A stretch of 62,750 nt of DNA, filler included, from Basidiobolus ranarum (GCA_040143965.1; 48 parts of 48 records of this genome joined end to end with filler, not necessarily neighbours in it), one strand, 5' to 3'; positions 1 to 62,750 are shown, numbered from the whole stretch's first letter. Program-made: numbers and translations. Notes: generated by a model from the letters alone, not told the origin.

Positions 1-1214
1 TAGCTTTGGTTTCCTAAAGAGATATAGCATTGTAGCAGGAAAGTATAGAGGAAAATCATTTTGTGGGCCTCAATCAAAGTTAGGCAAAGTAGTCAAAATC
101 TTGATTAATTCATACTCAAAGATATCCATTGAGAGCTCTAGACTTAAGACACTATGAATAAAGCTTTTGTCATCTTTTGAATGTGCAATAATGTCTAAAA
201 GTACTTTTCTTAAATATATCATGTAAGATAAACTGTTGCCAAAACGGTAAATAACATCATGCTGGATAGCACCCAATGATGCCAATTTTTGCTGGCACAC
301 TTTTTAGCTGGCCTGATCTGGCTCAATAAAATGGAATAAGTCTATTAATAGTACACTGAACTCTGATTGGACAAATGCTTTTGAAGTAACAAAACAATTT
401 GACTAACTGCTTTCTAGTAGGTATTCAAGTATATGAGCCACAGTATTTCTCAAATATAGCTTCTAGGGTGGTGATAGGAAAGCCAGTAGTTGCTTTGGAT
501 TAATGAGCAATGACCATTTTGAGTAGATGGAGAGCATGATTTTAATCTTGTTTTGAGCTGGCACTATACTGATCAATCTGGCGCATGCAAGTTATTTATC
601 AAAGAATTTGAATTATCATGGTAAAATTCCCTACATTCTATATAATATAATTTTTGTTTGCATGCATTATCCTAATTATTTCAATTATATGTAATTGCAT
701 GGAAATTATATAATAAGCTGCATCAGCAAAGTTAATCAATTTTTGATCCAAATCAATTGATGTAGCATACATGTTGAAACGGCTCAAAGCATAATGCATT
801 ATGCTTGATCACACTATAGGCATTTAACTTTGACAATTTAACCATTAATATAAAAAGATCCCTAAATCTGATTGAAGCTAATAAAGTCTAACATCATAGA
901 TATGTATGATAGTTATGTATTATGTCAAAACAGATTCTTCCTGATTCACAATCTACTTTGGTACAGGAAACCACCACTTCCAAAATTTTGTGCATGCAGT
1001 CAAATGAAGGTGTGGGTGGTGCAAAGCAGTGCATGGTCAATGATTTTACAGATGCCCAGGTAACCACTATGAATTCTTGGTTGGATATATGGGAGTTATT
1101 GATAAACTTGACAGAAGCTGGGGAAGGGAGCATTAGACAAAAGTGGAAGCAACTTTTGACTCTGCTTTGGAGAGAATACTATATCTTCATGCCTTCAGAA
1201 GTCTGCAAGAAAAT

Positions 1215-1314
1215 NNNNNNNNNNNNNNNNNNNNNNNNNNNNNNNNNNNNNNNNNNNNTTAATTAATTAANNNNNNNNNNNNNNNNNNNNNNNNNNNNNN
1301 NNNNNNNNNNNNNN
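1215..1314. other. Artificial contig linker N44-TTAATTAATTAA-N44 (first of 47; last at 61446-61545)
   Basis: Identical 100-bp block recurs about every 1.31 kb. The core gives stops in all six frames. Flanking contig lengths fall steadily from 1214 to 1205 bp. Confidence 0.99.
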
Positions 1315-1315
1315 A

Positions 1316-2527
1316 GCCTATACGTACGATAACTTTGGGTTTATGTTAGCCGGGTACGCAATACAAAAAGTCAGTGGGATTCCATACTCGCAATATATGG
1401 AAAAATATATATTCAAGCCTCTTGGAATGAATGCGACCAATGTTAATTTTACACCACAGTTACTTGCTAACTTGGCCGCTCACTATGGGCCAAATGGAGA
1501 ACTTATGGAAACAGTAGGGTTGGCGCCGTCCGAATGTCCTCAAGGAGGTATGCTTTCGACAGGTGAGGACATGGCAAAGTACTTGATCATGCATCTAAAC
1601 AAAGGAGAGTATGATGGCAAAAGAATCGTAAGCCAAAAAAGTATCCGTCAAATGCATACCTATCAGGTCTTTGTTGATCCAACTATACCTATTACAACCG
1701 TAGGATTTGAAGGTTATTTCAAGGAGTTGATGAACGATCAGCATGTAATTTTAAAAGGAGGTAATCTTCCGGGTCATTCATCCCTGGTGGCTATCATACC
1801 AGAGAAGAATACGGCATTCTACATGTCTTACAACAGTGATTGTATGATGAGTGTGGATATTTATGAAGCTTTTATGAATCACTATTATCCCAAAGCTAAC
1901 AAGACTCCGCCATCGGTCTATATGCCACTAAATGAACAATTGGCACAGGATTATCTGGGTTTATACCAAAACACTCGAATGCATGCGTTGAGAACTTTGA
2001 TTTCGTATCAGAACGGAACACTGATGATGGAGACGGAGACAACAGGCAAGCTTACACTCCAGATGAAACATCCACTATTGTTTGAAGATGAATTAGGTAA
2101 CAAAGTGGCCTTTAAGCGTGATTCTACTGGGAATATAAAATATATGTACAATACGAATCCCAAGGGGTTGGATTTGGTTGCGTATGCACAAAAGTTTAAC
2201 ATGAAGGCAGCGTTTTCTGATATACCGAATGATAGCAAATACAAGCAGTATATTGATCATCTAAACGCACTAGATATTATGAGGGGCAAATCGGAGAACC
2301 TCTTTGATCCTAATGGAACTATGACACAGGGTGAGTTTGCGGAGGTACTTTTACGTGCTCATGGATGGGATGATATTGCTTATGCAGCCAAAAAAAACCG
2401 GAAATTGATGTTGGTAGGAATTCCTGATTATCAGCCAACTACTCCAATTACCAGAAAAATGGCAGATGTTATGTTTCAAAACCTCAAAAATCCCGCGCCT
2501 GAATCACAGATTAGATTCGCTGTTCAA
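1316..2527 (+). CDS. Partial serine hydrolase (beta-lactamase/AmpC-like family) with C-terminal S-layer homology (SLH) domain, Firmicutes-like
   Basis: Frame is open across the whole contig. Motifs: YDNFGFMLAGYAI (YxN), IFKPLGM, PQGGMLSTGEDMAKYL, KGGNLPGHSS, and SLH-type FSDIPNDSKYKQYIDHLNALDIMRG...FDPNGTMTQGEFAEVLLRA. No introns; truncated at both ends. Confidence 0.9.
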
Positions 2528-2628
2528 ANNNNNNNNNNNNNNNNNNNNNNNNNNNNNNNNNNNNNNNNNNNNTTAATTAATTAANNNNNNNNNNNNNNNN
2601 NNNNNNNNNNNNNNNNNNNNNNNNNNNN

Positions 2629-2657
2629 GGCCCCAGGATCAAATCCTGGCCAGACCA
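2629..2657 (+). other. tRNA-like 3' segment (T arm plus acceptor strand) just inside an LTR 3' end
   Basis: CCAGG-ATCAAAT-CCTGG (5-bp stem, 7-nt loop) followed by CCAGACC-A. The 5' half is cut off by the contig start. Confidence 0.4.
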
Positions 2658-2683
2658 ATATTTCTCCCTAAATAATTTCAACA

Positions 2684-3842
2684 GGTATGAGCCCCAAGCT
2701 TGCACTCTCTGTAATGTCTACTTCTCAAATTTATGGAACTTTTCCTTCTTCTGAAAAATTGGATGGAACCAATTATCAGGTTTGGAAAATTAAAATGAAA
2801 ATGCTGCTGCAAGAAAAAGGACTTTGGGACACTGTTGTAGGAGAAGAAAACAATACAAAACTATCTGAAACCAAAGTTTTACTCCAGGTTAAAAATGAAT
2901 AAAGTGCCTTTAACACAATTTGTCTAAATGTTAAAGACAAATTGCTAATACAATGTTCAAGAGCTAAAACTGCCAAGAAGGTATGGAAAGCCTTGGAAGA
3001 CACTTAGCAAACAAGTTCTGCTACCAACAAGATGTTGCTAAGAAGATAATTCTTTAACTTAAAGATGAAGCCAGCAGAAGACTTTAAATCACTAATTAAT
3101 AGAGTCACTATTTTAGTGGATGAAATGGAATGCATTGGAGTACCTACCACTGATCAAGATATCATAGTTACAGTCCTAAATAGCCTGCCACACAAGCTTC
3201 ATAGCCTAGTAATGGCTCTAGAATCAAGAACTGAAACTTTGACCTAAGATTATGTATTTGGCAGACTTCTGGATGAAGATTTACGCAAATCAGGACTCAA
3301 CCAAAAGAATGAAGAAAATGCTTTAATTGGCTATGGGAAACCTTCCTATAAAGGTCAAAAGCACTTTAAGAAGAAAAGTAACACATTCTGTGCTTACTGT
3401 AAAAGAACTGGCCATTTAAGCAAAGCTTGCTTCAAAAGAATTGCAAAAGAAGAAAAACATACTGAATCTGGAAATGTGGTTACAACAGAAGATCACTTGT
3501 TCATATCTGCTCTATCTATGACTACCAACAAGGATTCTCAGATGTGGTATATTGATTCTGGAGCTTCCCAACATTTCACAAATGAAAAACATTGGTTTGT
3601 GGAATATGAAGAAATCCCAATTAGAAAGGTTTTCATGGGAGATGACCACACATTGGATGCTATTGGAATGGGAACAATTCAAGTCAATTTAACTGGAGCT
3701 TCCAAAGAGAAAGTATATACTTTTAAGGATGTACTACATGTTCCAGATATTGCCAAGAATTTAATATCTGTATGCAAGGCCACCTCAGAAGGGCTAAAAT
3801 TCAATTTTGATAAGTCAGGATGCACCATCACTGATCAAAATG
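2684..3842 (+). mobile_element. Ty1/copia family A: primer-binding site, gag and protease (decayed), preceded by LTR-C end ...TTTCAACA at 2683
   Basis: PBS GGTATGAGCCCC; EKLDGTNYQVWKIKMKMLL; zinc knuckle CAYCKRTGHLSKAC; protease WYIDSGASQH; HVPDIAKNLISV; several in-frame stops. Confidence 0.93.
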
Positions 3843-3942
3843 NNNNNNNNNNNNNNNNNNNNNNNNNNNNNNNNNNNNNNNNNNNNTTAATTAATTAANN
3901 NNNNNNNNNNNNNNNNNNNNNNNNNNNNNNNNNNNNNNNNNN

Positions 3943-5155
3943 CAAGTAAGCAATGATAGACAACATCTATTTGCATCTGCCCCATCAGTAACAACAAAAG
4001 AAGACTCAGAAACAAGGTACATTGCTTCAGGAGCTTCCCAGCATATGTCAAACAGGAAAAATTGGTTTTCCAGCTTAAAACCAATCCAAACAAGGAAAGT
4101 CCACTTAGGTGGTTACTTTGCACTCAATGCAGTTGGTAAGGGCATAGATGTAATCAATTTTGACCAAAATTCAGCTGCACCATCTGCAAAATTAGATTAT
4201 GTACTCTATGTGCCAAATATAGCCAAGAATCTACTCTCAGTAAGTCAAGCAACAACTCAAGGATTAAACTTTATGTTCAGTAAGGCTGGATGCACTAATT
4301 CAGATCAGAATAATACCAAATTAGCTACTGGCATCAAACCTCAAAACTTATACAAGCTAGAAATCAACAAATTGCATTCTGAGCATGCAAACTTGTCCAA
4401 AACCAGTGAAATACGTAGTCCAATGTGGCATAGAAGATTAGGCCATATTGGGGAACAAAAACTGACTCAACTGATCTGAAATCAGCTTGTTTCAGGCTTG
4501 GAAATTGGAAATATCACTAAATTGGATCTGTGTGAAGGTTACATATATGCAAAACATCACAGACAGCCTTTTTCAAGCTCTGGAGAGATCAAATTCACTC
4601 AGAATTTTTCCCTGCTTCCTTCTGACTTATATGGGCCAATGTAAAATGTCTCACTGGGTGGGCAAAGGTACTTTATGACCTTTATTGATGACAAAACAAG
4701 AAATACTTGGGTATTCTTTCTCAAATCAAAATCTGAAGCCTTAGCTACATTCAAGCACTAAAAAGCAATGATAGAGAAAGAATATGCACAAAAAATAAGG
4801 GTACTAAGGAGTGAGAATGGTGAAGAATACTGCTCTAAAGACTTAACTAGTTTTTGCTCTAAACATGGAATTAATCAACAAACTACTATACCTTACACTC
4901 CACAGCAAAATGGAGTTGCAGAATGTGCTAATAGGACCATAGTGGAGATGGCAAGATCAATGCTAAATGATTAAAAGTTAGATTATCAATATTGAGCTGA
5001 ATATGTCTCTACTGCAGTCTATATCAAAAACAAATGCCCAACAAGATTGCTACAAAATTCTACTCCATTTGAAGCCCTATATGGATCAAAAACAAGTATG
5101 GATCATCTCAGGATCCTTGGTTGCACAGCATATTGCCTAATTCCAGCTCAAAAAT
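3943..5155 (+). mobile_element. Ty1/copia family B protease, GAG-pre-integrase and integrase fragment (decayed)
   Basis: YVPNIAKNLLSVS, WHRRLGH, LRSENGEEY, PYTPQQNGVAE. Starts CAAGTAAG, the same sequence that ends the LTR-B gag contig at 20905. Confidence 0.93.
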
Positions 5156-5419
5156 NNNNNNNNNNNNNNNNNNNNNNNNNNNNNNNNNNNNNNNNNNNNT
5201 TAATTAATTAANNNNNNNNNNNNNNNNNNNNNNNNNNNNNNNNNNNNNNNNNNNNCTGAAGAAGAGACTGTAGATACAAACAAACCGCAAACTAGACCAA
5301 ATGAGCCAACGCATACCACAGTGCATCAACCTCAAGCCACAACTTATGCTGGCCGAGGTAGAGGAACTTGTGCAGGATCAAACTGACCAACTCAGTGCTG
5401 AGGTTCAAGCAAAGTTCCT

Positions 5420-6056
5420 TGTCTGTCAATAAAAAGCTTGAGCAGCCATATTGGCTTGATATGGCTCAATCCATTCACATTTTCACCCAATTAGCAGCTT
5501 ACATGATCGAATAAATAATTTGCTGATCTGAAAATGATGAATCAAGTTATCCTGATCACTACTATCATACTGCAGATTGATCCATCATTGAGTGCTGTGA
5601 TTTGTCACCAGTGTGCTAAAAATACTGGTGTTTTGTAATGCAGGAGCTGTTGTGCCCAATTGAAAATCAGGATACTGTGTTGGTGAGGGACAAATGATTG
5701 GCCTAAAAACATGTGAATGTATTGGTTATACATTTGATTGGGTAAGTTACAGTATAAATTGTTTATTGCTACACATTCAGTAGTTTGTAAGTTACAGACT
5801 AGGGGATGAATTTACTTTGTCAGTTACCCAAAATTGTAATTTGGCAATACTAAATCTGGTAACTTGGTACAGGCTGGCACAATATCTCCAAAAAATCATC
5901 GTGTCCAATTGTGGTAGGCTAGTGCAATATTGTTCCTTATAGTGTCCAATCGAGTGTTATAGGACCCAGCCATGGTAATTGACAGATTGCGCCGGATGGT
6001 GTACTAACAGGCTGGATTTAGTGGCGCAATCTGACATGGTCCAATGGAACAAGTCT
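5420..6056. mobile_element. Terminal ~640 bp of a TIR DNA element (PIF/Harbinger-like), copy 1
   Basis: Near-identical to 56582-57219. Ends GGAACAAGTCT followed by AAT, the same terminus as the MITE at 24120-24301. Confidence 0.65.
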
Positions 6057-6468
6057 AATATATGAACAAGTTAATACTGCCACAGCTGAAGAGATAGACT
6101 GGAAAATCTGGCATAGGAGACTGGGTCATTTAGGAGCTGAAAATATGATATATTTCATCAAAAACAAGATGGTTTTGGGACTACATTTTGTAATTCCACC
6201 AAATCTGGAGCTACGTGAGGGTTACCTCTATGGTAGGCAACACAGACAGCCATCTGTGGGCTATGGAATGATCAAAATTGGTCAAAAATTGGGCCTAATA
6301 CCCCCAGATCTGTGTGGCCCAATGCAGACAAAATCCTTAGGTGGAAAAAGGTATGTCATGACTTTTATTGATGCTAAGACAAAGTATACTTGGAAGTACT
6401 TTCTGGCCAGTAAGCAAGAAGACATTGATACCTTCAAGAAGTTCAAAGCAATGGTGGAGACTGAAACA
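6057..6468 (+). mobile_element. Ty1/copia GAG-pre-integrase and integrase fragment
   Basis: WHRRLGHLG, DLCGPMQTKSLGGKRYVMTFIDAKT, FKKFKAMVETET. Confidence 0.9.
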
Positions 6469-6568
6469 NNNNNNNNNNNNNNNNNNNNNNNNNNNNNNNN
6501 NNNNNNNNNNNNTTAATTAATTAANNNNNNNNNNNNNNNNNNNNNNNNNNNNNNNNNNNNNNNNNNNN

Positions 6569-7191
6569 AGAATAATCAAAGTTGTATTTCCTTAGCTAAA
6601 AATCCCAAATATCATACTAGAAGTAAGCACATTGATATTCAACATCACTTTGTTAGGGAAGCTATTGAGAATAAGCACGTCTAATTGGAATACTGTCCAA
6701 CTGAGGACATGATTGCAGACATCCTTACCAAACCATTACCTAAGCCAAAATTTGAAGAATCAAGATATAAGTTAGGATTAAGATATATGAATATTTAGTT
6801 GAGTAGGAGTGTTGAAGTTTATTGTCTTTATCATATTTGTTATCTGTATCTTTATACAGTTACCCATTTCTAATATCACATATCAGTTAGTTAACATTAC
6901 TTAGTCAAATATCACTTAGCTGAAAATCCAAACATTTATTATATATATATATATGTGAATAATGTGAGAATTAGCAATTCCATATTGGAAATTTCAAACT
7001 TGCCCAAATTGCCCCAAAGATAGCTCACTTTACTCCCACAGATGTTCTGAACACAACCCCAGTGTTAGTTTTCTATATTTCCACCAAAATGTATAAATGC
7101 TTTATTTCTGGACAATAAATAATTATCTCACAAAGATATTCAAAACTCCACTCTTCTAAAGTTTCTCCAAACAGCCCATATTTTCCCAATA
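6569..7191 (+). mobile_element. Ty1/copia family B 3' end: RNase H tail, polypurine tract and complete 3' LTR-B (6810-7191)
   Basis: HTRSKHIDIQHHFVRE and MIADILTKPL. GAGTAGGAG precedes TGTTGAAG...TTCCCAATA; the same LTR occurs at 19794-20170 and 36884-37259. Confidence 0.92.
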
Positions 7192-7781
7192 GATAGATCT
7201 ATCTGAGTTAAGTTTCTGCTTCAGCACCCATCTATTACCAATAGTTTTTCTTCTAGTAGGTAAGTACACTAGAATCCATGTGTTATTCTTGATCAGGGAG
7301 TGAATTTTATAATCAGTGGCTTTTCTCCATTCTGTCCCTTCATCAGATTTCAGAGCTTGTGTCATATTTTCTGGTTCAGAAAATGCTATATGTGCAGATA
7401 TATACCACCCTTTTTCTGAATTGAAACTGTTGATTTCATGCTCTCATTTGAGACATCAAAAGTCCTTGGTAGAATGGTTGGATGTTTCACTTACAGGATG
7501 TTTCCAATTTCCACTTGGTAGGATTTATGAGACTTGATTGCCTGAATTTTGTGATTGATTGCATACTTCCAATATTAGCCAAATTGAGAGTAGGATATTT
7601 TTTAGGTATGTCATTGCTCAGAAAAATATTGTCCTGTTTCTGAGCCCAATGTCCTGATTCCTGATTGGCTGGAAAAATATTCTTTTTCTGATTACCATAT
7701 TTTTCATTGGCAGAGATAATATGCTGATTTCCAGAAGCTGGTTCCAGATTATCAGTATCCTCAGAGTAATTATCAGGTTTT
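7192..7781 (-). mobile_element. Ty1/copia integrase-RT linker and RT start (host of the LTR-B insertion)
   Basis: EPENMTQAL...EWRKA...SLIKNNTWILV...GNRWVLK; similar to 48489-48764. Confidence 0.85.
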
Positions 7782-7881
7782 NNNNNNNNNNNNNNNNNNN
7801 NNNNNNNNNNNNNNNNNNNNNNNNNTTAATTAATTAANNNNNNNNNNNNNNNNNNNNNNNNNNNNNNNNNNNNNNNNNNNN

Positions 7882-8680
7882 AGTGCTAAATTCGGAAGTT
7901 TATCCAACACCTGGCACCTCTCAACAAGCTAAAACACCAGCAAATAAAACTCACGGCTCTCCAACCTCAACTGGTACTTTTCAAAGTGTTGAAATTAGTC
8001 CCAAAGGTAAAGGCAAGCAAAAAGCCGCACAAACACCGCAAAGCACCCTCAGTAGTGTCACACTACAAGGACGTACAAAAATAGTCAAAGTGCTTGAGGA
8101 GTATTTTCAAAAGTATGAAGGGAAAAACGCAGTGCAAGTATGCAGAAAGTGGCTTCAGAAGAAGAATATTCAACTTGACTTGCAGTCTGGTGTTAACCAT
8201 GCAGATATCTGGGAAGAACTTAATACAGAGTAGCACAATAGTGCAAGGTATCTGCCAGATAGCTGGAAGAATGTTCATTCAGGAATGTTAATACAATGGT
8301 GGGCTTTGAAGGAGATATTGATACAAACTTGTGTTGGGCATGAGCTAAATCTTGGGTATGAAGAACTCTATAAAAATATTCAGGAGAGTATATCAAAGAG
8401 ACTAGGGATTTCAAAGATGACAAATTAGTGTTCAAGTGATAATTGTGTAGAATTTGAGTTATGTTTTTCACACATGTGTTGATCTATAGTTCTCTGAGAT
8501 TGTAGCCAATCATTTGCAACTATTTTGAGAGATCTTGAAATTTCACTCCTGAAACTGAAAAAATTGATTAAAATCAAATCTAACTTGACGCTTTTATGAT
8601 GGTAAGTAAATGGTTAATCCCAAATGTATTAAAATTGTGACGGTTTTCCTACAATAACAAACCTCAAATTTCTGCTAGTG
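7882..8680 (+). mobile_element. CACTA/CMC element: 3' end of ORF2 and ORF2-side terminus
   Basis: ORF2 frame EVYPTPGTSQQ...WEELNTE, then a conserved subterminal region ending AAATTTCTGCTAGTG (other copies end ...CTGTTAGGG). Confidence 0.85.
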
Positions 8681-9094
8681 TCAATCTGATGCAATTCAAC
8701 TTTGCTAAAGGAGTAAAAGTTTCTGTTTAAGATATTCCTGGTACTTGGGAATATTCTTTGGCTACCAGTCTAGCCTTGTACCCTTCTATATTGCCATCAG
8801 AGTTGTATTTAGAATTAAACACCCATTGGCAGCCAATTGTTTTCCTATCATCAGGTAAGTTGGTTAAAATCCAACTTTGATTATCAATCAAAGCCTGGTA
8901 CTCATCAGCCATTGCAGATCTCCAAAATACTCTGTGAGGGCCATTCCGGGCATCTTTTACAGTCTGGAGTTCATGTATTTGAGCTGAGCAGGCATAGGCC
9001 CAATTGTGGGACTTATTGAACTCACCGGTGCGATATTCATGGGGCTTCCGAAGGCTACGCTTGGAAATAAAGGGGCCATCATAGAAGAATGTAG
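8681..9094 (-). mobile_element. Ty1/copia RT fragment
   Basis: MADEYQALIDNQSWIL...GCQWVF...[16 protein letters not shown]. Confidence 0.9.
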
Positions 9095-9194
9095 NNNNNN
9101 NNNNNNNNNNNNNNNNNNNNNNNNNNNNNNNNNNNNNNTTAATTAATTAANNNNNNNNNNNNNNNNNNNNNNNNNNNNNNNNNNNNNNNNNNNN

Positions 9195-9726
9195 GAGTGA
9201 TCACAAGTAGTAATTGTTGGTTGTAAACCAGGATGATTTTTATTTGATAAGATATAGCTCCTATTTATAATTATCTGAAGGTAGATACAACTACTAATGA
9301 GAATTTCCAGGAGGTTCCAGAGGATTCAATTGGTGGGGATCTGGGGTTATGATATCATTGTAAATCAAAAGATTAGTAATCTATGGAATTGTGTGGAAGA
9401 TTGTAGCATAATCCAGAAAGTCATGAAATGTGCAGCAAAATCCAGTTTTGATTGATCAAAATGCATTCAATCATCAAATATTCCAAGAATCTTGTGGAAT
9501 GTTCCAGAAGATTGTAGAATCTACCAGAAAGTAATAGGGCTAATGTGGGTTAATACTGATAAATCTCAAATAATGGGGAATACTACTAATGTTGTGATAT
9601 GATTGGCTAGAAAATATGGTTAAGTTGAATAAGGAAAATAAAACAGAAATTGTGCAATAGTAATGATATGAGTTAGGAGTGGAATTAAGTCAACCTACCA
9701 GTGGGTAGCTACACTACCCCACTACA
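9195..9726 (-). repeat. LTR-E (Ty3/gypsy), partial, inserted in the CACTA element
   Basis: Aligns with 31721-32192 and begins TGTAGTG on the minus strand. Confidence 0.8.
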
Positions 9727-10407
9727 CCATTTCAGAATCAGCGGATGATATTGATGGGCTATATCTAAAATACCACCCCTATCTAGGAGGTGTTCTTCTT
9801 TCTTCAATATCCTCCTCATGCCACTACACAAATGTTTGAAAAAGTCCTGCTATTGTTGTCACAAATGTTGTCCTATGAAAGTCAGACACTTCATGGAAAA
9901 AATGATCACAAGCATGGTCACTGTACAAAGTCACAAGCTGCACACAGCCTGGTAAACATCAACAGTAATTAGTGCACAAAATAAACTTTAGTTTTGCACA
10001 CTGAGTCCACTGGCTGTGCTTTGCCCCAAAGTATTGGTAACACTGCTAAAGGTTGCAATACCATGGAGTTACCACAGTCATATAACCAGAATAATGTAAA
10101 TAGAAATGCAATTTTGGTCAAACCTACAAGTCCAGACAACTTTGAGGACATGCTGCTAGATGTTGGCCTTGGTTATTCCAGTACAGATGGTAGTATATAA
10201 GAAGTTGAAGAAGAAGACAATAGTTTTGTTATGGACTCTTTGTGATAAGCAGGCATTAGTCCACTCATAAAACTTGCAGTAAAGGAAGCAGCTTTGATTA
10301 TTGAGGGGTGGAGAGTTCAATTCAATCTCAGCAACCAGGTGTTTATGGTTTTCTTAAACTTTTACAACAGTTGATTGGCAGCTGTTGCTTGCCACAGACC
10401 TGGTACA
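9727..10407 (+). mobile_element. CACTA/CMC transposase 5' region (decayed)
   Basis: Homologous to 35413-36087 (KPTSPDNFEDMLLDVGLGYSSTDGSI). Confidence 0.85.
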
Positions 10408-10507
10408 NNNNNNNNNNNNNNNNNNNNNNNNNNNNNNNNNNNNNNNNNNNNTTAATTAATTAANNNNNNNNNNNNNNNNNNNNNNNNNNNNNNNNNNNNN
10501 NNNNNNN

Positions 10508-10779
10508 TCATGGAATGTTCTAAAGAACATGACTTCCATATAAGGTATTATGGATGAACTAACACCAGATTGCCATGAAGGGATGGCACTGCAGATATGA
10601 TGTCATAATCTAATAATAGAGGAGTTCTATTTGCAGTGGTTCAGAACTTGTCAGTTGGTAAAAATATTCTAAGTAAATTCCAATTGAGAATAATGGATAA
10701 TATCTTAGTGAGTCATAAGATAACCAAGTACTAAGCTATATATGCCTGTATTGGTGCTCAGGCAATGCCAATTTCATCA
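10508..10779 (-). repeat. Fused fragments of LTR-D (10508-~10640) and LTR-A (~10641-10779)
   Basis: Match to 27808-28341 and to 55822-56142 respectively. Confidence 0.8.
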
Positions 10780-10920
10780 GTTAATAGTTAATATTATTGA
10801 CTGTATGATAAGTAGCCTGATGCTTGATCCTTTATCTTTATCTCAATATTTTCATCAGTATTCTTAGACAGTGTATTGGCTTAATGAGTCACTTCAAGAC
10901 TAATTGTTTGCTCCTAGTTT

Positions 10921-11720
10921 AGAATGTTGATTCAGCAATGTTGATACAATGGTGGGCTTTGATGGAGATATTGATACAAACTTGTGTAGAATATGAGCTA
11001 AACCTTGGGTATGAAGAACTCTATAAAAATATTCAGGAGAATATATGAAAGAAACTAGGAATTTTGAAGGTGACAAATTAGCATTCAAGTGGTGAATGTG
11101 TAAAATTTGAGTTACATTTTTTGCACATGTGTTGATCCATAGTTCTCTGAGATTGTAGCCAATCATGTGCAACTATTTTGCAATATCTTGAAAGTTCACT
11201 CCTGAAACCAACAAAATTGATTAAAATCAAATCTAACTTGACAATTTTATGATAGTTAGTTAATGGTCAATCCAAAATAGATTAAAATTGTGATGGTTTT
11301 CCTACAATAACAATCCTCAGATTTATGTTAGGGAATCAGCTGATAATATTGATGGGATATACCTAAAATACCACCCTTACATAGTGGGTGTTCTTTTTCT
11401 ACAATATCCTTCTCATGCTGCAACACTAACATTTGAGGAAGCCCCACTATTACTGTCACAAATTCTTGTGCTATGAAAGCTAGAGGCTTGATAGAAAAAT
11501 AGTCACAAGCACAGTCACTGTACAAAGCCTGGTGAATATTAATAGTAATATGTACACAAATTTGACTTTAGTTTTGCCCACTGAGTCCACTGGCTATGCT
11601 TTACCTCAAAGTTTTGGTAACACTGTTGAAAGTCAAGACACCATGGAGTTACCACAGTTATATGACCAGAATGATGTATGTAGAAATGCAACTTTGGTTG
11701 AACCAGTAAGTCCAGACAAC
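10921..11720 (+). mobile_element. CACTA/CMC ORF2-side terminus (ends 11333) inserted into the transposase 5' region of another copy (11334-11720)
   Basis: ATTTATGTTAGGG directly abuts AATCAGCTGATAATATTGATGGG, which is internal sequence in other copies. Confidence 0.85.
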
Positions 11721-11820
11721 NNNNNNNNNNNNNNNNNNNNNNNNNNNNNNNNNNNNNNNNNNNNTTAATTAATTAANNNNNNNNNNNNNNNNNNNNNNNN
11801 NNNNNNNNNNNNNNNNNNNN

Positions 11821-12747
11821 CCAAATAAATAAATAAAGGTCAAATTTTCAGTGCTTGACTCTAATGCCTTTACTAGGCTCTTAGGTTTGTGTGGCATGCT
11901 ATTCAGGACTGCAATTATGATATCTTGATCAGAGGTAGGTACTCCAATCCATTCCATTTCAACCACTAAAATAGTGACTCTATTAACTAGTGATTTAATG
12001 TCTTCTCCTGGCTTCATCTTTAAGTTAAAGAGTTGTCTTCTTAGAAACATCTTGTTGGCAGTAGAACTTGCTTGGTAGGTTTCTTTGAAGGCTTTCTATA
12101 CCTTCTTGGCAGTTTTAGCTCTTGAACGTTCAATTAGCAATTTGTCTTTAACATTAAGACAAATTGTGTTAAAGGCACTTTGTTCTTTTTTAACCTGGAG
12201 TAAAACTTTTGTTTCAGATAGATTTGCATTGTTTTCTTCTCCTACAACAGTGTCCCAAAGTCCTTTTTCTTGCAGCAGCATTTTCACTTTTATTTTCTAA
12301 ACTTGATAATTGGTTCCATCCAATTTATCGGAAGAGAGAAAATTACCATAGATTTGGGAAGTTGACCTTACAAAGAGTGCAAGCTTGGAGCTCATAACCT
12401 GTTAAAGTACTTGGGAGCTTGTTGGAAGTGGCTTGGAGAATTAGAGCAATTGGTGTTTTTCACTTGTTGATTTATTGACTAGAAAGCTCATTTTTATGGT
12501 TTTGACAAGATGGAAACAAACTAGCAGGTAGAATGTGTTAAGAAAGGTCCCAGGAACATATATGCAAAGTTTGGAGCTTCTTGCACAAGATTGAAAAATC
12601 TATATATCTGCAAACTTCTAAACTGGTAAATATATACTAAGTAAATTCTAATTGTGAATAATGGATAATATCTTAGTAAGTTATAAGATAACTAAGTACT
12701 AAGCTATATATGACTGTATAGATGCTTAGGCAATGCTAATTTCAATA
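11821..12747 (-). mobile_element. Ty1/copia family A 5' end: complete LTR-A (12400-12747), PBS and gag
   Basis: Minus strand reads ...CTTTAACA-GGTTATGAGCTCC, then gag MKMLLQEKGLWDTVVGEE matching 2714-3250. Confidence 0.92.
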
Positions 12748-13033
12748 TCCACTGCAAATGGAGTTCTTATATTATTAGATTATGATATCCTATCTCCTGT
12801 GCCATCCTTTCTTGGCAATCATATGTTAGTTCATCCAGGTTACCTTATATGGAAGTCATGTTCTTTTGAATATTCTGTGTAACATATTCAATCATATTAT
12901 CCCACAAATAGTATATTTCTGCCCAGACCTTTGATGGAAGGTCATCTGATCATCCTTACATCATCCTGCTTTGTATTGGTCCTTGTCTCCCTAACAAATC
13001 ATCACTTGAACTTGTTGAAATTATTTAGGGAGA
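12748..13033 (+). repeat. LTR-D fragment (12748-13012) interrupted by an LTR-C end (13013-13033, minus strand)
   Basis: Matches LTR-D. 13013-13033 is the reverse complement of TCTCCCTAAATAATTTCAACA at 2663-2683. Confidence 0.8.
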
Positions 13034-13133
13034 NNNNNNNNNNNNNNNNNNNNNNNNNNNNNNNNNNNNNNNNNNNNTTAATTAATTAANNNNNNNNNNN
13101 NNNNNNNNNNNNNNNNNNNNNNNNNNNNNNNNN

Positions 13134-14082
13134 GGGCTTTCAAAGGACATATTTTGAGCCATATTTGGCCAATTTAGATCTTTTTTGATGGGATTTTGGA
13201 CTAGTTTCACACCTGGATCCATGGGAGTTGATACTGGCTTACAAGTCTCCATCCTGTAACATCTGAGAATCTCTGAGATGTATTTAGATTGATTCAGAGT
13301 GATAGACTTGCTCAATATATCTGTATGGATCTGAAGGCCAAAAAAATATGTAAGTTCACCTAAGTTGGTCAACTTGAACTGGACTCATAGATCTCTTTTG
13401 GTATTCCTGAGAGCTTCATCATTATTGGTAGCAAGAATCAGACCATCTACATATAAGGCAAGTATCAGCTTACTGTCCTTATCTGTCTTAAAGTAGATCC
13501 CAAAATCTGCCATACTCTTTTGGAAATCAAGTGATTCCAAGTATGTGTCTAACTCAGTGTACCAGGCTATGGGTGATTGTTTAAGTCCATAAAGTGACTT
13601 TGTAGCTTACACACATCCTCCGGGTGCTCAGGATACACAAAACTATCTGGTTGATCCATGAATATATCCTCTTCTAAGTCCCCATTCAAAAAAGTAGTTT
13701 TAACATCCTTTTGATGGATTTTTAAGCTGTGTTTTGCTGCTACTGCTAGTATGGTTCTGATGGAACTAACTTTGCTACAGGAGCAAAAGTTTCATTGTAG
13801 TTTACTCCTTCCGTTTGAGAGTATGCCTTAGCCACCAGTCTGGCTTTATATCTCTACAGATCCATCAGCTTTCAGTTTAACTTTAAACAACCATTTGCAT
13901 CCATTGATTTTTGGTCATAAGGTAACTTAATTCAAGTCCAAGTTTGGTTATCTATAAGTAATTGAAACTCCTCTGCCATTGCAGCACTCCAAAACTTTGT
14001 GTTGGGACTCTCATAACCTCCTGTACTGATGTGGGCTCATTGGAAAAGGCTAAATTAGCACTAGGCTCCTTTTGGCTAGTGT
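13134..14082 (-). mobile_element. Ty1/copia reverse transcriptase (decayed, third family)
   Basis: [67 protein letters not shown]. Confidence 0.93.
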
Positions 14083-14346
14083 TGTCACAATAAGGAACTG
14101 GACAAGGACTGGGATCAACATCAAGAGGCTAGAAGACAGGAGAGTACTTGGGTGTGGACCACAAGACAGGACAAGACAAGACAGGACTGGACAAGGAAGA
14201 TACTGTGGCAAGAATCTTTATTGATAACTGGCATTGATCAGACTGAGGTCTGATCAAGGAATACATGGGGATTATATAATATTGCAAGGTGAAACAAAAC
14301 ATACTGAATAGGGAATAAGCTGTGGCAAGTTTGAGAGTTGGGGTGT
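14083..14346 (-). repeat. LTR-D (chromovirus), partial, inserted in copia
   Basis: Starts TGTCACAATAAGGAACTGG. The empty host site is visible near 52231-52240. Confidence 0.88.
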
Positions 14347-14446
14347 NNNNNNNNNNNNNNNNNNNNNNNNNNNNNNNNNNNNNNNNNNNNTTAATTAATT
14401 AANNNNNNNNNNNNNNNNNNNNNNNNNNNNNNNNNNNNNNNNNNNN

Positions 14447-15405
14447 CTAAGAACCTTCAGAGCAATGCCTGGTTTTTGGTTATTCCATGATTGGCTCAAA
14501 TCCAGGTGATTTGGGCAAGATTCCACACAGTTTCCAAGACGTTAAATCACTCATCATCAGAGCAAGTGATGGCAGCTCTGATATTTGGAGTCTTTTGGTT
14601 TGCCAGTTTTCCTATGATATTTCTGCTTTCATGTGCCCAAGCAATTTTGGTTTGTTGTATAGGCTTAATGATCCAACACATATTCTGCTCTGCTAGATTG
14701 TCAAGGTGAGGTTCATACATATGGTGTGGATATTGATTGAAATCCCATATGAGAATGAATGGAGGGACCAACATGATGCAGTAGTGAAAGTACAACATTC
14801 TGAAGGTCTTGTATCTTTGTTGAGTGACTCTATAACTGTTGACTAGTTGCTTCTAAACACTGCATCAGTTGCACTATTGCATCATTATTGCTTGTCATGG
14901 CCATTATAGCAACTACATACTTTTCTAATGATTGCATATAAATCTTTATGGTGTTCTGCCCGCAATTCCCTTGTTGTAATAATTCTATCCAAATCCTCTA
15001 TGGAGGGTTGTTCAGTAGTGGGAAAAGTAGCCATTTTGAAAGTTGTTGGTCTTGATGGTGTTTTGGTTGAACTTTGATCAATTATTGATTTACTATGTAA
15101 TTGGGGGATTACAATCTCTTCACTTGCACTATTGCAGGAAAGGAACACATCTGGTAAATTCTATATTGCTTCATCATTACTTGAGTTAGTTTCCGGCATG
15201 TTAATGCCTTCCAAAGTGGATAGTGGATTGCTAGACTGTCCATCAATTAAGTCCTCTGTTCTTGCTGGTTTTTTTCCTTTTGTGCCAGCAGGCTTTGGCT
15301 TGGAAGCCCATTTTGATCTAAATTTTGTACACTTTTTGAATGGTATTGAAATTTTCAGATGGTAAACTTGGTGTAATGAAATTGCATAGAAACAGCTTAC
15401 AATAA
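14447..15405 (-). mobile_element. CACTA/CMC ORF2 5' half (decayed)
   Basis: Homologous to 17771-18282 and 54660-54920 (SASEEIVIPQLHSKSI; RAAITCSDDE). Confidence 0.85.
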
Positions 15406-15410
15406 ACCTA

Positions 15411-15658
15411 AGTCACTATTATAGTAGATGAAATGCAATGCATTGGAGTACCTACTACTGATCAAGATATCATAGTTACAGTCCTGAAGAGCCTGCCATA
15501 CATGTTTCAGAGCCTAGTTAAGGCCCTAGAATCAAGAACTAAAAATATTACCTTAAGTTATATATTTGGCACACTTCTGGCCAAAGATTTACACAAATCA
15601 GGATTCAACCAACCCTAACAGATATTTGAGGATTGTTATTGTAGGAAAACCATAACAA
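15411..15658 (+). mobile_element. Copia A gag fragment (to 15612) with a CACTA/CMC terminus inserted at 15613
   Basis: CIGVPTTDQDIIVTVL, then CCCTAACAGATATTTGAGG. Confidence 0.85.
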
Positions 15659-15771
15659 NNNNNNNNNNNNNNNNNNNNNNNNNNNNNNNNNNNNNNNNNN
15701 NNTTAATTAATTAANNNNNNNNNNNNNNNNNNNNNNNNNNNNNNNNNNNNNNNNNNNNGTGACTATTTAGT

Positions 15772-16129
15772 AGAGGGAGAGTGTTAAAATTAGCATTGCC
15801 TAAATACCAATATAGTCATATATAGCTTAGTACTTAGTTATCTTATAATTCACTAAGATATTATCAATTATTCTCAATTGAAATTTACTTAGAATATTTT
15901 TACCAACTTAGAAGTTATTGGATATATAGATTTTTCAAACTTGTGCTAGAAGCCCCAAGCTTTGCACACATGCTCCTGGGACCTTCCTTAACACATTCTA
16001 CATGTTAATTTGCTTAAATCTTGACAAAACTATAAATGTCAACTTCCTACTCAATAAATCAATAAGTGAAAACCACCAATTCCTCTAATTCTCCAAACCA
16101 CTTCCAACAGGCTCCCAAATACTTTAACA
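15772..16129 (+). repeat. Polypurine tract and complete 3' LTR-A (15782-16129)
   Basis: AGAGGGAGAG-TGTTAAAATTAGC...CTTTAACA. Confidence 0.9.
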
Positions 16130-17070
16130 ATCTGAAGATGTGGCAATGTGAAAATCAACTAATATTTTGGTAGAGGGACTTGGCCAAAATGTAACTGAAA
16201 AGAGGTTCACCAATGGAGAAATACAACCAAAGCCATTGTTGGAGCCATTTCCTGAAAATGAAAATGCACTTTGAGTCTAGTGTCAGTACTGTGGATTGGG
16301 TTTTTCTTATATTGACATATATCTATGCTTCAAGATATTCATCCAATGCTAATGATGTTGTCAAGAATTGATGATTTGTATGTTAGGATTTTGCTGCTAT
16401 CAAACGCAAAGATTTCAATAATTTGATGGTTGAATGTATCACCTGGAGTAAAACTTGTGATAATAGTGTACCAATTATTATGAAAAGAAATATAGCAGCT
16501 CCTGCCTATTAGCTAATATGGTACAACACTAATAGATATGCTGTGGCATTATATTGCTTCAATTTCTCTAAAAACTGTAGCAAAGCCATCATAAAGACTT
16601 GTAAAAGATGCACCCTATGATGGATATATTTATGGCCCATGAATATGACTATTCACTGATATTAGTGGTGCATCTGATAGTACTAATTGAATCATTATGC
16701 TGTTAACTAAAGTTTCCAATAAGCCAGATAATTATAACATAGTAGATGTAGTGGATGGTGTCATTTACGGTAATGCAGCAATGTCTAGTAGTGATCATGG
16801 AAGTCAATGGTGTTTAATATAACATTGAAGATTATGAGCTGCAGCAAAGTTCATTCTAAATGATTATTATGGCTCTATTAGGATTATTGTAGCTTTTACT
16901 GTGGTTTCAGGTCCAGTCTTATCTATTACAATTGTTGCAGCTTATGCAAGTATATCTGGTGATGTAAATCNNNNNNNNNNNNNNNNNNNNNNNNNNNNNN
17001 NNNNNNNNNNNNNNTTAATTAATTAANNNNNNNNNNNNNNNNNNNNNNNNNNNNNNNNNNNNNNNNNNNN

Positions 17071-18282
17071 AGTGCACTTATTACTGTTGTTATACACCAG
17101 GCTTTGTGCAGCTGGTGGCTTTGTACAGTGACCGTGCTTGTGATTGTTTTTTCTAAGAAGCCTCCGGCTTTCATAGCACAAAAATTTGTTACAATAAAAG
17201 CAGGACTTCTTTAAACATTTGTCTTGCAGCATGAACAGGATATTGTATAAAAAAGAACACCTCCTATGTCAGGGTGGTATTTTAGATATAGCCTAAATAT
17301 TTCATCAGCTGATTCTGAGACAGTGTCACAGAATTTACCAAAATGTTTAGGCAAGGTATAGTCAGTGGACTCAATGGGCAAAACTAAAGTCAATTTAGTG
17401 TACTAAATACTGTTGCTATACACCAGGCATTGTGTGGCTGGTGGCGTTGTACAGTGACTATGCTAGTGATTATTTTTTCTATGATGCCTCCGGCTTTCAT
17501 AGCATAAGAATTTGTGACAATAATAGCAAGCCTGCTTTACACATATGTATAGTGCCATGAGAAGGAAATTGTGGAAAAAAGAAAACCTCCTATATAAAGT
17601 TGGTATATTAGGTATATCCCATCATTATCATCAGCTGATGCTGAGATGGTGTCACAGATTAGTCATCAGGTGATTTACAAGAAATTTCTGGTAATGGATG
17701 GCTATTTTGGTTTATCATAAGCTGCTTCTGAGCAATTTCATCACACCAAGCTTACAATCTGAAAATTTCAGTGCCATTCAAAAAGCGTTCAAAATTTAAA
17801 TCAAAATTGGCTTCCAAGTCAAAACCTACTGGTATGAAAGGAAAAAAACCAGCTAGAACCAAGGACTTAATTAATGAGCAGTCTAGTGATCCATTATCCA
17901 CTTTGGAAGGTGGTAACCTGCTGGGAACTAAATCAACTAATGATGAAGCATTAATCAATTTACCATATGTGTTCCTTTCTAGCAATAGTGCAAGTGAAGA
18001 GATTGTAATCTCCCAATTACATAGCAAATCAATAGCCAAGCAAAGCTCAACTAAAACACCATCAAGACCATCAGCCTCCAAAATGGTTACTTGTCCCACT
18101 ATTGAACAACCCTCTGTAGAAAGTTTGGATAGAAGCATTACAAAATGGAATTGCAAACAGAACACCATAATGATTTGTATGCAATCATATGTAAAAACTA
18201 CAAAGTTGCTATACAGGCCATGACAAGCAATAACACCACAATATCACAATTAATGCAGCTTTTGGAAGCAACTAGTCAACAG
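17071..18282. mobile_element. CACTA/CMC centre: duplicated transposase start (minus) and ORF2 start (plus, ~17771)
   Basis: Same head-to-head layout as 35413-36621, plus a direct repeat with a 326-bp period. Confidence 0.85.
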
Positions 18283-18382
18283 NNNNNNNNNNNNNNNNNN
18301 NNNNNNNNNNNNNNNNNNNNNNNNNNTTAATTAATTAANNNNNNNNNNNNNNNNNNNNNNNNNNNNNNNNNNNNNNNNNNNN

Positions 18383-19517
18383 ACAATAAACTGTGATTTT
18401 GTGATTTGCTCCATCCAAGTATTGTTGCCATTGTTCAAACACAGCAATAATTGCTAATAGTTCCTTGTCATAGATGTCATAGTTGATTTCTGCAGCAGAG
18501 AACTTTCTTGAGTAAAAGGCAACAGGGTGCAGTAAGTTGTCATCATCAAACTGTGATAATACTGCTCCTAGAGCAAAGTCAGATGCATCAGTTTTAACAA
18601 TAAATGGCTTGTCTAGCTTGGGATGTGCCAGAAATGGCGCTGAGGGAAAAGCACCCTTTAAAGTTACAAATGCTTGTTGGCAAGATGGGTTCCAGTCAAA
18701 TGGGAGTTCTTTCTTTGTAAGGTTTGTTAATGGAGCAGATATTTTGGAGTAGTTCTTGACAAACCATTGGTAAAAGTTTGCAAATCCAAGGAAAGATTGG
18801 ACATCCTTCACATTCTTGGGAATATCCCAAGACAGAACAGATTCAACCTTCTTAGGGTCCATGGAGATGCCTGATGGGCTGATGTTATATCCAAGGAATT
18901 CAACTTGAGCTTGATCAAATTCACATTTCTCAAGTTTAGCATAGAGCCCAGAGGTTTTCAACTTTTCTAGGACTTGGGAAACATGAATATTATGTTCTTC
19001 TTGAGAGCTTGAGAAGACCAAGATATTGTCAAGGTAGATTACCACAAATTGGTCAAGTTACTATCTAAAGATGTCATTCATCATGTGTTGAAAGACTGCA
19101 GGGGCATTGGTAAGTCCAAATGGCACGACATTGTATTCAACATGTCCATAGCAAGTTCAAAAGGCAGTTTTCCATTGGTCTTCTGGTTTGATTCTTACAA
19201 GATTGTAAGCACCTCTTAGATCAATCTATGTAAACATCTTGGCAGAAGCAAGCTGATCCAAGAGTGAGTTGATTAATGGCAAGGGGTACTGGTTTTTGAC
19301 TGTAATGCTATTTAGGCCTTGATAATCAACACAGAGATGGAGGGATCCATCCTTTTTCTTAACAAACAAGATTGGAGAGCCTGCTGGGGACTTTGAATGT
19401 TGGATGAATCCTTTCTCCAGATTTTCTGCAATGTAATCCTTCAGAACTTTGAGTTCTAGCTGGGTCAGCCCATATATAGGCCCAAATGGTTGTTGCTTTC
19501 CTTCTTGTAGATTTACA
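18383..19517 (-). mobile_element. Ty3/gypsy RT-RNase H (chromovirus/Tf-like), decayed
   Basis: [68 protein letters not shown]. Confidence 0.96.
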
Positions 19518-19793
19518 GGGCCTATATAGGTTGCGACGATCTTCACTCCAGATGTAGCTGAGGATTCAAGTATGGATTATACGAATAGAAATAGNNNNNN
19601 NNNNNNNNNNNNNNNNNNNNNNNNNNNNNNNNNNNNNNTTAATTAATTAANNNNNNNNNNNNNNNNNNNNNNNNNNNNNNNNNNNNNNNNNNNNCATATG
19701 CCTGATAGAGTAAACTCCATTGATTTGAAAAAATCTACAGCAAGATAGTGTATTGTGCCCACAAAAGCCTCCAAGTTTACTGATAGCAGTAGT

Positions 19794-20905
19794 TGTTGAA
19801 GTTTATTGTCTTTATCATATTTGTTATCTCTATCTTTATACACCTAACTATTTCATATATCACATATAAGTTAGTTAACATTCTTAGTCAAATATCACTT
19901 AACTGAAAATTGGAACATATATTTTATATATATGTGAATAATGTGAGAATTAGCAATGCCATATTGGAAATTTCAAACATGTCCAAATTGCCACAAAGAT
20001 AGCGCATTTTACTCCCACAGATGTTCTGAACACAACCCCAGTGTTAGTTTTCTGTATTTGCACCAAAAGGTTTAAAAGCTTTATTTCTGGACAATAAATA
20101 TTTATCTCACAAAGCTATTCACAACTCCACCTTTCTAAAGTTCCTCCAAACAGCCCATACTTTCCCAATAGGTTATGAGCCCCATGTTCTATCCTTTAGA
20201 GCATGACTGAAACTACTACTACCACTTTTGTTAACTCAATTGTTCAAAAGCTTGATGGAGAAAATTACAATTTCTGGAAGTTCAAGATGCAAATCATGCT
20301 GGAAGACAGGCAGCTTTGGGATGTAGTCTCTGGAGATGAAAAGGAATCTTCAAACCATTCTTTATTGGAAGCTTACAAGAAAAGAGATAAGAAGGCCTTT
20401 AATGTCATTTGTTAAAGTTTGAAGGATTCTAGAGTCTTTCTAATAGACTGTTTGTCACACAAAAATTCTTCAATATAAAGCTGGAAGAGTCAGAAAGCAT
20501 GGTTACCTATATTGCAAATGTGAGATCTTTGGTAAAACTACAGGAAAATATTGGTGCAACCTTACAGGAAGAAGATGTAATTATGACTCTTCTAAGTAGT
20601 CTACCAGACAGTACTCAAACTTGGTCACAGCTTTGGAAGCAAGATCTGACAAGTTGTCTTCGGAGTTTGTGGTGGCAAGGCTATTAGATCAACACCTTAT
20701 ATGTTAGAATTTGGAAAAAGAATCTGAGAAAGTGGCTCTTTTTAGACCTGGAAAATATAGCTTTAGCAAGTACAAAGGTTACAAAAGAAGGAAACCAGGT
20801 TTATGCTATGGTTGTAACAAACCAGGACACCAGTTAAAAGATTGCAAATCAAGAAATTACAACAAAAATGAAATGTGAGAACAAGCAAGTCAGGTTTCAA
20901 GTAAG
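19794..20905 (+). mobile_element. Ty1/copia family B 5' end: LTR-B (19794-20170), PBS (20171-20182), gag from 20203; inserted in a CACTA transposase (19695-19793, minus)
   Basis: TGTTGAAG...CCCAATA-GGTTATGAGCCC; KLDGENYNFWKFKMQIML; zinc knuckle CYGCNKPGHQLKDC. Confidence 0.93.
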
Positions 20906-21167
20906 NNNNNNNNNNNNNNNNNNNNNNNNNNNNNNNNNNNNNNNNNNNNTTAATTAATTAANNNNNNNNNNNNNNNNNNNNNNNNNNNNNNNNNNNNNNN
21001 NNNNNCGCAAGTCAAGGGTAGTAAGTATGATGGTATCCATTAGACATGGTTGGATAATAGTAATCCAATCGGTTGAAACATAAATAACAATTATGTGCAA
21101 TATCAATTATAAACAGAAACAGCTGCCCCTTTGTGTCAATATTGATTGTACATTTGAGTAGCAAGAC

Positions 21168-21175
21168 TATATAAA
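21168..21175 (+). promoter_or_regulatory. Candidate TATA box of the 21309 gene
   Basis: TATATAAA about 140 nt upstream of CATCATG. Confidence 0.45.
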
Positions 21176-21308
21176 GAAGCTAATCTGAATGTTTCAGCTG
21201 TACTGGCAACGATCGCACAAAGTGTACTGGGTTAGGGTTAGAGCAACAAAGGATTGAATATAAATATCCAGAAGAATCTATCCAGTTACGTTACCAACCA
21301 TATTCATC

Positions 21309-22022
21309 ATGCAGTTGAAGTCTTTCTTATCCTGGGCACTCTTTGCTGGAGCTTTAGCTGTAGTACATGGTGGTGAATATGGTGGTCAGCGTGGCGAGTC
21401 TCAACTGCCTGAGGGATGCGAACCAATCGATGATCATGGTGGTTATGAATGCACATCCGTGACAGAAGGTACCTGGACCACTGAAACTTCAGATTATGGA
21501 ACTAATAGCAATCCTAAGCCTATGCCATACAAAAAGGAATGCAAGCTACCTAAAAGAATCGCCTTGCGGGGAGACAATGATAGATATCTTGGTCGGTGTC
21601 AGGATTGTGTTCCATATTCGGCGAATCGTGATAACGCTTTTGTACATGGGTATTCGGATCCAAACCAAGCGCGTTACCTTCAGTGGGAAGTGACAGAGTT
21701 AGGGAATGGTAAAATTGCTCTTCGTTCTGATACAGGAAACTATATGGGCCGATGCCAAAATTGCTACAAACAAGAGGCTTATTACAACTCCGCCTCTGTA
21801 CATGTTAAACCACAAGACCTACCTAATAGCCCATGGGCTCATTGGACTCTTAACTGTGTTGATGATACTCATATCACGCTCCAAGCTGACACTGGGAAAT
21901 ATCTCAGCCGATGCAGAGATTGTATCACCGGTGCAAAGTATCCTGACTCAGCCTTTGTTCATAATAATGACCCGAAGGCACCTCATAGTATCTGGCAGTG
22001 GACCGAGATTGGCAAATATTGA
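21309..22022 (+). CDS. Secreted fascin-like beta-trefoil protein with three RCxxC-containing repeats (237 aa, intact)
   Basis: Signal-peptide-like N-terminus; three repeats of I(A/T)LxxDxxxY(L/M)xRCxxC...AxVH...W; no introns; A-rich downstream region with AATAAA. Confidence 0.88.
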   Translation: MQLKSFLSWALFAGALAVVHGGEYGGQRGESQLPEGCEPIDDHGGYECTSVTEGTWTTETSDYGTNSNPKPMPYKKECKLPKRIALRGDNDRYLGRCQDCVPYSANRDNAFVHGYSDPNQARYLQWEVTELGNGKIALRSDTGNYMGRCQNCYKQEAYYNSASVHVKPQDLPNSPWAHWTLNCVDDTHITLQADTGKYLSRCRDCITGAKYPDSAFVHNNDPKAPHSIWQWTEIGKY

Positions 22023-22316
22023 TTGGAGCAAGGTTATTTGATCAACATAAATAAATGCACAAGAAATATTGCTGAGTATTTGAGTAGGGTTCAATGAAAT
22101 ACTGAATATTGGTTGAATATATTTCAAGATTTGCAATAGGTGGCTTTTTCTACTTGGTTACTAGTTAATTTGCTTGAATCATTTAGGCTGATTCGAGATT
22201 CAATTTTAAGGAATATNNNNNNNNNNNNNNNNNNNNNNNNNNNNNNNNNNNNNNNNNNNNTTAATTAATTAANNNNNNNNNNNNNNNNNNNNNNNNNNNN
22301 NNNNNNNNNNNNNNNN

Positions 22317-23527
22317 TTGATTATTGAGGAGTGGAGAGTTCAATCCAATCTTAGCAACCAGGTGTTTATTGGTTTTCTTACACTTTTACCACAGTTGATT
22401 GGCAACTGTTGCTTGCCACTGACCTGGCACCAGTGGAAAACACTTATCAATTGTTTGACCTATAATCCTTTTGTAATTAAACTACCTTCATGTCCAAATG
22501 GTTGTTTGGCTTTCACCAGTGATCTGAAAACCTGAAGGCATGTACTGTTTGCACACAATTGGCAATCACTGAGTCAGGTAAATATTGTTCATATTTGGCT
22601 TACGTACCATTGAATCCCTGTCTGAAAGTTTAGATGAAATCACCCAAATACAGATCATTGATCCAATAGCAAAGTACTCACCACAAAGCTGATGGTATTA
22701 CCAATATACTTGATGGATATCACTACCAGAATCAGAAAGTCAAGGTTTCTTTGAGAACACATGTGATCATGCATTTGCTTTGGCTCTGGATGGTTTCTCA
22801 CTAAACAAACATACCAATGGAAAGGCTTGCTGGCCAATAATTTTAATCAACTTATATCTTCCTCCTTCTGAATGGTATTTTCATCACAATATTTTGATAC
22901 TATCCATCATATCTGGACCTAAATCACATGTGCTTATAGATAGGATCTTGGAGCCTTTGGTTGCAGAACTTGAACAGTTATCTAATGGGGTTCAGATGGG
23001 TGAATATTTTATTAAAGCTACTATCATTGTATGTATTGTTGACACTCCTACCATTAGTAAACTTGGAGGTTTTTGCTGGCACAATGCACTATCTTGCTGT
23101 AGATTTTGTCAAATCAATGCAGTTTACTCTATTGGGCATATGCATTGCCACTATCCAAATACAACACTAAACTCCATCATTTTAACATCAAGAGCCCAGT
23201 GAGATTTCAACATGATCACTGATATCAATTCATCAAATAGTCAATCTAACATCAGACTTGGTAATAGTGATAAGCCTAAGATTACATTGCTAAAGGGGAT
23301 CAGCTGGAGCTAGAGCTTCCCATTAGGCACTATGCACTGACTATCCAACAACATTCTAATACTACTTACTCAGCTATATTGTGGAAAATTCAAGATGAAT
23401 GAGCTATTTGAGATAGGATCAAAGTTTGAATTGATTGGGAAAATGCTTGAAAACATCAAGATACCATCATATTTTACCAGGACTTCCATCAATATCCACT
23501 CATCTAGGTGTTTATTCAAATGCAAAG
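22317..23527 (+). mobile_element. CACTA/CMC transposase core (Transposase_21/tnp2-like), decayed
   Basis: CPNGCLAF, LALDGF, CWPIILINLYLPP, GPKS...LEPLVAELEQLSNGV, DTPTISKLGGF..HNALSCCRFC, GTMH. Confidence 0.93.
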
Positions 23528-23627
23528 NNNNNNNNNNNNNNNNNNNNNNNNNNNNNNNNNNNNNNNNNNNNTTAATTAATTAANNNNNNNNNNNNNNNNN
23601 NNNNNNNNNNNNNNNNNNNNNNNNNNN

Positions 23628-24838
23628 GCTGGAATACAAAGCCTAAAATATCTAAATAAAGGCATGCATATTAATTCGAATTCCTACAGCAGTAAACCCA
23701 GTAATTTGCCATTCAAAAATTATATTTTTGCAAAAATTGCTGGTTATTATATAACACATGCCAAATTTGAGGTCAATATTTTAACATGTATGAATACCGT
23801 TAAAATACAGTCAAGAAACCGCCATCACACCATCAAAATCCTTGGCAGAATGCAAGCCAGCAATATTGTGACAGTTCTCTGATGGTTCTGCTATTTCAGC
23901 GGGTGGATCCAATCCGGATCACATCGATTTTATTTTTGTTAGGGTGATGCTCTGTGTGAAATTGTCAGTATTACTGTATGCTAATCTGATTAGCAATGTA
24001 TCAGCAAAATCAGTGATGGATGTAATGCAATAGGTTAAGGAGACTCCAGAGTATATTAACCTGCCAACAAAGGGCTCTTTTCTATGTGCTCATGGGTTTT
24101 TGCATTGTTTGAGCATAATGGACTTGTTCTCAGTGATAGTGCCAGATTGTGCTGTATATATCATATTAAATAATATATTCTAAAATTTATGCAGCACAAT
24201 TTGGCACTATCCATCACCCTCAGGCATGATCTATTTCAATCACATTTACTCTAATATATTGATCAAAGGTGCAATAAATCCTGGTGAAATGGAACAAGTC
24301 CAATAACAGCAACAAAGCCCAATCTATGGACACAGAGTGAGTACCTCTATAATCATACTAATTTGCTTGTGTGATATCTGACAGTGCTTTTAGGAAAGCT
24401 GCAAGACAGACTTCTTGGTGAGATAGATCAAGATATGCAGTATTATTGTTTTAGCCATGGGGTAATCTATTCCAGTAATAGCACATCTACTTTTGGCAGG
24501 ACATTTGTTGACTGCAAGTCCAGGATAAATTGGCTGAGTTCTTTACGCAAATTTGCCAAAATCCAAGAGCTTATTCTCATTGTGAACAGTAACAAGAGTC
24601 AGCTATTTGCCAAGTGTCAGTGCTATTCAAAATTTCAGATGTTTAGCAATTTTTCCACAATTAGTTTGCTGGTAAAGCATATTGATGTTATTGAGTTATG
24701 TCTAATCAGTGAAGTATGTGAATATGCAGAGACTAAACACAATGAGATTCTTGTATTTTTTGATTCTCATTATGGCTGGAATACAAAGCCTAAAATAACT
24801 AAATAAAGGCATGCATATTAATTTGAATTCCTACAGCA
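23628..24838 (+). mobile_element. CACTA/CMC transposase-side terminus (ends 23944) inserted into the transposase 3' region of another copy
   Basis: ATTTTTGTTAGGG abuts TGATGCTCTGTGTG, which is internal sequence. The host copy's C-terminal frame ends at 24806. Confidence 0.88.
24120..24301. mobile_element. Complete 182-bp MITE with GGACTTGTTC terminal inverted repeats and AAT target duplication
   Basis: AAT-GGACTTGTTC...GAACAAGTCC-AAT. The empty site GAGCACAATAACAGC is visible at ~43614-43628, and a second copy lies at 32795-32942. Confidence 0.88.
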
Positions 24839-24938
24839 NNNNNNNNNNNNNNNNNNNNNNNNNNNNNNNNNNNNNNNNNNNNTTAATTAATTAANNNNNN
24901 NNNNNNNNNNNNNNNNNNNNNNNNNNNNNNNNNNNNNN

Positions 24939-25067
24939 CCAGGTGAAGAAGTACTTGGCTAGCTGAAGTAGCGCCCACACCATCCACAGGGTCCATAAGG
25001 CGATGAAACTGTCACGAACGTACTTGTCGTCCTTGCTCCAAAGGTTGTAATGATCCCAAAATGCCAT
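24939..25067 (-). CDS. 5' end of an uncharacterised membrane-protein gene (paralog 1)
   Basis: CAAT-ATG then MAFWDHYNLWSKDDKYVRDSFIALWTLWMVWALLQLAKYFFTW, running off the contig. Similar to 26026-26148. Confidence 0.75.
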
Positions 25068-26025
25068 ATTGAAAATAATTGTTCAAGATTTGTTAATTCT
25101 TTTGTCTGAACGAGATCAGCGATGTAGGTGTTCTTTAGTATTGAATGGAATAATATGTTGAAACTGAATTTTTGAGTTTCTGAAGGTCCAATATATACAC
25201 TAATACCGCCAGTCATAACCGACTTTCCATTACGTCACTAGGTTGTGACGATTCTTTTTGAGGGAATTAGTTTCGCCAGTCCTAATGATAAACTTGGTAC
25301 GGATATAAATTCCGCAGGCAATTATTGTTAATAAATGGTCTACTCCTCATTTCGGATAGAGATAGCATGCTATATCTGAAAAAGGCTACTTTCACATTCG
25401 ATGACCGTATTACTCGACTTGTGATGATTAAGACGTGACCTCTGTCTCATCGTCCTCAGTCAATGATTGCAATGATGATATAACGGAGTATTGACATTTG
25501 GATTATTCCGGTTCTTCACATAACAAACATTCTACGAAAGGATTGGAAGGCAGGTAAAAGGTGGCCAGCTGGCAGATTTGGTTTGAAATACTATTTGCAA
25601 TATGACTTCGAATCGATTTGGAAGTTTATCCTTAGCTACTTGCGTCTTAACACACCAGTAAATAATTGAATTAATCTGTGAACTAGTAACTTCTCGTCTT
25701 CTCATGATCCCGTTTTTACTTCGGCTAAATTCTCAAACATTCTCGTTGTTTGAGTCGGTTTTTCAACCACTAGATAAAATCGTTCCTTTTGTACTGATCT
25801 CGTGATAGCACTTCAATCATTAATCTAGTGAGAAAAAAGTATTCTGTTTTAATTCTGTTTATCCGCAATATAGGAACTATCTGAATGACCATCACTTCTT
25901 ACTGTACTTTTGGGTATGACTAAGGCAATTGATAATATAAATAGGACTGTGTGAGGTATGGCAGTCCTTATACTTCATATTCATAAAGCCAGAAACAGTG
26001 AAATACTAAAGAACATACTTTAATC

Positions 26026-26148
26026 ATGGACGCTACTAATCCAATATACGGCCCATTACGCTTTGCTGACAATACCAATGTTCGCAGGTCATTCATTGCA
26101 CTCTTCACCTTCTGGATCATCTGGGCTTTGCTGCTCCTTGCTGACCAT
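26026..26148 (+). CDS. 5' end of an uncharacterised membrane-protein gene (paralog 2)
   Basis: AATC-ATG then MDATNPIYGPLRFADNTNVRRSFIALFTFWIIWALLLLADH, running off the contig. TATAAATA at 25936. Confidence 0.75.
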
Positions 26149-26248
26149 NNNNNNNNNNNNNNNNNNNNNNNNNNNNNNNNNNNNNNNNNNNNTTAATTAA
26201 TTAANNNNNNNNNNNNNNNNNNNNNNNNNNNNNNNNNNNNNNNNNNNN

Positions 26249-27458
26249 TATTGAGGAGTGGAGAGTTCAATCCAATCTTAGCAACAAGGTGTTTATTGGT
26301 TTTCTTACACTTTTACCACAGTTGATTGGCAACTGTTGCTTGCCACAGACCTGGTACAAATGGAAAACACTTGTCAATTGTAAGACTTATAATCCTTCAT
26401 TAATTTAACTACCTTCATGTCCAAATGGTTGTTTGGCTTTCACCAGTGATCTGAAAAACCTGAAGTCATGTACTGTTTGCACACAATTGGCAATCTCGGA
26501 ATCAGGTATATACTGTCTATATTTGGCTTCTATACCTTTGACTCCCCATCTTGAAGTTTTGATGAAATCACACAAATATAGATCATTTATCCAATACCAA
26601 AGTACTCACTGTAAAGCTGATGGTATTAGCAACATACTTGATGGATATCACTACCAGAATCCGAAAACTCAAGGTTTCTTTGAGAACACGTATGATTGTG
26701 CATTTGCATTGGCTCTGGATGGTTCCTTGCTAAACAAATATACAGTTGGAAAGACTTGCTGGCAAATAATTTTAATCAACTTATATATTCCTCCTTCTGA
26801 ATGGTACAAGAATCATAATATTTTGATACTATCTATCATTCCTGGATCTAAATCACCAGTGCTTATAGATAGCTTCTTGGAGCCTTTGATTGTGGGATTG
26901 AATAGTTATCTAATGGGTTTCATATGGGTGAATACTTTCTTAAAGCTAATATCAATGTATGTATTGGTGACACTCCTGCCATCAGTAAACTTGGAGGTCT
27001 TTGTGGGCACAATTCACTATCTTGCTATAGATTTTGTTAAATCAATGGAGTCTACTCAATCAGGCATACATGTTCCCACTATACAAATACAAGACTAAAC
27101 TGCATGATTTTACTGTCAAGAGCCTGGTCAGATTTCAACATGATCACTGATATCAATTCACCAAATGCTCAGTTTAACATCAAACTTGGTATTAGCGGTA
27201 AGCCTAAGATTATATTGCTAAAGGGGATCAGTTGGACCTAGGGCTTCCCATTAGGCATTAAGCACTTACTATTCAACAAAATTCCAATACTACTTACTCA
27301 GCAATGTGGTGGAAAATTCAATATGAATGAGCCATTCAAGATGATATCAAAGTTTTAAATGATTGGGAAAATGCTTGAAAATGTCAAGATACCATTGTAT
27401 TTTACTGGGACTCCCATCAATATCCACTCATCTAGGCATTCATTTATATGCAAAGACT
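26249..27458 (+). mobile_element. CACTA/CMC transposase core (decayed)
   Basis: Colinear with 22317-23527. Confidence 0.92.
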
Positions 27459-27558
27459 NNNNNNNNNNNNNNNNNNNNNNNNNNNNNNNNNNNNNNNNNN
27501 NNTTAATTAATTAANNNNNNNNNNNNNNNNNNNNNNNNNNNNNNNNNNNNNNNNNNNN

Positions 27559-28767
27559 CTCTATGGTTTAAAACAATCTCCAAGAGCTGGGAATTGAAAG
27601 AAAGATGCTTTTTTAGAAACACTCATATTCCAAAAGAGTAATGCTGACTATAGTATCTACTTCAGGCCAGATAAGACAAACCCCATTTTATTAGCCTTAT
27701 GTGTAGATAATCATATTATAGCAACTAATGACTTGAAGACTTTGGAGAAAACCAAATCCAGCTTAGCTGTCAAATTCAAAATGACTAATCTTGGTGAACT
27801 GACATACTATCACAATAAGGAACTGGACAAGGACTGGAAACAATGAAAAGAGGTTAGAAGGCAGGAGAGTACATGGGGGTAGATCACAAGACAAGACAAG
27901 ACAAGACTGGACAGGGAAGATACTTTGGCAAGAATCTTTGTTGACAACTGGTGTTGATCAGACTGAGGTTGAATCATGAAATACATGAGGCTTATATAGA
28001 TATTGCAGGGTGGAACATAATATATTGAATAGGGAATAAATTGTGGCAAGTTCAAGTGTTGGGGTATTGGTGACTACAAAGACCTATACAAAGACGGTTG
28101 ATGTAAGGATGATAAGGTGACCTTCCATGGAAGGTATTGGTGGAAATACACTATGGGTGAGGTGACTTCATTGGTTAGGATTCAAGGAATGTTCCAACAA
28201 ATATGACTTCCATATAAGGTAACCTGGATGAACTAACACAAGATTGCTAAGAAGGGATAGCATAGCAGATATGATGTCATAATTTAATAGTAGAACAGTT
28301 CTATTTATAAGGATCAGTATTCCAAGATCAGAATCATGACATGTACTATCTTGGAATCCAAATTCAGATAGATAGAATTACCAAAACAATAACTTTAAAC
28401 CAGTCTAATTATATCCTAGACATACTAAAGAAGTTCAAAATGGAACAATGTAATCAAGTATCTATACCAATGGAGACAAATCTCAATTTGACCAAATTGG
28501 CTCAAATCAGATGTTTTTGGATTTAAATGAAGCCAGAATTTTCCTTATCAATCCATGATTGGCAGTTTGATGTATACCATGGTTAGAACATGGCCAGATA
28601 TTGCATATTCTGTGGGAGTTATGTGCCAATATCTTGAAAATTATGGATCTGATCAAATCATAGCAGTTAAGTGGATTTTCAGATATTTGAAAGGTACTGT
28701 GGATCTATGCTTAAAATACACATATTCTGGATCAATCTTTGATCTTATGGGATTTTCAGACAAAAAT
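27559..28767 (+). mobile_element. Ty1/copia family A RT interrupted by a solo LTR-D
   Basis: LYGLKQSPRA, LGELT/YYLGIQI, MIGSLMY...PDIAYSVG, RYLKGT. Confidence 0.92.
27808..28341 (-). repeat. Solo LTR-D (534 bp) with 5-bp target duplication CATAC/TGTAC
   Basis: Removing it restores the host codons seen uninterrupted near 45500-45520 and 50763-50785. Confidence 0.9.
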
Positions 28768-28867
28768 NNNNNNNNNNNNNNNNNNNNNNNNNNNNNNNNN
28801 NNNNNNNNNNNTTAATTAATTAANNNNNNNNNNNNNNNNNNNNNNNNNNNNNNNNNNNNNNNNNNNN

Positions 28868-29858
28868 CTTGACAAAACTATAAATGTCAACTTTCTACTC
28901 AATGAATCAATAAGTGAAAACCACCAATTCCTCTAATTCTCCAAACCACTTCCAACAGGCTCCCAAATACTTTAACAATGGTTTGGGTAATCCATCTGTA
29001 ATCATATCTTTGGTAGAAAAATAAGTCAAGTCAATAAGTTTGTTCTCTATATTCTCTCTAATAATGTGTTGTCTAATATATCTATGTTTGCTTCCAATAT
29101 GATGTGGGATTTCTAGCTAATTTGATACAACTTTGATTATTTTGAGGTATCATAGTTGATGAACCTGTGAACAACCTAAATGTGTTAAGAGTTTTCTTCA
29201 CTATAGCACTGCTTTTGTTGCTTCACAGGCAGCCACATATTCTGCTCCTGTTGTTGAAAGTACTATGGTTGGTTGTTTCTTTGAATTCCATGAACAGCTC
29301 CAGTATAGAAAAGAAATACATTGCCTATTGTAGATCTTCTGATTTCAATATCTCCGCCCCAATTGGCATTTGAGTTTCTCATCAGATCAGAGTTTGATCC
29401 TGAATACTTATATTTTGAGCACAAATCCTCAGTACCTTTCCCTAATTGAAATTTGAGGATTGTTATCATAGGAAAACCATCACAATTTTAATCCATTTGG
29501 GATTGATGGTTTACTTACCATCATAAAATTGTCAGTTAGATTTAATTTAAATCAATTTTTTCAGTTTCAGGAGCAAAATTTCAAGATCTTGCAAAATAGT
29601 TGCACATGATTGGCTAAAATCTCAGAGAACTATTTGATCAACACATGTGCAAAAAATGTAACTCAAATTTTACACAATTACCACTTGAATGCTCATTTGT
29701 CACCTTCAAAATCCCTAGTCTCTTTGATATATTCTCCTGAATATTTTAATAGAGTTCTTCATACCCAAGTTTTAGCTCATACCCAACATGAGTTTGTTTC
29801 AACATCTCCATCAAAGCTACCATTGTATTAATGTTGCTGAATCACCATTCTTCTAGTT
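28868..29858. mobile_element. Nested block: LTR-A end (28868-28977, +), copia RNase H (28978-29439, -), CACTA/CMC ORF2-side terminus (from 29440)
   Basis: ...CTTTAACA; NANWGGDIEIRRSTIG; CCCTAATTGAAATTTGAGG. Confidence 0.85.
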
Positions 29859-30176
29859 ACGGGTCAAGTCCCTGGTTCAGCTCCCTGATAACACACAAGG
29901 ATTTAACTCTCACAAGGGCAATCTTAGGGGATTATGCAGAATATTTTTGTAACCCAAATTTATGCTGTTCAACCGTATAAAGGTACCATTATGAATTCTA
30001 AACTAACCCTAATCTCAAACAAGTTTACGTTTTTCTAGCGGGGACATTTGAGCCTATGGGATATAGTAAGAAGGCTNNNNNNNNNNNNNNNNNNNNNNNN
30101 NNNNNNNNNNNNNNNNNNNNTTAATTAATTAANNNNNNNNNNNNNNNNNNNNNNNNNNNNNNNNNNNNNNNNNNNN

Positions 30177-30554
30177 TCAACGTCAACAACCAAACGAGAG
30201 CTTATCAACCACCATCAAGACTTATACTTTCAACATAGTTTATATGAGCCAATTAACTTAAAGTATGCACATCAAATAGCTTCGTATGAAGTAACGAAAA
30301 TAAACACAGCGTACTTGAATAGCATCTCCTTACAATTCGGAAACAAGCTACGTATGTTCTTAAACATACTCTTAAAGAAGAATGAACGAATAAAGATAGC
30401 GAAAGATGAAATGAAGAAGGGTAACTGGGAGGAAGAAGTGTTGGCTGCAGTAGAATCTATGGTCGAGCAATGCAGTAAAATCAAAACGACTATTTCGTCT
30501 GGAAAAATTGATAATCTACCAAAAGAATTCCTATCTTACGATACTGACTATTGA
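30177..30554 (+). pseudogene. Fanzor1-like (TnpB-like) protein, N-terminal/REC-region fragment
   Basis: Open from the contig start: RELINHHQDLYFQHSLYEPINLKYAHQIASYEVTKINTAYLNSISLQFGNKLRMFLNILLKKNERI...SYDTDY*. The QIAxYExTKIxTAYLN...FGNxLR pattern is what I recall from Mucorales-type Fanzor1. No catalytic motif lies in this part. Confidence 0.65.
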
Positions 30555-31720
30555 AACACAATGTAGTCACCAAGTGTGTGATATTTCCAATCATGGTTGT
30601 CCATAGTGATCGGTTGCCAGCCATCCAACTCTGACAGACCCAAGCATCACATAAACATTTCCCCAGCTCAAGCAGGAAGAATTGCGGCATGAAATCATGG
30701 AGAATTCTGCCAACGATACGTATAAATTGGTTGAATCTCTCATAATCGGTAATAGAGCCGTAGAACTCGATCCAAGTCAAAGAATGCTATCGTAAGGTGT
30801 TGGTTTAAGTGCAAAGCAAAGCTAAGTCACATCATTCTGTTTGACTTGTTTAATATTGGTCTTCCTTATTGGACTCTATGATGTCAGGGTTCAGATACTC
30901 GCAAGCACTCTTTTCAGATACCAAAGCCAGCTGGTGCTGCATATTTCGTATTGGACACTAGAGATCATTCCACTAATTTTATGAAATGTCTAATTGATTA
31001 TTTTAATTTGATTTTTTTAATTCGTCACATTTTAGATTAAAACACTGTATTGGACACGAGAAGTTATGCGGCTCAATAGGTTGAGTATCCAATACATATA
31101 CGTCATAGGCTATGTTGTGGGTATTTCGCTCATCCTGTAGATAAATCGCGATGTCTCTTTTATTTTGGAGATTGATTGTTCAAGAATTGTACATTTTGCG
31201 GATGACAAACAAATATATGCATATGGTAAGAGGGTATATAGTGTTGATTGAGGCATTATGGCTCAATAAAGCAAAGAGCTTAAGATTGTGCAGCTTGCAT
31301 CAAATAAAATTCGGCGCTATCCTCCCCAGTGCGTGGAAGATCATAGAAGATTCGGCGCCAATTATCCATCTGAAAATTTTGCTAGNNNNNNNNNNNNNNN
31401 NNNNNNNNNNNNNNNNNNNNNNNNNNNNNTTAATTAATTAANNNNNNNNNNNNNNNNNNNNNNNNNNNNNNNNNNNNNNNNNNNNACAACTGTAAACTCA
31501 GCCAGCAGGGTCTTGAACAAGGATGCACTAGTAGTGATTTATCCAAGGATATGAAAAAGTTCCTTGCCTATGCAGACAAAGCTAGGGAAAAAATATAAAG
31601 TATCAGAAATATAACACCTACCTGTCAGTACTTCCTTTGAGCTGGTCAAGTCCTTTCTAGTCACACAGTAGCCTGTAACTGCCTCTAGTAGTCTCTCTTG
31701 AGCTTCCTCTTCAAAGGTAT

Positions 31721-32694
31721 TGTTAGAGGGGATGAAAATAAGGGGTGATCACAAGTAGTAATTGTTAGTTGAAAACCAGAATGCTTTTTATTTGAAAAGA
31801 TATGGCTCCTATTTATACTTTTCTGAAGGTAGATATGATTACTAATGAGAATTTCCAGAAAGTTCCAGAGAATTCTATTGGTGGGGATTTGGTGTTATGA
31901 TATCATCATAAATCATAAGATTTGTAATCCATGGAATGTTCCGGCAAAATCAAGAATCTTGTGGAATGTTCCAGAAGATTGTAGAATTTTCCAGAAAATA
32001 ACAGGGCTAATGTGGGTTAATACTGATAAATCTGAAGTAATAGGGGATAATACTAATGGTGTCATGTGATTGTCTAGAAAACATGGGTGACTCAAATGAG
32101 GATAATAAAATAGAAATGTGCAATAGTAATGATATGAGCTTGGAGTGCAAATAAGTCAACCTGCCAGTGGGTAGCAATGCTGCAACACTGCATCCACCCC
32201 TCTCTGAATTTTGAACTTATGTGAAAAACCAAACTCAGCAGGTTGATTTGTTTCCTCTAGTCCTGAATAACTTTAGTTGGTTCCCTGCAACTGGTAGTCT
32301 GAGTTCTGTTCCATCTAGCTCTGCAGTGTAATAGCTTCCACTGCCTACAACTTTAACAATTTTGTATGGTCCTCCCCATTGGTTGTAAAACTTTCTGCTC
32401 CATTTTTTGTCAAAAGTGGAATTATATTCCAGGACAAGATCATGAACTTGTAGTGGCTTAGGTTGGGGGGATGGCTTTTGTCAAAGTAGTCTCTGTTAGC
32501 ATATCTGGCTTTCTTCAGTTCTTCAGCAGCTTTTTCTACATCAACATGGTGTCCATTGATTTGGGCTCTCCTGTTGCTGAGAAGTTCTTTGGTGGTCATG
32601 TTAGTTTTCCAGTTGAAAGTGTTCCAAGTTGTGGCTTCAGTTTCAATGGGAAGGATGCATTCTTGTCCATAAATCAGTCTCTGGGGTGACAATC
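31721..32694 (-). mobile_element. Ty3/gypsy 3' end (no chromodomain seen): integrase tail, polypurine tract and complete LTR-E (31721-32192)
   Basis: SPQRLIYGQECILPIE; WGGPYKIVKVVGSGSY; AGAGAGGGGTGGA-TGCAGTG...CTAACA. Confidence 0.88.
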
Positions 32695-32794
32695 NNNNNN
32701 NNNNNNNNNNNNNNNNNNNNNNNNNNNNNNNNNNNNNNTTAATTAATTAANNNNNNNNNNNNNNNNNNNNNNNNNNNNNNNNNNNNNNNNNNNN

Positions 32795-32942
32795 GTATAT
32801 ATCATATTGGATAAAGTATTCTAAAATTTATGCGGCACAATTTGGCACTATCCATCACCCTCTGGCATGATCAATTTCAATCACATTTACTCTAATATAT
32901 TGATCTAAGGTCCAATAAATCCTGGCACAATGGAACAAGTCC
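32795..32942. mobile_element. Second, partial copy of the 182-bp MITE
   Basis: Aligns with 24153-24301 and ends GGAACAAGTCC. Confidence 0.85.
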
Positions 32943-33550
32943 CATGTTTAACAGCTCCAAAAATGCCTGTTCTGCATTATTTTGCTGAGAATTAGATCTC
33001 CTTAATTCTTCATTCAAAAGCCTAGCACCATAATATTCCATTGTTAATGGCTCTGATCTTGATTCTAGGGCAATTATGAGGTTCCCAAACTTGTCTGTCA
33101 GGCTCCTAAGTAGTGTCATGACTAAGTCATCTTCATTTAAAATGTTGGTAATAGAACTGGTAGACATTCCTTTAACAGGTACCTTGGGGTTCATTACCAG
33201 ATAAAAGTGTTTAGGGGATTTGGAAGTGCTTTGGACAAGATTTGGATTTGTGAGTTTGACAATTAAGTTTAATTGAATTGAATATGTCCAATTTATAGTT
33301 TACTACGAGATAGGACTATTGGATGTGCATAAACCACAACAAGCATGCCTGTTAGTCAAGGGTAAAAATTTGAGGTGATTTGGAGAGTTTTTGAGAAAAT
33401 AGTGAGAATTGGTAAAAGTGATCTAATTGATATTTCTATTGATTAGAGCAATAAACACAAGTTTTTGAATTACAGAATTGAGTGCTAAATAATCAGAATA
33501 CTAATCAACTAACTACTAAATAATGAGTTGCTATTTGCCTATTTTCAACA
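32943..33550 (-). mobile_element. Further copia family: LTR-F (33199-33550), degenerate PBS and internally deleted gag
   Basis: TGTTGAAAAT start; GGTAATGAACCCC; gag goes straight from MSTSSITN to EDDLVMTLLRSL...ALESRSEPLTMEY. Confidence 0.7.
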
Positions 33551-34003
33551 TAATCTTCTATGCCAAGTTTGACAGCTTATTGCACCAGTTTTGGCCAAGT
33601 TTGCATGCTCAGAATGCGATTTTTTGATTTCTAACTTGTATAACTTTTTAAGTTTTGATCCCAGTAGCTAATTTAGTATTATTCTGATCTGTGATAGTAC
33701 ATCCATCCTTAATGATCAAAAAAATTTAGTCCTTGAGTTGTTGCTTGGCTTACTAAGAGTAGATTCTTGGCTATATTTGGTACATAGAGTACATCATCCA
33801 ATTTTGCAGATGGTGTAGCTGAATTTTGGTCTAAATTGAGTACAACTGTGCCATTACCAACTGCATCTAGTGCATAGTCATCATCTAAGTATACTTTCCT
33901 TGTTTGGATTGATTTTAAGCTGGAAAACCAATCTTTCCTGTTTGACATATGCTGGGAAGCTCCTGAATCAATGTACCATGTTTCTGAGTCTTCTTTAGTG
34001 GTT
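33551..34003 (-). mobile_element. Copia B protease and GAG-pre-integrase fragment
   Basis: WYIDSGASQHMSNRKDWF...; interrupted right after WHRRL by LTR-F. Confidence 0.9.
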
Positions 34004-34103
34004 NNNNNNNNNNNNNNNNNNNNNNNNNNNNNNNNNNNNNNNNNNNNTTAATTAATTAANNNNNNNNNNNNNNNNNNNNNNNNNNNNNNNNNNNNNNNNN
34101 NNN

Positions 34104-34287
34104 TGTTAAGGAAGGTCCCAGGAACATGTGTGCAAAGTTTGGGGCTTCTTTGAAAAATCTATATATCTGAGAACTTCTAAGTAAATTCCGATTGAGAATA
34201 ATTGATAATATCTTGGTGAATTATAAGATAACTAAGTACTAAGCTATATATGACTATATAGGTGTTTAGGCAATGCTAATTTCAACA
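34104..34287 (-). repeat. LTR-A, partial
   Basis: Matches 55822-56005 in reverse complement. Confidence 0.9.
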
Positions 34288-34937
34288 TATAGTATATAAC
34301 TCTGGAGCATAACAAGTAGCCTGCAGCAAAATATATGCTTCATGGAGACCAAATGCTTAGGACTAGAATCACAATTACTATTTATTAGTTATGAAATTCT
34401 TTTGTTACCAATCAATTGATTCATCACTGCATTCAATAATTATTCTTAATCAGATTTTGGTGAGTTATGCTATGGCCCTATTTTACTTAGTCTCCATGAT
34501 TATCTAGGTGTAATATTTGAACCCAGTACTTGAAATAGTTGTCCTATTTCAGAGATTTTTTTTGATTTTTCCCCAACTTTCATTGGCATAAATGATGGCA
34601 ATTTTACCGTGTAACAAATGCTATAGGCAACGCGTAAAATCAGTTCAAACGTGGCCGATCTTTCTAGATTGGTAATCGCTGCAACCTTTACGATTTGGAT
34701 AACAAAGATTAAGATTCATACGCCTCGTAGTTCAGCCCTTTACATAGTAGTGATGGAATTCATGATATGTATTTACTCGCTAAGGTTCTTCAACTCTTTT
34801 ATTTCAACTTGTATTGTGCTAACAGTTCTACTCAGTTACGCTACACCGCTGTAATCAAATCAATTATCGTACTGTATTCATCTATTCCAACTGCAGAATA
34901 TCAGCTCAAAATATGTATCTATATAGTCCAAAAAAAT

Positions 34938-35312
34938 CACGATTGGCTTGTTGTCAAATCTACTTCAGATTCAGTTCGTATTGATCGTTGTGAATTTGGA
35001 CCAAAGCGAGGCCAGGGTTCACCAATTATCATGGCTTCCAATGGAGTCTCCAAGACAGTCCCTATTGCCACCAATTTGCAAATTGATCGTTCTTACTTCC
35101 ATGACGTTATTCCTGCCTCCGACAATGGTGGTGAGGCTATCGCATTAAAAAAAACTCATCCAAATTTCCCTAATGGCCCGAACCGGTGCCAATGTTCAAT
35201 GCAACCTATTTGAATCATGTGATGGTGACCCAGAAATCATTTCTGTCAAGTCCAGTAAGGCTACAATCCGCTACCACACCATCCGCAACAGTGCTGGAGG
35301 AATTGTTTTGAG
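34938..35312 (+). pseudogene. Polysaccharide lyase family 6 (alginate lyase/chondroitinase B-like) fragment, frameshifted
   Basis: VRIDRCEFGPK...IDRSYFHD...NGGEAIAL, a frame change at the A-run near 35147-35154, then NLFESCDGDPEIISVKSS...IRNSAGGIVL. Confidence 0.75.
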
Positions 35313-35412
35313 NNNNNNNNNNNNNNNNNNNNNNNNNNNNNNNNNNNNNNNNNNNNTTAATTAATTAANNNNNNNNNNNNNNNNNNNNNNNNNNNNNNNN
35401 NNNNNNNNNNNN

Positions 35413-36621
35413 GAAAGCCAAACAACCATTTGGACATGAAGGCAGTTTAATTACTGAAGGATTATAAGTCATATGATTGACAAGTGTTTTCCACTTGTAC
35501 CAGGTCTGTGGCAAGCAACAGTTGCCAATCAACTGTGGTAAAAGTGTAAGAAAACCAATAAACACCTGGTTGCTAAGATTGGATTGAACTCTCCACTCCT
35601 CAATAATCAAAGCTGCTTCCTTTACTGTAAGTGTTATGAGTGGACTAATGTTTGCCAATAACAAAGAGTCCGTAACAAAACCGTTGTCTTCTTCTTCAAC
35701 TTCTGATATACTACCATTGGTACTGGAATAACCAAGGTCAACATCTAGCAGCAAGTCCTCAAAGTTGTCTGGACTTACTGGTTTGACCAAAGTTGCATCT
35801 TGACATACATCATTCTGCTCATATAACGTTGATAACTCCATGGTATCTTGACTTTTGGCATTGTTACCAAAACTTTGAGGCAAACTACCATCAATGGCCT
35901 CAATAGGAAAAACTAAAGTCAGATTTGTGCACTTATTACTGTTATCATACACCAGGCTTTGTGTAGCTGGTGGCTTTGTACAGTGACCATGCTTCTGATT
36001 ATTTTTTTTATGAAGCCTGTGGCTTTCATAGCACAAGAATTTGCAACAATAATAGCAGGGCTTCTTTAACCATTTGTTTTGTGGCATGAGAAGTATATTG
36101 TGGAAAAAAGAACACCTCCCACATAAGGGTGGTATTTTAAGTATAGCCCATCAATATCATCAGCTGATTCTGAGATGGTGTCACATATGAGTCATCAGGA
36201 GATTTGCAACATATTTCTGGTAATGGATGACAATTTTGGTTTATTATAAGCTGTTTCTGAGCAATTTCATTGCACCAAGTTTGCCATCTGAGAATTTCAA
36301 TGCCATTCAAAAAGCCTTCAAAATCTAAGTCAAACTTAGCTTACAAGCCAAAGCTTGCTGGCACAAAAGGAAAAAAACCAGCAAGAACAGAGGACTTAAT
36401 TGATGAGCAGTCTAGCAATCCACTATCAACTTTGAAAGGCATTAACATGCCGGAAACTAACTCAAGTAATGATTAGGTATTAATTAATTTGCCAAATGTG
36501 TTCCTTTCCAGCAATAGTGCCAGTAAAGAGATTGTAATCCCACAATTACATAGTAAATCAATAGTTGAGCAAAGTTCCACCAAACCCCCATCAAGCCCAG
36601 CAACTGCCAAAAGGCCTTCTT
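35413..36621. mobile_element. CACTA/CMC centre: transposase start (ATG 36087, minus) and ORF2 start (ATG ~36300, plus)
   Basis: MPQNKWLKKPCYYCCKFLC...CPNGCLAF is open for about 225 codons; MPFKKPSKSKS starts on the opposite strand. Confidence 0.9.
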
Positions 36622-36883
36622 NNNNNNNNNNNNNNNNNNNNNNNNNNNNNNNNNNNNNNNNNNNNTTAATTAATTAANNNNNNNNNNNNNNNNNNNNNNN
36701 NNNNNNNNNNNNNNNNNNNNNACCAGTTAGAGAGTCACTCAGCAATGATACAAGACCTTCAGAATGCTGTACTTGAGCTACAGCAACATGCTGCTCCCTC
36801 CATCTATTCTCATACAGGATTTCAATCAATACCACACCATACATATGAACAGCACCATGACAATCTAGCAGAGCAGAATATGT

Positions 36884-37929
36884 TATTGGGAAAACATGGG
36901 CTGTTTGGAGGAACTTTAGAAAAGTGGAGTTGTGAATAGCTTTGTGAGATAATTATTCATTGTCCAGAAATAAAGCATTTATACATTTTGGAGGAAATAC
37001 TGAAAACTAACACTGGGGTTGTGTTCAGAATATCTGTGGGAGTAAAATGAGCTATCTTTGGGGCAACTTGGATAAGCTTGAAATTTTCAATATGGAATTG
37101 CTAATTCTCACATTATTCCCATATATATAATTTATGTTCCAATTTTCAGTTAAGTGATATTTGACTAAGTAATCTTAACTAATTTATATTTGATATATGA
37201 GATAGTTAGGTGTATAAAGATAGAGATAACAAATATGATAAAGACAATAAACTTCAACACTCCCACTCAACTAAATATTCATATATCTTAATCCTAACTT
37301 AAATCATAAACTTTCAAATTTTGGCTTGGGTAATGGTTTGGTAAGGATGTCAGCAATCATGTCCTCAGTTGGACAGTACTCCAGTGGGATGTGCTTATTC
37401 TCAATAGCTTCCCTACCAAAGTTATGTTGAATATCAATGTGCTACTTCTAGCATGGAATTTGCGTTTTTTAGCTAAAGAAACACAACTTTGCTTAAACTT
37501 GAAAATCATGGTTGGTGAACTTTGAAAAATGCCTAAGTCTTTGAACAGCTTCCTTAACCACATTGCTTCCTCTGTTGTATGTGATGCTGCCATGTACTCT
37601 GCTTCAGTTGTTGAAAGTGCTACAGTGGGTTGATTCTTGCTATTCCAAGATATGGCTGCTTCACTATAGAGAAAGGTATATCCAGTGATAGATCTTCTGT
37701 CCTCTCTATCACATCCCCAATCAGCTACACTAAACCCAATTTGATCCTCATTCTCATAAGAATATATGTATCTTAATCCCAGAGCAATTGTCCTCTTCAA
37801 ATATCTGAAAATCCACTTAACTGCTGCATAATGCTCAGATCCTGGGTTTTGCACATGTTGGCTGACTACTCCCACTGCAAAAGAGATATCTGGCTGGGTT
37901 CCAGTCATAGCATAGGTCAAAATACTTTC
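36884..37929 (-). mobile_element. Ty1/copia family B RT/RNase H, polypurine tract and complete 3' LTR-B (36884-37259), inserted in CACTA ORF2 (36722-36883)
   Basis: ADWGCDREDRRSITGY, SWNSKNQPTVALSTTEAEYMA; GTTGAGTGGGAG-TGTTGAAG. Confidence 0.93.
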
Positions 37930-38029
37930 NNNNNNNNNNNNNNNNNNNNNNNNNNNNNNNNNNNNNNNNNNNNTTAATTAATTAANNNNNNNNNNNNNNN
38001 NNNNNNNNNNNNNNNNNNNNNNNNNNNNN

Positions 38030-39237
38030 GTCTTGGCGGAAATACACTATGTGTGGGATGACATGATTGGTCAGGTTTCATGGAATGTTCCAAAGCACAT
38101 GACTTCCATATAAGGTAAGCTGGATGAACTGACACAAGATTGCCAAGAAGGGATGGCATAGCAGATATGAAATCATAATCTAATTATAGAAGAGTTCTAT
38201 TTGCAGTAGATCAGCATGCCGAGATCAGAATTGTGACACTTTACACAGTTGCTATATCTGCCTGAGATCTGCCAGTTCAAGCTGATGCCATAAGAACATA
38301 TCAACAATATTGACAAACCACTCCCAATGTTGCAAAGACATATCAGGTGGATATCTTTTCAAGATTCTACTTGAATATATAAAAATTTAATACTTTGAGT
38401 CTTGGCATTTGAATTAACACCTAGATGAGTGGATATTGATGGGAGTCCTGGTAAAATATGATGGTATCTTCATGTTTTCAAGCATTTTCCAAATTAATTG
38501 AAACTTTGATCCTATCTCAAATGGGTCATTCATATTTTATTTTCCACTATATAGCTGAGTAATTAGTATTGGAATGTTGTTGAATAGTAAGTACATTGTG
38601 CCTAATGGGAAGCTCTGGCTCCAGCTGATCCCCTTTAGCAATATAATCTTAGACTTATGGCTAATACCAAGTTTGATGTTAGCCTACTATTAGGTGAATT
38701 TATATCAGTGATCATGTTGAAATATGTCCAAGCTCTTGATGATAAAATGACAGATTTTAGTTTTGTATTTGGTTAGTTGTAATGTTTATGCCTGATGGAG
38801 TAAGCTCCATCAATTTGCCACAATCTACAGAAAGATAATGCATTGTGCCTGCAAAAACCTTTAAGTTTATGGAAGGCAGGACCCTAACAAAAATAAAATC
38901 AATTTGATCCAGATTAGATCCACCTTTCTAAATCACAAACCCATCAGAAAACCATTACAGTATTGGTGCCTTGCATTCTGCCAGTCATTTTGCTGATGTA
39001 CTCGCAGTTTCTTGATGGTATTTTGATGTTATTCATATATGCTAGAATATTGATCCACATATTTGGTGTGCATTATAAGTATCTGGCAATTTTTGCAAAA
39101 TATATTTTTCAAATTGTAAATTACTGGGTTTACTGCTGTAGGAATTTGAATTAACATACATGCCTTTATTTAGATATTTTAGGCTTTGTACTCCAGCCAT
39201 AATGAGAATCAAAAAATACAAGAATCTTGTTATGTAT
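38030..39237 (-). mobile_element. Nested block: LTR-D end (38030-38238), CACTA transposase (38239-38881), transposase-side terminus of a second copy (38882-39237)
   Basis: ...GAATTGTGACA; ISWSQSFPLGTM; CCCTAACAAAAATAAAATC. Confidence 0.87.
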
Positions 39238-39337
39238 NNNNNNNNNNNNNNNNNNNNNNNNNNNNNNNNNNNNNNNNNNNNTTAATTAATTAANNNNNNN
39301 NNNNNNNNNNNNNNNNNNNNNNNNNNNNNNNNNNNNN

Positions 39338-40545
39338 TATCTCACCAAGAAGTCTGTCTTGCAGCATTCTTAAAAATAATGTCATATTATCAAACAAGCA
39401 AATTAGTGTGATTATAGAGGTATTTAATCAATGTGCATGGATTGGGCTTTGTTGCTGTTATTGTGCTCAAACAATGCAAAAACCCATGAGCACATTGAAA
39501 AGAGCTCTTTGTTGGCAGATTAATATACTCTGGAGTCTCCTTACACCATGGCATTACATCCATCACTGATTTTGCCAATACATTGTTAATTAGATTAGCA
39601 TACCGTAATACTGACAATTTCACACAGAGCATCAATTCACCACAGGTGTGCTCCATTGGGAACTCCTGGAAAGTATAGCAAGGGCCTATAATCACTAAGC
39701 ATTGTGAAAGATACAGCAGGGAATGTATAGAATACTGGCATAGGTTCATTCTATCATCTTTCAATGTGTAATAAAGTTTTTCATATCCAATTACAAAATT
39801 TTTGCACAGTTTCTATATTTGCCTGAGATCTGCCAATGTGATTTGATGCCATGAGAATATATTAACAATATTCACAAACTACTCCCAATGTTACCAATAC
39901 TTATCAGGCAGAAATCTTTTTAAGATTCCACTTAAATATATACAAATACAATACTTGCAGTCTTTGCATTTGAATAAATGCTAGAAGATTGGGTATTGAT
40001 GGGAGCCCTGGTAAAATATGATGGTATCTTGACCTTTTCAAGCATCTTTCCAATCAATTCAAACTTTGATTATATCTCAAATGGCTTATTCATATTAAAT
40101 TTTCCACTATATAGCTGAGTAAGTCGTTTCAAAATGTTGTTGAATAGTAAGTGCATAATGCCTAATGGGAAGCTCTAGCTCAAGCTGATCCCCTTTAGTA
40201 ATGTACTCTTGGGCTTGTGGCTGATACCAAGTTTGATGTTAGACTGACTATTTGGTGAATTGATATCAGTGATCATGTTGAAATCTAACTGGGCTCTTGA
40301 CAGTAAGATCATGGAGTTTAGTGTTGTATTTGGATAGTAGTGATGCATATGCATGACAGAGTAAGCTCCATTGATTTGACAAAATCTACAGCATGATAAT
40401 GCATGGTGCCCACACAAACCTCCAAGTCTACTGATGGCAGGGGTGTCACCAATACATACATTGCTATTAGCTTTAATAAATTACTCACCCTTCTGAACCC
40501 CATTTGATAACCGTTCAAATTCCCCAATCAAAGGCTCCAAGAAGC
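39338..40545 (-). mobile_element. CACTA/CMC transposase (decayed)
   Basis: CGHHALSCCRFC; HSLLYL...GPCYTFQEFPMEHTCG. Confidence 0.92.
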
Positions 40546-40645
40546 NNNNNNNNNNNNNNNNNNNNNNNNNNNNNNNNNNNNNNNNNNNNTTAATTAATTA
40601 ANNNNNNNNNNNNNNNNNNNNNNNNNNNNNNNNNNNNNNNNNNNN

Positions 40646-41853
40646 CTGAATCAGGTAAATATTGTTCATATTTGGCTTACGTACTGTTGATTCCCCATCT
40701 TAAAGTTTTGATGAAGTCACCTAAATATCGATCATTGATCCAATATCAAAGTACTCACTGTAAATCTGATGGTATTACCACTATACATGATGGATATCAC
40801 TACCAGAATCTGAAAAGTCAAGGTTTCTTTGAGAACACAGACGATCATGCATTTGCATTGGCTCTGGATGGTTTCTCACTAAACCAATATGCTCTTGGAA
40901 AGGCTTGCTGGCCAATAATTTTAATCAACTTAAATCTTCCTCCTTTGGAATGGTATAAGAGTCATAATATTTTGATACTATTCATCATATTTGGACCTAA
41001 ATCACCAGTGCTTATAGATAGCTTCTTAGAGCGTTTGATTGCAGAGTTTGAATGCTTATCTAAAGGGGTTCAGATGGGTGAATATTTATTGAAGCCAATA
41101 TCATTGTATGTATTAATGACACTCCTCCCATCAGTAAACTTGGAGGTTTTTGCAGTACAATGCACTATCTTGCTGTAGATTTTGTCAAATCAGTGGAGTT
41201 GACTCTGATAGGCATGCTCATTACTACTATCCAATTACAACACTAAACATCATGATTTTACTGTCAAGAGCCTAGTCAGATTTCAATATGATCACTGCTG
41301 TCAATTCGCCAAATGGTTAGTCTAACGTCAAACTTGGTATTGGGTGTAAGCCTAAGATTATATTGCTAACAGGGATCAGCTGGAGCCAGAGCTTCCCATT
41401 AGGCACTGTGCACTTACTATTTAATAACATTCCAATACTACTAACTCAGCTATATAGTGGAAAATTCAATATGAATGAGCCATTTGAGATCGGATCAAAG
41501 TTTGAATCAATTCGGAAAATCCTTGAAAATGTCAAGATACCATCCTATTTTACCAGGACTCCCATCAATATCCACTCATCTAGGCATTTATTCCAATCCA
41601 AAGACTGTAAGTATTGAATTTGTATATATTCAAGTGGGCTTTTGAAAAGATTTCTACCGGATTTGTACATATTCAAGTGGAGCCATGAGGAGATTTGTGC
41701 CAGATATATATTGGCAACATTGGGAGGTGTTTGTGGATATTGTTAATATATTCTTAAGGCATCAACTCACATTGGCGGATCTCAGGCATACACAGCAACA
41801 GTGCAAAGATCTTGTAATGGGTTATGAAAAACTTTATTACAGGTTTAAAGAAG
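40646..41853 (+). mobile_element. CACTA/CMC transposase (decayed)
   Basis: LALDGF...CWPIILINLNLPP...GPKSPVLIDSFL; SFPLGTVHLLFNNI. Confidence 0.92.
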
Positions 41854-43260
41854 NNNNNNNNNNNNNNNNNNNNNNNNNNNNNNNNNNNNNNNNNNNNTTA
41901 ATTAATTAANNNNNNNNNNNNNNNNNNNNNNNNNNNNNNNNNNNNNNNNNNNNATCTAAACTTCATTGACTTGCTTTTTCCTTGTGGTTTCATTGCCTTT
42001 GATGTGAGGTCAATAGCGGCTCCCCATACTACTTCTTTATTCAAGTGGCTGATGGTAGAATTCTTTAAAATTCGAGTACTAAGCCGAGAGGTTTAAAAGG
42101 TAATTAATTGTCTTGTTATGGTAACACGTGAAGGATATCTTTATCGGGTTACAGTCACGCATATTCTCTTCCCTTACAACTATGATCTATACTTTAGTAA
42201 AGTCAGACAACCCAAATTAAGCATGTGTCTTTAACGCTGCCTACTCTTTAATACCATACATTCTGGAACAGACATAGCCATTGAGATATTCAGCAGGCAA
42301 TACTAGCATCTTAGGTACTATGATAGGTGCCTATTGAAGAAGGATGGGCAGAAGGAAGAGAGGGGGCAATTATCGGCCATTATTTGATTCATTCCATGAA
42401 ACATTCATTGATAGAAACGGTGAAAAGGCCCTGTTGGTATATCAAACCAACTAGCACGAACTTACAGAGAGAAGCAAAGAATTATACGCTCATCGTTATA
42501 AATTAGGTTAGCCAAGCGGAGTTTTAGAGACCGTGTGCTGTCACAAAATGAGGGCTAGGAGGTGTTATTCTCTAGTTTCTTGGTAAATTGAGATTGGACT
42601 AATTATTACATCTTTTTGGACAGAGTAACAAATGGATAATAAAAGTTTAGATTCGATATTTTTTGAGAAGTATTTGAGTGTTCTGAAATTACCATCAGCA
42701 GTCAAGGTTTATGGCTAATTTGATCATCTATGTGATTCATAGACGCGATATTAGTCGCAATATGTATATATGTGTGTAATGGTGTGTTTGTTTCCTCAAA
42801 GTGGATGAGTTTGAGTTAGGAGAGAGAGTCTGGTCTGATTATATACCCACCACACTCTCATACTAGCATTCACAAACGTAATAAGACGACTATGAGATAA
42901 GTGAACAAAAAAATTGTAGACAAATTGTGTAACTCATTGCTGTAATTAATCAGTTTTTTTTGAGAGTATATGCTTAACAAACTTTTCTATCCCTAAACCA
43001 AAAAAGAGGTCAATTCGTCTTTTCTCTTTATGGAACCACCTCTAAAGATTATAGCAGTCAAGAGCTCAATCGCTGGTATTGGGTGGAAGTCACAATATGT
43101 TCCACAACTCATGTCACTTGTAGCTAACGTTCATATCCTTGTGTCACATACGTTTTCCTTNNNNNNNNNNNNNNNNNNNNNNNNNNNNNNNNNNNNNNNN
43201 NNNNTTAATTAATTAANNNNNNNNNNNNNNNNNNNNNNNNNNNNNNNNNNNNNNNNNNNN

Positions 43261-43576
43261 AGACTCAAAATCATGCAGGAAAGACATGACTCACCACTAG
43301 CAGGACACTTTGGTGTTGCCAAATCATATATGTTGGTATCAAGGGATTATTGGTGGCCCAAAATGTTTGCAGTTGTCAAGACTTATGTTTTGACCTTTGA
43401 TACTTGTGCTCACAGCCTCTTCCAATTCCTGATCAGCAGTGGAAATCCATATCCCTGGATTTCATAACTGATCTACCCTTGTCTGCCAAATATGATTCAA
43501 TTCTGGCAATTGTTGACAATCTAACAAAGATGGCCCACTTTGTGCCCTGCAACAAGTCAATTGATGCAAAACAAAC
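43261..43576 (+). mobile_element. Ty3/gypsy integrase N-terminal fragment
   Basis: HDSPLAGHFG...[29 protein letters not shown]...[10 protein letters not shown]. Confidence 0.92.
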
Positions 43577-44467
43577 GCTCTTTTCAAAGTGCTCATGGGT
43601 TTTTGCATTGTTTGAGCACAATAACAGCACCAAACCCCAATCCATGGACACAGAGTAAATACCTCTATAATTTGGACTAATTTGTTTGTGTAATAATCCA
43701 ATGGTCTTTCTAGGAAAGCTGCAAGACAGACTTCTTGGTGACATAGATTGAGATACACAGTATTATTGTTTTAGAAATGAAGTATTCTTTTGAAGCAATG
43801 ACTCATCTACTTGTGCCAGGACAATTGTTGACTTCAAGTTGGGGATATATAGGCTGAATTCTTTATGGAAATTTTCCAAAATCGAAGAGCTTATTCTCAT
43901 TATGAATGGTAACAAGAGTTGGTTATTTACTAAGTGTCAGTGCTATACAAAATTTCAGATGCTTAGCAATTTTCCACCATTAGTTTGCTGGTAAAGCATA
44001 TTAATGTTTTTGAGTTATGTCTAATCAGTCAAGTATGTGCATATATAGAGACTAAATACAATGAGATTCTTGTACTTTTTGATTCTCATTATGGCTTGAA
44101 TACAAAGCAAAGATATCTAAATAATGACCTCTAACAGAAATTTGAGGATTGTTATTGTAGGAAAACTGTCACAATTTTAATCCATTTGGGATTGACCGTG
44201 TACTTACCATCATAAAATCTTCAAGTTAGATTTGTTTTTAATCAACTTTTTCAGTTTCAGGGGTGAAATTTCAAGATCTTGCAAAATAGTTGTGCATGAT
44301 TGGCTAAAATCTCAGACAACTATGGATCAACACATGTGCAAAAAACGTAACTCAAATTTACACAATTACCACTTGAACACTAATTTGTCACCTTTGAAAT
44401 CCCTAGTCTCTTTGATATATTCTCCTGAATATTTTTATAGAGTTCTTCATACCCAAGGTTTAGCTCA
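43577..44467. mobile_element. CACTA transposase 3' region with an ORF2-side terminus of another copy inserted at 44129
   Basis: Homology to 24075-24810, then CTCTAACAGAAATTTGAGG. Confidence 0.85.
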
Positions 44468-44567
44468 NNNNNNNNNNNNNNNNNNNNNNNNNNNNNNNNN
44501 NNNNNNNNNNNTTAATTAATTAANNNNNNNNNNNNNNNNNNNNNNNNNNNNNNNNNNNNNNNNNNNN

Positions 44568-45774
44568 TGATGACAAAAATCAATTTTCTCCTGATCCAAT
44601 CATTCAAATTGATTCAAACCAAAACAATGAAGAAAATAGCATTCCTGTGGACCCTTCAACCAAAATTTTGCCTACTGACGTGCCCAATACAATGCCCGAA
44701 GTTGTAGTACCTTCATCCCAAACCAGTAGATCAAATCACATCTGAAATAGCCCTGATTACTACATCAATGAGTCCCAAAATTAGGGCTATGGCTGCACAG
44801 CTCAAACACAAGAACCTCAGTCTGCAAAAGAGGCCCTGAATGGCTTTCACATACAATCTTTGAAATCTGCAATGGCTGATGAGTACCAGGCTTTGATTGT
44901 TATTAAACTTGGATTTTAACCAAGTTACCAGGTGATAGAAAATCAATTGGCTGCCAATCGGAGATTAAAGTTAAATATAACTTTGATGGCAATATAGAAA
45001 GATACAGGGATAGACTAATAGCCAAAGGCTATTCCTAAACACCAGGAATAGATTATACAAAAACTTTTGCTCCTGTAGTAGAGCTTAATTTAATTAGATT
45101 GATTTTAGCAATTTCAGCTAAATATCAGTTTATTATAAATCAAATGAATGTGCAAGCTGCTTTTTTGAATGGTGAGCTTGCTAGGGAGATCTATATTGAC
45201 CAGCTAGATGGATGTGTGGAACCAGAAAACCCTAAAAAAAGTTTGCAGACTCTGGAAAACACTTAATGGCTTAAAACAATGTCTGAGAGCTTGGGATAGC
45301 AAGATAGATGCTTTTTTGGAAGCACCCAAATTCCAAAAGAGTATTACTGACTATATTATCTACTTTAGGTCAGATAAGACAAACCCAGTCTTATTAGCCT
45401 TAAATGTAGATGACATCATTATAGCAACCAATGAGTTGAAGACTTGGGAGAAAATCAAATTGATTGTATCTGCCAAATTCAAAATGAGTGATCTTAGTGA
45501 ACTTATGTACTATCTTGGAATCCAAGTTAAGACAGATAGAACTACAAAGACAATAACTCTAAACCAGCCTAAGTATATCCTAGATATACTAAGGAAGTTT
45601 AAACTGGAAGAGTGTAATCCAGTATCTACTCCAATGGAGACAAATCTTAACTTACCAAAAATGGCGCAAATCAGGCATTTTTGGATTCAAAAGAAAGCTA
45701 GAAATTTCCTTATCAATCTATGGTTGGTAGTTTGATGTATATCATGGTTGGAACATGGCCAGATATTGCATATT
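44568..45774 (+). mobile_element. Ty1/copia family A RT (decayed)
   Basis: QMNVQAAFLNGEL, LALNVDDIII, YYLGIQV, PVSTPME. Confidence 0.92.
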
Positions 45775-45874
45775 NNNNNNNNNNNNNNNNNNNNNNNNNN
45801 NNNNNNNNNNNNNNNNNNTTAATTAATTAANNNNNNNNNNNNNNNNNNNNNNNNNNNNNNNNNNNNNNNNNNNN

Positions 45875-47081
45875 TGACAAATTAGCGTTCAAGTGGTAAT
45901 TGTGTAAGATTTGAGTTACGTTTTGCACATGTGTTGATCCATAGTTCTCTGAGATTTTAGCCAATCATTTGCAACTATTTTGCAATATCTTGAAATTTCA
46001 CTCCTGAAACTGAAAAAATTGATTAAAATCAAATCTAACTTGATGATTTTATGACGGTAAGAAAACAGTCAATCCCAAATGGATTAAAATTGTGACAGTT
46101 TTCCTACAATAACAATCCTAAATTTTCTGTTAGGGAGTGTCACACTACCAGCACATATGTAATAATAAAGGTGCTTGAGGAGTATGTTCAAATTATGAAG
46201 GGAAAAATGCAGTCCAAGTATGCAGAAAGTGGCTTCAGAAAAAGAACATTCAACTTGACATTCAGTCTGGTGTTGACTGTGCAGATATTTGGGAAGAAAG
46301 TAATACAGAGTGGTCCAGTACTGAAAGGTATCTGCCATATAGCTAGAAGAATGTTGTTTCAGCAACATTGTTACAATGTGGGCTTTGATTGAGATATTTT
46401 TACAAGCTTGTGCTGGATGTGGGCTAAACTATGGGTATGAAGAGTTTTTTAGACATATTTGTGAGAATATATCAAACAAACTAGGGTTTCTTAAGGTGAC
46501 AAATTAGCATTCAAGGGATAAATATTAAAATTGGAGTTATGTTTCTTACACATCTGTTGATCCATAGTTCTCTGGCATTGTAGCCAATCTTATGCAACTA
46601 TTTTGTAAGATCTTGAAATGTCACTCCCAAAACTGAAAAAATTGAATAAAATCAAATTTGACTTGACAAATTTATGATGGTAAGCAAGTGGTCAATCAAA
46701 AATGGATCAACATTGTGTTGCTTTTTAGATTACAATTCTGATGGTTTTCTTATAGCAACAATCCTCTAATTTCTGTTAGGGATTAGGCACTATTCATGTA
46801 CTATTCAACAACATTCCAATACTACATACTCAGCTATATAGTGGAAATTTCAATATGATTGTGCCATTCAAGAGCAGATCAAAGTTTGAATCAATTGAAA
46901 AAAATCTTGGAAACATTAAGATACAATCTTATTTTTATGGAAGTTAGCATCGCCTGTCATGATTCTGATCTTGGCATACTGATCCACTACAAATAGAACT
47001 TCTCTATTGTTAGATTATGACATCACATCTGCTGTGCCATCTCTTCTTGGCAATCTTGTGTTAGTTTATCCAGATTACCTT
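45875..47081. mobile_element. Stacked CACTA/CMC ORF2-side termini (ending 46135 and 46781), transposase fragment (46782-~46940) and LTR-D start (46955-47081, +)
   Basis: Two ...TTTCTGTTAGGG ends, each abutting internal element sequence; TGTCATGATTCTGATC. Confidence 0.85.
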
Positions 47082-47181
47082 NNNNNNNNNNNNNNNNNNN
47101 NNNNNNNNNNNNNNNNNNNNNNNNNTTAATTAATTAANNNNNNNNNNNNNNNNNNNNNNNNNNNNNNNNNNNNNNNNNNNN

Positions 47182-47852
47182 TGGATCATATTGCTATTGA
47201 TCTAGCTGGACCTTTCACAACCAGTGATGATGGAAATCACTACCTCTTTGTGATAGTAGATGTTTGTATGCATTTTGTTCTTCTCAAAGCTCTACCAGAC
47301 AAATTTGCTACTACCATTGCCCAAGCCTTATTCAAGCTATTCTGCTTCTTTGGATTTCTCAAAATCATTCTATCAGATAATGGAACTGCATTTGTAACCA
47401 AGTCATCAAAGAACTCTGCCGTAACTCTGCCATTGATCACAGAGTGATGACTTCATATTATCCTAATGCTAATGGACTTGCAGAAAGACATTTTCAAACC
47501 TCTGTGAACATAATCCTTAAATCCATCAAGGGAGTGAAGAAGAAATGGGACAAGTCAATCCCAATGGTTCAATATGCTATCAACACCAAGATTGCTGCAC
47601 TCCATGGATCCACTCTGTTCTCACTTATGTTTGGAAGAATGTTCAACCAACTACAGAACTATCTAGATGTTCTACTCAAACCAATTAGCACTGAAGACTT
47701 AATCAAACATCTTCAATTTCTAACAGATATAGTCAACCCTGGAATCACCTCAAGAAGCAAAAATAGTCAACAAAAGATGATATCTAAGCACACTTCTAGG
47801 CACAAGACCACTAGTTTTCCTCAAGGTTCTTTTGTCATGACTTTTGATTATT
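47182..47852 (+). mobile_element. Ty3/gypsy integrase core (decayed)
   Basis: DHIAIDLAGPF, ILSDNGTAF, YYPNANGLAER, SLMFGR. Confidence 0.92.
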
Positions 47853-48075
47853 TGTAGAGTCACAATATTCATAACCAATGATCTTTCACTGCCAAGACTT
47901 CAGCTGATGTATGACTCACTTATCTATCTATCTATCTATTGTATCACATTGTGTATCAGAATTAGTCATCTAATATCTTGGTTCTGACTAATTCACTTTG
48001 CTATCAAAAAGTATGAATAAAGCTAACTGAACCTTTTGGCTTAGTATGTGTCTTAACAAGTATAGTATCTTAACA
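47853..48075 (+). repeat. Candidate short LTR-G interrupting the integrase
   Basis: TGTAGAG...CTTAACA with AATAAA and a (CTAT)n run. Only one copy in the window. Confidence 0.4.
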
Positions 48076-48764
48076 CTTCTCAGTGTGTGTCAAAAAATAT
48101 AGGATCTCAACACTTCTCAGTGTTTCTTGACAAATTCAGTATTCCCCCTCATTTCTATTGAAGCCTAATATCCACTAACACCTACAAAATACTAAGCCTA
48201 GCTGCCTAGCAAACCCACTCTGAACAATGAAATAGCTACCCACTGCTATTCCCAAGACATATGTTAGTTAGATCTGCTCTGCTGATATACCCTGCTTAAA
48301 CAGTTCTAAGATTCTGCACTTGGCTGTTTCTTTGGTTTGGTAAAGTTCAAGACTTTTTATCCATTTTTCTCTTGGACACAATAAATAGNNNNNNNNNNNN
48401 NNNNNNNNNNNNNNNNNNNNNNNNNNNNNNNNTTAATTAATTAANNNNNNNNNNNNNNNNNNNNNNNNNNNNNNNNNNNNNNNNNNNNTAATTTTCTGAC
48501 CAATCATATACCTAAGAAATATCCTACTCTCAATCTGGCTGATATGGGATACAATCAATTATTGGAAGCATGCAATCAATCACAACAAGTATTCAATCAA
48601 TCACAAAATTCAGGCAATCAGGTCTCAGACATGCTACCAAGTGGAAATCAGAAACATCCTGTAAGTGACACATCTGACCATTCTACCAAAGACTTTGGAT
48701 ATCTCAAATCAAAGCATAAAATCAACAGTTTCAATTCAGAAAAAGGGTGGAATATATCTGCACA

Positions 48765-49695
48765 TGTCATAATAAGGAACCGGACAATGACTGGAAACAA
48801 CAACAAGAGGCTAGAAGGCTGGAGAATAGTCAGATGTAAATCACAAGATAAGACAAGACTGGACAAGGAAGATACTTTGGCAAGAATCTTTATTGATAAC
48901 TGGCACTGATCAGACTGAGGTCTCATCAAGGAAGACATGGGGCTTATATGGATATTGCAAGGTGGAACATAATATACCTAATAGGGAATATACTGTGGCA
49001 AGTTCAAGAGTCAGGGTGTTGGGGACTATAAGGGCCAATACAAAGAGGGATGATGTAAGGATGATGTAAGGAGGATCAGGTGGCCTTTGATGGAAGGTCT
49101 TGGTGGAAATACACTATGTGTGGGATGACATGATTGGTTAGATTTCATGGAATGTTCCAAAGAACATAACTTCAATACAAGGTAATCTGGACAAACTAAC
49201 ACAAGATTGCCAAGATGAGATGGCATAGCAGATATGATGTCATAATCTAATAATAGAGGAGTTCTATTTTCAGTGTATCAATATGCCAAGATCAGAATCA
49301 TGACAGTATCCCCTTGTTTAGTGATGGCTTCTAGATATCATAGGGACAGGTTTTTCTGGGTAGGCTTCATGAAACTCCTGGCAAAGTTCCTTGGAATTGA
49401 AAAGATTTGTTACTGGCTCCCTTGATTGATCATTGGTTGAGTATCCTTGCCAGTCCACTAAATATTGCAACTTACGTCAATAAATTCTGGAATCTATGAT
49501 TTTGCTAACTTCATATTCAGGGTGTTCTTCCACTTGGATTGCTGGGGGTGGGTCAATGGATTGGCCCCGGAAGGTGTTTCTAGCATATGGCTCCAAGAGC
49601 GACACATGGAATACATTGTGGACTTTGAAATGGGCTGGGAGTTCAAGGCAGAAGGTTACTGAATTGATTTGCTTAATAATCTCAAAAGGCCCTAG
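48765..49695 (-). mobile_element. Chromovirus 3' end: integrase GPF region and chromodomain (49318-49695), polypurine tract and complete 3' LTR-D (48765-49305); inserted in copia (48489-48764)
   Basis: LGPFEII...HNVFHVSLLEPY...EYEVSKIIDSRIY*RKLQYLVDWQGYS...EPVTNL; AAGGGGATAC-TGTCATG...ATGACA. Confidence 0.92.
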
Positions 49696-49795
49696 NNNNN
49701 NNNNNNNNNNNNNNNNNNNNNNNNNNNNNNNNNNNNNNNTTAATTAATTAANNNNNNNNNNNNNNNNNNNNNNNNNNNNNNNNNNNNNNNNNNNN

Positions 49796-51002
49796 GAGAA
49801 TAATCAATAATATCATGGTGAATTATAAGATAGCTAAGTACTAAGCTATATGTAACTATATAGGTGTTTAGGCAATGCTAATTTCAATACTCTCCCTCAA
49901 CTAAATTGTCATAGAGACTAATCTTAACAAAGGTCTAAATTTCTCAAATTTCTGTCTAGCTATGGTTTGGTTAATATATCAGCAATCATGTCTTCTGTAG
50001 AACAATAAGTTAAGTCAATAAACTTATTCTCTATAATCTCTCTAATGAAGTGATGTTCAATATCTATGTGCTTGCTTCTATTATGAAACATGGGATTTTT
50101 AGCTAATTTGATACAACTTTAATTATCTTAAAATATTGTAGTTGGCAAATTTTGAGAATGACCCAAATCAGTTAAGAGTTTCCTTAACCTTATTGCTTCT
50201 ATTGGTGCTTCACAGGCAGCCATGTATTCAGCTTCTGTTGTTGAAAGTCCTATGGTAAGTTGTTTCTTTGAATTCCAAGAAATAGCTCCATTACAGCAAA
50301 GAAATAAGTATCCTGTTGTAGATCTCCTGTTTTCAATATCTCTTCCCCAATTTGCATCTGAATATCCCATCAAATCAAAGTTTGATCCAGAATATGTGTA
50401 TTTTCAGCATAGATCCACAGTACCTTTCAAATATCCCAAAATCCAGCTAACTGCTATGATTTGATCAGATCCATAATTTTGAACATATTGGCACATAACT
50501 CCCACAGAATATGCAATATCTGGCCATGTTCCAACCATGATATAAATCCAACTACCAAGCATAGATTGATAAGGAAATTTCTGGCTTTTATTTAAATCCA
50601 AGAACTTCTGGTTTGTGCCATTTTTGGTAAAGTTAAGATTTGTCTCCATCGAGGTAGATACTGGATTACATTTTCCAATTTAAACTTCTTTAATATATCT
50701 AGGATTTACTTAGACTGGTTTAAAGTTATTGTTTTGGTAGTTCTATCTATCTTAATTTGGATTCCAAGATAGTATGTCAGTTCACCCAGATCAGTCATTT
50801 TGAATTCAGCAGATAGGATGGATTTGGTTTTCTCCAAAGTCTTCAAGTCATTGGTTGCTCTAATAAGGTCATCCACATATAAGGCTAATATAACTGGGTT
50901 TGTCTTATCTGGCCTGAAATAGATACTATAGTCAGCATTACTCCTTTGGAATTTGAGTGTTTCTAAAAAAGTATCCATCTTGCTATTCCAAGCTCTTGGA
51001 GA
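49796..51002 (-). mobile_element. Ty1/copia family A RT-RNase H, polypurine tract and start of 3' LTR-A (49796-49889)
   Basis: LALYVDDLI, GYSDANWG...RRSTTGY, STTEAEYMA, SKHIDI; TTGAGGGAGAG before the LTR. Confidence 0.94.
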
Positions 51003-51102
51003 NNNNNNNNNNNNNNNNNNNNNNNNNNNNNNNNNNNNNNNNNNNNTTAATTAATTAANNNNNNNNNNNNNNNNNNNNNNNNNNNNNNNNNNNNNNNNNN
51101 NN

Positions 51103-51766
51103 AGATGAAGATGCACAGAATTAGTGTTTTATCTCTGGGGTAATCTATTGAAGCAATGACACATCTGATTGTGGCTGGACATTTGTTGACTGCAAGTTGG
51201 GCATCTATTTGCTGAATTCTTTACAGAAATTTGCCAAAAGCCACAGCCTGTTCTCATTGTTAATGGTAACATGAGTCAGCTATTTGCCAAGTGTCAGTGC
51301 TATTCAACTTTTCTGATGTTTAGCAATTTTTCCACTGTTAGTTTGCTGGTAAAGCATATTAATGTTATTGAGTTATGTCTGAGCAGTCAAGTATGTATAT
51401 ATGTAGAGACTAAACACAACCAGGCTGTTGTATTTTTTGATTCACATTTTGGCAGGAATACAAAGCCTAAAATATCTAAATAATGGCATGCATATTGTTT
51501 CTAATTCCTACAGCTGTAAACCTCGTAATTAGCCATTGAGAAGTTAGAATTTTGAAACATTGCCAGAAATTAAATAATGCATGCCAAACATGGGGTTCAA
51601 TATTTTAACATATATGAGTACCATAAAATATCATCAAGAAATCACTGTCACACCATCAAAATCCCTTGCAGAATGCAAGCCACTGATATTGTGATGGTTC
51701 TCTGATGGTTTGCAATCCAGAAGGGTGGATCTGATCCCAAGCAAATTGATTGTATTTTTGTTAGGG
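51103..51766 (+). mobile_element. CACTA/CMC transposase 3' end and transposase-side terminus
   Basis: Frame ends NTKPKISK*; the element ends ATTTTTGTTAGGG. Confidence 0.88.
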
Positions 51767-52308
51767 GATTGTTTTACGCGTAGAGTGTTTTCTGGAGTCT
51801 GCAAAATTTTTTAGGGTTTTCTGTGTTCATAAATCCATCTGGCTGGTCTATAAAGATCTCCTCAGTAAGCTCACCATTCAAAAAAGTAGTTTTAACATCT
51901 ATTTGATTTAAAATAAACTGATATTTAGCTGAAATTACTAAAATCAGTAGTACACCCCTTCCATTTGAGAGTATTCTTTAGCCAAAAGTCTGGCTTTATA
52001 TCTCTCTACAGATCCATCAGCTTGCTGCTTAACTTTAAGCACCCATTTGCATCTAATTGATTATCTGTCATTAGGTAGCTTAAGCAAAGTCCAAGTTTGG
52101 TTATCTATGAGTGACTGATACTCCTCTGCCATTGCAGCACTCCAAAAATTTGTGTTGAGGATCTCCATAGCCTCCTGTACTGATTTGGGTTCATCAGAAA
52201 AGGCTAAATAGCACCAGGCTCCTTTTGGCTAGTGTGAGAATAGTAATCAGACAGAGATCTCATCTGATCTGTTCTCCTAAGATGGGAAATGGGCACTACA
52301 ACTTCGTG
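51767..52308 (-). mobile_element. Chimeric copia RT fragments from two families, junction near 51950
   Basis: 51767-51950 resembles 45100-45270; 51951-52235 resembles 13800-14082. Confidence 0.8.
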
Positions 52309-52455
52309 NNNNNNNNNNNNNNNNNNNNNNNNNNNNNNNNNNNNNNNNNNNNTTAATTAATTAANNNNNNNNNNNNNNNNNNNNNNNNNNNNNNNNNNNN
52401 NNNNNNNNTACAATGTTAATTGACTCTACGTCCCATTCTAACGGTTCTGTCTTAG

Positions 52456-53020
52456 TTATATGTGGTGATTTTAACTCAACTCCGCACAGTCAGGTGTATC
52501 AGTATGTCAAAAATGGTGGGTTGTACCTTTTATCGGTTAAACAGGTAATTTGACTGACGTAGATTTCACTACCATAGGAGTTGTTGATCTATCTAGCATG
52601 GATGAGATATTCATGTCGGGACAGGTAGAGCCGTTCATCCCGCTCGCTTCTCAACCAAAACGCATGTACAATACCGAGACAATTCACGCTTTCAACGCAA
52701 CACAAATGAGGTTCCCGGAAGATGATTCCGACCGTCGACACTTACTTCAACACACATTCAAGTTCTTCTCTGGTTACGAGCACGCTGTGCCGTCTGAGGA
52801 ATTCACCACGCTTCATGATGATGCGAAACTCATATGTGATTATATATTTTTCGGCGGACTGAACGAGGAAATACGAGATTCTCTTGCATGTACTAAGCGT
52901 TTAACTCTCCCCAAAATTTCGGATTGCAGCATCCCTGGTATACCCACTAAAGACGTACCCTCAGATCACTTGCCATTGGCTCTCACATTCTGTTGGAGTT
53001 CTTGCAGTAATTTAATCTAA
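52456..53020 (+). CDS. 3' end of an Angel/CCR4-family EEP phosphatase/nuclease gene (exons 52456-52515 and 52578-53020)
   Basis: ICGDFNSTPHSQVY, SGQ, LQHTFKFFSGY, TTLH...CDYIFF, PSDHLPL. A 62-nt GT-AG intron with CTGAC branch site splices in frame. Confidence 0.88.
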
Positions 53021-53147
53021 AATGAGATGAATTAAAATAATCAATTAGACATTTCATAAAATAAATGGGATGATCGCAAAAAATTGGAGATAAGTGAACA
53101 AAGCACATTAGACACAAGTGTTAAAAGAAAAAGTGTTCAAAGACTTA

Positions 53148-53300
53148 CTCTGTATCAAATGTTTAGTGTAGCGATAACCACACACGATTGTTTGCTTTTT
53201 GAGTTGGTCGACTGCTGCTAGCTGAAGAGATAGCCCTTCCTTTATACTCGGTAGAGAGAGGTTTCTTCAATCTGCAAAAACCTTCTGGTCTTTCCCCATT
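53148..53300 (-). ncRNA. Candidate Fanzor omega-RNA scaffold overlapping the ORF 3' end and the element terminus
   Basis: Position is as expected for TnpB/Fanzor. Hairpins AGGTTTTT..AAGAAACCT and GTGTGGT-TATC-GCTACAC; ends ...GATACAGAG before TA. The 5' boundary is a guess. Confidence 0.45.
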
Positions 53301-53614
53301 TAAGCGCAAGTTAAAATGGGTATGTCTAAGGTTCAAAGTAGCAGCCAGGTCACGATTCCAAAGACAGTGGTGAGAATCTTCAGTACTCTCCTCAGTAGTA
53401 TTGTTCACGGCCTTTAAACACTGTTGGTTTTTGCACCTGAACAGAAATTAGGTTTGAAACTTTCACTGGTATATAAAAAGCGTTTACCTTAAAAGGCCAC
53501 AATAGGATACTTTTCTCTTTTGTGTGGTCTAGGATTTTGTACTTTTTGAAACTTTTCCAGTTCACCGTTCTGGCAAGTAGGGCACAGACTTGAGGTTATA
53601 AACTCGTCAAGGAG
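53163..53614 (-). pseudogene. Fanzor1-like (TnpB-like RuvC) nuclease, C-terminal part; exons 53614-53488 and 53436-53163; frameshifted
   Basis: LLDEFITSSLCPTC (RuvC-II plus CxxC), VQNPRPH, GLLR/CKNQQC, LWNRDLAATLN (RuvC-III), RP. 51-nt intron GTAAAC...CTAAT...TTCAG. Confidence 0.88.
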
Positions 53615-53714
53615 NNNNNNNNNNNNNNNNNNNNNNNNNNNNNNNNNNNNNNNNNNNNTTAATTAATTAANNNNNNNNNNNNNNNNNNNNNNNNNNNNNN
53701 NNNNNNNNNNNNNN

Positions 53715-54920
53715 ATACTCCTCAAGCACTTTGACTATTTTTGTACATCCTTGTAGTGTGACACTACTGAGGGTGCTTTGCAGTGTTTGTGCGGCTTTTT
53801 GCTTGCCTTTACCTTTGGGACTAATATCAACAATTTGAAAAGTACCAGTTCAGGTTGGAGAGCCATGAGTTTTATATGTGGTGTTGTGGCTTGTTGAGAG
53901 GTGCCAGGTGTTGGATAAACTTCCAAAATTAGCATTGTTCCAACTGGTGTACCCAGTTCCATAGTGGAATTAAGCTTTTTTGACAGTATATCTGACTCTG
54001 GAATTGCCAATCTTTGTAATGGTGTGAAGAATTCAGTAAGTGAGACAGTAGAGCCTAAACTGACTGGCTCCTTTGCCTTTCCCTTACGTTTACTAACTTC
54101 CTGCTCCTTCGGTACTTCTTTAGCTGCTTTTCTTTCTTTTCCAAGTCAATCAGTGCGTACATTTTTGAGATGTTTCATGAATTGGCCTATACTAGCCCAA
54201 TTGCCAATTGCTTGCAAAAACCCAGGATAAGCCCCATGAAGTAGGTCAAGAACCTTCAGAGTAATGCCTGGTTTTTGGTTTTTCCACAATTGACTCAAAT
54301 CCAAGTGATTTTGGGCAAGATTCTGCACAGTTTCCAAAATATTAAACCACTCATCATCAGAGCAAGTGATGGCAGCTCTGACATTCAGAGTCTTTTGGTT
54401 TGCTGGTGTAGTGGAATCAAAACTTAATTTTGCCGGTCTTTGTAATGGTGTGAAGAATTCAGTAAGTGAGACAGTAGAGCCTAAACTCACTGGCTCCTTT
54501 GCCTTTCCCTTAGGTTTACTAACTTCCTGCAGCTTGAGTACCTCTTTAGCTGCTTTTCTTTCTTTTCCAAGTCAATAAATGTGTACATTTTTGAGATGTT
54601 TCATGAATAGGCCTATACTAGCCCAATTGCCTTTTGCTTGCCAGAACCAAGGATAAGCCACATGAAATTAGTCAAGAACCTTCAGAGTAATGCCTGGTTT
54701 TTGGTTTTCCCACAATTGGCTCAAATCCAGGTGATTTTGGGCAAGATTCCACACAGTTTCCAAAATGTTAAATCACTAATCATCAGAGCAAGTGTGGCAG
54801 CTCTGAAATTCAGAGTCTTTTGGTTTACTGGTTTCCTATGAGAACTCTACCTTCATGTGCACAGGCAATTTTGGGTTGTTTTGTAGGCTTAATGGTCCAA
54901 CACATATTCTACTCTGCTAG
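53715..54920 (-). mobile_element. CACTA/CMC ORF2 central region with a 426-nt tandem duplication
   Basis: Links the ORF2 pieces at 14447-15405 and 7882-8430. TCTTTGTAATGGTG occurs at 54011 and 54437. Confidence 0.87.
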
Positions 54921-55821
54921 NNNNNNNNNNNNNNNNNNNNNNNNNNNNNNNNNNNNNNNNNNNNTTAATTAATTAANNNNNNNNNNNNNNNNNNNNNNNN
55001 NNNNNNNNNNNNNNNNNNNNCGGAGGTAAAGTTGTGATGCTAGTTTAAGAACTGGTTACATTAGTCACAAGGGAATAGGATCGAGAGGCAATACCGCTCC
55101 AATTCATTCATTAACTATAGGCTTAAAGAAGTCACCGCTTACACGTCCCAGCCAATCCCCTCGACTTCAATATCGAAATACAGTGGCGTGCATTTGGCAT
55201 AAACAATGTTGCCTTATACACTACTTGATCAAATATTATTGATTTAATGGACCCCTCTTCATGGAAGTATGCGAAGTGTTTTTATTTGCATCTGTTAGCT
55301 GCATTAGTCAACGGTTTCCCATTGAGACGAATTGCCTGTCACAACTGCTTCCTCATGTTGTATATCGAGTTATGCACAATGATAACAAAGGTGCAGTGGA
55401 TGTGCCAAACCTATCCATCTATAAGATTGTTAAAAAAAACCAAAGTACAAGTGATGCAGGAGACATTGAAGTTACTGAGGCAAGGAATATATCTGCGAGA
55501 TCAAGAGCTGAGGATAAGCATCAATATTGACATTAGTATATTTCTACTACTACAGATTTAGATGTAGCATGTGGTCCAAAACCTACACAATCCAGAGAAT
55601 ACACATCCGAGTACACAGTCGGGGTTAATAATATTTTGTCAACTCCAAAAATTAAGCAAATTCTCCTCCTCTTCACTTCTACTTCAAGCTATTTTATTAG
55701 GTCACAATATGAGTAAAACCGTTGAAATTCCCATTAAAAGATTGCAAGATCCTAAAGGATCAGAACAAGATGTAACAAGAATTTAATTGACCGCGGTTTT
55801 CTACTTGCAGCAGCTTGGAAT

Positions 55822-56225
55822 TGTTGAAATTAGCATTGCCTAAACACCTATATAGTCATATATAGCTTAGTACTTAGTTATCTTATTTTTCACCAAGATA
55901 TTATCCATTATTCTCATAAGGAATTTACTTAGAAGTTCTCAGATAAATAGATTTTTCAAAGAAGCCCCAAACTTTGCACACATGTTCCTGGGACCTTCCT
56001 TAACACATTCTACATGTTAGTTTGTTTACATCTTGACAAAACAATAAATGTCAACTTACTACTCAATAAATCAATAAGTGAAAAACCACCAATTCCTCTG
56101 ATTCTCCAAACCACTTCCAACAGGCTCCCAAATACTTTAACAGGCTATGAGCCCCAAGCTTGCACTCTCTGTAATGTCTACTTCTCAAATCTATGGAACT
56201 TTTCCCTCTTCTGAAAAATTGGATG
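55822..56225 (+). mobile_element. Copia A 5' end: complete LTR-A (55822-56142), PBS (56143-56154), gag start
   Basis: TGTTGAAATTAGC...CTTTAACA-GGCTATGAGCCC; MSTSQIYGTFPSSEKLD. Confidence 0.93.
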
Positions 56226-56581
56226 NNNNNNNNNNNNNNNNNNNNNNNNNNNNNNNNNNNNNNNNNNNNTTAATTAATTAANNNNNNNNNNNNNNNNNNN
56301 NNNNNNNNNNNNNNNNNNNNNNNNNCAAATCAGCATGTACTGCTTCAAACCTAGGCAACTGCTGAATACTCTTGTTAATACTTACATTATCCTATCTTTA
56401 CTGTTTAGCACATCATGCAAAATCAATATGGATTGCGGTTAAATATAGCATAAATTGCTTTAGTTAGATCATGATCACCTATGTGTTTATGAAACACTGA
56501 TAGCATGAAATCGTCATATATATTAAAAAAATCAATGATAGCCTATTAATACAAGCGCTTTCACTAGAATCAAATGAAAAA

Positions 56582-57219
56582 TGTCTGTCAATAAAAAGCT
56601 TGAGCAGCCATATTGGCTCAATATGGCTCAATCCGTTCTCATTTTCACCCAATTAGAAGCTTACATGAATGAATAAATGATTTGCTGATCTAAAAATGAT
56701 GGATCAAGTGATCCAGATCACTACTATCATACTACAGATTGATCTATCATTGAGTGCTGTGATGATTTACCAGTGTGCCAAAACTACTGGTGTTTTGTAA
56801 TGCAGGAGCTGTTGTGCCCAATTGAAAATCAGGATACTGTGTTAGTGAGGGACAAATGATTGGCCTAAAAACATGTGAATGTCTTGGTTATACATTTGAT
56901 TGGGTAAGTTACAGTATAAATTGTTTATTGTTACACATTCAGTAATTTGTAAGTTACAAACTAGGGGATGAACTTACTTTGTCAGTTACCCAAAATTGTA
57001 ATTTGGCAATACTAAATTGGGTAACTTGGTACAGGCTGGCATGATATCTCCAAAAAAATCATTGTGTCCAATTGTGGTGGGATAGTGCCATATTGTCCCT
57101 CATAGTGTCCAATCAAGTGTGATAGGACCCAGCCATGGTAATTGACAGATCGCACCAGATGGTGTACTAGCAGGCTGGATTGAGCGGCACAATCTGACCT
57201 GGTCCAATTGAACAAGTCT
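56582..57219. mobile_element. Terminal ~640 bp of a TIR DNA element (PIF/Harbinger-like), copy 2
   Basis: Aligns with 5420-6056; ends GAACAAGTCT followed by ATT. Confidence 0.65.
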
Positions 57220-57630
57220 ATTGTCTTGGTCTTGGGGGGTATAGGTTGTAACAGATTACTGTCTTAGTGGATTGCTATCTCTTTGACTTGGAGTGATGTA
57301 GTACACCTGTGCTATAGTTTAGACTGCTCCAATTAACCTTCAGGAATATCTTCTAATTCAATAAATTGTCTTGCTTTGTTTACATCTATGTTGATCACTC
57401 TTGGCATAGTGCCCTGAAATTTTATTTTGAACTCTGCAACCTTCATCAACAATTGCTGTAGAGCCTCATTGAGTAGTGGTGGATATCTTTCGGGAACATC
57501 ATTTGTCTCTTGAGTTGAGGCTGCAATGTTNNNNNNNNNNNNNNNNNNNNNNNNNNNNNNNNNNNNNNNNNNNNTTAATTAATTAANNNNNNNNNNNNNN
57601 NNNNNNNNNNNNNNNNNNNNNNNNNNNNNN

Positions 57631-58835
57631 CATATGCACATATTTGACTGATTAGACATAACTCAACAACATCAATATGCTTTACCAGCAAACTAATGGT
57701 GGAAAAATTGCTAAACATCTGAAATTTTGAGTAGCACTGACACTTGGCAAATAGCTGACTCTTGTTACCATTCACAATGAGAACAAGCTCACGGATTTTG
57801 GCAAATTTCCGTAAAGAATTCAGCCAATATATCCCTGACTTGCAGTCAACAAATGTCCTGCCACAAGTAGATGTATCATTGCTTGAAGAGATTACCCCAT
57901 GGCTAAAACAATAATACTGTGTATCTCCATCTATCTCACCAAGAAGTCTGTTTTGCAGCTATCCTAAATATACTGTCAGATTATTACACAAGCAAATTAG
58001 TCCAATTATAAAGGTACTTACTCTGTGTCCATGGATTGGGCTATGTTGCTGTTATTGTACTCAAACAATGTGAAAACCCATGAGCACACTGAAAAGAGCC
58101 CTTTGTTGGCAGGTTAATATACTCCGGAGTCTCCTTAACCCATCTCAATACATCCATCACTGATTTTGCAGATACATTGTTAATCAGATTAGCATATGGT
58201 GAAACTGATAATTTCACATGGAACATCATTTCACCGCAGGTGCACTCCATTGGGAACTCCCAGAATGTATAGCAAGGGCCTATAATCTCTAAGCATTGTG
58301 AAAGATGCAGCAGGGAATGTATTGAAGACTGGCATAGATTCAGTCTATCTTCTTTAAACCTGTAAGAAAGTTTTTCATATCCAATTACAAAATCTATGCA
58401 CAGTTGCTGTATCTGCCTAAGATCTGCCAATGTGAGTTGATGCCATAAGAGTATATTAACAATATTGACAATCAACTCCCAATGCTGCCAATACTTTTCA
58501 GGCAGAAATCTCTTCAAAATTTCACTTGAATATATGCAAATCCAATACTTCCAGTCTTTGCATTTGAATAAATACCTAGATGAGTGGATATTGATGGGAA
58601 TCCTGGTAAAATATGATGGTATCTTGATGTTTTCAAGCATTTTCACAATCAATTCAAACTTTGATCCTATCTCAAATGGCTCATTCATATTGAATTTTCT
58701 ACTATATAGCTGAGTAAGTAGTACTGGAATGTTGTTGAATAGTAAGTGCATGGTGCCTAATGGGAAGCTCTGGCTCCAGCTGATCCCTTTTAGCAATATA
58801 ATCTTAGGCTTATGGCTAATACCAAGTTTGATGTT
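57631..58835 (-). mobile_element. CACTA/CMC transposase C-terminal half (longest open stretch, 251 aa)
   Basis: FPLGTMHLLFNNI, FKCKDWKYW, IHSLLHL, GPCYTFWEFPMECTCG. Confidence 0.93.
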
Positions 58836-58936
58836 NNNNNNNNNNNNNNNNNNNNNNNNNNNNNNNNNNNNNNNNNNNNTTAATTAATTAANNNNNNNNN
58901 NNNNNNNNNNNNNNNNNNNNNNNNNNNNNNNNNNNA

Positions 58937-59056
58937 GCACCACCTACTCCATTTGCTGACTTTTCGCAAGTGGATGGTCGGGTTGTGACTGGTGCAAACC
59001 CAGCCAGTGCCAAATCTACCGCGGATAATGCCATCAAGGTGTTCTTAAGTCTTTAA
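58937..59056 (+). CDS. C-terminus of a DJ-1/PfpI family (Hsp31/glyoxalase III-like) protein
   Basis: [39 protein letters not shown], followed by an AT-rich region with AATAAA. Confidence 0.8.
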
Positions 59057-59497
59057 AAAATATAATCTCTAGTATAATGATAATAAATAAATATATATAT
59101 ATCCAAGACGTAGAGTTAATTCAATTTCTTGCTACAATATATGTGAGAGTAACATATATCACAGGAGCTGTCACTTGATTATGAATGGAATCCAGAGCCC
59201 TCTTTACCAGGTTATAAATGTTTAAGGCGTTCTTTATGCCAGGATATAGCAAACAATTGCCAGCATAGAAAAACATATTCTCTTGAATTTCTGACGAAAA
59301 AAGAGTGGAAATAGACTTATCAAGAGTTTGCAACTCTGTCAGCATAAGGAGGGCAAATGTATGGTATTTAGCAGCCCCTTCCAGTGGACATAGTGGTATT
59401 TTCCTATTTTCTACGCAATAATCAATGATATTTTGTGAAACTAGTCATACAATAGGAGAGAAACTCAGTAATCGCCTCTTCTATCAAAAATTAGAAA

Positions 59498-59760
59498 ATG
59501 TTTAAAAATAAACCTGACATTTCTCAGGTTGGTGGTCTTGCTATTGGTGTACCTGGAGATTCAAATTACCAGCATAAAGATACTCCAGGTACTACTCATT
59601 TGTTGACCATGGATAAAGAAGGCGGAATATCCATCTTGTATTTGGATCTAAAGTTAGGTAGAGACCAACAGATATCCATCTTTAGCAGTTGGCGGTAGTG
59701 GTGGTAGCTACATAACAACGGTAACAATACAAGCTATTCTTAATATATATCATTTGGCTG
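59498..59760 (+). pseudogene. Collapsed gamma-glutamyltranspeptidase remnant
   Basis: GGLAIGVPG, DTPGTTHL..MDKEG and, in another frame, AVGGSGGSYITT..IQAILN, in the native order. Confidence 0.7.
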
Positions 59761-60240
59761 AAAGCGTCAATAAAGCAAAGGTGCACACATAGTAGCATAT
59801 TCTAGCCACTCAGCCTTTACTGATTACGTCATCAATTACCTCAAAATACTTTCTAATATCAATGATTAGTTTTGCAACAAGCACTCCTCCTACCTTCTGT
59901 AATGTTCATATCTATATAATCACATATTGTGATAGGTGAAGATACTGATTGGTTGTGATTGTTGTTAGGAAGAGATATAATTCTGGTGGATATCAGGAAT
60001 GACGATGACACCATTCACTTGAAATTTCTTTTTTTTTGGTTAGAATGACTGATGTTAATCACTAAATATGGTTAGGGTAAATATGGTAGTATCAATCCAA
60101 ATTCAAACCAAGACTAAATATAGCATCCAGCAACCAGATANNNNNNNNNNNNNNNNNNNNNNNNNNNNNNNNNNNNNNNNNNNNTTAATTAATTAANNNN
60201 NNNNNNNNNNNNNNNNNNNNNNNNNNNNNNNNNNNNNNNN

Positions 60241-60663
60241 ACTAATAGGGAAGATTACCATAGATTTGAGAAGTAGACATCACAGAGAGTGCAAGCTTGG
60301 GGCTCATAACCTGTTAAAGTATTTGGGAGCCTGCTGGAAATAGTTTGGAGAAATAGAGGAATTGGTGATTTTCACTTATTGATTTATTTAGTAGAAAGTT
60401 GGTATTGATAGTTTTGTCATCATGTAAACAGACTGATGAGTACAATGCATTAAGAAAGGTCCCAGGAACATGTGTTCAAAGTTTGGGGCTTTTAGCACAA
60501 GTTAAGTGAAAAAAACTGTATATCTGAAAACTTCTGAGATAGTAAAAAAATTCCAATTAAATTCTAATTGAGAAAAACAGATAACATCTTAGTCAAGTAT
60601 AAGATAACTAAGTACTAAGCTATATATGACTATATAGGCATTTGGTCAATGCTAATTTCAACA
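60241..60663 (-). mobile_element. Copia A 5' end: LTR-A (60312-60663), PBS (60299-60311), gag start
   Basis: Minus strand reads TGTTGAAATTAGC...CTTTAACA-GGTTATGAGCCCC. Confidence 0.92.
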
Positions 60664-61445
60664 AATTTAACTAGAGCTTCTCAGCAGAAAGTGTAAGCTT
60701 TTAAGGATGTACTACATGTTCCAGATATTGCCAAGAATTTTATATCTGTATGCAAGGCCACCTCAGATGGGCTAAAATCCAATATTGATAATCAGGATGC
60801 ATCATCACTGATCAAAATGGGATTTATTTAGCTTTGGGAGAAGGGGATCAGAGCTCATAGAAACTCCCATATAATCTAAGAGATTTATAAATAAGTGTAA
60901 GTTATTACAATCAAGAAACTACGCAAATGTGGCATAAGAGATTTAGTCACATTGCATCTAATTATTTGAGCAAAATGATCAAAAATTGCCTAATTTTGGA
61001 AATTCAAATTAATCTGAAACCAAAATAGAAATATGTGAGGGTCTTATTAGTGAAAATCAAGCCAGGTAACTGGCAAGAATTCTGGTTCTGTCAAATCTGT
61101 AAAAAACTGGATCTAATTCATTCAGATTTATGTGGACCCATGCCAAATATATCTCTACATGGAAAAAAAAAGAAGTATAATCACATTAATTGATGATTAT
61201 TCAACATACACTTATGTCTACTTTATAAAGAGAAAAGAAGAAGCTTTCTCTATTTTCAGAGACTTTAAACACTTAAGGAGATTGAAACTGGAACTAAAGT
61301 TAAGAAAATACATACTGATGATGGAGGAGAAATACTTCAACACTATTTACACACTCTTGCAAAGTTCTTGGAATCAAGCAAGAAACTACTGCCCCCTATT
61401 CACCTGTGCAAATTGGAGTTGCTGAAAGAGCTAGCAGGACTATAA
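60664..61445 (+). mobile_element. Copia A protease-integrase fragment (host of a same-family insertion)
   Basis: Matches 3686-3842, then WHKRFSHI, IHSDLCGPM, LIDDYS, IHTDDGGE. Confidence 0.9.
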
Positions 61446-62750
61446 NNNNNNNNNNNNNNNNNNNNNNNNNNNNNNNNNNNNNNNNNNNNTTAATTAATTA
61501 ANNNNNNNNNNNNNNNNNNNNNNNNNNNNNNNNNNNNNNNNNNNNATCAGATTCGAGAGTCAGTGTGTTAAATCCAATATTGGCAGCATTTATACCAAGT
61601 GCTTGGAGCTATTAGGTAAAGGAATAATTTATATTAGTTATGACACCAGCTGGGTGTGTGAAAACTAGTACAAAAACAAAACAAAGTGTACAACTAACCT
61701 GAACGTGCTCTTGAAAACGGATAGGAAGTATTTCAGACATTTCCTACACTGTATCTATTGAGAAACTTGGCTAATTTATTTTACAAAAGGATTAAACAGC
61801 TGAGATGATGAATCGGGTTAGAGATGATGAAGTTAGGAAAGACACGCTGTTTCTCGAGAAGATAGATTCGAAGAAATCTACAAGCCCCAGTAAAGTAATA
61901 CTTATTTAATTACGTCATGAGATATGTGTAAATTATTTATATAAGCCCGTGATAACTTTGGCATCAACGTGATGAACCCCAATCAAAGATCTCCAACACC
62001 TACCAGAAATAACCTCACAACAGTATTTGAACACCTTTGAGGAAATTCATTGATCCTTTGATATGATTCACATGATACATATATTATGCTTGCTTAAAAC
62101 CAGGGAATATATCGAGTTCCGACTATATTATTGAAATGATGTATTTATTTCCGATATTTGCCATTTATAGCTCAACCAACCATTTTAAAACATACTTGAT
62201 GACGCTTTGGTGGCAGCTCTGGTTGCTGGCCCAGGAAGGCGTTGGAAAGATGCGTAGCTAACATAGGATGAGAGATTGACCAGATGCGCATTGTGCTTTT
62301 AAATAGTCCTTTTGTCCTAGTAATCAATCGATATCTTGTACTTAACACAATGAGGTATTATTAGTATTATATGCTTACATGTAGCAGCTCCACCAAAACT
62401 TTGCTTTAAATTAACCCATAAATCACCATACGTTATTTGCTTCGGCAAATCTCGGGAAAACTAAATGTTTTACAGTAGATAACGTTAGCATTTGAAATAA
62501 AATCTTGCTTAAACTAAGCATTACTAACCGCTTTACAACATTAAATTGAAGCCGAAATCTTATATTCTGACATTCAAAAAATTTAGCACACGTAATATTG
62601 ACAACCATCCCCTGATTGCGATGATTACGTCGTGCTGGTCAAGTTGAGGTGCTTCTGAGTACTAGTAGAAAATATCTCTCAAACTTATTCTTTTTTAGAA
62701 TCTTTAGCATAAATTCATATACATAATGAGCACACCTGGTTCCTCTAAGG

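Follow-up and report, generated by a model that had tools for sequence, protein, structure and literature searches.

A Fanzor1 transposon remnant beside a DNase-I-like gene in a Basidiobolus-like fungus and its possible exchange with the Rhizopus arrhizus/delemar lineage

The window, that is, the whole stretch of DNA analysed (62,750 nt), was composed of 48 contigs of 1205-1214 bp, which were ordered by length and linked via N runs around TTAATTAATTAA. Since the window consists of concatenated contigs, genes on different contigs in it are not genomic neighbours. The locus occupied a single contig, on which the 3' part of a host gene converged with the 3' part of a Fanzor1 gene and its transposon end. 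The features were as follows:

52409-53614: contig carrying the Fanzor1 fragment
52410..53020, plus strand: 3' part of a host DNase-I-like gene (Exo_endo_phos type), convergent with the Fanzor1 remnant; exon to 52515, 62-nt intron at 52516-52577, exon to the stop codon at 53018-53020
53006..53162, minus strand: non-coding 3' stretch of the element, reaching from the stop codon to the right TIR and ending ..TTTTAGATTAAATTACT at 53006
53163..53436, minus strand: Fanzor1 exon 2, with CKNQQC, the RuvC-III motif WNRDLAATLN, the C-terminal tail and the stop codon at 53165-53163
53437..53487, minus strand: 51-nt spliceosomal intron, GTAAAC...CTAAT...CAG; an in-frame stop follows the exon end immediately
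53488..53500, minus strand: break and exon end; a 10-nt deletion between 53500 and 53499 relative to locus L001, the rest encoding GLLR
53501..53614, minus strand: Fanzor1 part 1, 38 codons to ..KYPI, truncated where the contig stops at 53614; includes LLDEF with its conserved Glu, and CPTC, the first Cys pair of the zinc ribbon

The minus strand of 53163-53614 encoded the last ~130 residues of Fanzor1. Frame 1 of this strand read LLDEFITSSLCPTCQNGELEKFQKVQNPRPHKREKYPIV and then a stop; bases 53498-53488 encoded GLLR, one base over from frame 1; and the ORF at 53447-53163 read ..CKNQQC..LWNRDLAATLNLRH..GERP.., with its stop codon at 53165-53163. The window being made of joined contigs, the ORF was cut at 53614 by the contig end and not by biology. 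RuvC-I and all upstream Fanzor1 sequence were off the contig, on which the minus-strand frame ran from 53614 to the stop at 53165-53163.

Two other regions of the window were observed. The contig at 53715-54920 carried adjacent minus-strand ORFs of 136 and 141 aa at 53735-54571. Both opened with ~45 near-identical residues (LGKERKAAKEV..SLTEFFTPLQR), a third partial repeat followed, and the region formed a tandem repeat with a unit of ~425 bp. At 49796-52308, ORFs on three contigs contained stretches (..LYVDDLI.., ..CSTEDMIADILTKP) which may be pieces of Ty1/copia-type polymerases.

The relationship of the fragment was investigated by protein comparison. A tblastn alignment of the Rhizopus protein P0004 with the fragment showed 82% identity over 39 aa and 60% over 88 aa, with a joint E of 5e-38. 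Piece 1 matched PDB 9cf0 (Parasitella parasitica Fanzor 1) at chain residues 1162-1199 with an E of 8.8e-9; piece 2 matched the same chain at 1204-1254 with an E of 0.0025, collinear with piece 1. Against 8gkh (Spizellomyces punctatus Fanzor 1), piece 1 gave an E of 0.0088 and piece 2 had no match. The P0004 alignment and the separate collinear 9cf0 matches indicated that the Fanzor1 likeness was not due to chance, and the assignment to a Fanzor1 C-terminus in the original prediction was thus borne out.

A word-based search with piece 2 returned four Rhizopus arrhizus/delemar proteins (P0001-P0004) with 60-61% identity. The longest of these, P0004 (577 aa), matched 9cf0 at E 1.6e-140 and 8gkh at E 3e-50. 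An exhaustive HMMER search with P0004 returned 2735 cluster representatives at E<=1e-3, 323 of them at E<=1e-30, and the named relatives spanned Mucorales, Coemansia and Syncephalis. Pfam gave no match for the Fanzor1 pieces of the window at E<=10. PF07282 scored 14.7-15.2 bits with the four Rhizopus relatives, below its gathering cut-off of 26.3. PF26935 is a precomputed label on many relatives, and the Pfam search of the four Rhizopus proteins did not report it. Pfam is nearly blind to this Fanzor1 family.

Metagenome contigs were scanned with a nine-member family alignment, which gave 11 loci; an exact 28-mer of the shared repeat had no matches in these contigs. One locus, L001, encodes P0004 at 99.6-100% identity and is therefore referred to as Rhizopus-type. 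At 2220-2640 of L001, the first 70 codons (MEPPL..VDFF, then stop) were one base out of frame, at a T run, and the annotated P0004 starts at an internal Met just downstream of this offset. P0004 is therefore probably an incomplete gene model, derived from a copy that is frameshifted or mis-assembled.

L001 was used for comparison at the DNA level. In the alignment, the window copy was shorter by exactly 10 bases between 53500 and 53499. This deletion, the evidence for which is a single short-contig assembly, caused a frameshift and the loss of three residues, which are D-R-H in Rhizopus and x-C-H in most relatives (55-protein alignment). An uninterrupted reading frame was absent from the window copy owing to this frameshift, which touches its activity and not its descent. 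Exon 2 showed a two-codon in-frame gap relative to L001, and the position of the L001 stop codon was TGG in the window copy, which extended the ORF by five codons.

L001 has a 59-nt GT..AG intron at 4038-4096, at the same codon boundary (..GLLR / CKN..) as the 51-nt intron of the window, and its residues 1-490 and 488-577 are in different frames around this intron. The two introns were homologous, with 41 of 47 aligned bases identical; that of the window contained CTAAT as a branch-like site. The likeness between the two DNAs continued beyond the stop codon. All six of the more distant loci (L002, L003, L005-L008) read straight through this codon, and the intron is therefore a derived mark common to the window and L001 copies. 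Short introns fit this genome, since the host gene on the same contig has one of 62 nt. The original prediction had placed two minus-strand pieces with GLLR at 53163-53614, a small frameshifting deletion and a 51-nt intron at 53487-53437. Both pieces and GLLR were found at exactly these coordinates, the deletion was resolved to the 10-nt gap, and the intron acquired a homologue at the same codon.

The TIRs of L001 were 135 nt long and 89% complementary, at 1721-1855 and 4446-4580. They enclosed ~2.86 kb, in which Fanzor was the only recognisable gene, so that the proposal of a DNA transposon carrying the nuclease gene agrees with a TIR-bounded element. By blastn, the 3' region of the window matched both L001 TIRs. 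From the stop codon to the end, 124 of 157 bases were identical to L001 4362-4577, and the window and L001 TIRs were identical at 62 of 87 bases. Four TIR ends were aligned: the two of L001, the window 3' region and an 88-bp copy at 30959-31046. All stopped at ..TTTTAGATTAAA(AC/TT)ACT, after which the flanks diverged, which places the element's right end in the window at 53006. Only this right end was present on the contig.

Fanzor guide RNAs are described in the interval from the stop codon to the 3' inverted repeat (PMC10432273), and in known Fanzor1 loci the guide RNA comes from this end of the element (PMC10432273; 10.1101/2023.06.13.544871). An omega-RNA would be expected within 53006..53162. 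When the 3' region was folded, the z-scores were -0.26, -0.06 and +0.22; alifold of the four TIR copies gave six invariant pairs and no covariation; and Rfam had no match on the contig of the fragment at E<=1. These results neither support nor argue against 53006-53095 as an omega-RNA scaffold. An exact 11-bp direct repeat flanked the 88-bp TIR fragment (30948-30958 / 31047-31057). The flanks of L001 matched at 6/9 positions by eye, and a TA duplication was also readable there. The Rhizopus element ROr-4 is called MuDR-like with 9-bp TSDs (PMC3627910). A Pfam search of seven ORFs on the other two Fanzor-bearing contigs found no family for six of them and sub-threshold noise for one; no transposase was among them.

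The right end of the element lay within two codons of the end of the convergent host gene. This gene was 80% identical to Basidiobolus meristosporus P0158 (the only match, E 2e-72), which carries a precomputed PF03372 label; Pfam on the host EEP-type ORF itself found nothing at E<=10. The last residue of P0158 aligned to 53002. The window ORF added one codon of its own and then continued in transposon sequence, so that the last five codons and the stop codon of the host gene (53006-53020) derive from the transposon end. Since the host ORF now ends five codons inside the TIR, the insertion replaced the native C-terminal end and stop codon. A guide RNA from the 53006 end, if made, would be antisense to the end of the host gene.

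Other copies in the window were searched by tblastn with the first 154 proteins collected. The 215 matches fell in four places, including the 53163-53614 fragment. The three additional places and an isolated TIR copy were as follows:

30177..30551, plus strand, other contig (tblastn matches over 30177-30629): second Fanzor1 remnant, REC region, about P0004 1-112, 55% identity, with a 13-residue gap and a stop
30959..31046, plus strand: isolated copy of the TIR terminus, 88 bp, with a 14-nt insertion, flanked by the 11-bp direct repeat
41955..42161, minus strand: third Fanzor1 remnant, about P0004 152-212, 57% identity, with an in-frame stop, running off the contig
43000..43160, plus strand: fourth Fanzor1 remnant, 5' leader and first ~44 codons (MEPPLKII..), starting as in L001; tblastn matches over 43030-43158

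The three extra Fanzor1 remnants were located on two other contigs, and all were fragments. The nucleotide identity of the extra copies to L001 was 71-84%, with 84% for the third remnant (L001 3081-3204) and 83% for the fourth (L001 2185-2350). The third and fourth remnants diverge on one 1.2-kb contig, and the ~870 bp between them had no family match. The 88-bp copy had no TIR terminus on its left side, and the REC-region remnant lay ~400 bp upstream on the same strand. The 88-bp copy could be what remains of an element that lost its interior, together with its target duplication, or a 'ghost'-like copy devoid of an ORF. To the extent that 58 kb of short contigs can tell, the element is present in this genome in multiple, decayed copies. 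No intact Basidiobolus Fanzor1 copy was found, and there were no Basidiobolus proteins among the 119 matches listed. The only Basidiobolus protein of the family seen was P0080 of Basidiobolus ranarum (181 aa), which is degenerate, with DQF for DEF, CPTF for CPTC and no NRD.

Conservation was counted in an alignment of 138 proteins of at least 480 aa out of 261 collected; the unrelated P0158 was left out. The counts were as follows:

RuvC-I Asp (..IDPGRRD..): D in 131/138 relatives
Glu of ..DEF.TS..: E in 124/138
Four zinc-ribbon Cys: C in 125, 128, 107 and 97 of 138
His before GLLRC: H in 110/138
RuvC-III Asp: D in 95/138, N in 10, gaps in 30

The window fragment kept the Glu, all four Cys and the RuvC-III Asp. 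In its LLDEFITSS, the conserved Glu stood beside the TNB domain and was followed by [TS][TS]. The position of this Glu beside the TNB domain agrees with how the catalytic triad is described in PMC11423790 and with the 'alternative glutamate' in the preprint by Saito et al. (10.1101/2023.06.13.544871). The putative catalytic role of this Glu is taken from such descriptions and not from PpFz1 residue numbers. The C4 zinc ribbon (CPTC + CKNQQC) was present between the Glu and RuvC-III, but its Cys pairs are now in different frames, and the three residues deleted between them include the His of the list above. RuvC-III read LWNRDLAATLN. Apart from its first D, the motif D..[TS][TS]xx[C4 zinc finger]..RD given by Bao & Jurka 2013 (PMC3627910) was matched by the fragment. 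The zinc-ribbon and RuvC-III signatures with the catalytic Glu and Asp, which had been noticed previously, can thus be read directly in the window frames, and the RuvC-I that the original prediction expected upstream in homologous loci is represented in nearly all relatives by the Asp counted above.

Among known systems, Parasitella PpFz1 (PDB 9cf0-9cf3; Xu et al. 2024, Cell) has been assayed and solved, with a TAM of 5'-ATN-3' and a 75-nt omega-RNA (PMC11423790). It shares with the window fragment the local order L[LI]DEF.TS.CP.C, NPRPH, GLLRCKN..C and LWNRD.AA.LN. PpFz1 is intact and active, whereas the window copy is frameshifted and lacks three residues, which are L-C-H in PpFz1. P0004, at its residues 365-375, lacks anything equivalent to ~100 residues of PpFz1 that lie inside the RuvC region (9cf0 chain 986-1092). 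An FRI insertion is reported for Parasitella and Rhizopus (PMC11423790); the 986-1092 stretch may be this insertion, and the sub-family of P0004 would then lack it.

The nearest relatives were the Rhizopus Fanzor1 elements (ROr, P0001-P0004, L001), with 60-82% protein identity and 78% nucleotide identity over 125 codons. They have the intron site, an alignable 3' region and the TIR end in common with the window copy, which differs in its Basidiobolus-like host, 10-nt deletion, 2-codon gap and shifted stop. SpuFz1 of Spizellomyces (PDB 8gkh; Saito et al. 2023, Nature) has the same Fanzor1 architecture (PMC10432273), but is more distant, as the 8gkh comparison indicated. Its IRs are 30 nt long, compared with the 135-nt TIRs of L001, and its genome is described as holding many full, partial and ORF-less ('ghost') copies (PMC10432273). 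The prokaryotic TnpB of IS200/IS605 (PF07282, Cas12f1-like TNB domain) has the same D..[TS][TS]xx[C4 zinc finger]..RD order, of which all except the first D is visible in the fragment. However, PF07282 was sub-threshold for the relatives (15 versus 26.3 bits) and had no match for the window pieces, and the window element, a eukaryotic one, has TIRs as well as an intron. That Fanzor genes can contain introns is already published (10.1101/2023.06.13.544871), and Fanzor1 families of Rhizopus oryzae, Mucor and Phycomyces were described by Bao & Jurka 2013 (Table 1, PMC3627910). The earlier suggestion of an uncharacterised family worth mining therefore did not hold, since PpFz1 is already assayed and solved and the Rhizopus families date from 2013. 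The value as a nuclease resource is low: the copy is dead, and the family has a solved, assayed member and thousands of relatives.

Very probably, the fragment is the dead 3' third of a Fanzor1 gene, and the multi-copy TIR transposon to which it belongs is of the Rhizopus/Parasitella (PpFz1) type and resides in a Basidiobolus-like fungus. As a eukaryotic TnpB-like, omega-RNA-guided RuvC nuclease, Fanzor1 of this clade would cleave DNA in the manner of PpFz1 and SpuFz1. In intact relatives, the gene would be transcribed and the short intron between the ..GLLR and CKN.. codons spliced out. These steps are established for PpFz1 and SpuFz1 in PMC11423790, PMC10432273 and 10.1101/2023.06.13.544871, and presumably apply to the window family. 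In the window copy, the 10-nt deletion would have abolished function by shifting the frame inside the zinc ribbon and removing a near-invariant His, in line with the predicted inactivity. The end of the element, adjoining the convergent DNase-I-like gene, would now supply that gene's last five codons and stop. The label Mucorales-type was right for the relatives, the nearest proteins being Rhizopus arrhizus/delemar Fanzor1, but not for the host: the linked DNase-I-like gene and the nearest relative, P0080 of Basidiobolus ranarum, point to a Basidiobolus-like fungus.

It is very unlikely that the copy is alive, either because the 10-nt gap is an assembly artefact or because a 5' splice site at 53510 gives an in-frame mRNA. 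The retention of the Glu, the four Cys and the RuvC-III Asp would fit a live copy, as would a dN/dS of 0.25 against L001. All GT..AG removals of 20-200 nt in the fragment were enumerated; 13 gave one open frame, and the best of these, a 74-nt removal (53510-53437), joins both frames. However, it scored 382 against P0004, compared with 435 for the model of a frameshift plus the 51-nt intron, and would cost about 12 conserved zinc-ribbon residues, dropping YPIV..GLLR with columns in which H, G and L are found in 110, 118 and 121 of 138 proteins. The 10-nt gap lies outside a homopolymer and would be an atypical assembly error, the three other window copies are truncated or carry a stop, and P0080 is itself degenerate. 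The probability is very small that the contig is a chimera or contaminant in which Mucorales Fanzor DNA was mis-joined to Basidiobolus-like DNA. The contigs are only ~1.2 kb and repeat-rich, and the nearest full-length relatives are all from Rhizopus. Yet the two DNAs meet precisely at the TIR end that four copies have in common; nucleotide identity between the window copy and the Rhizopus-type copy is only 78%; the same assembly has three further remnants on other contigs; and the closest relative is a protein annotated on a 16-kb contig of an independent Basidiobolus ranarum assembly. A dead element resident in the Basidiobolus-like genome thus remains the preferred reading.

To place this element, a tree of 52 named proteins was built, with the window read-through added (X at the break) and Parasitella P0240 dropped for short coverage. 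The window sequence paired with P0080 at 99/99 support (80% over 99 columns), and this pair grouped with the R. arrhizus/delemar clade (support 91/94), to the exclusion of R. microsporus, Gilbertella, Helicostylum, Coemansia and Syncephalis. The path length between the window sequence and P0004 was 0.44; from P0004, the paths to R. microsporus, Gilbertella and Coemansia were 0.50, 0.71 and 1.43, respectively. The AU test rejected Coemansia, Syncephalis, Basidiobolus and the window as one clade (p 0.006), a result which says little on Basidiobolus, because the group was named post hoc and Coemansia and Syncephalis already interleave with Mucorales. Over 125 codons, the window copy and L001 had a nucleotide identity of 77.9%, a pS of 0.455, a pN of 0.158 and a dN/dS of 0.25; synonymous divergence (dS) was about 0.7. 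The dN/dS indicates that the lineage coded for a working protein most of the time since the split, and that the frameshift is therefore late.

Basidiobolus and Rhizopus belong to different phyla (Basidiobolomycota and Mucoromycota, respectively), and neutral sites should be saturated at this depth. The alignable intron and 3' region and the unsaturated pS across different phyla make horizontal transfer the more likely origin. With modest confidence, we lean towards a recent horizontal movement of the Fanzor1 TIR transposon between the Rhizopus arrhizus/delemar lineage and Basidiobolus, followed by decay, in which the insertion would have rewritten the last codons of a host nuclease-family gene. 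The Rhizopus likeness might instead go back to an ancient Fanzor1 lineage that was passed down vertically among zygomycete fungi and whose paralogues were lost differentially, with no horizontal transfer, an origin we regard as possible though rather doubtful. The family is spread over Mucorales, Coemansia and Syncephalis, old paralogues abound in transposon trees, the Coemansia rows are already scattered, and support for Basidiobolus with the R. arrhizus/delemar clade is only 91/94, all of which suit vertical descent. Against it, the intron (41/47), 3' region (124/157) and TIR (62/87) are still alignable, with pS unsaturated at 0.455; the intron at this codon is limited to the window and L001, being missing in 6/6 more distant loci; and the window sequence is nearer to P0004 (0.44) than P0004 is to R. 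microsporus (0.50), Gilbertella (0.71) or Coemansia (1.43).

Horizontal spread has already been raised for Parasitella and Mucorales (PMC11423790), and a literature search found no paper that names both Fanzor and Basidiobolus. The single mildly new aspect is a probable transfer between the Rhizopus and Basidiobolus lineages. In addition, a host gene here takes its stop codon from a Fanzor element. If the horizontal origin is true, the window copy would be a fossil of the transfer, and an element in two fungal phyla with a derived intron and unsaturated synonymous divergence would provide a concrete, datable case for the horizontal spread of Fanzor.
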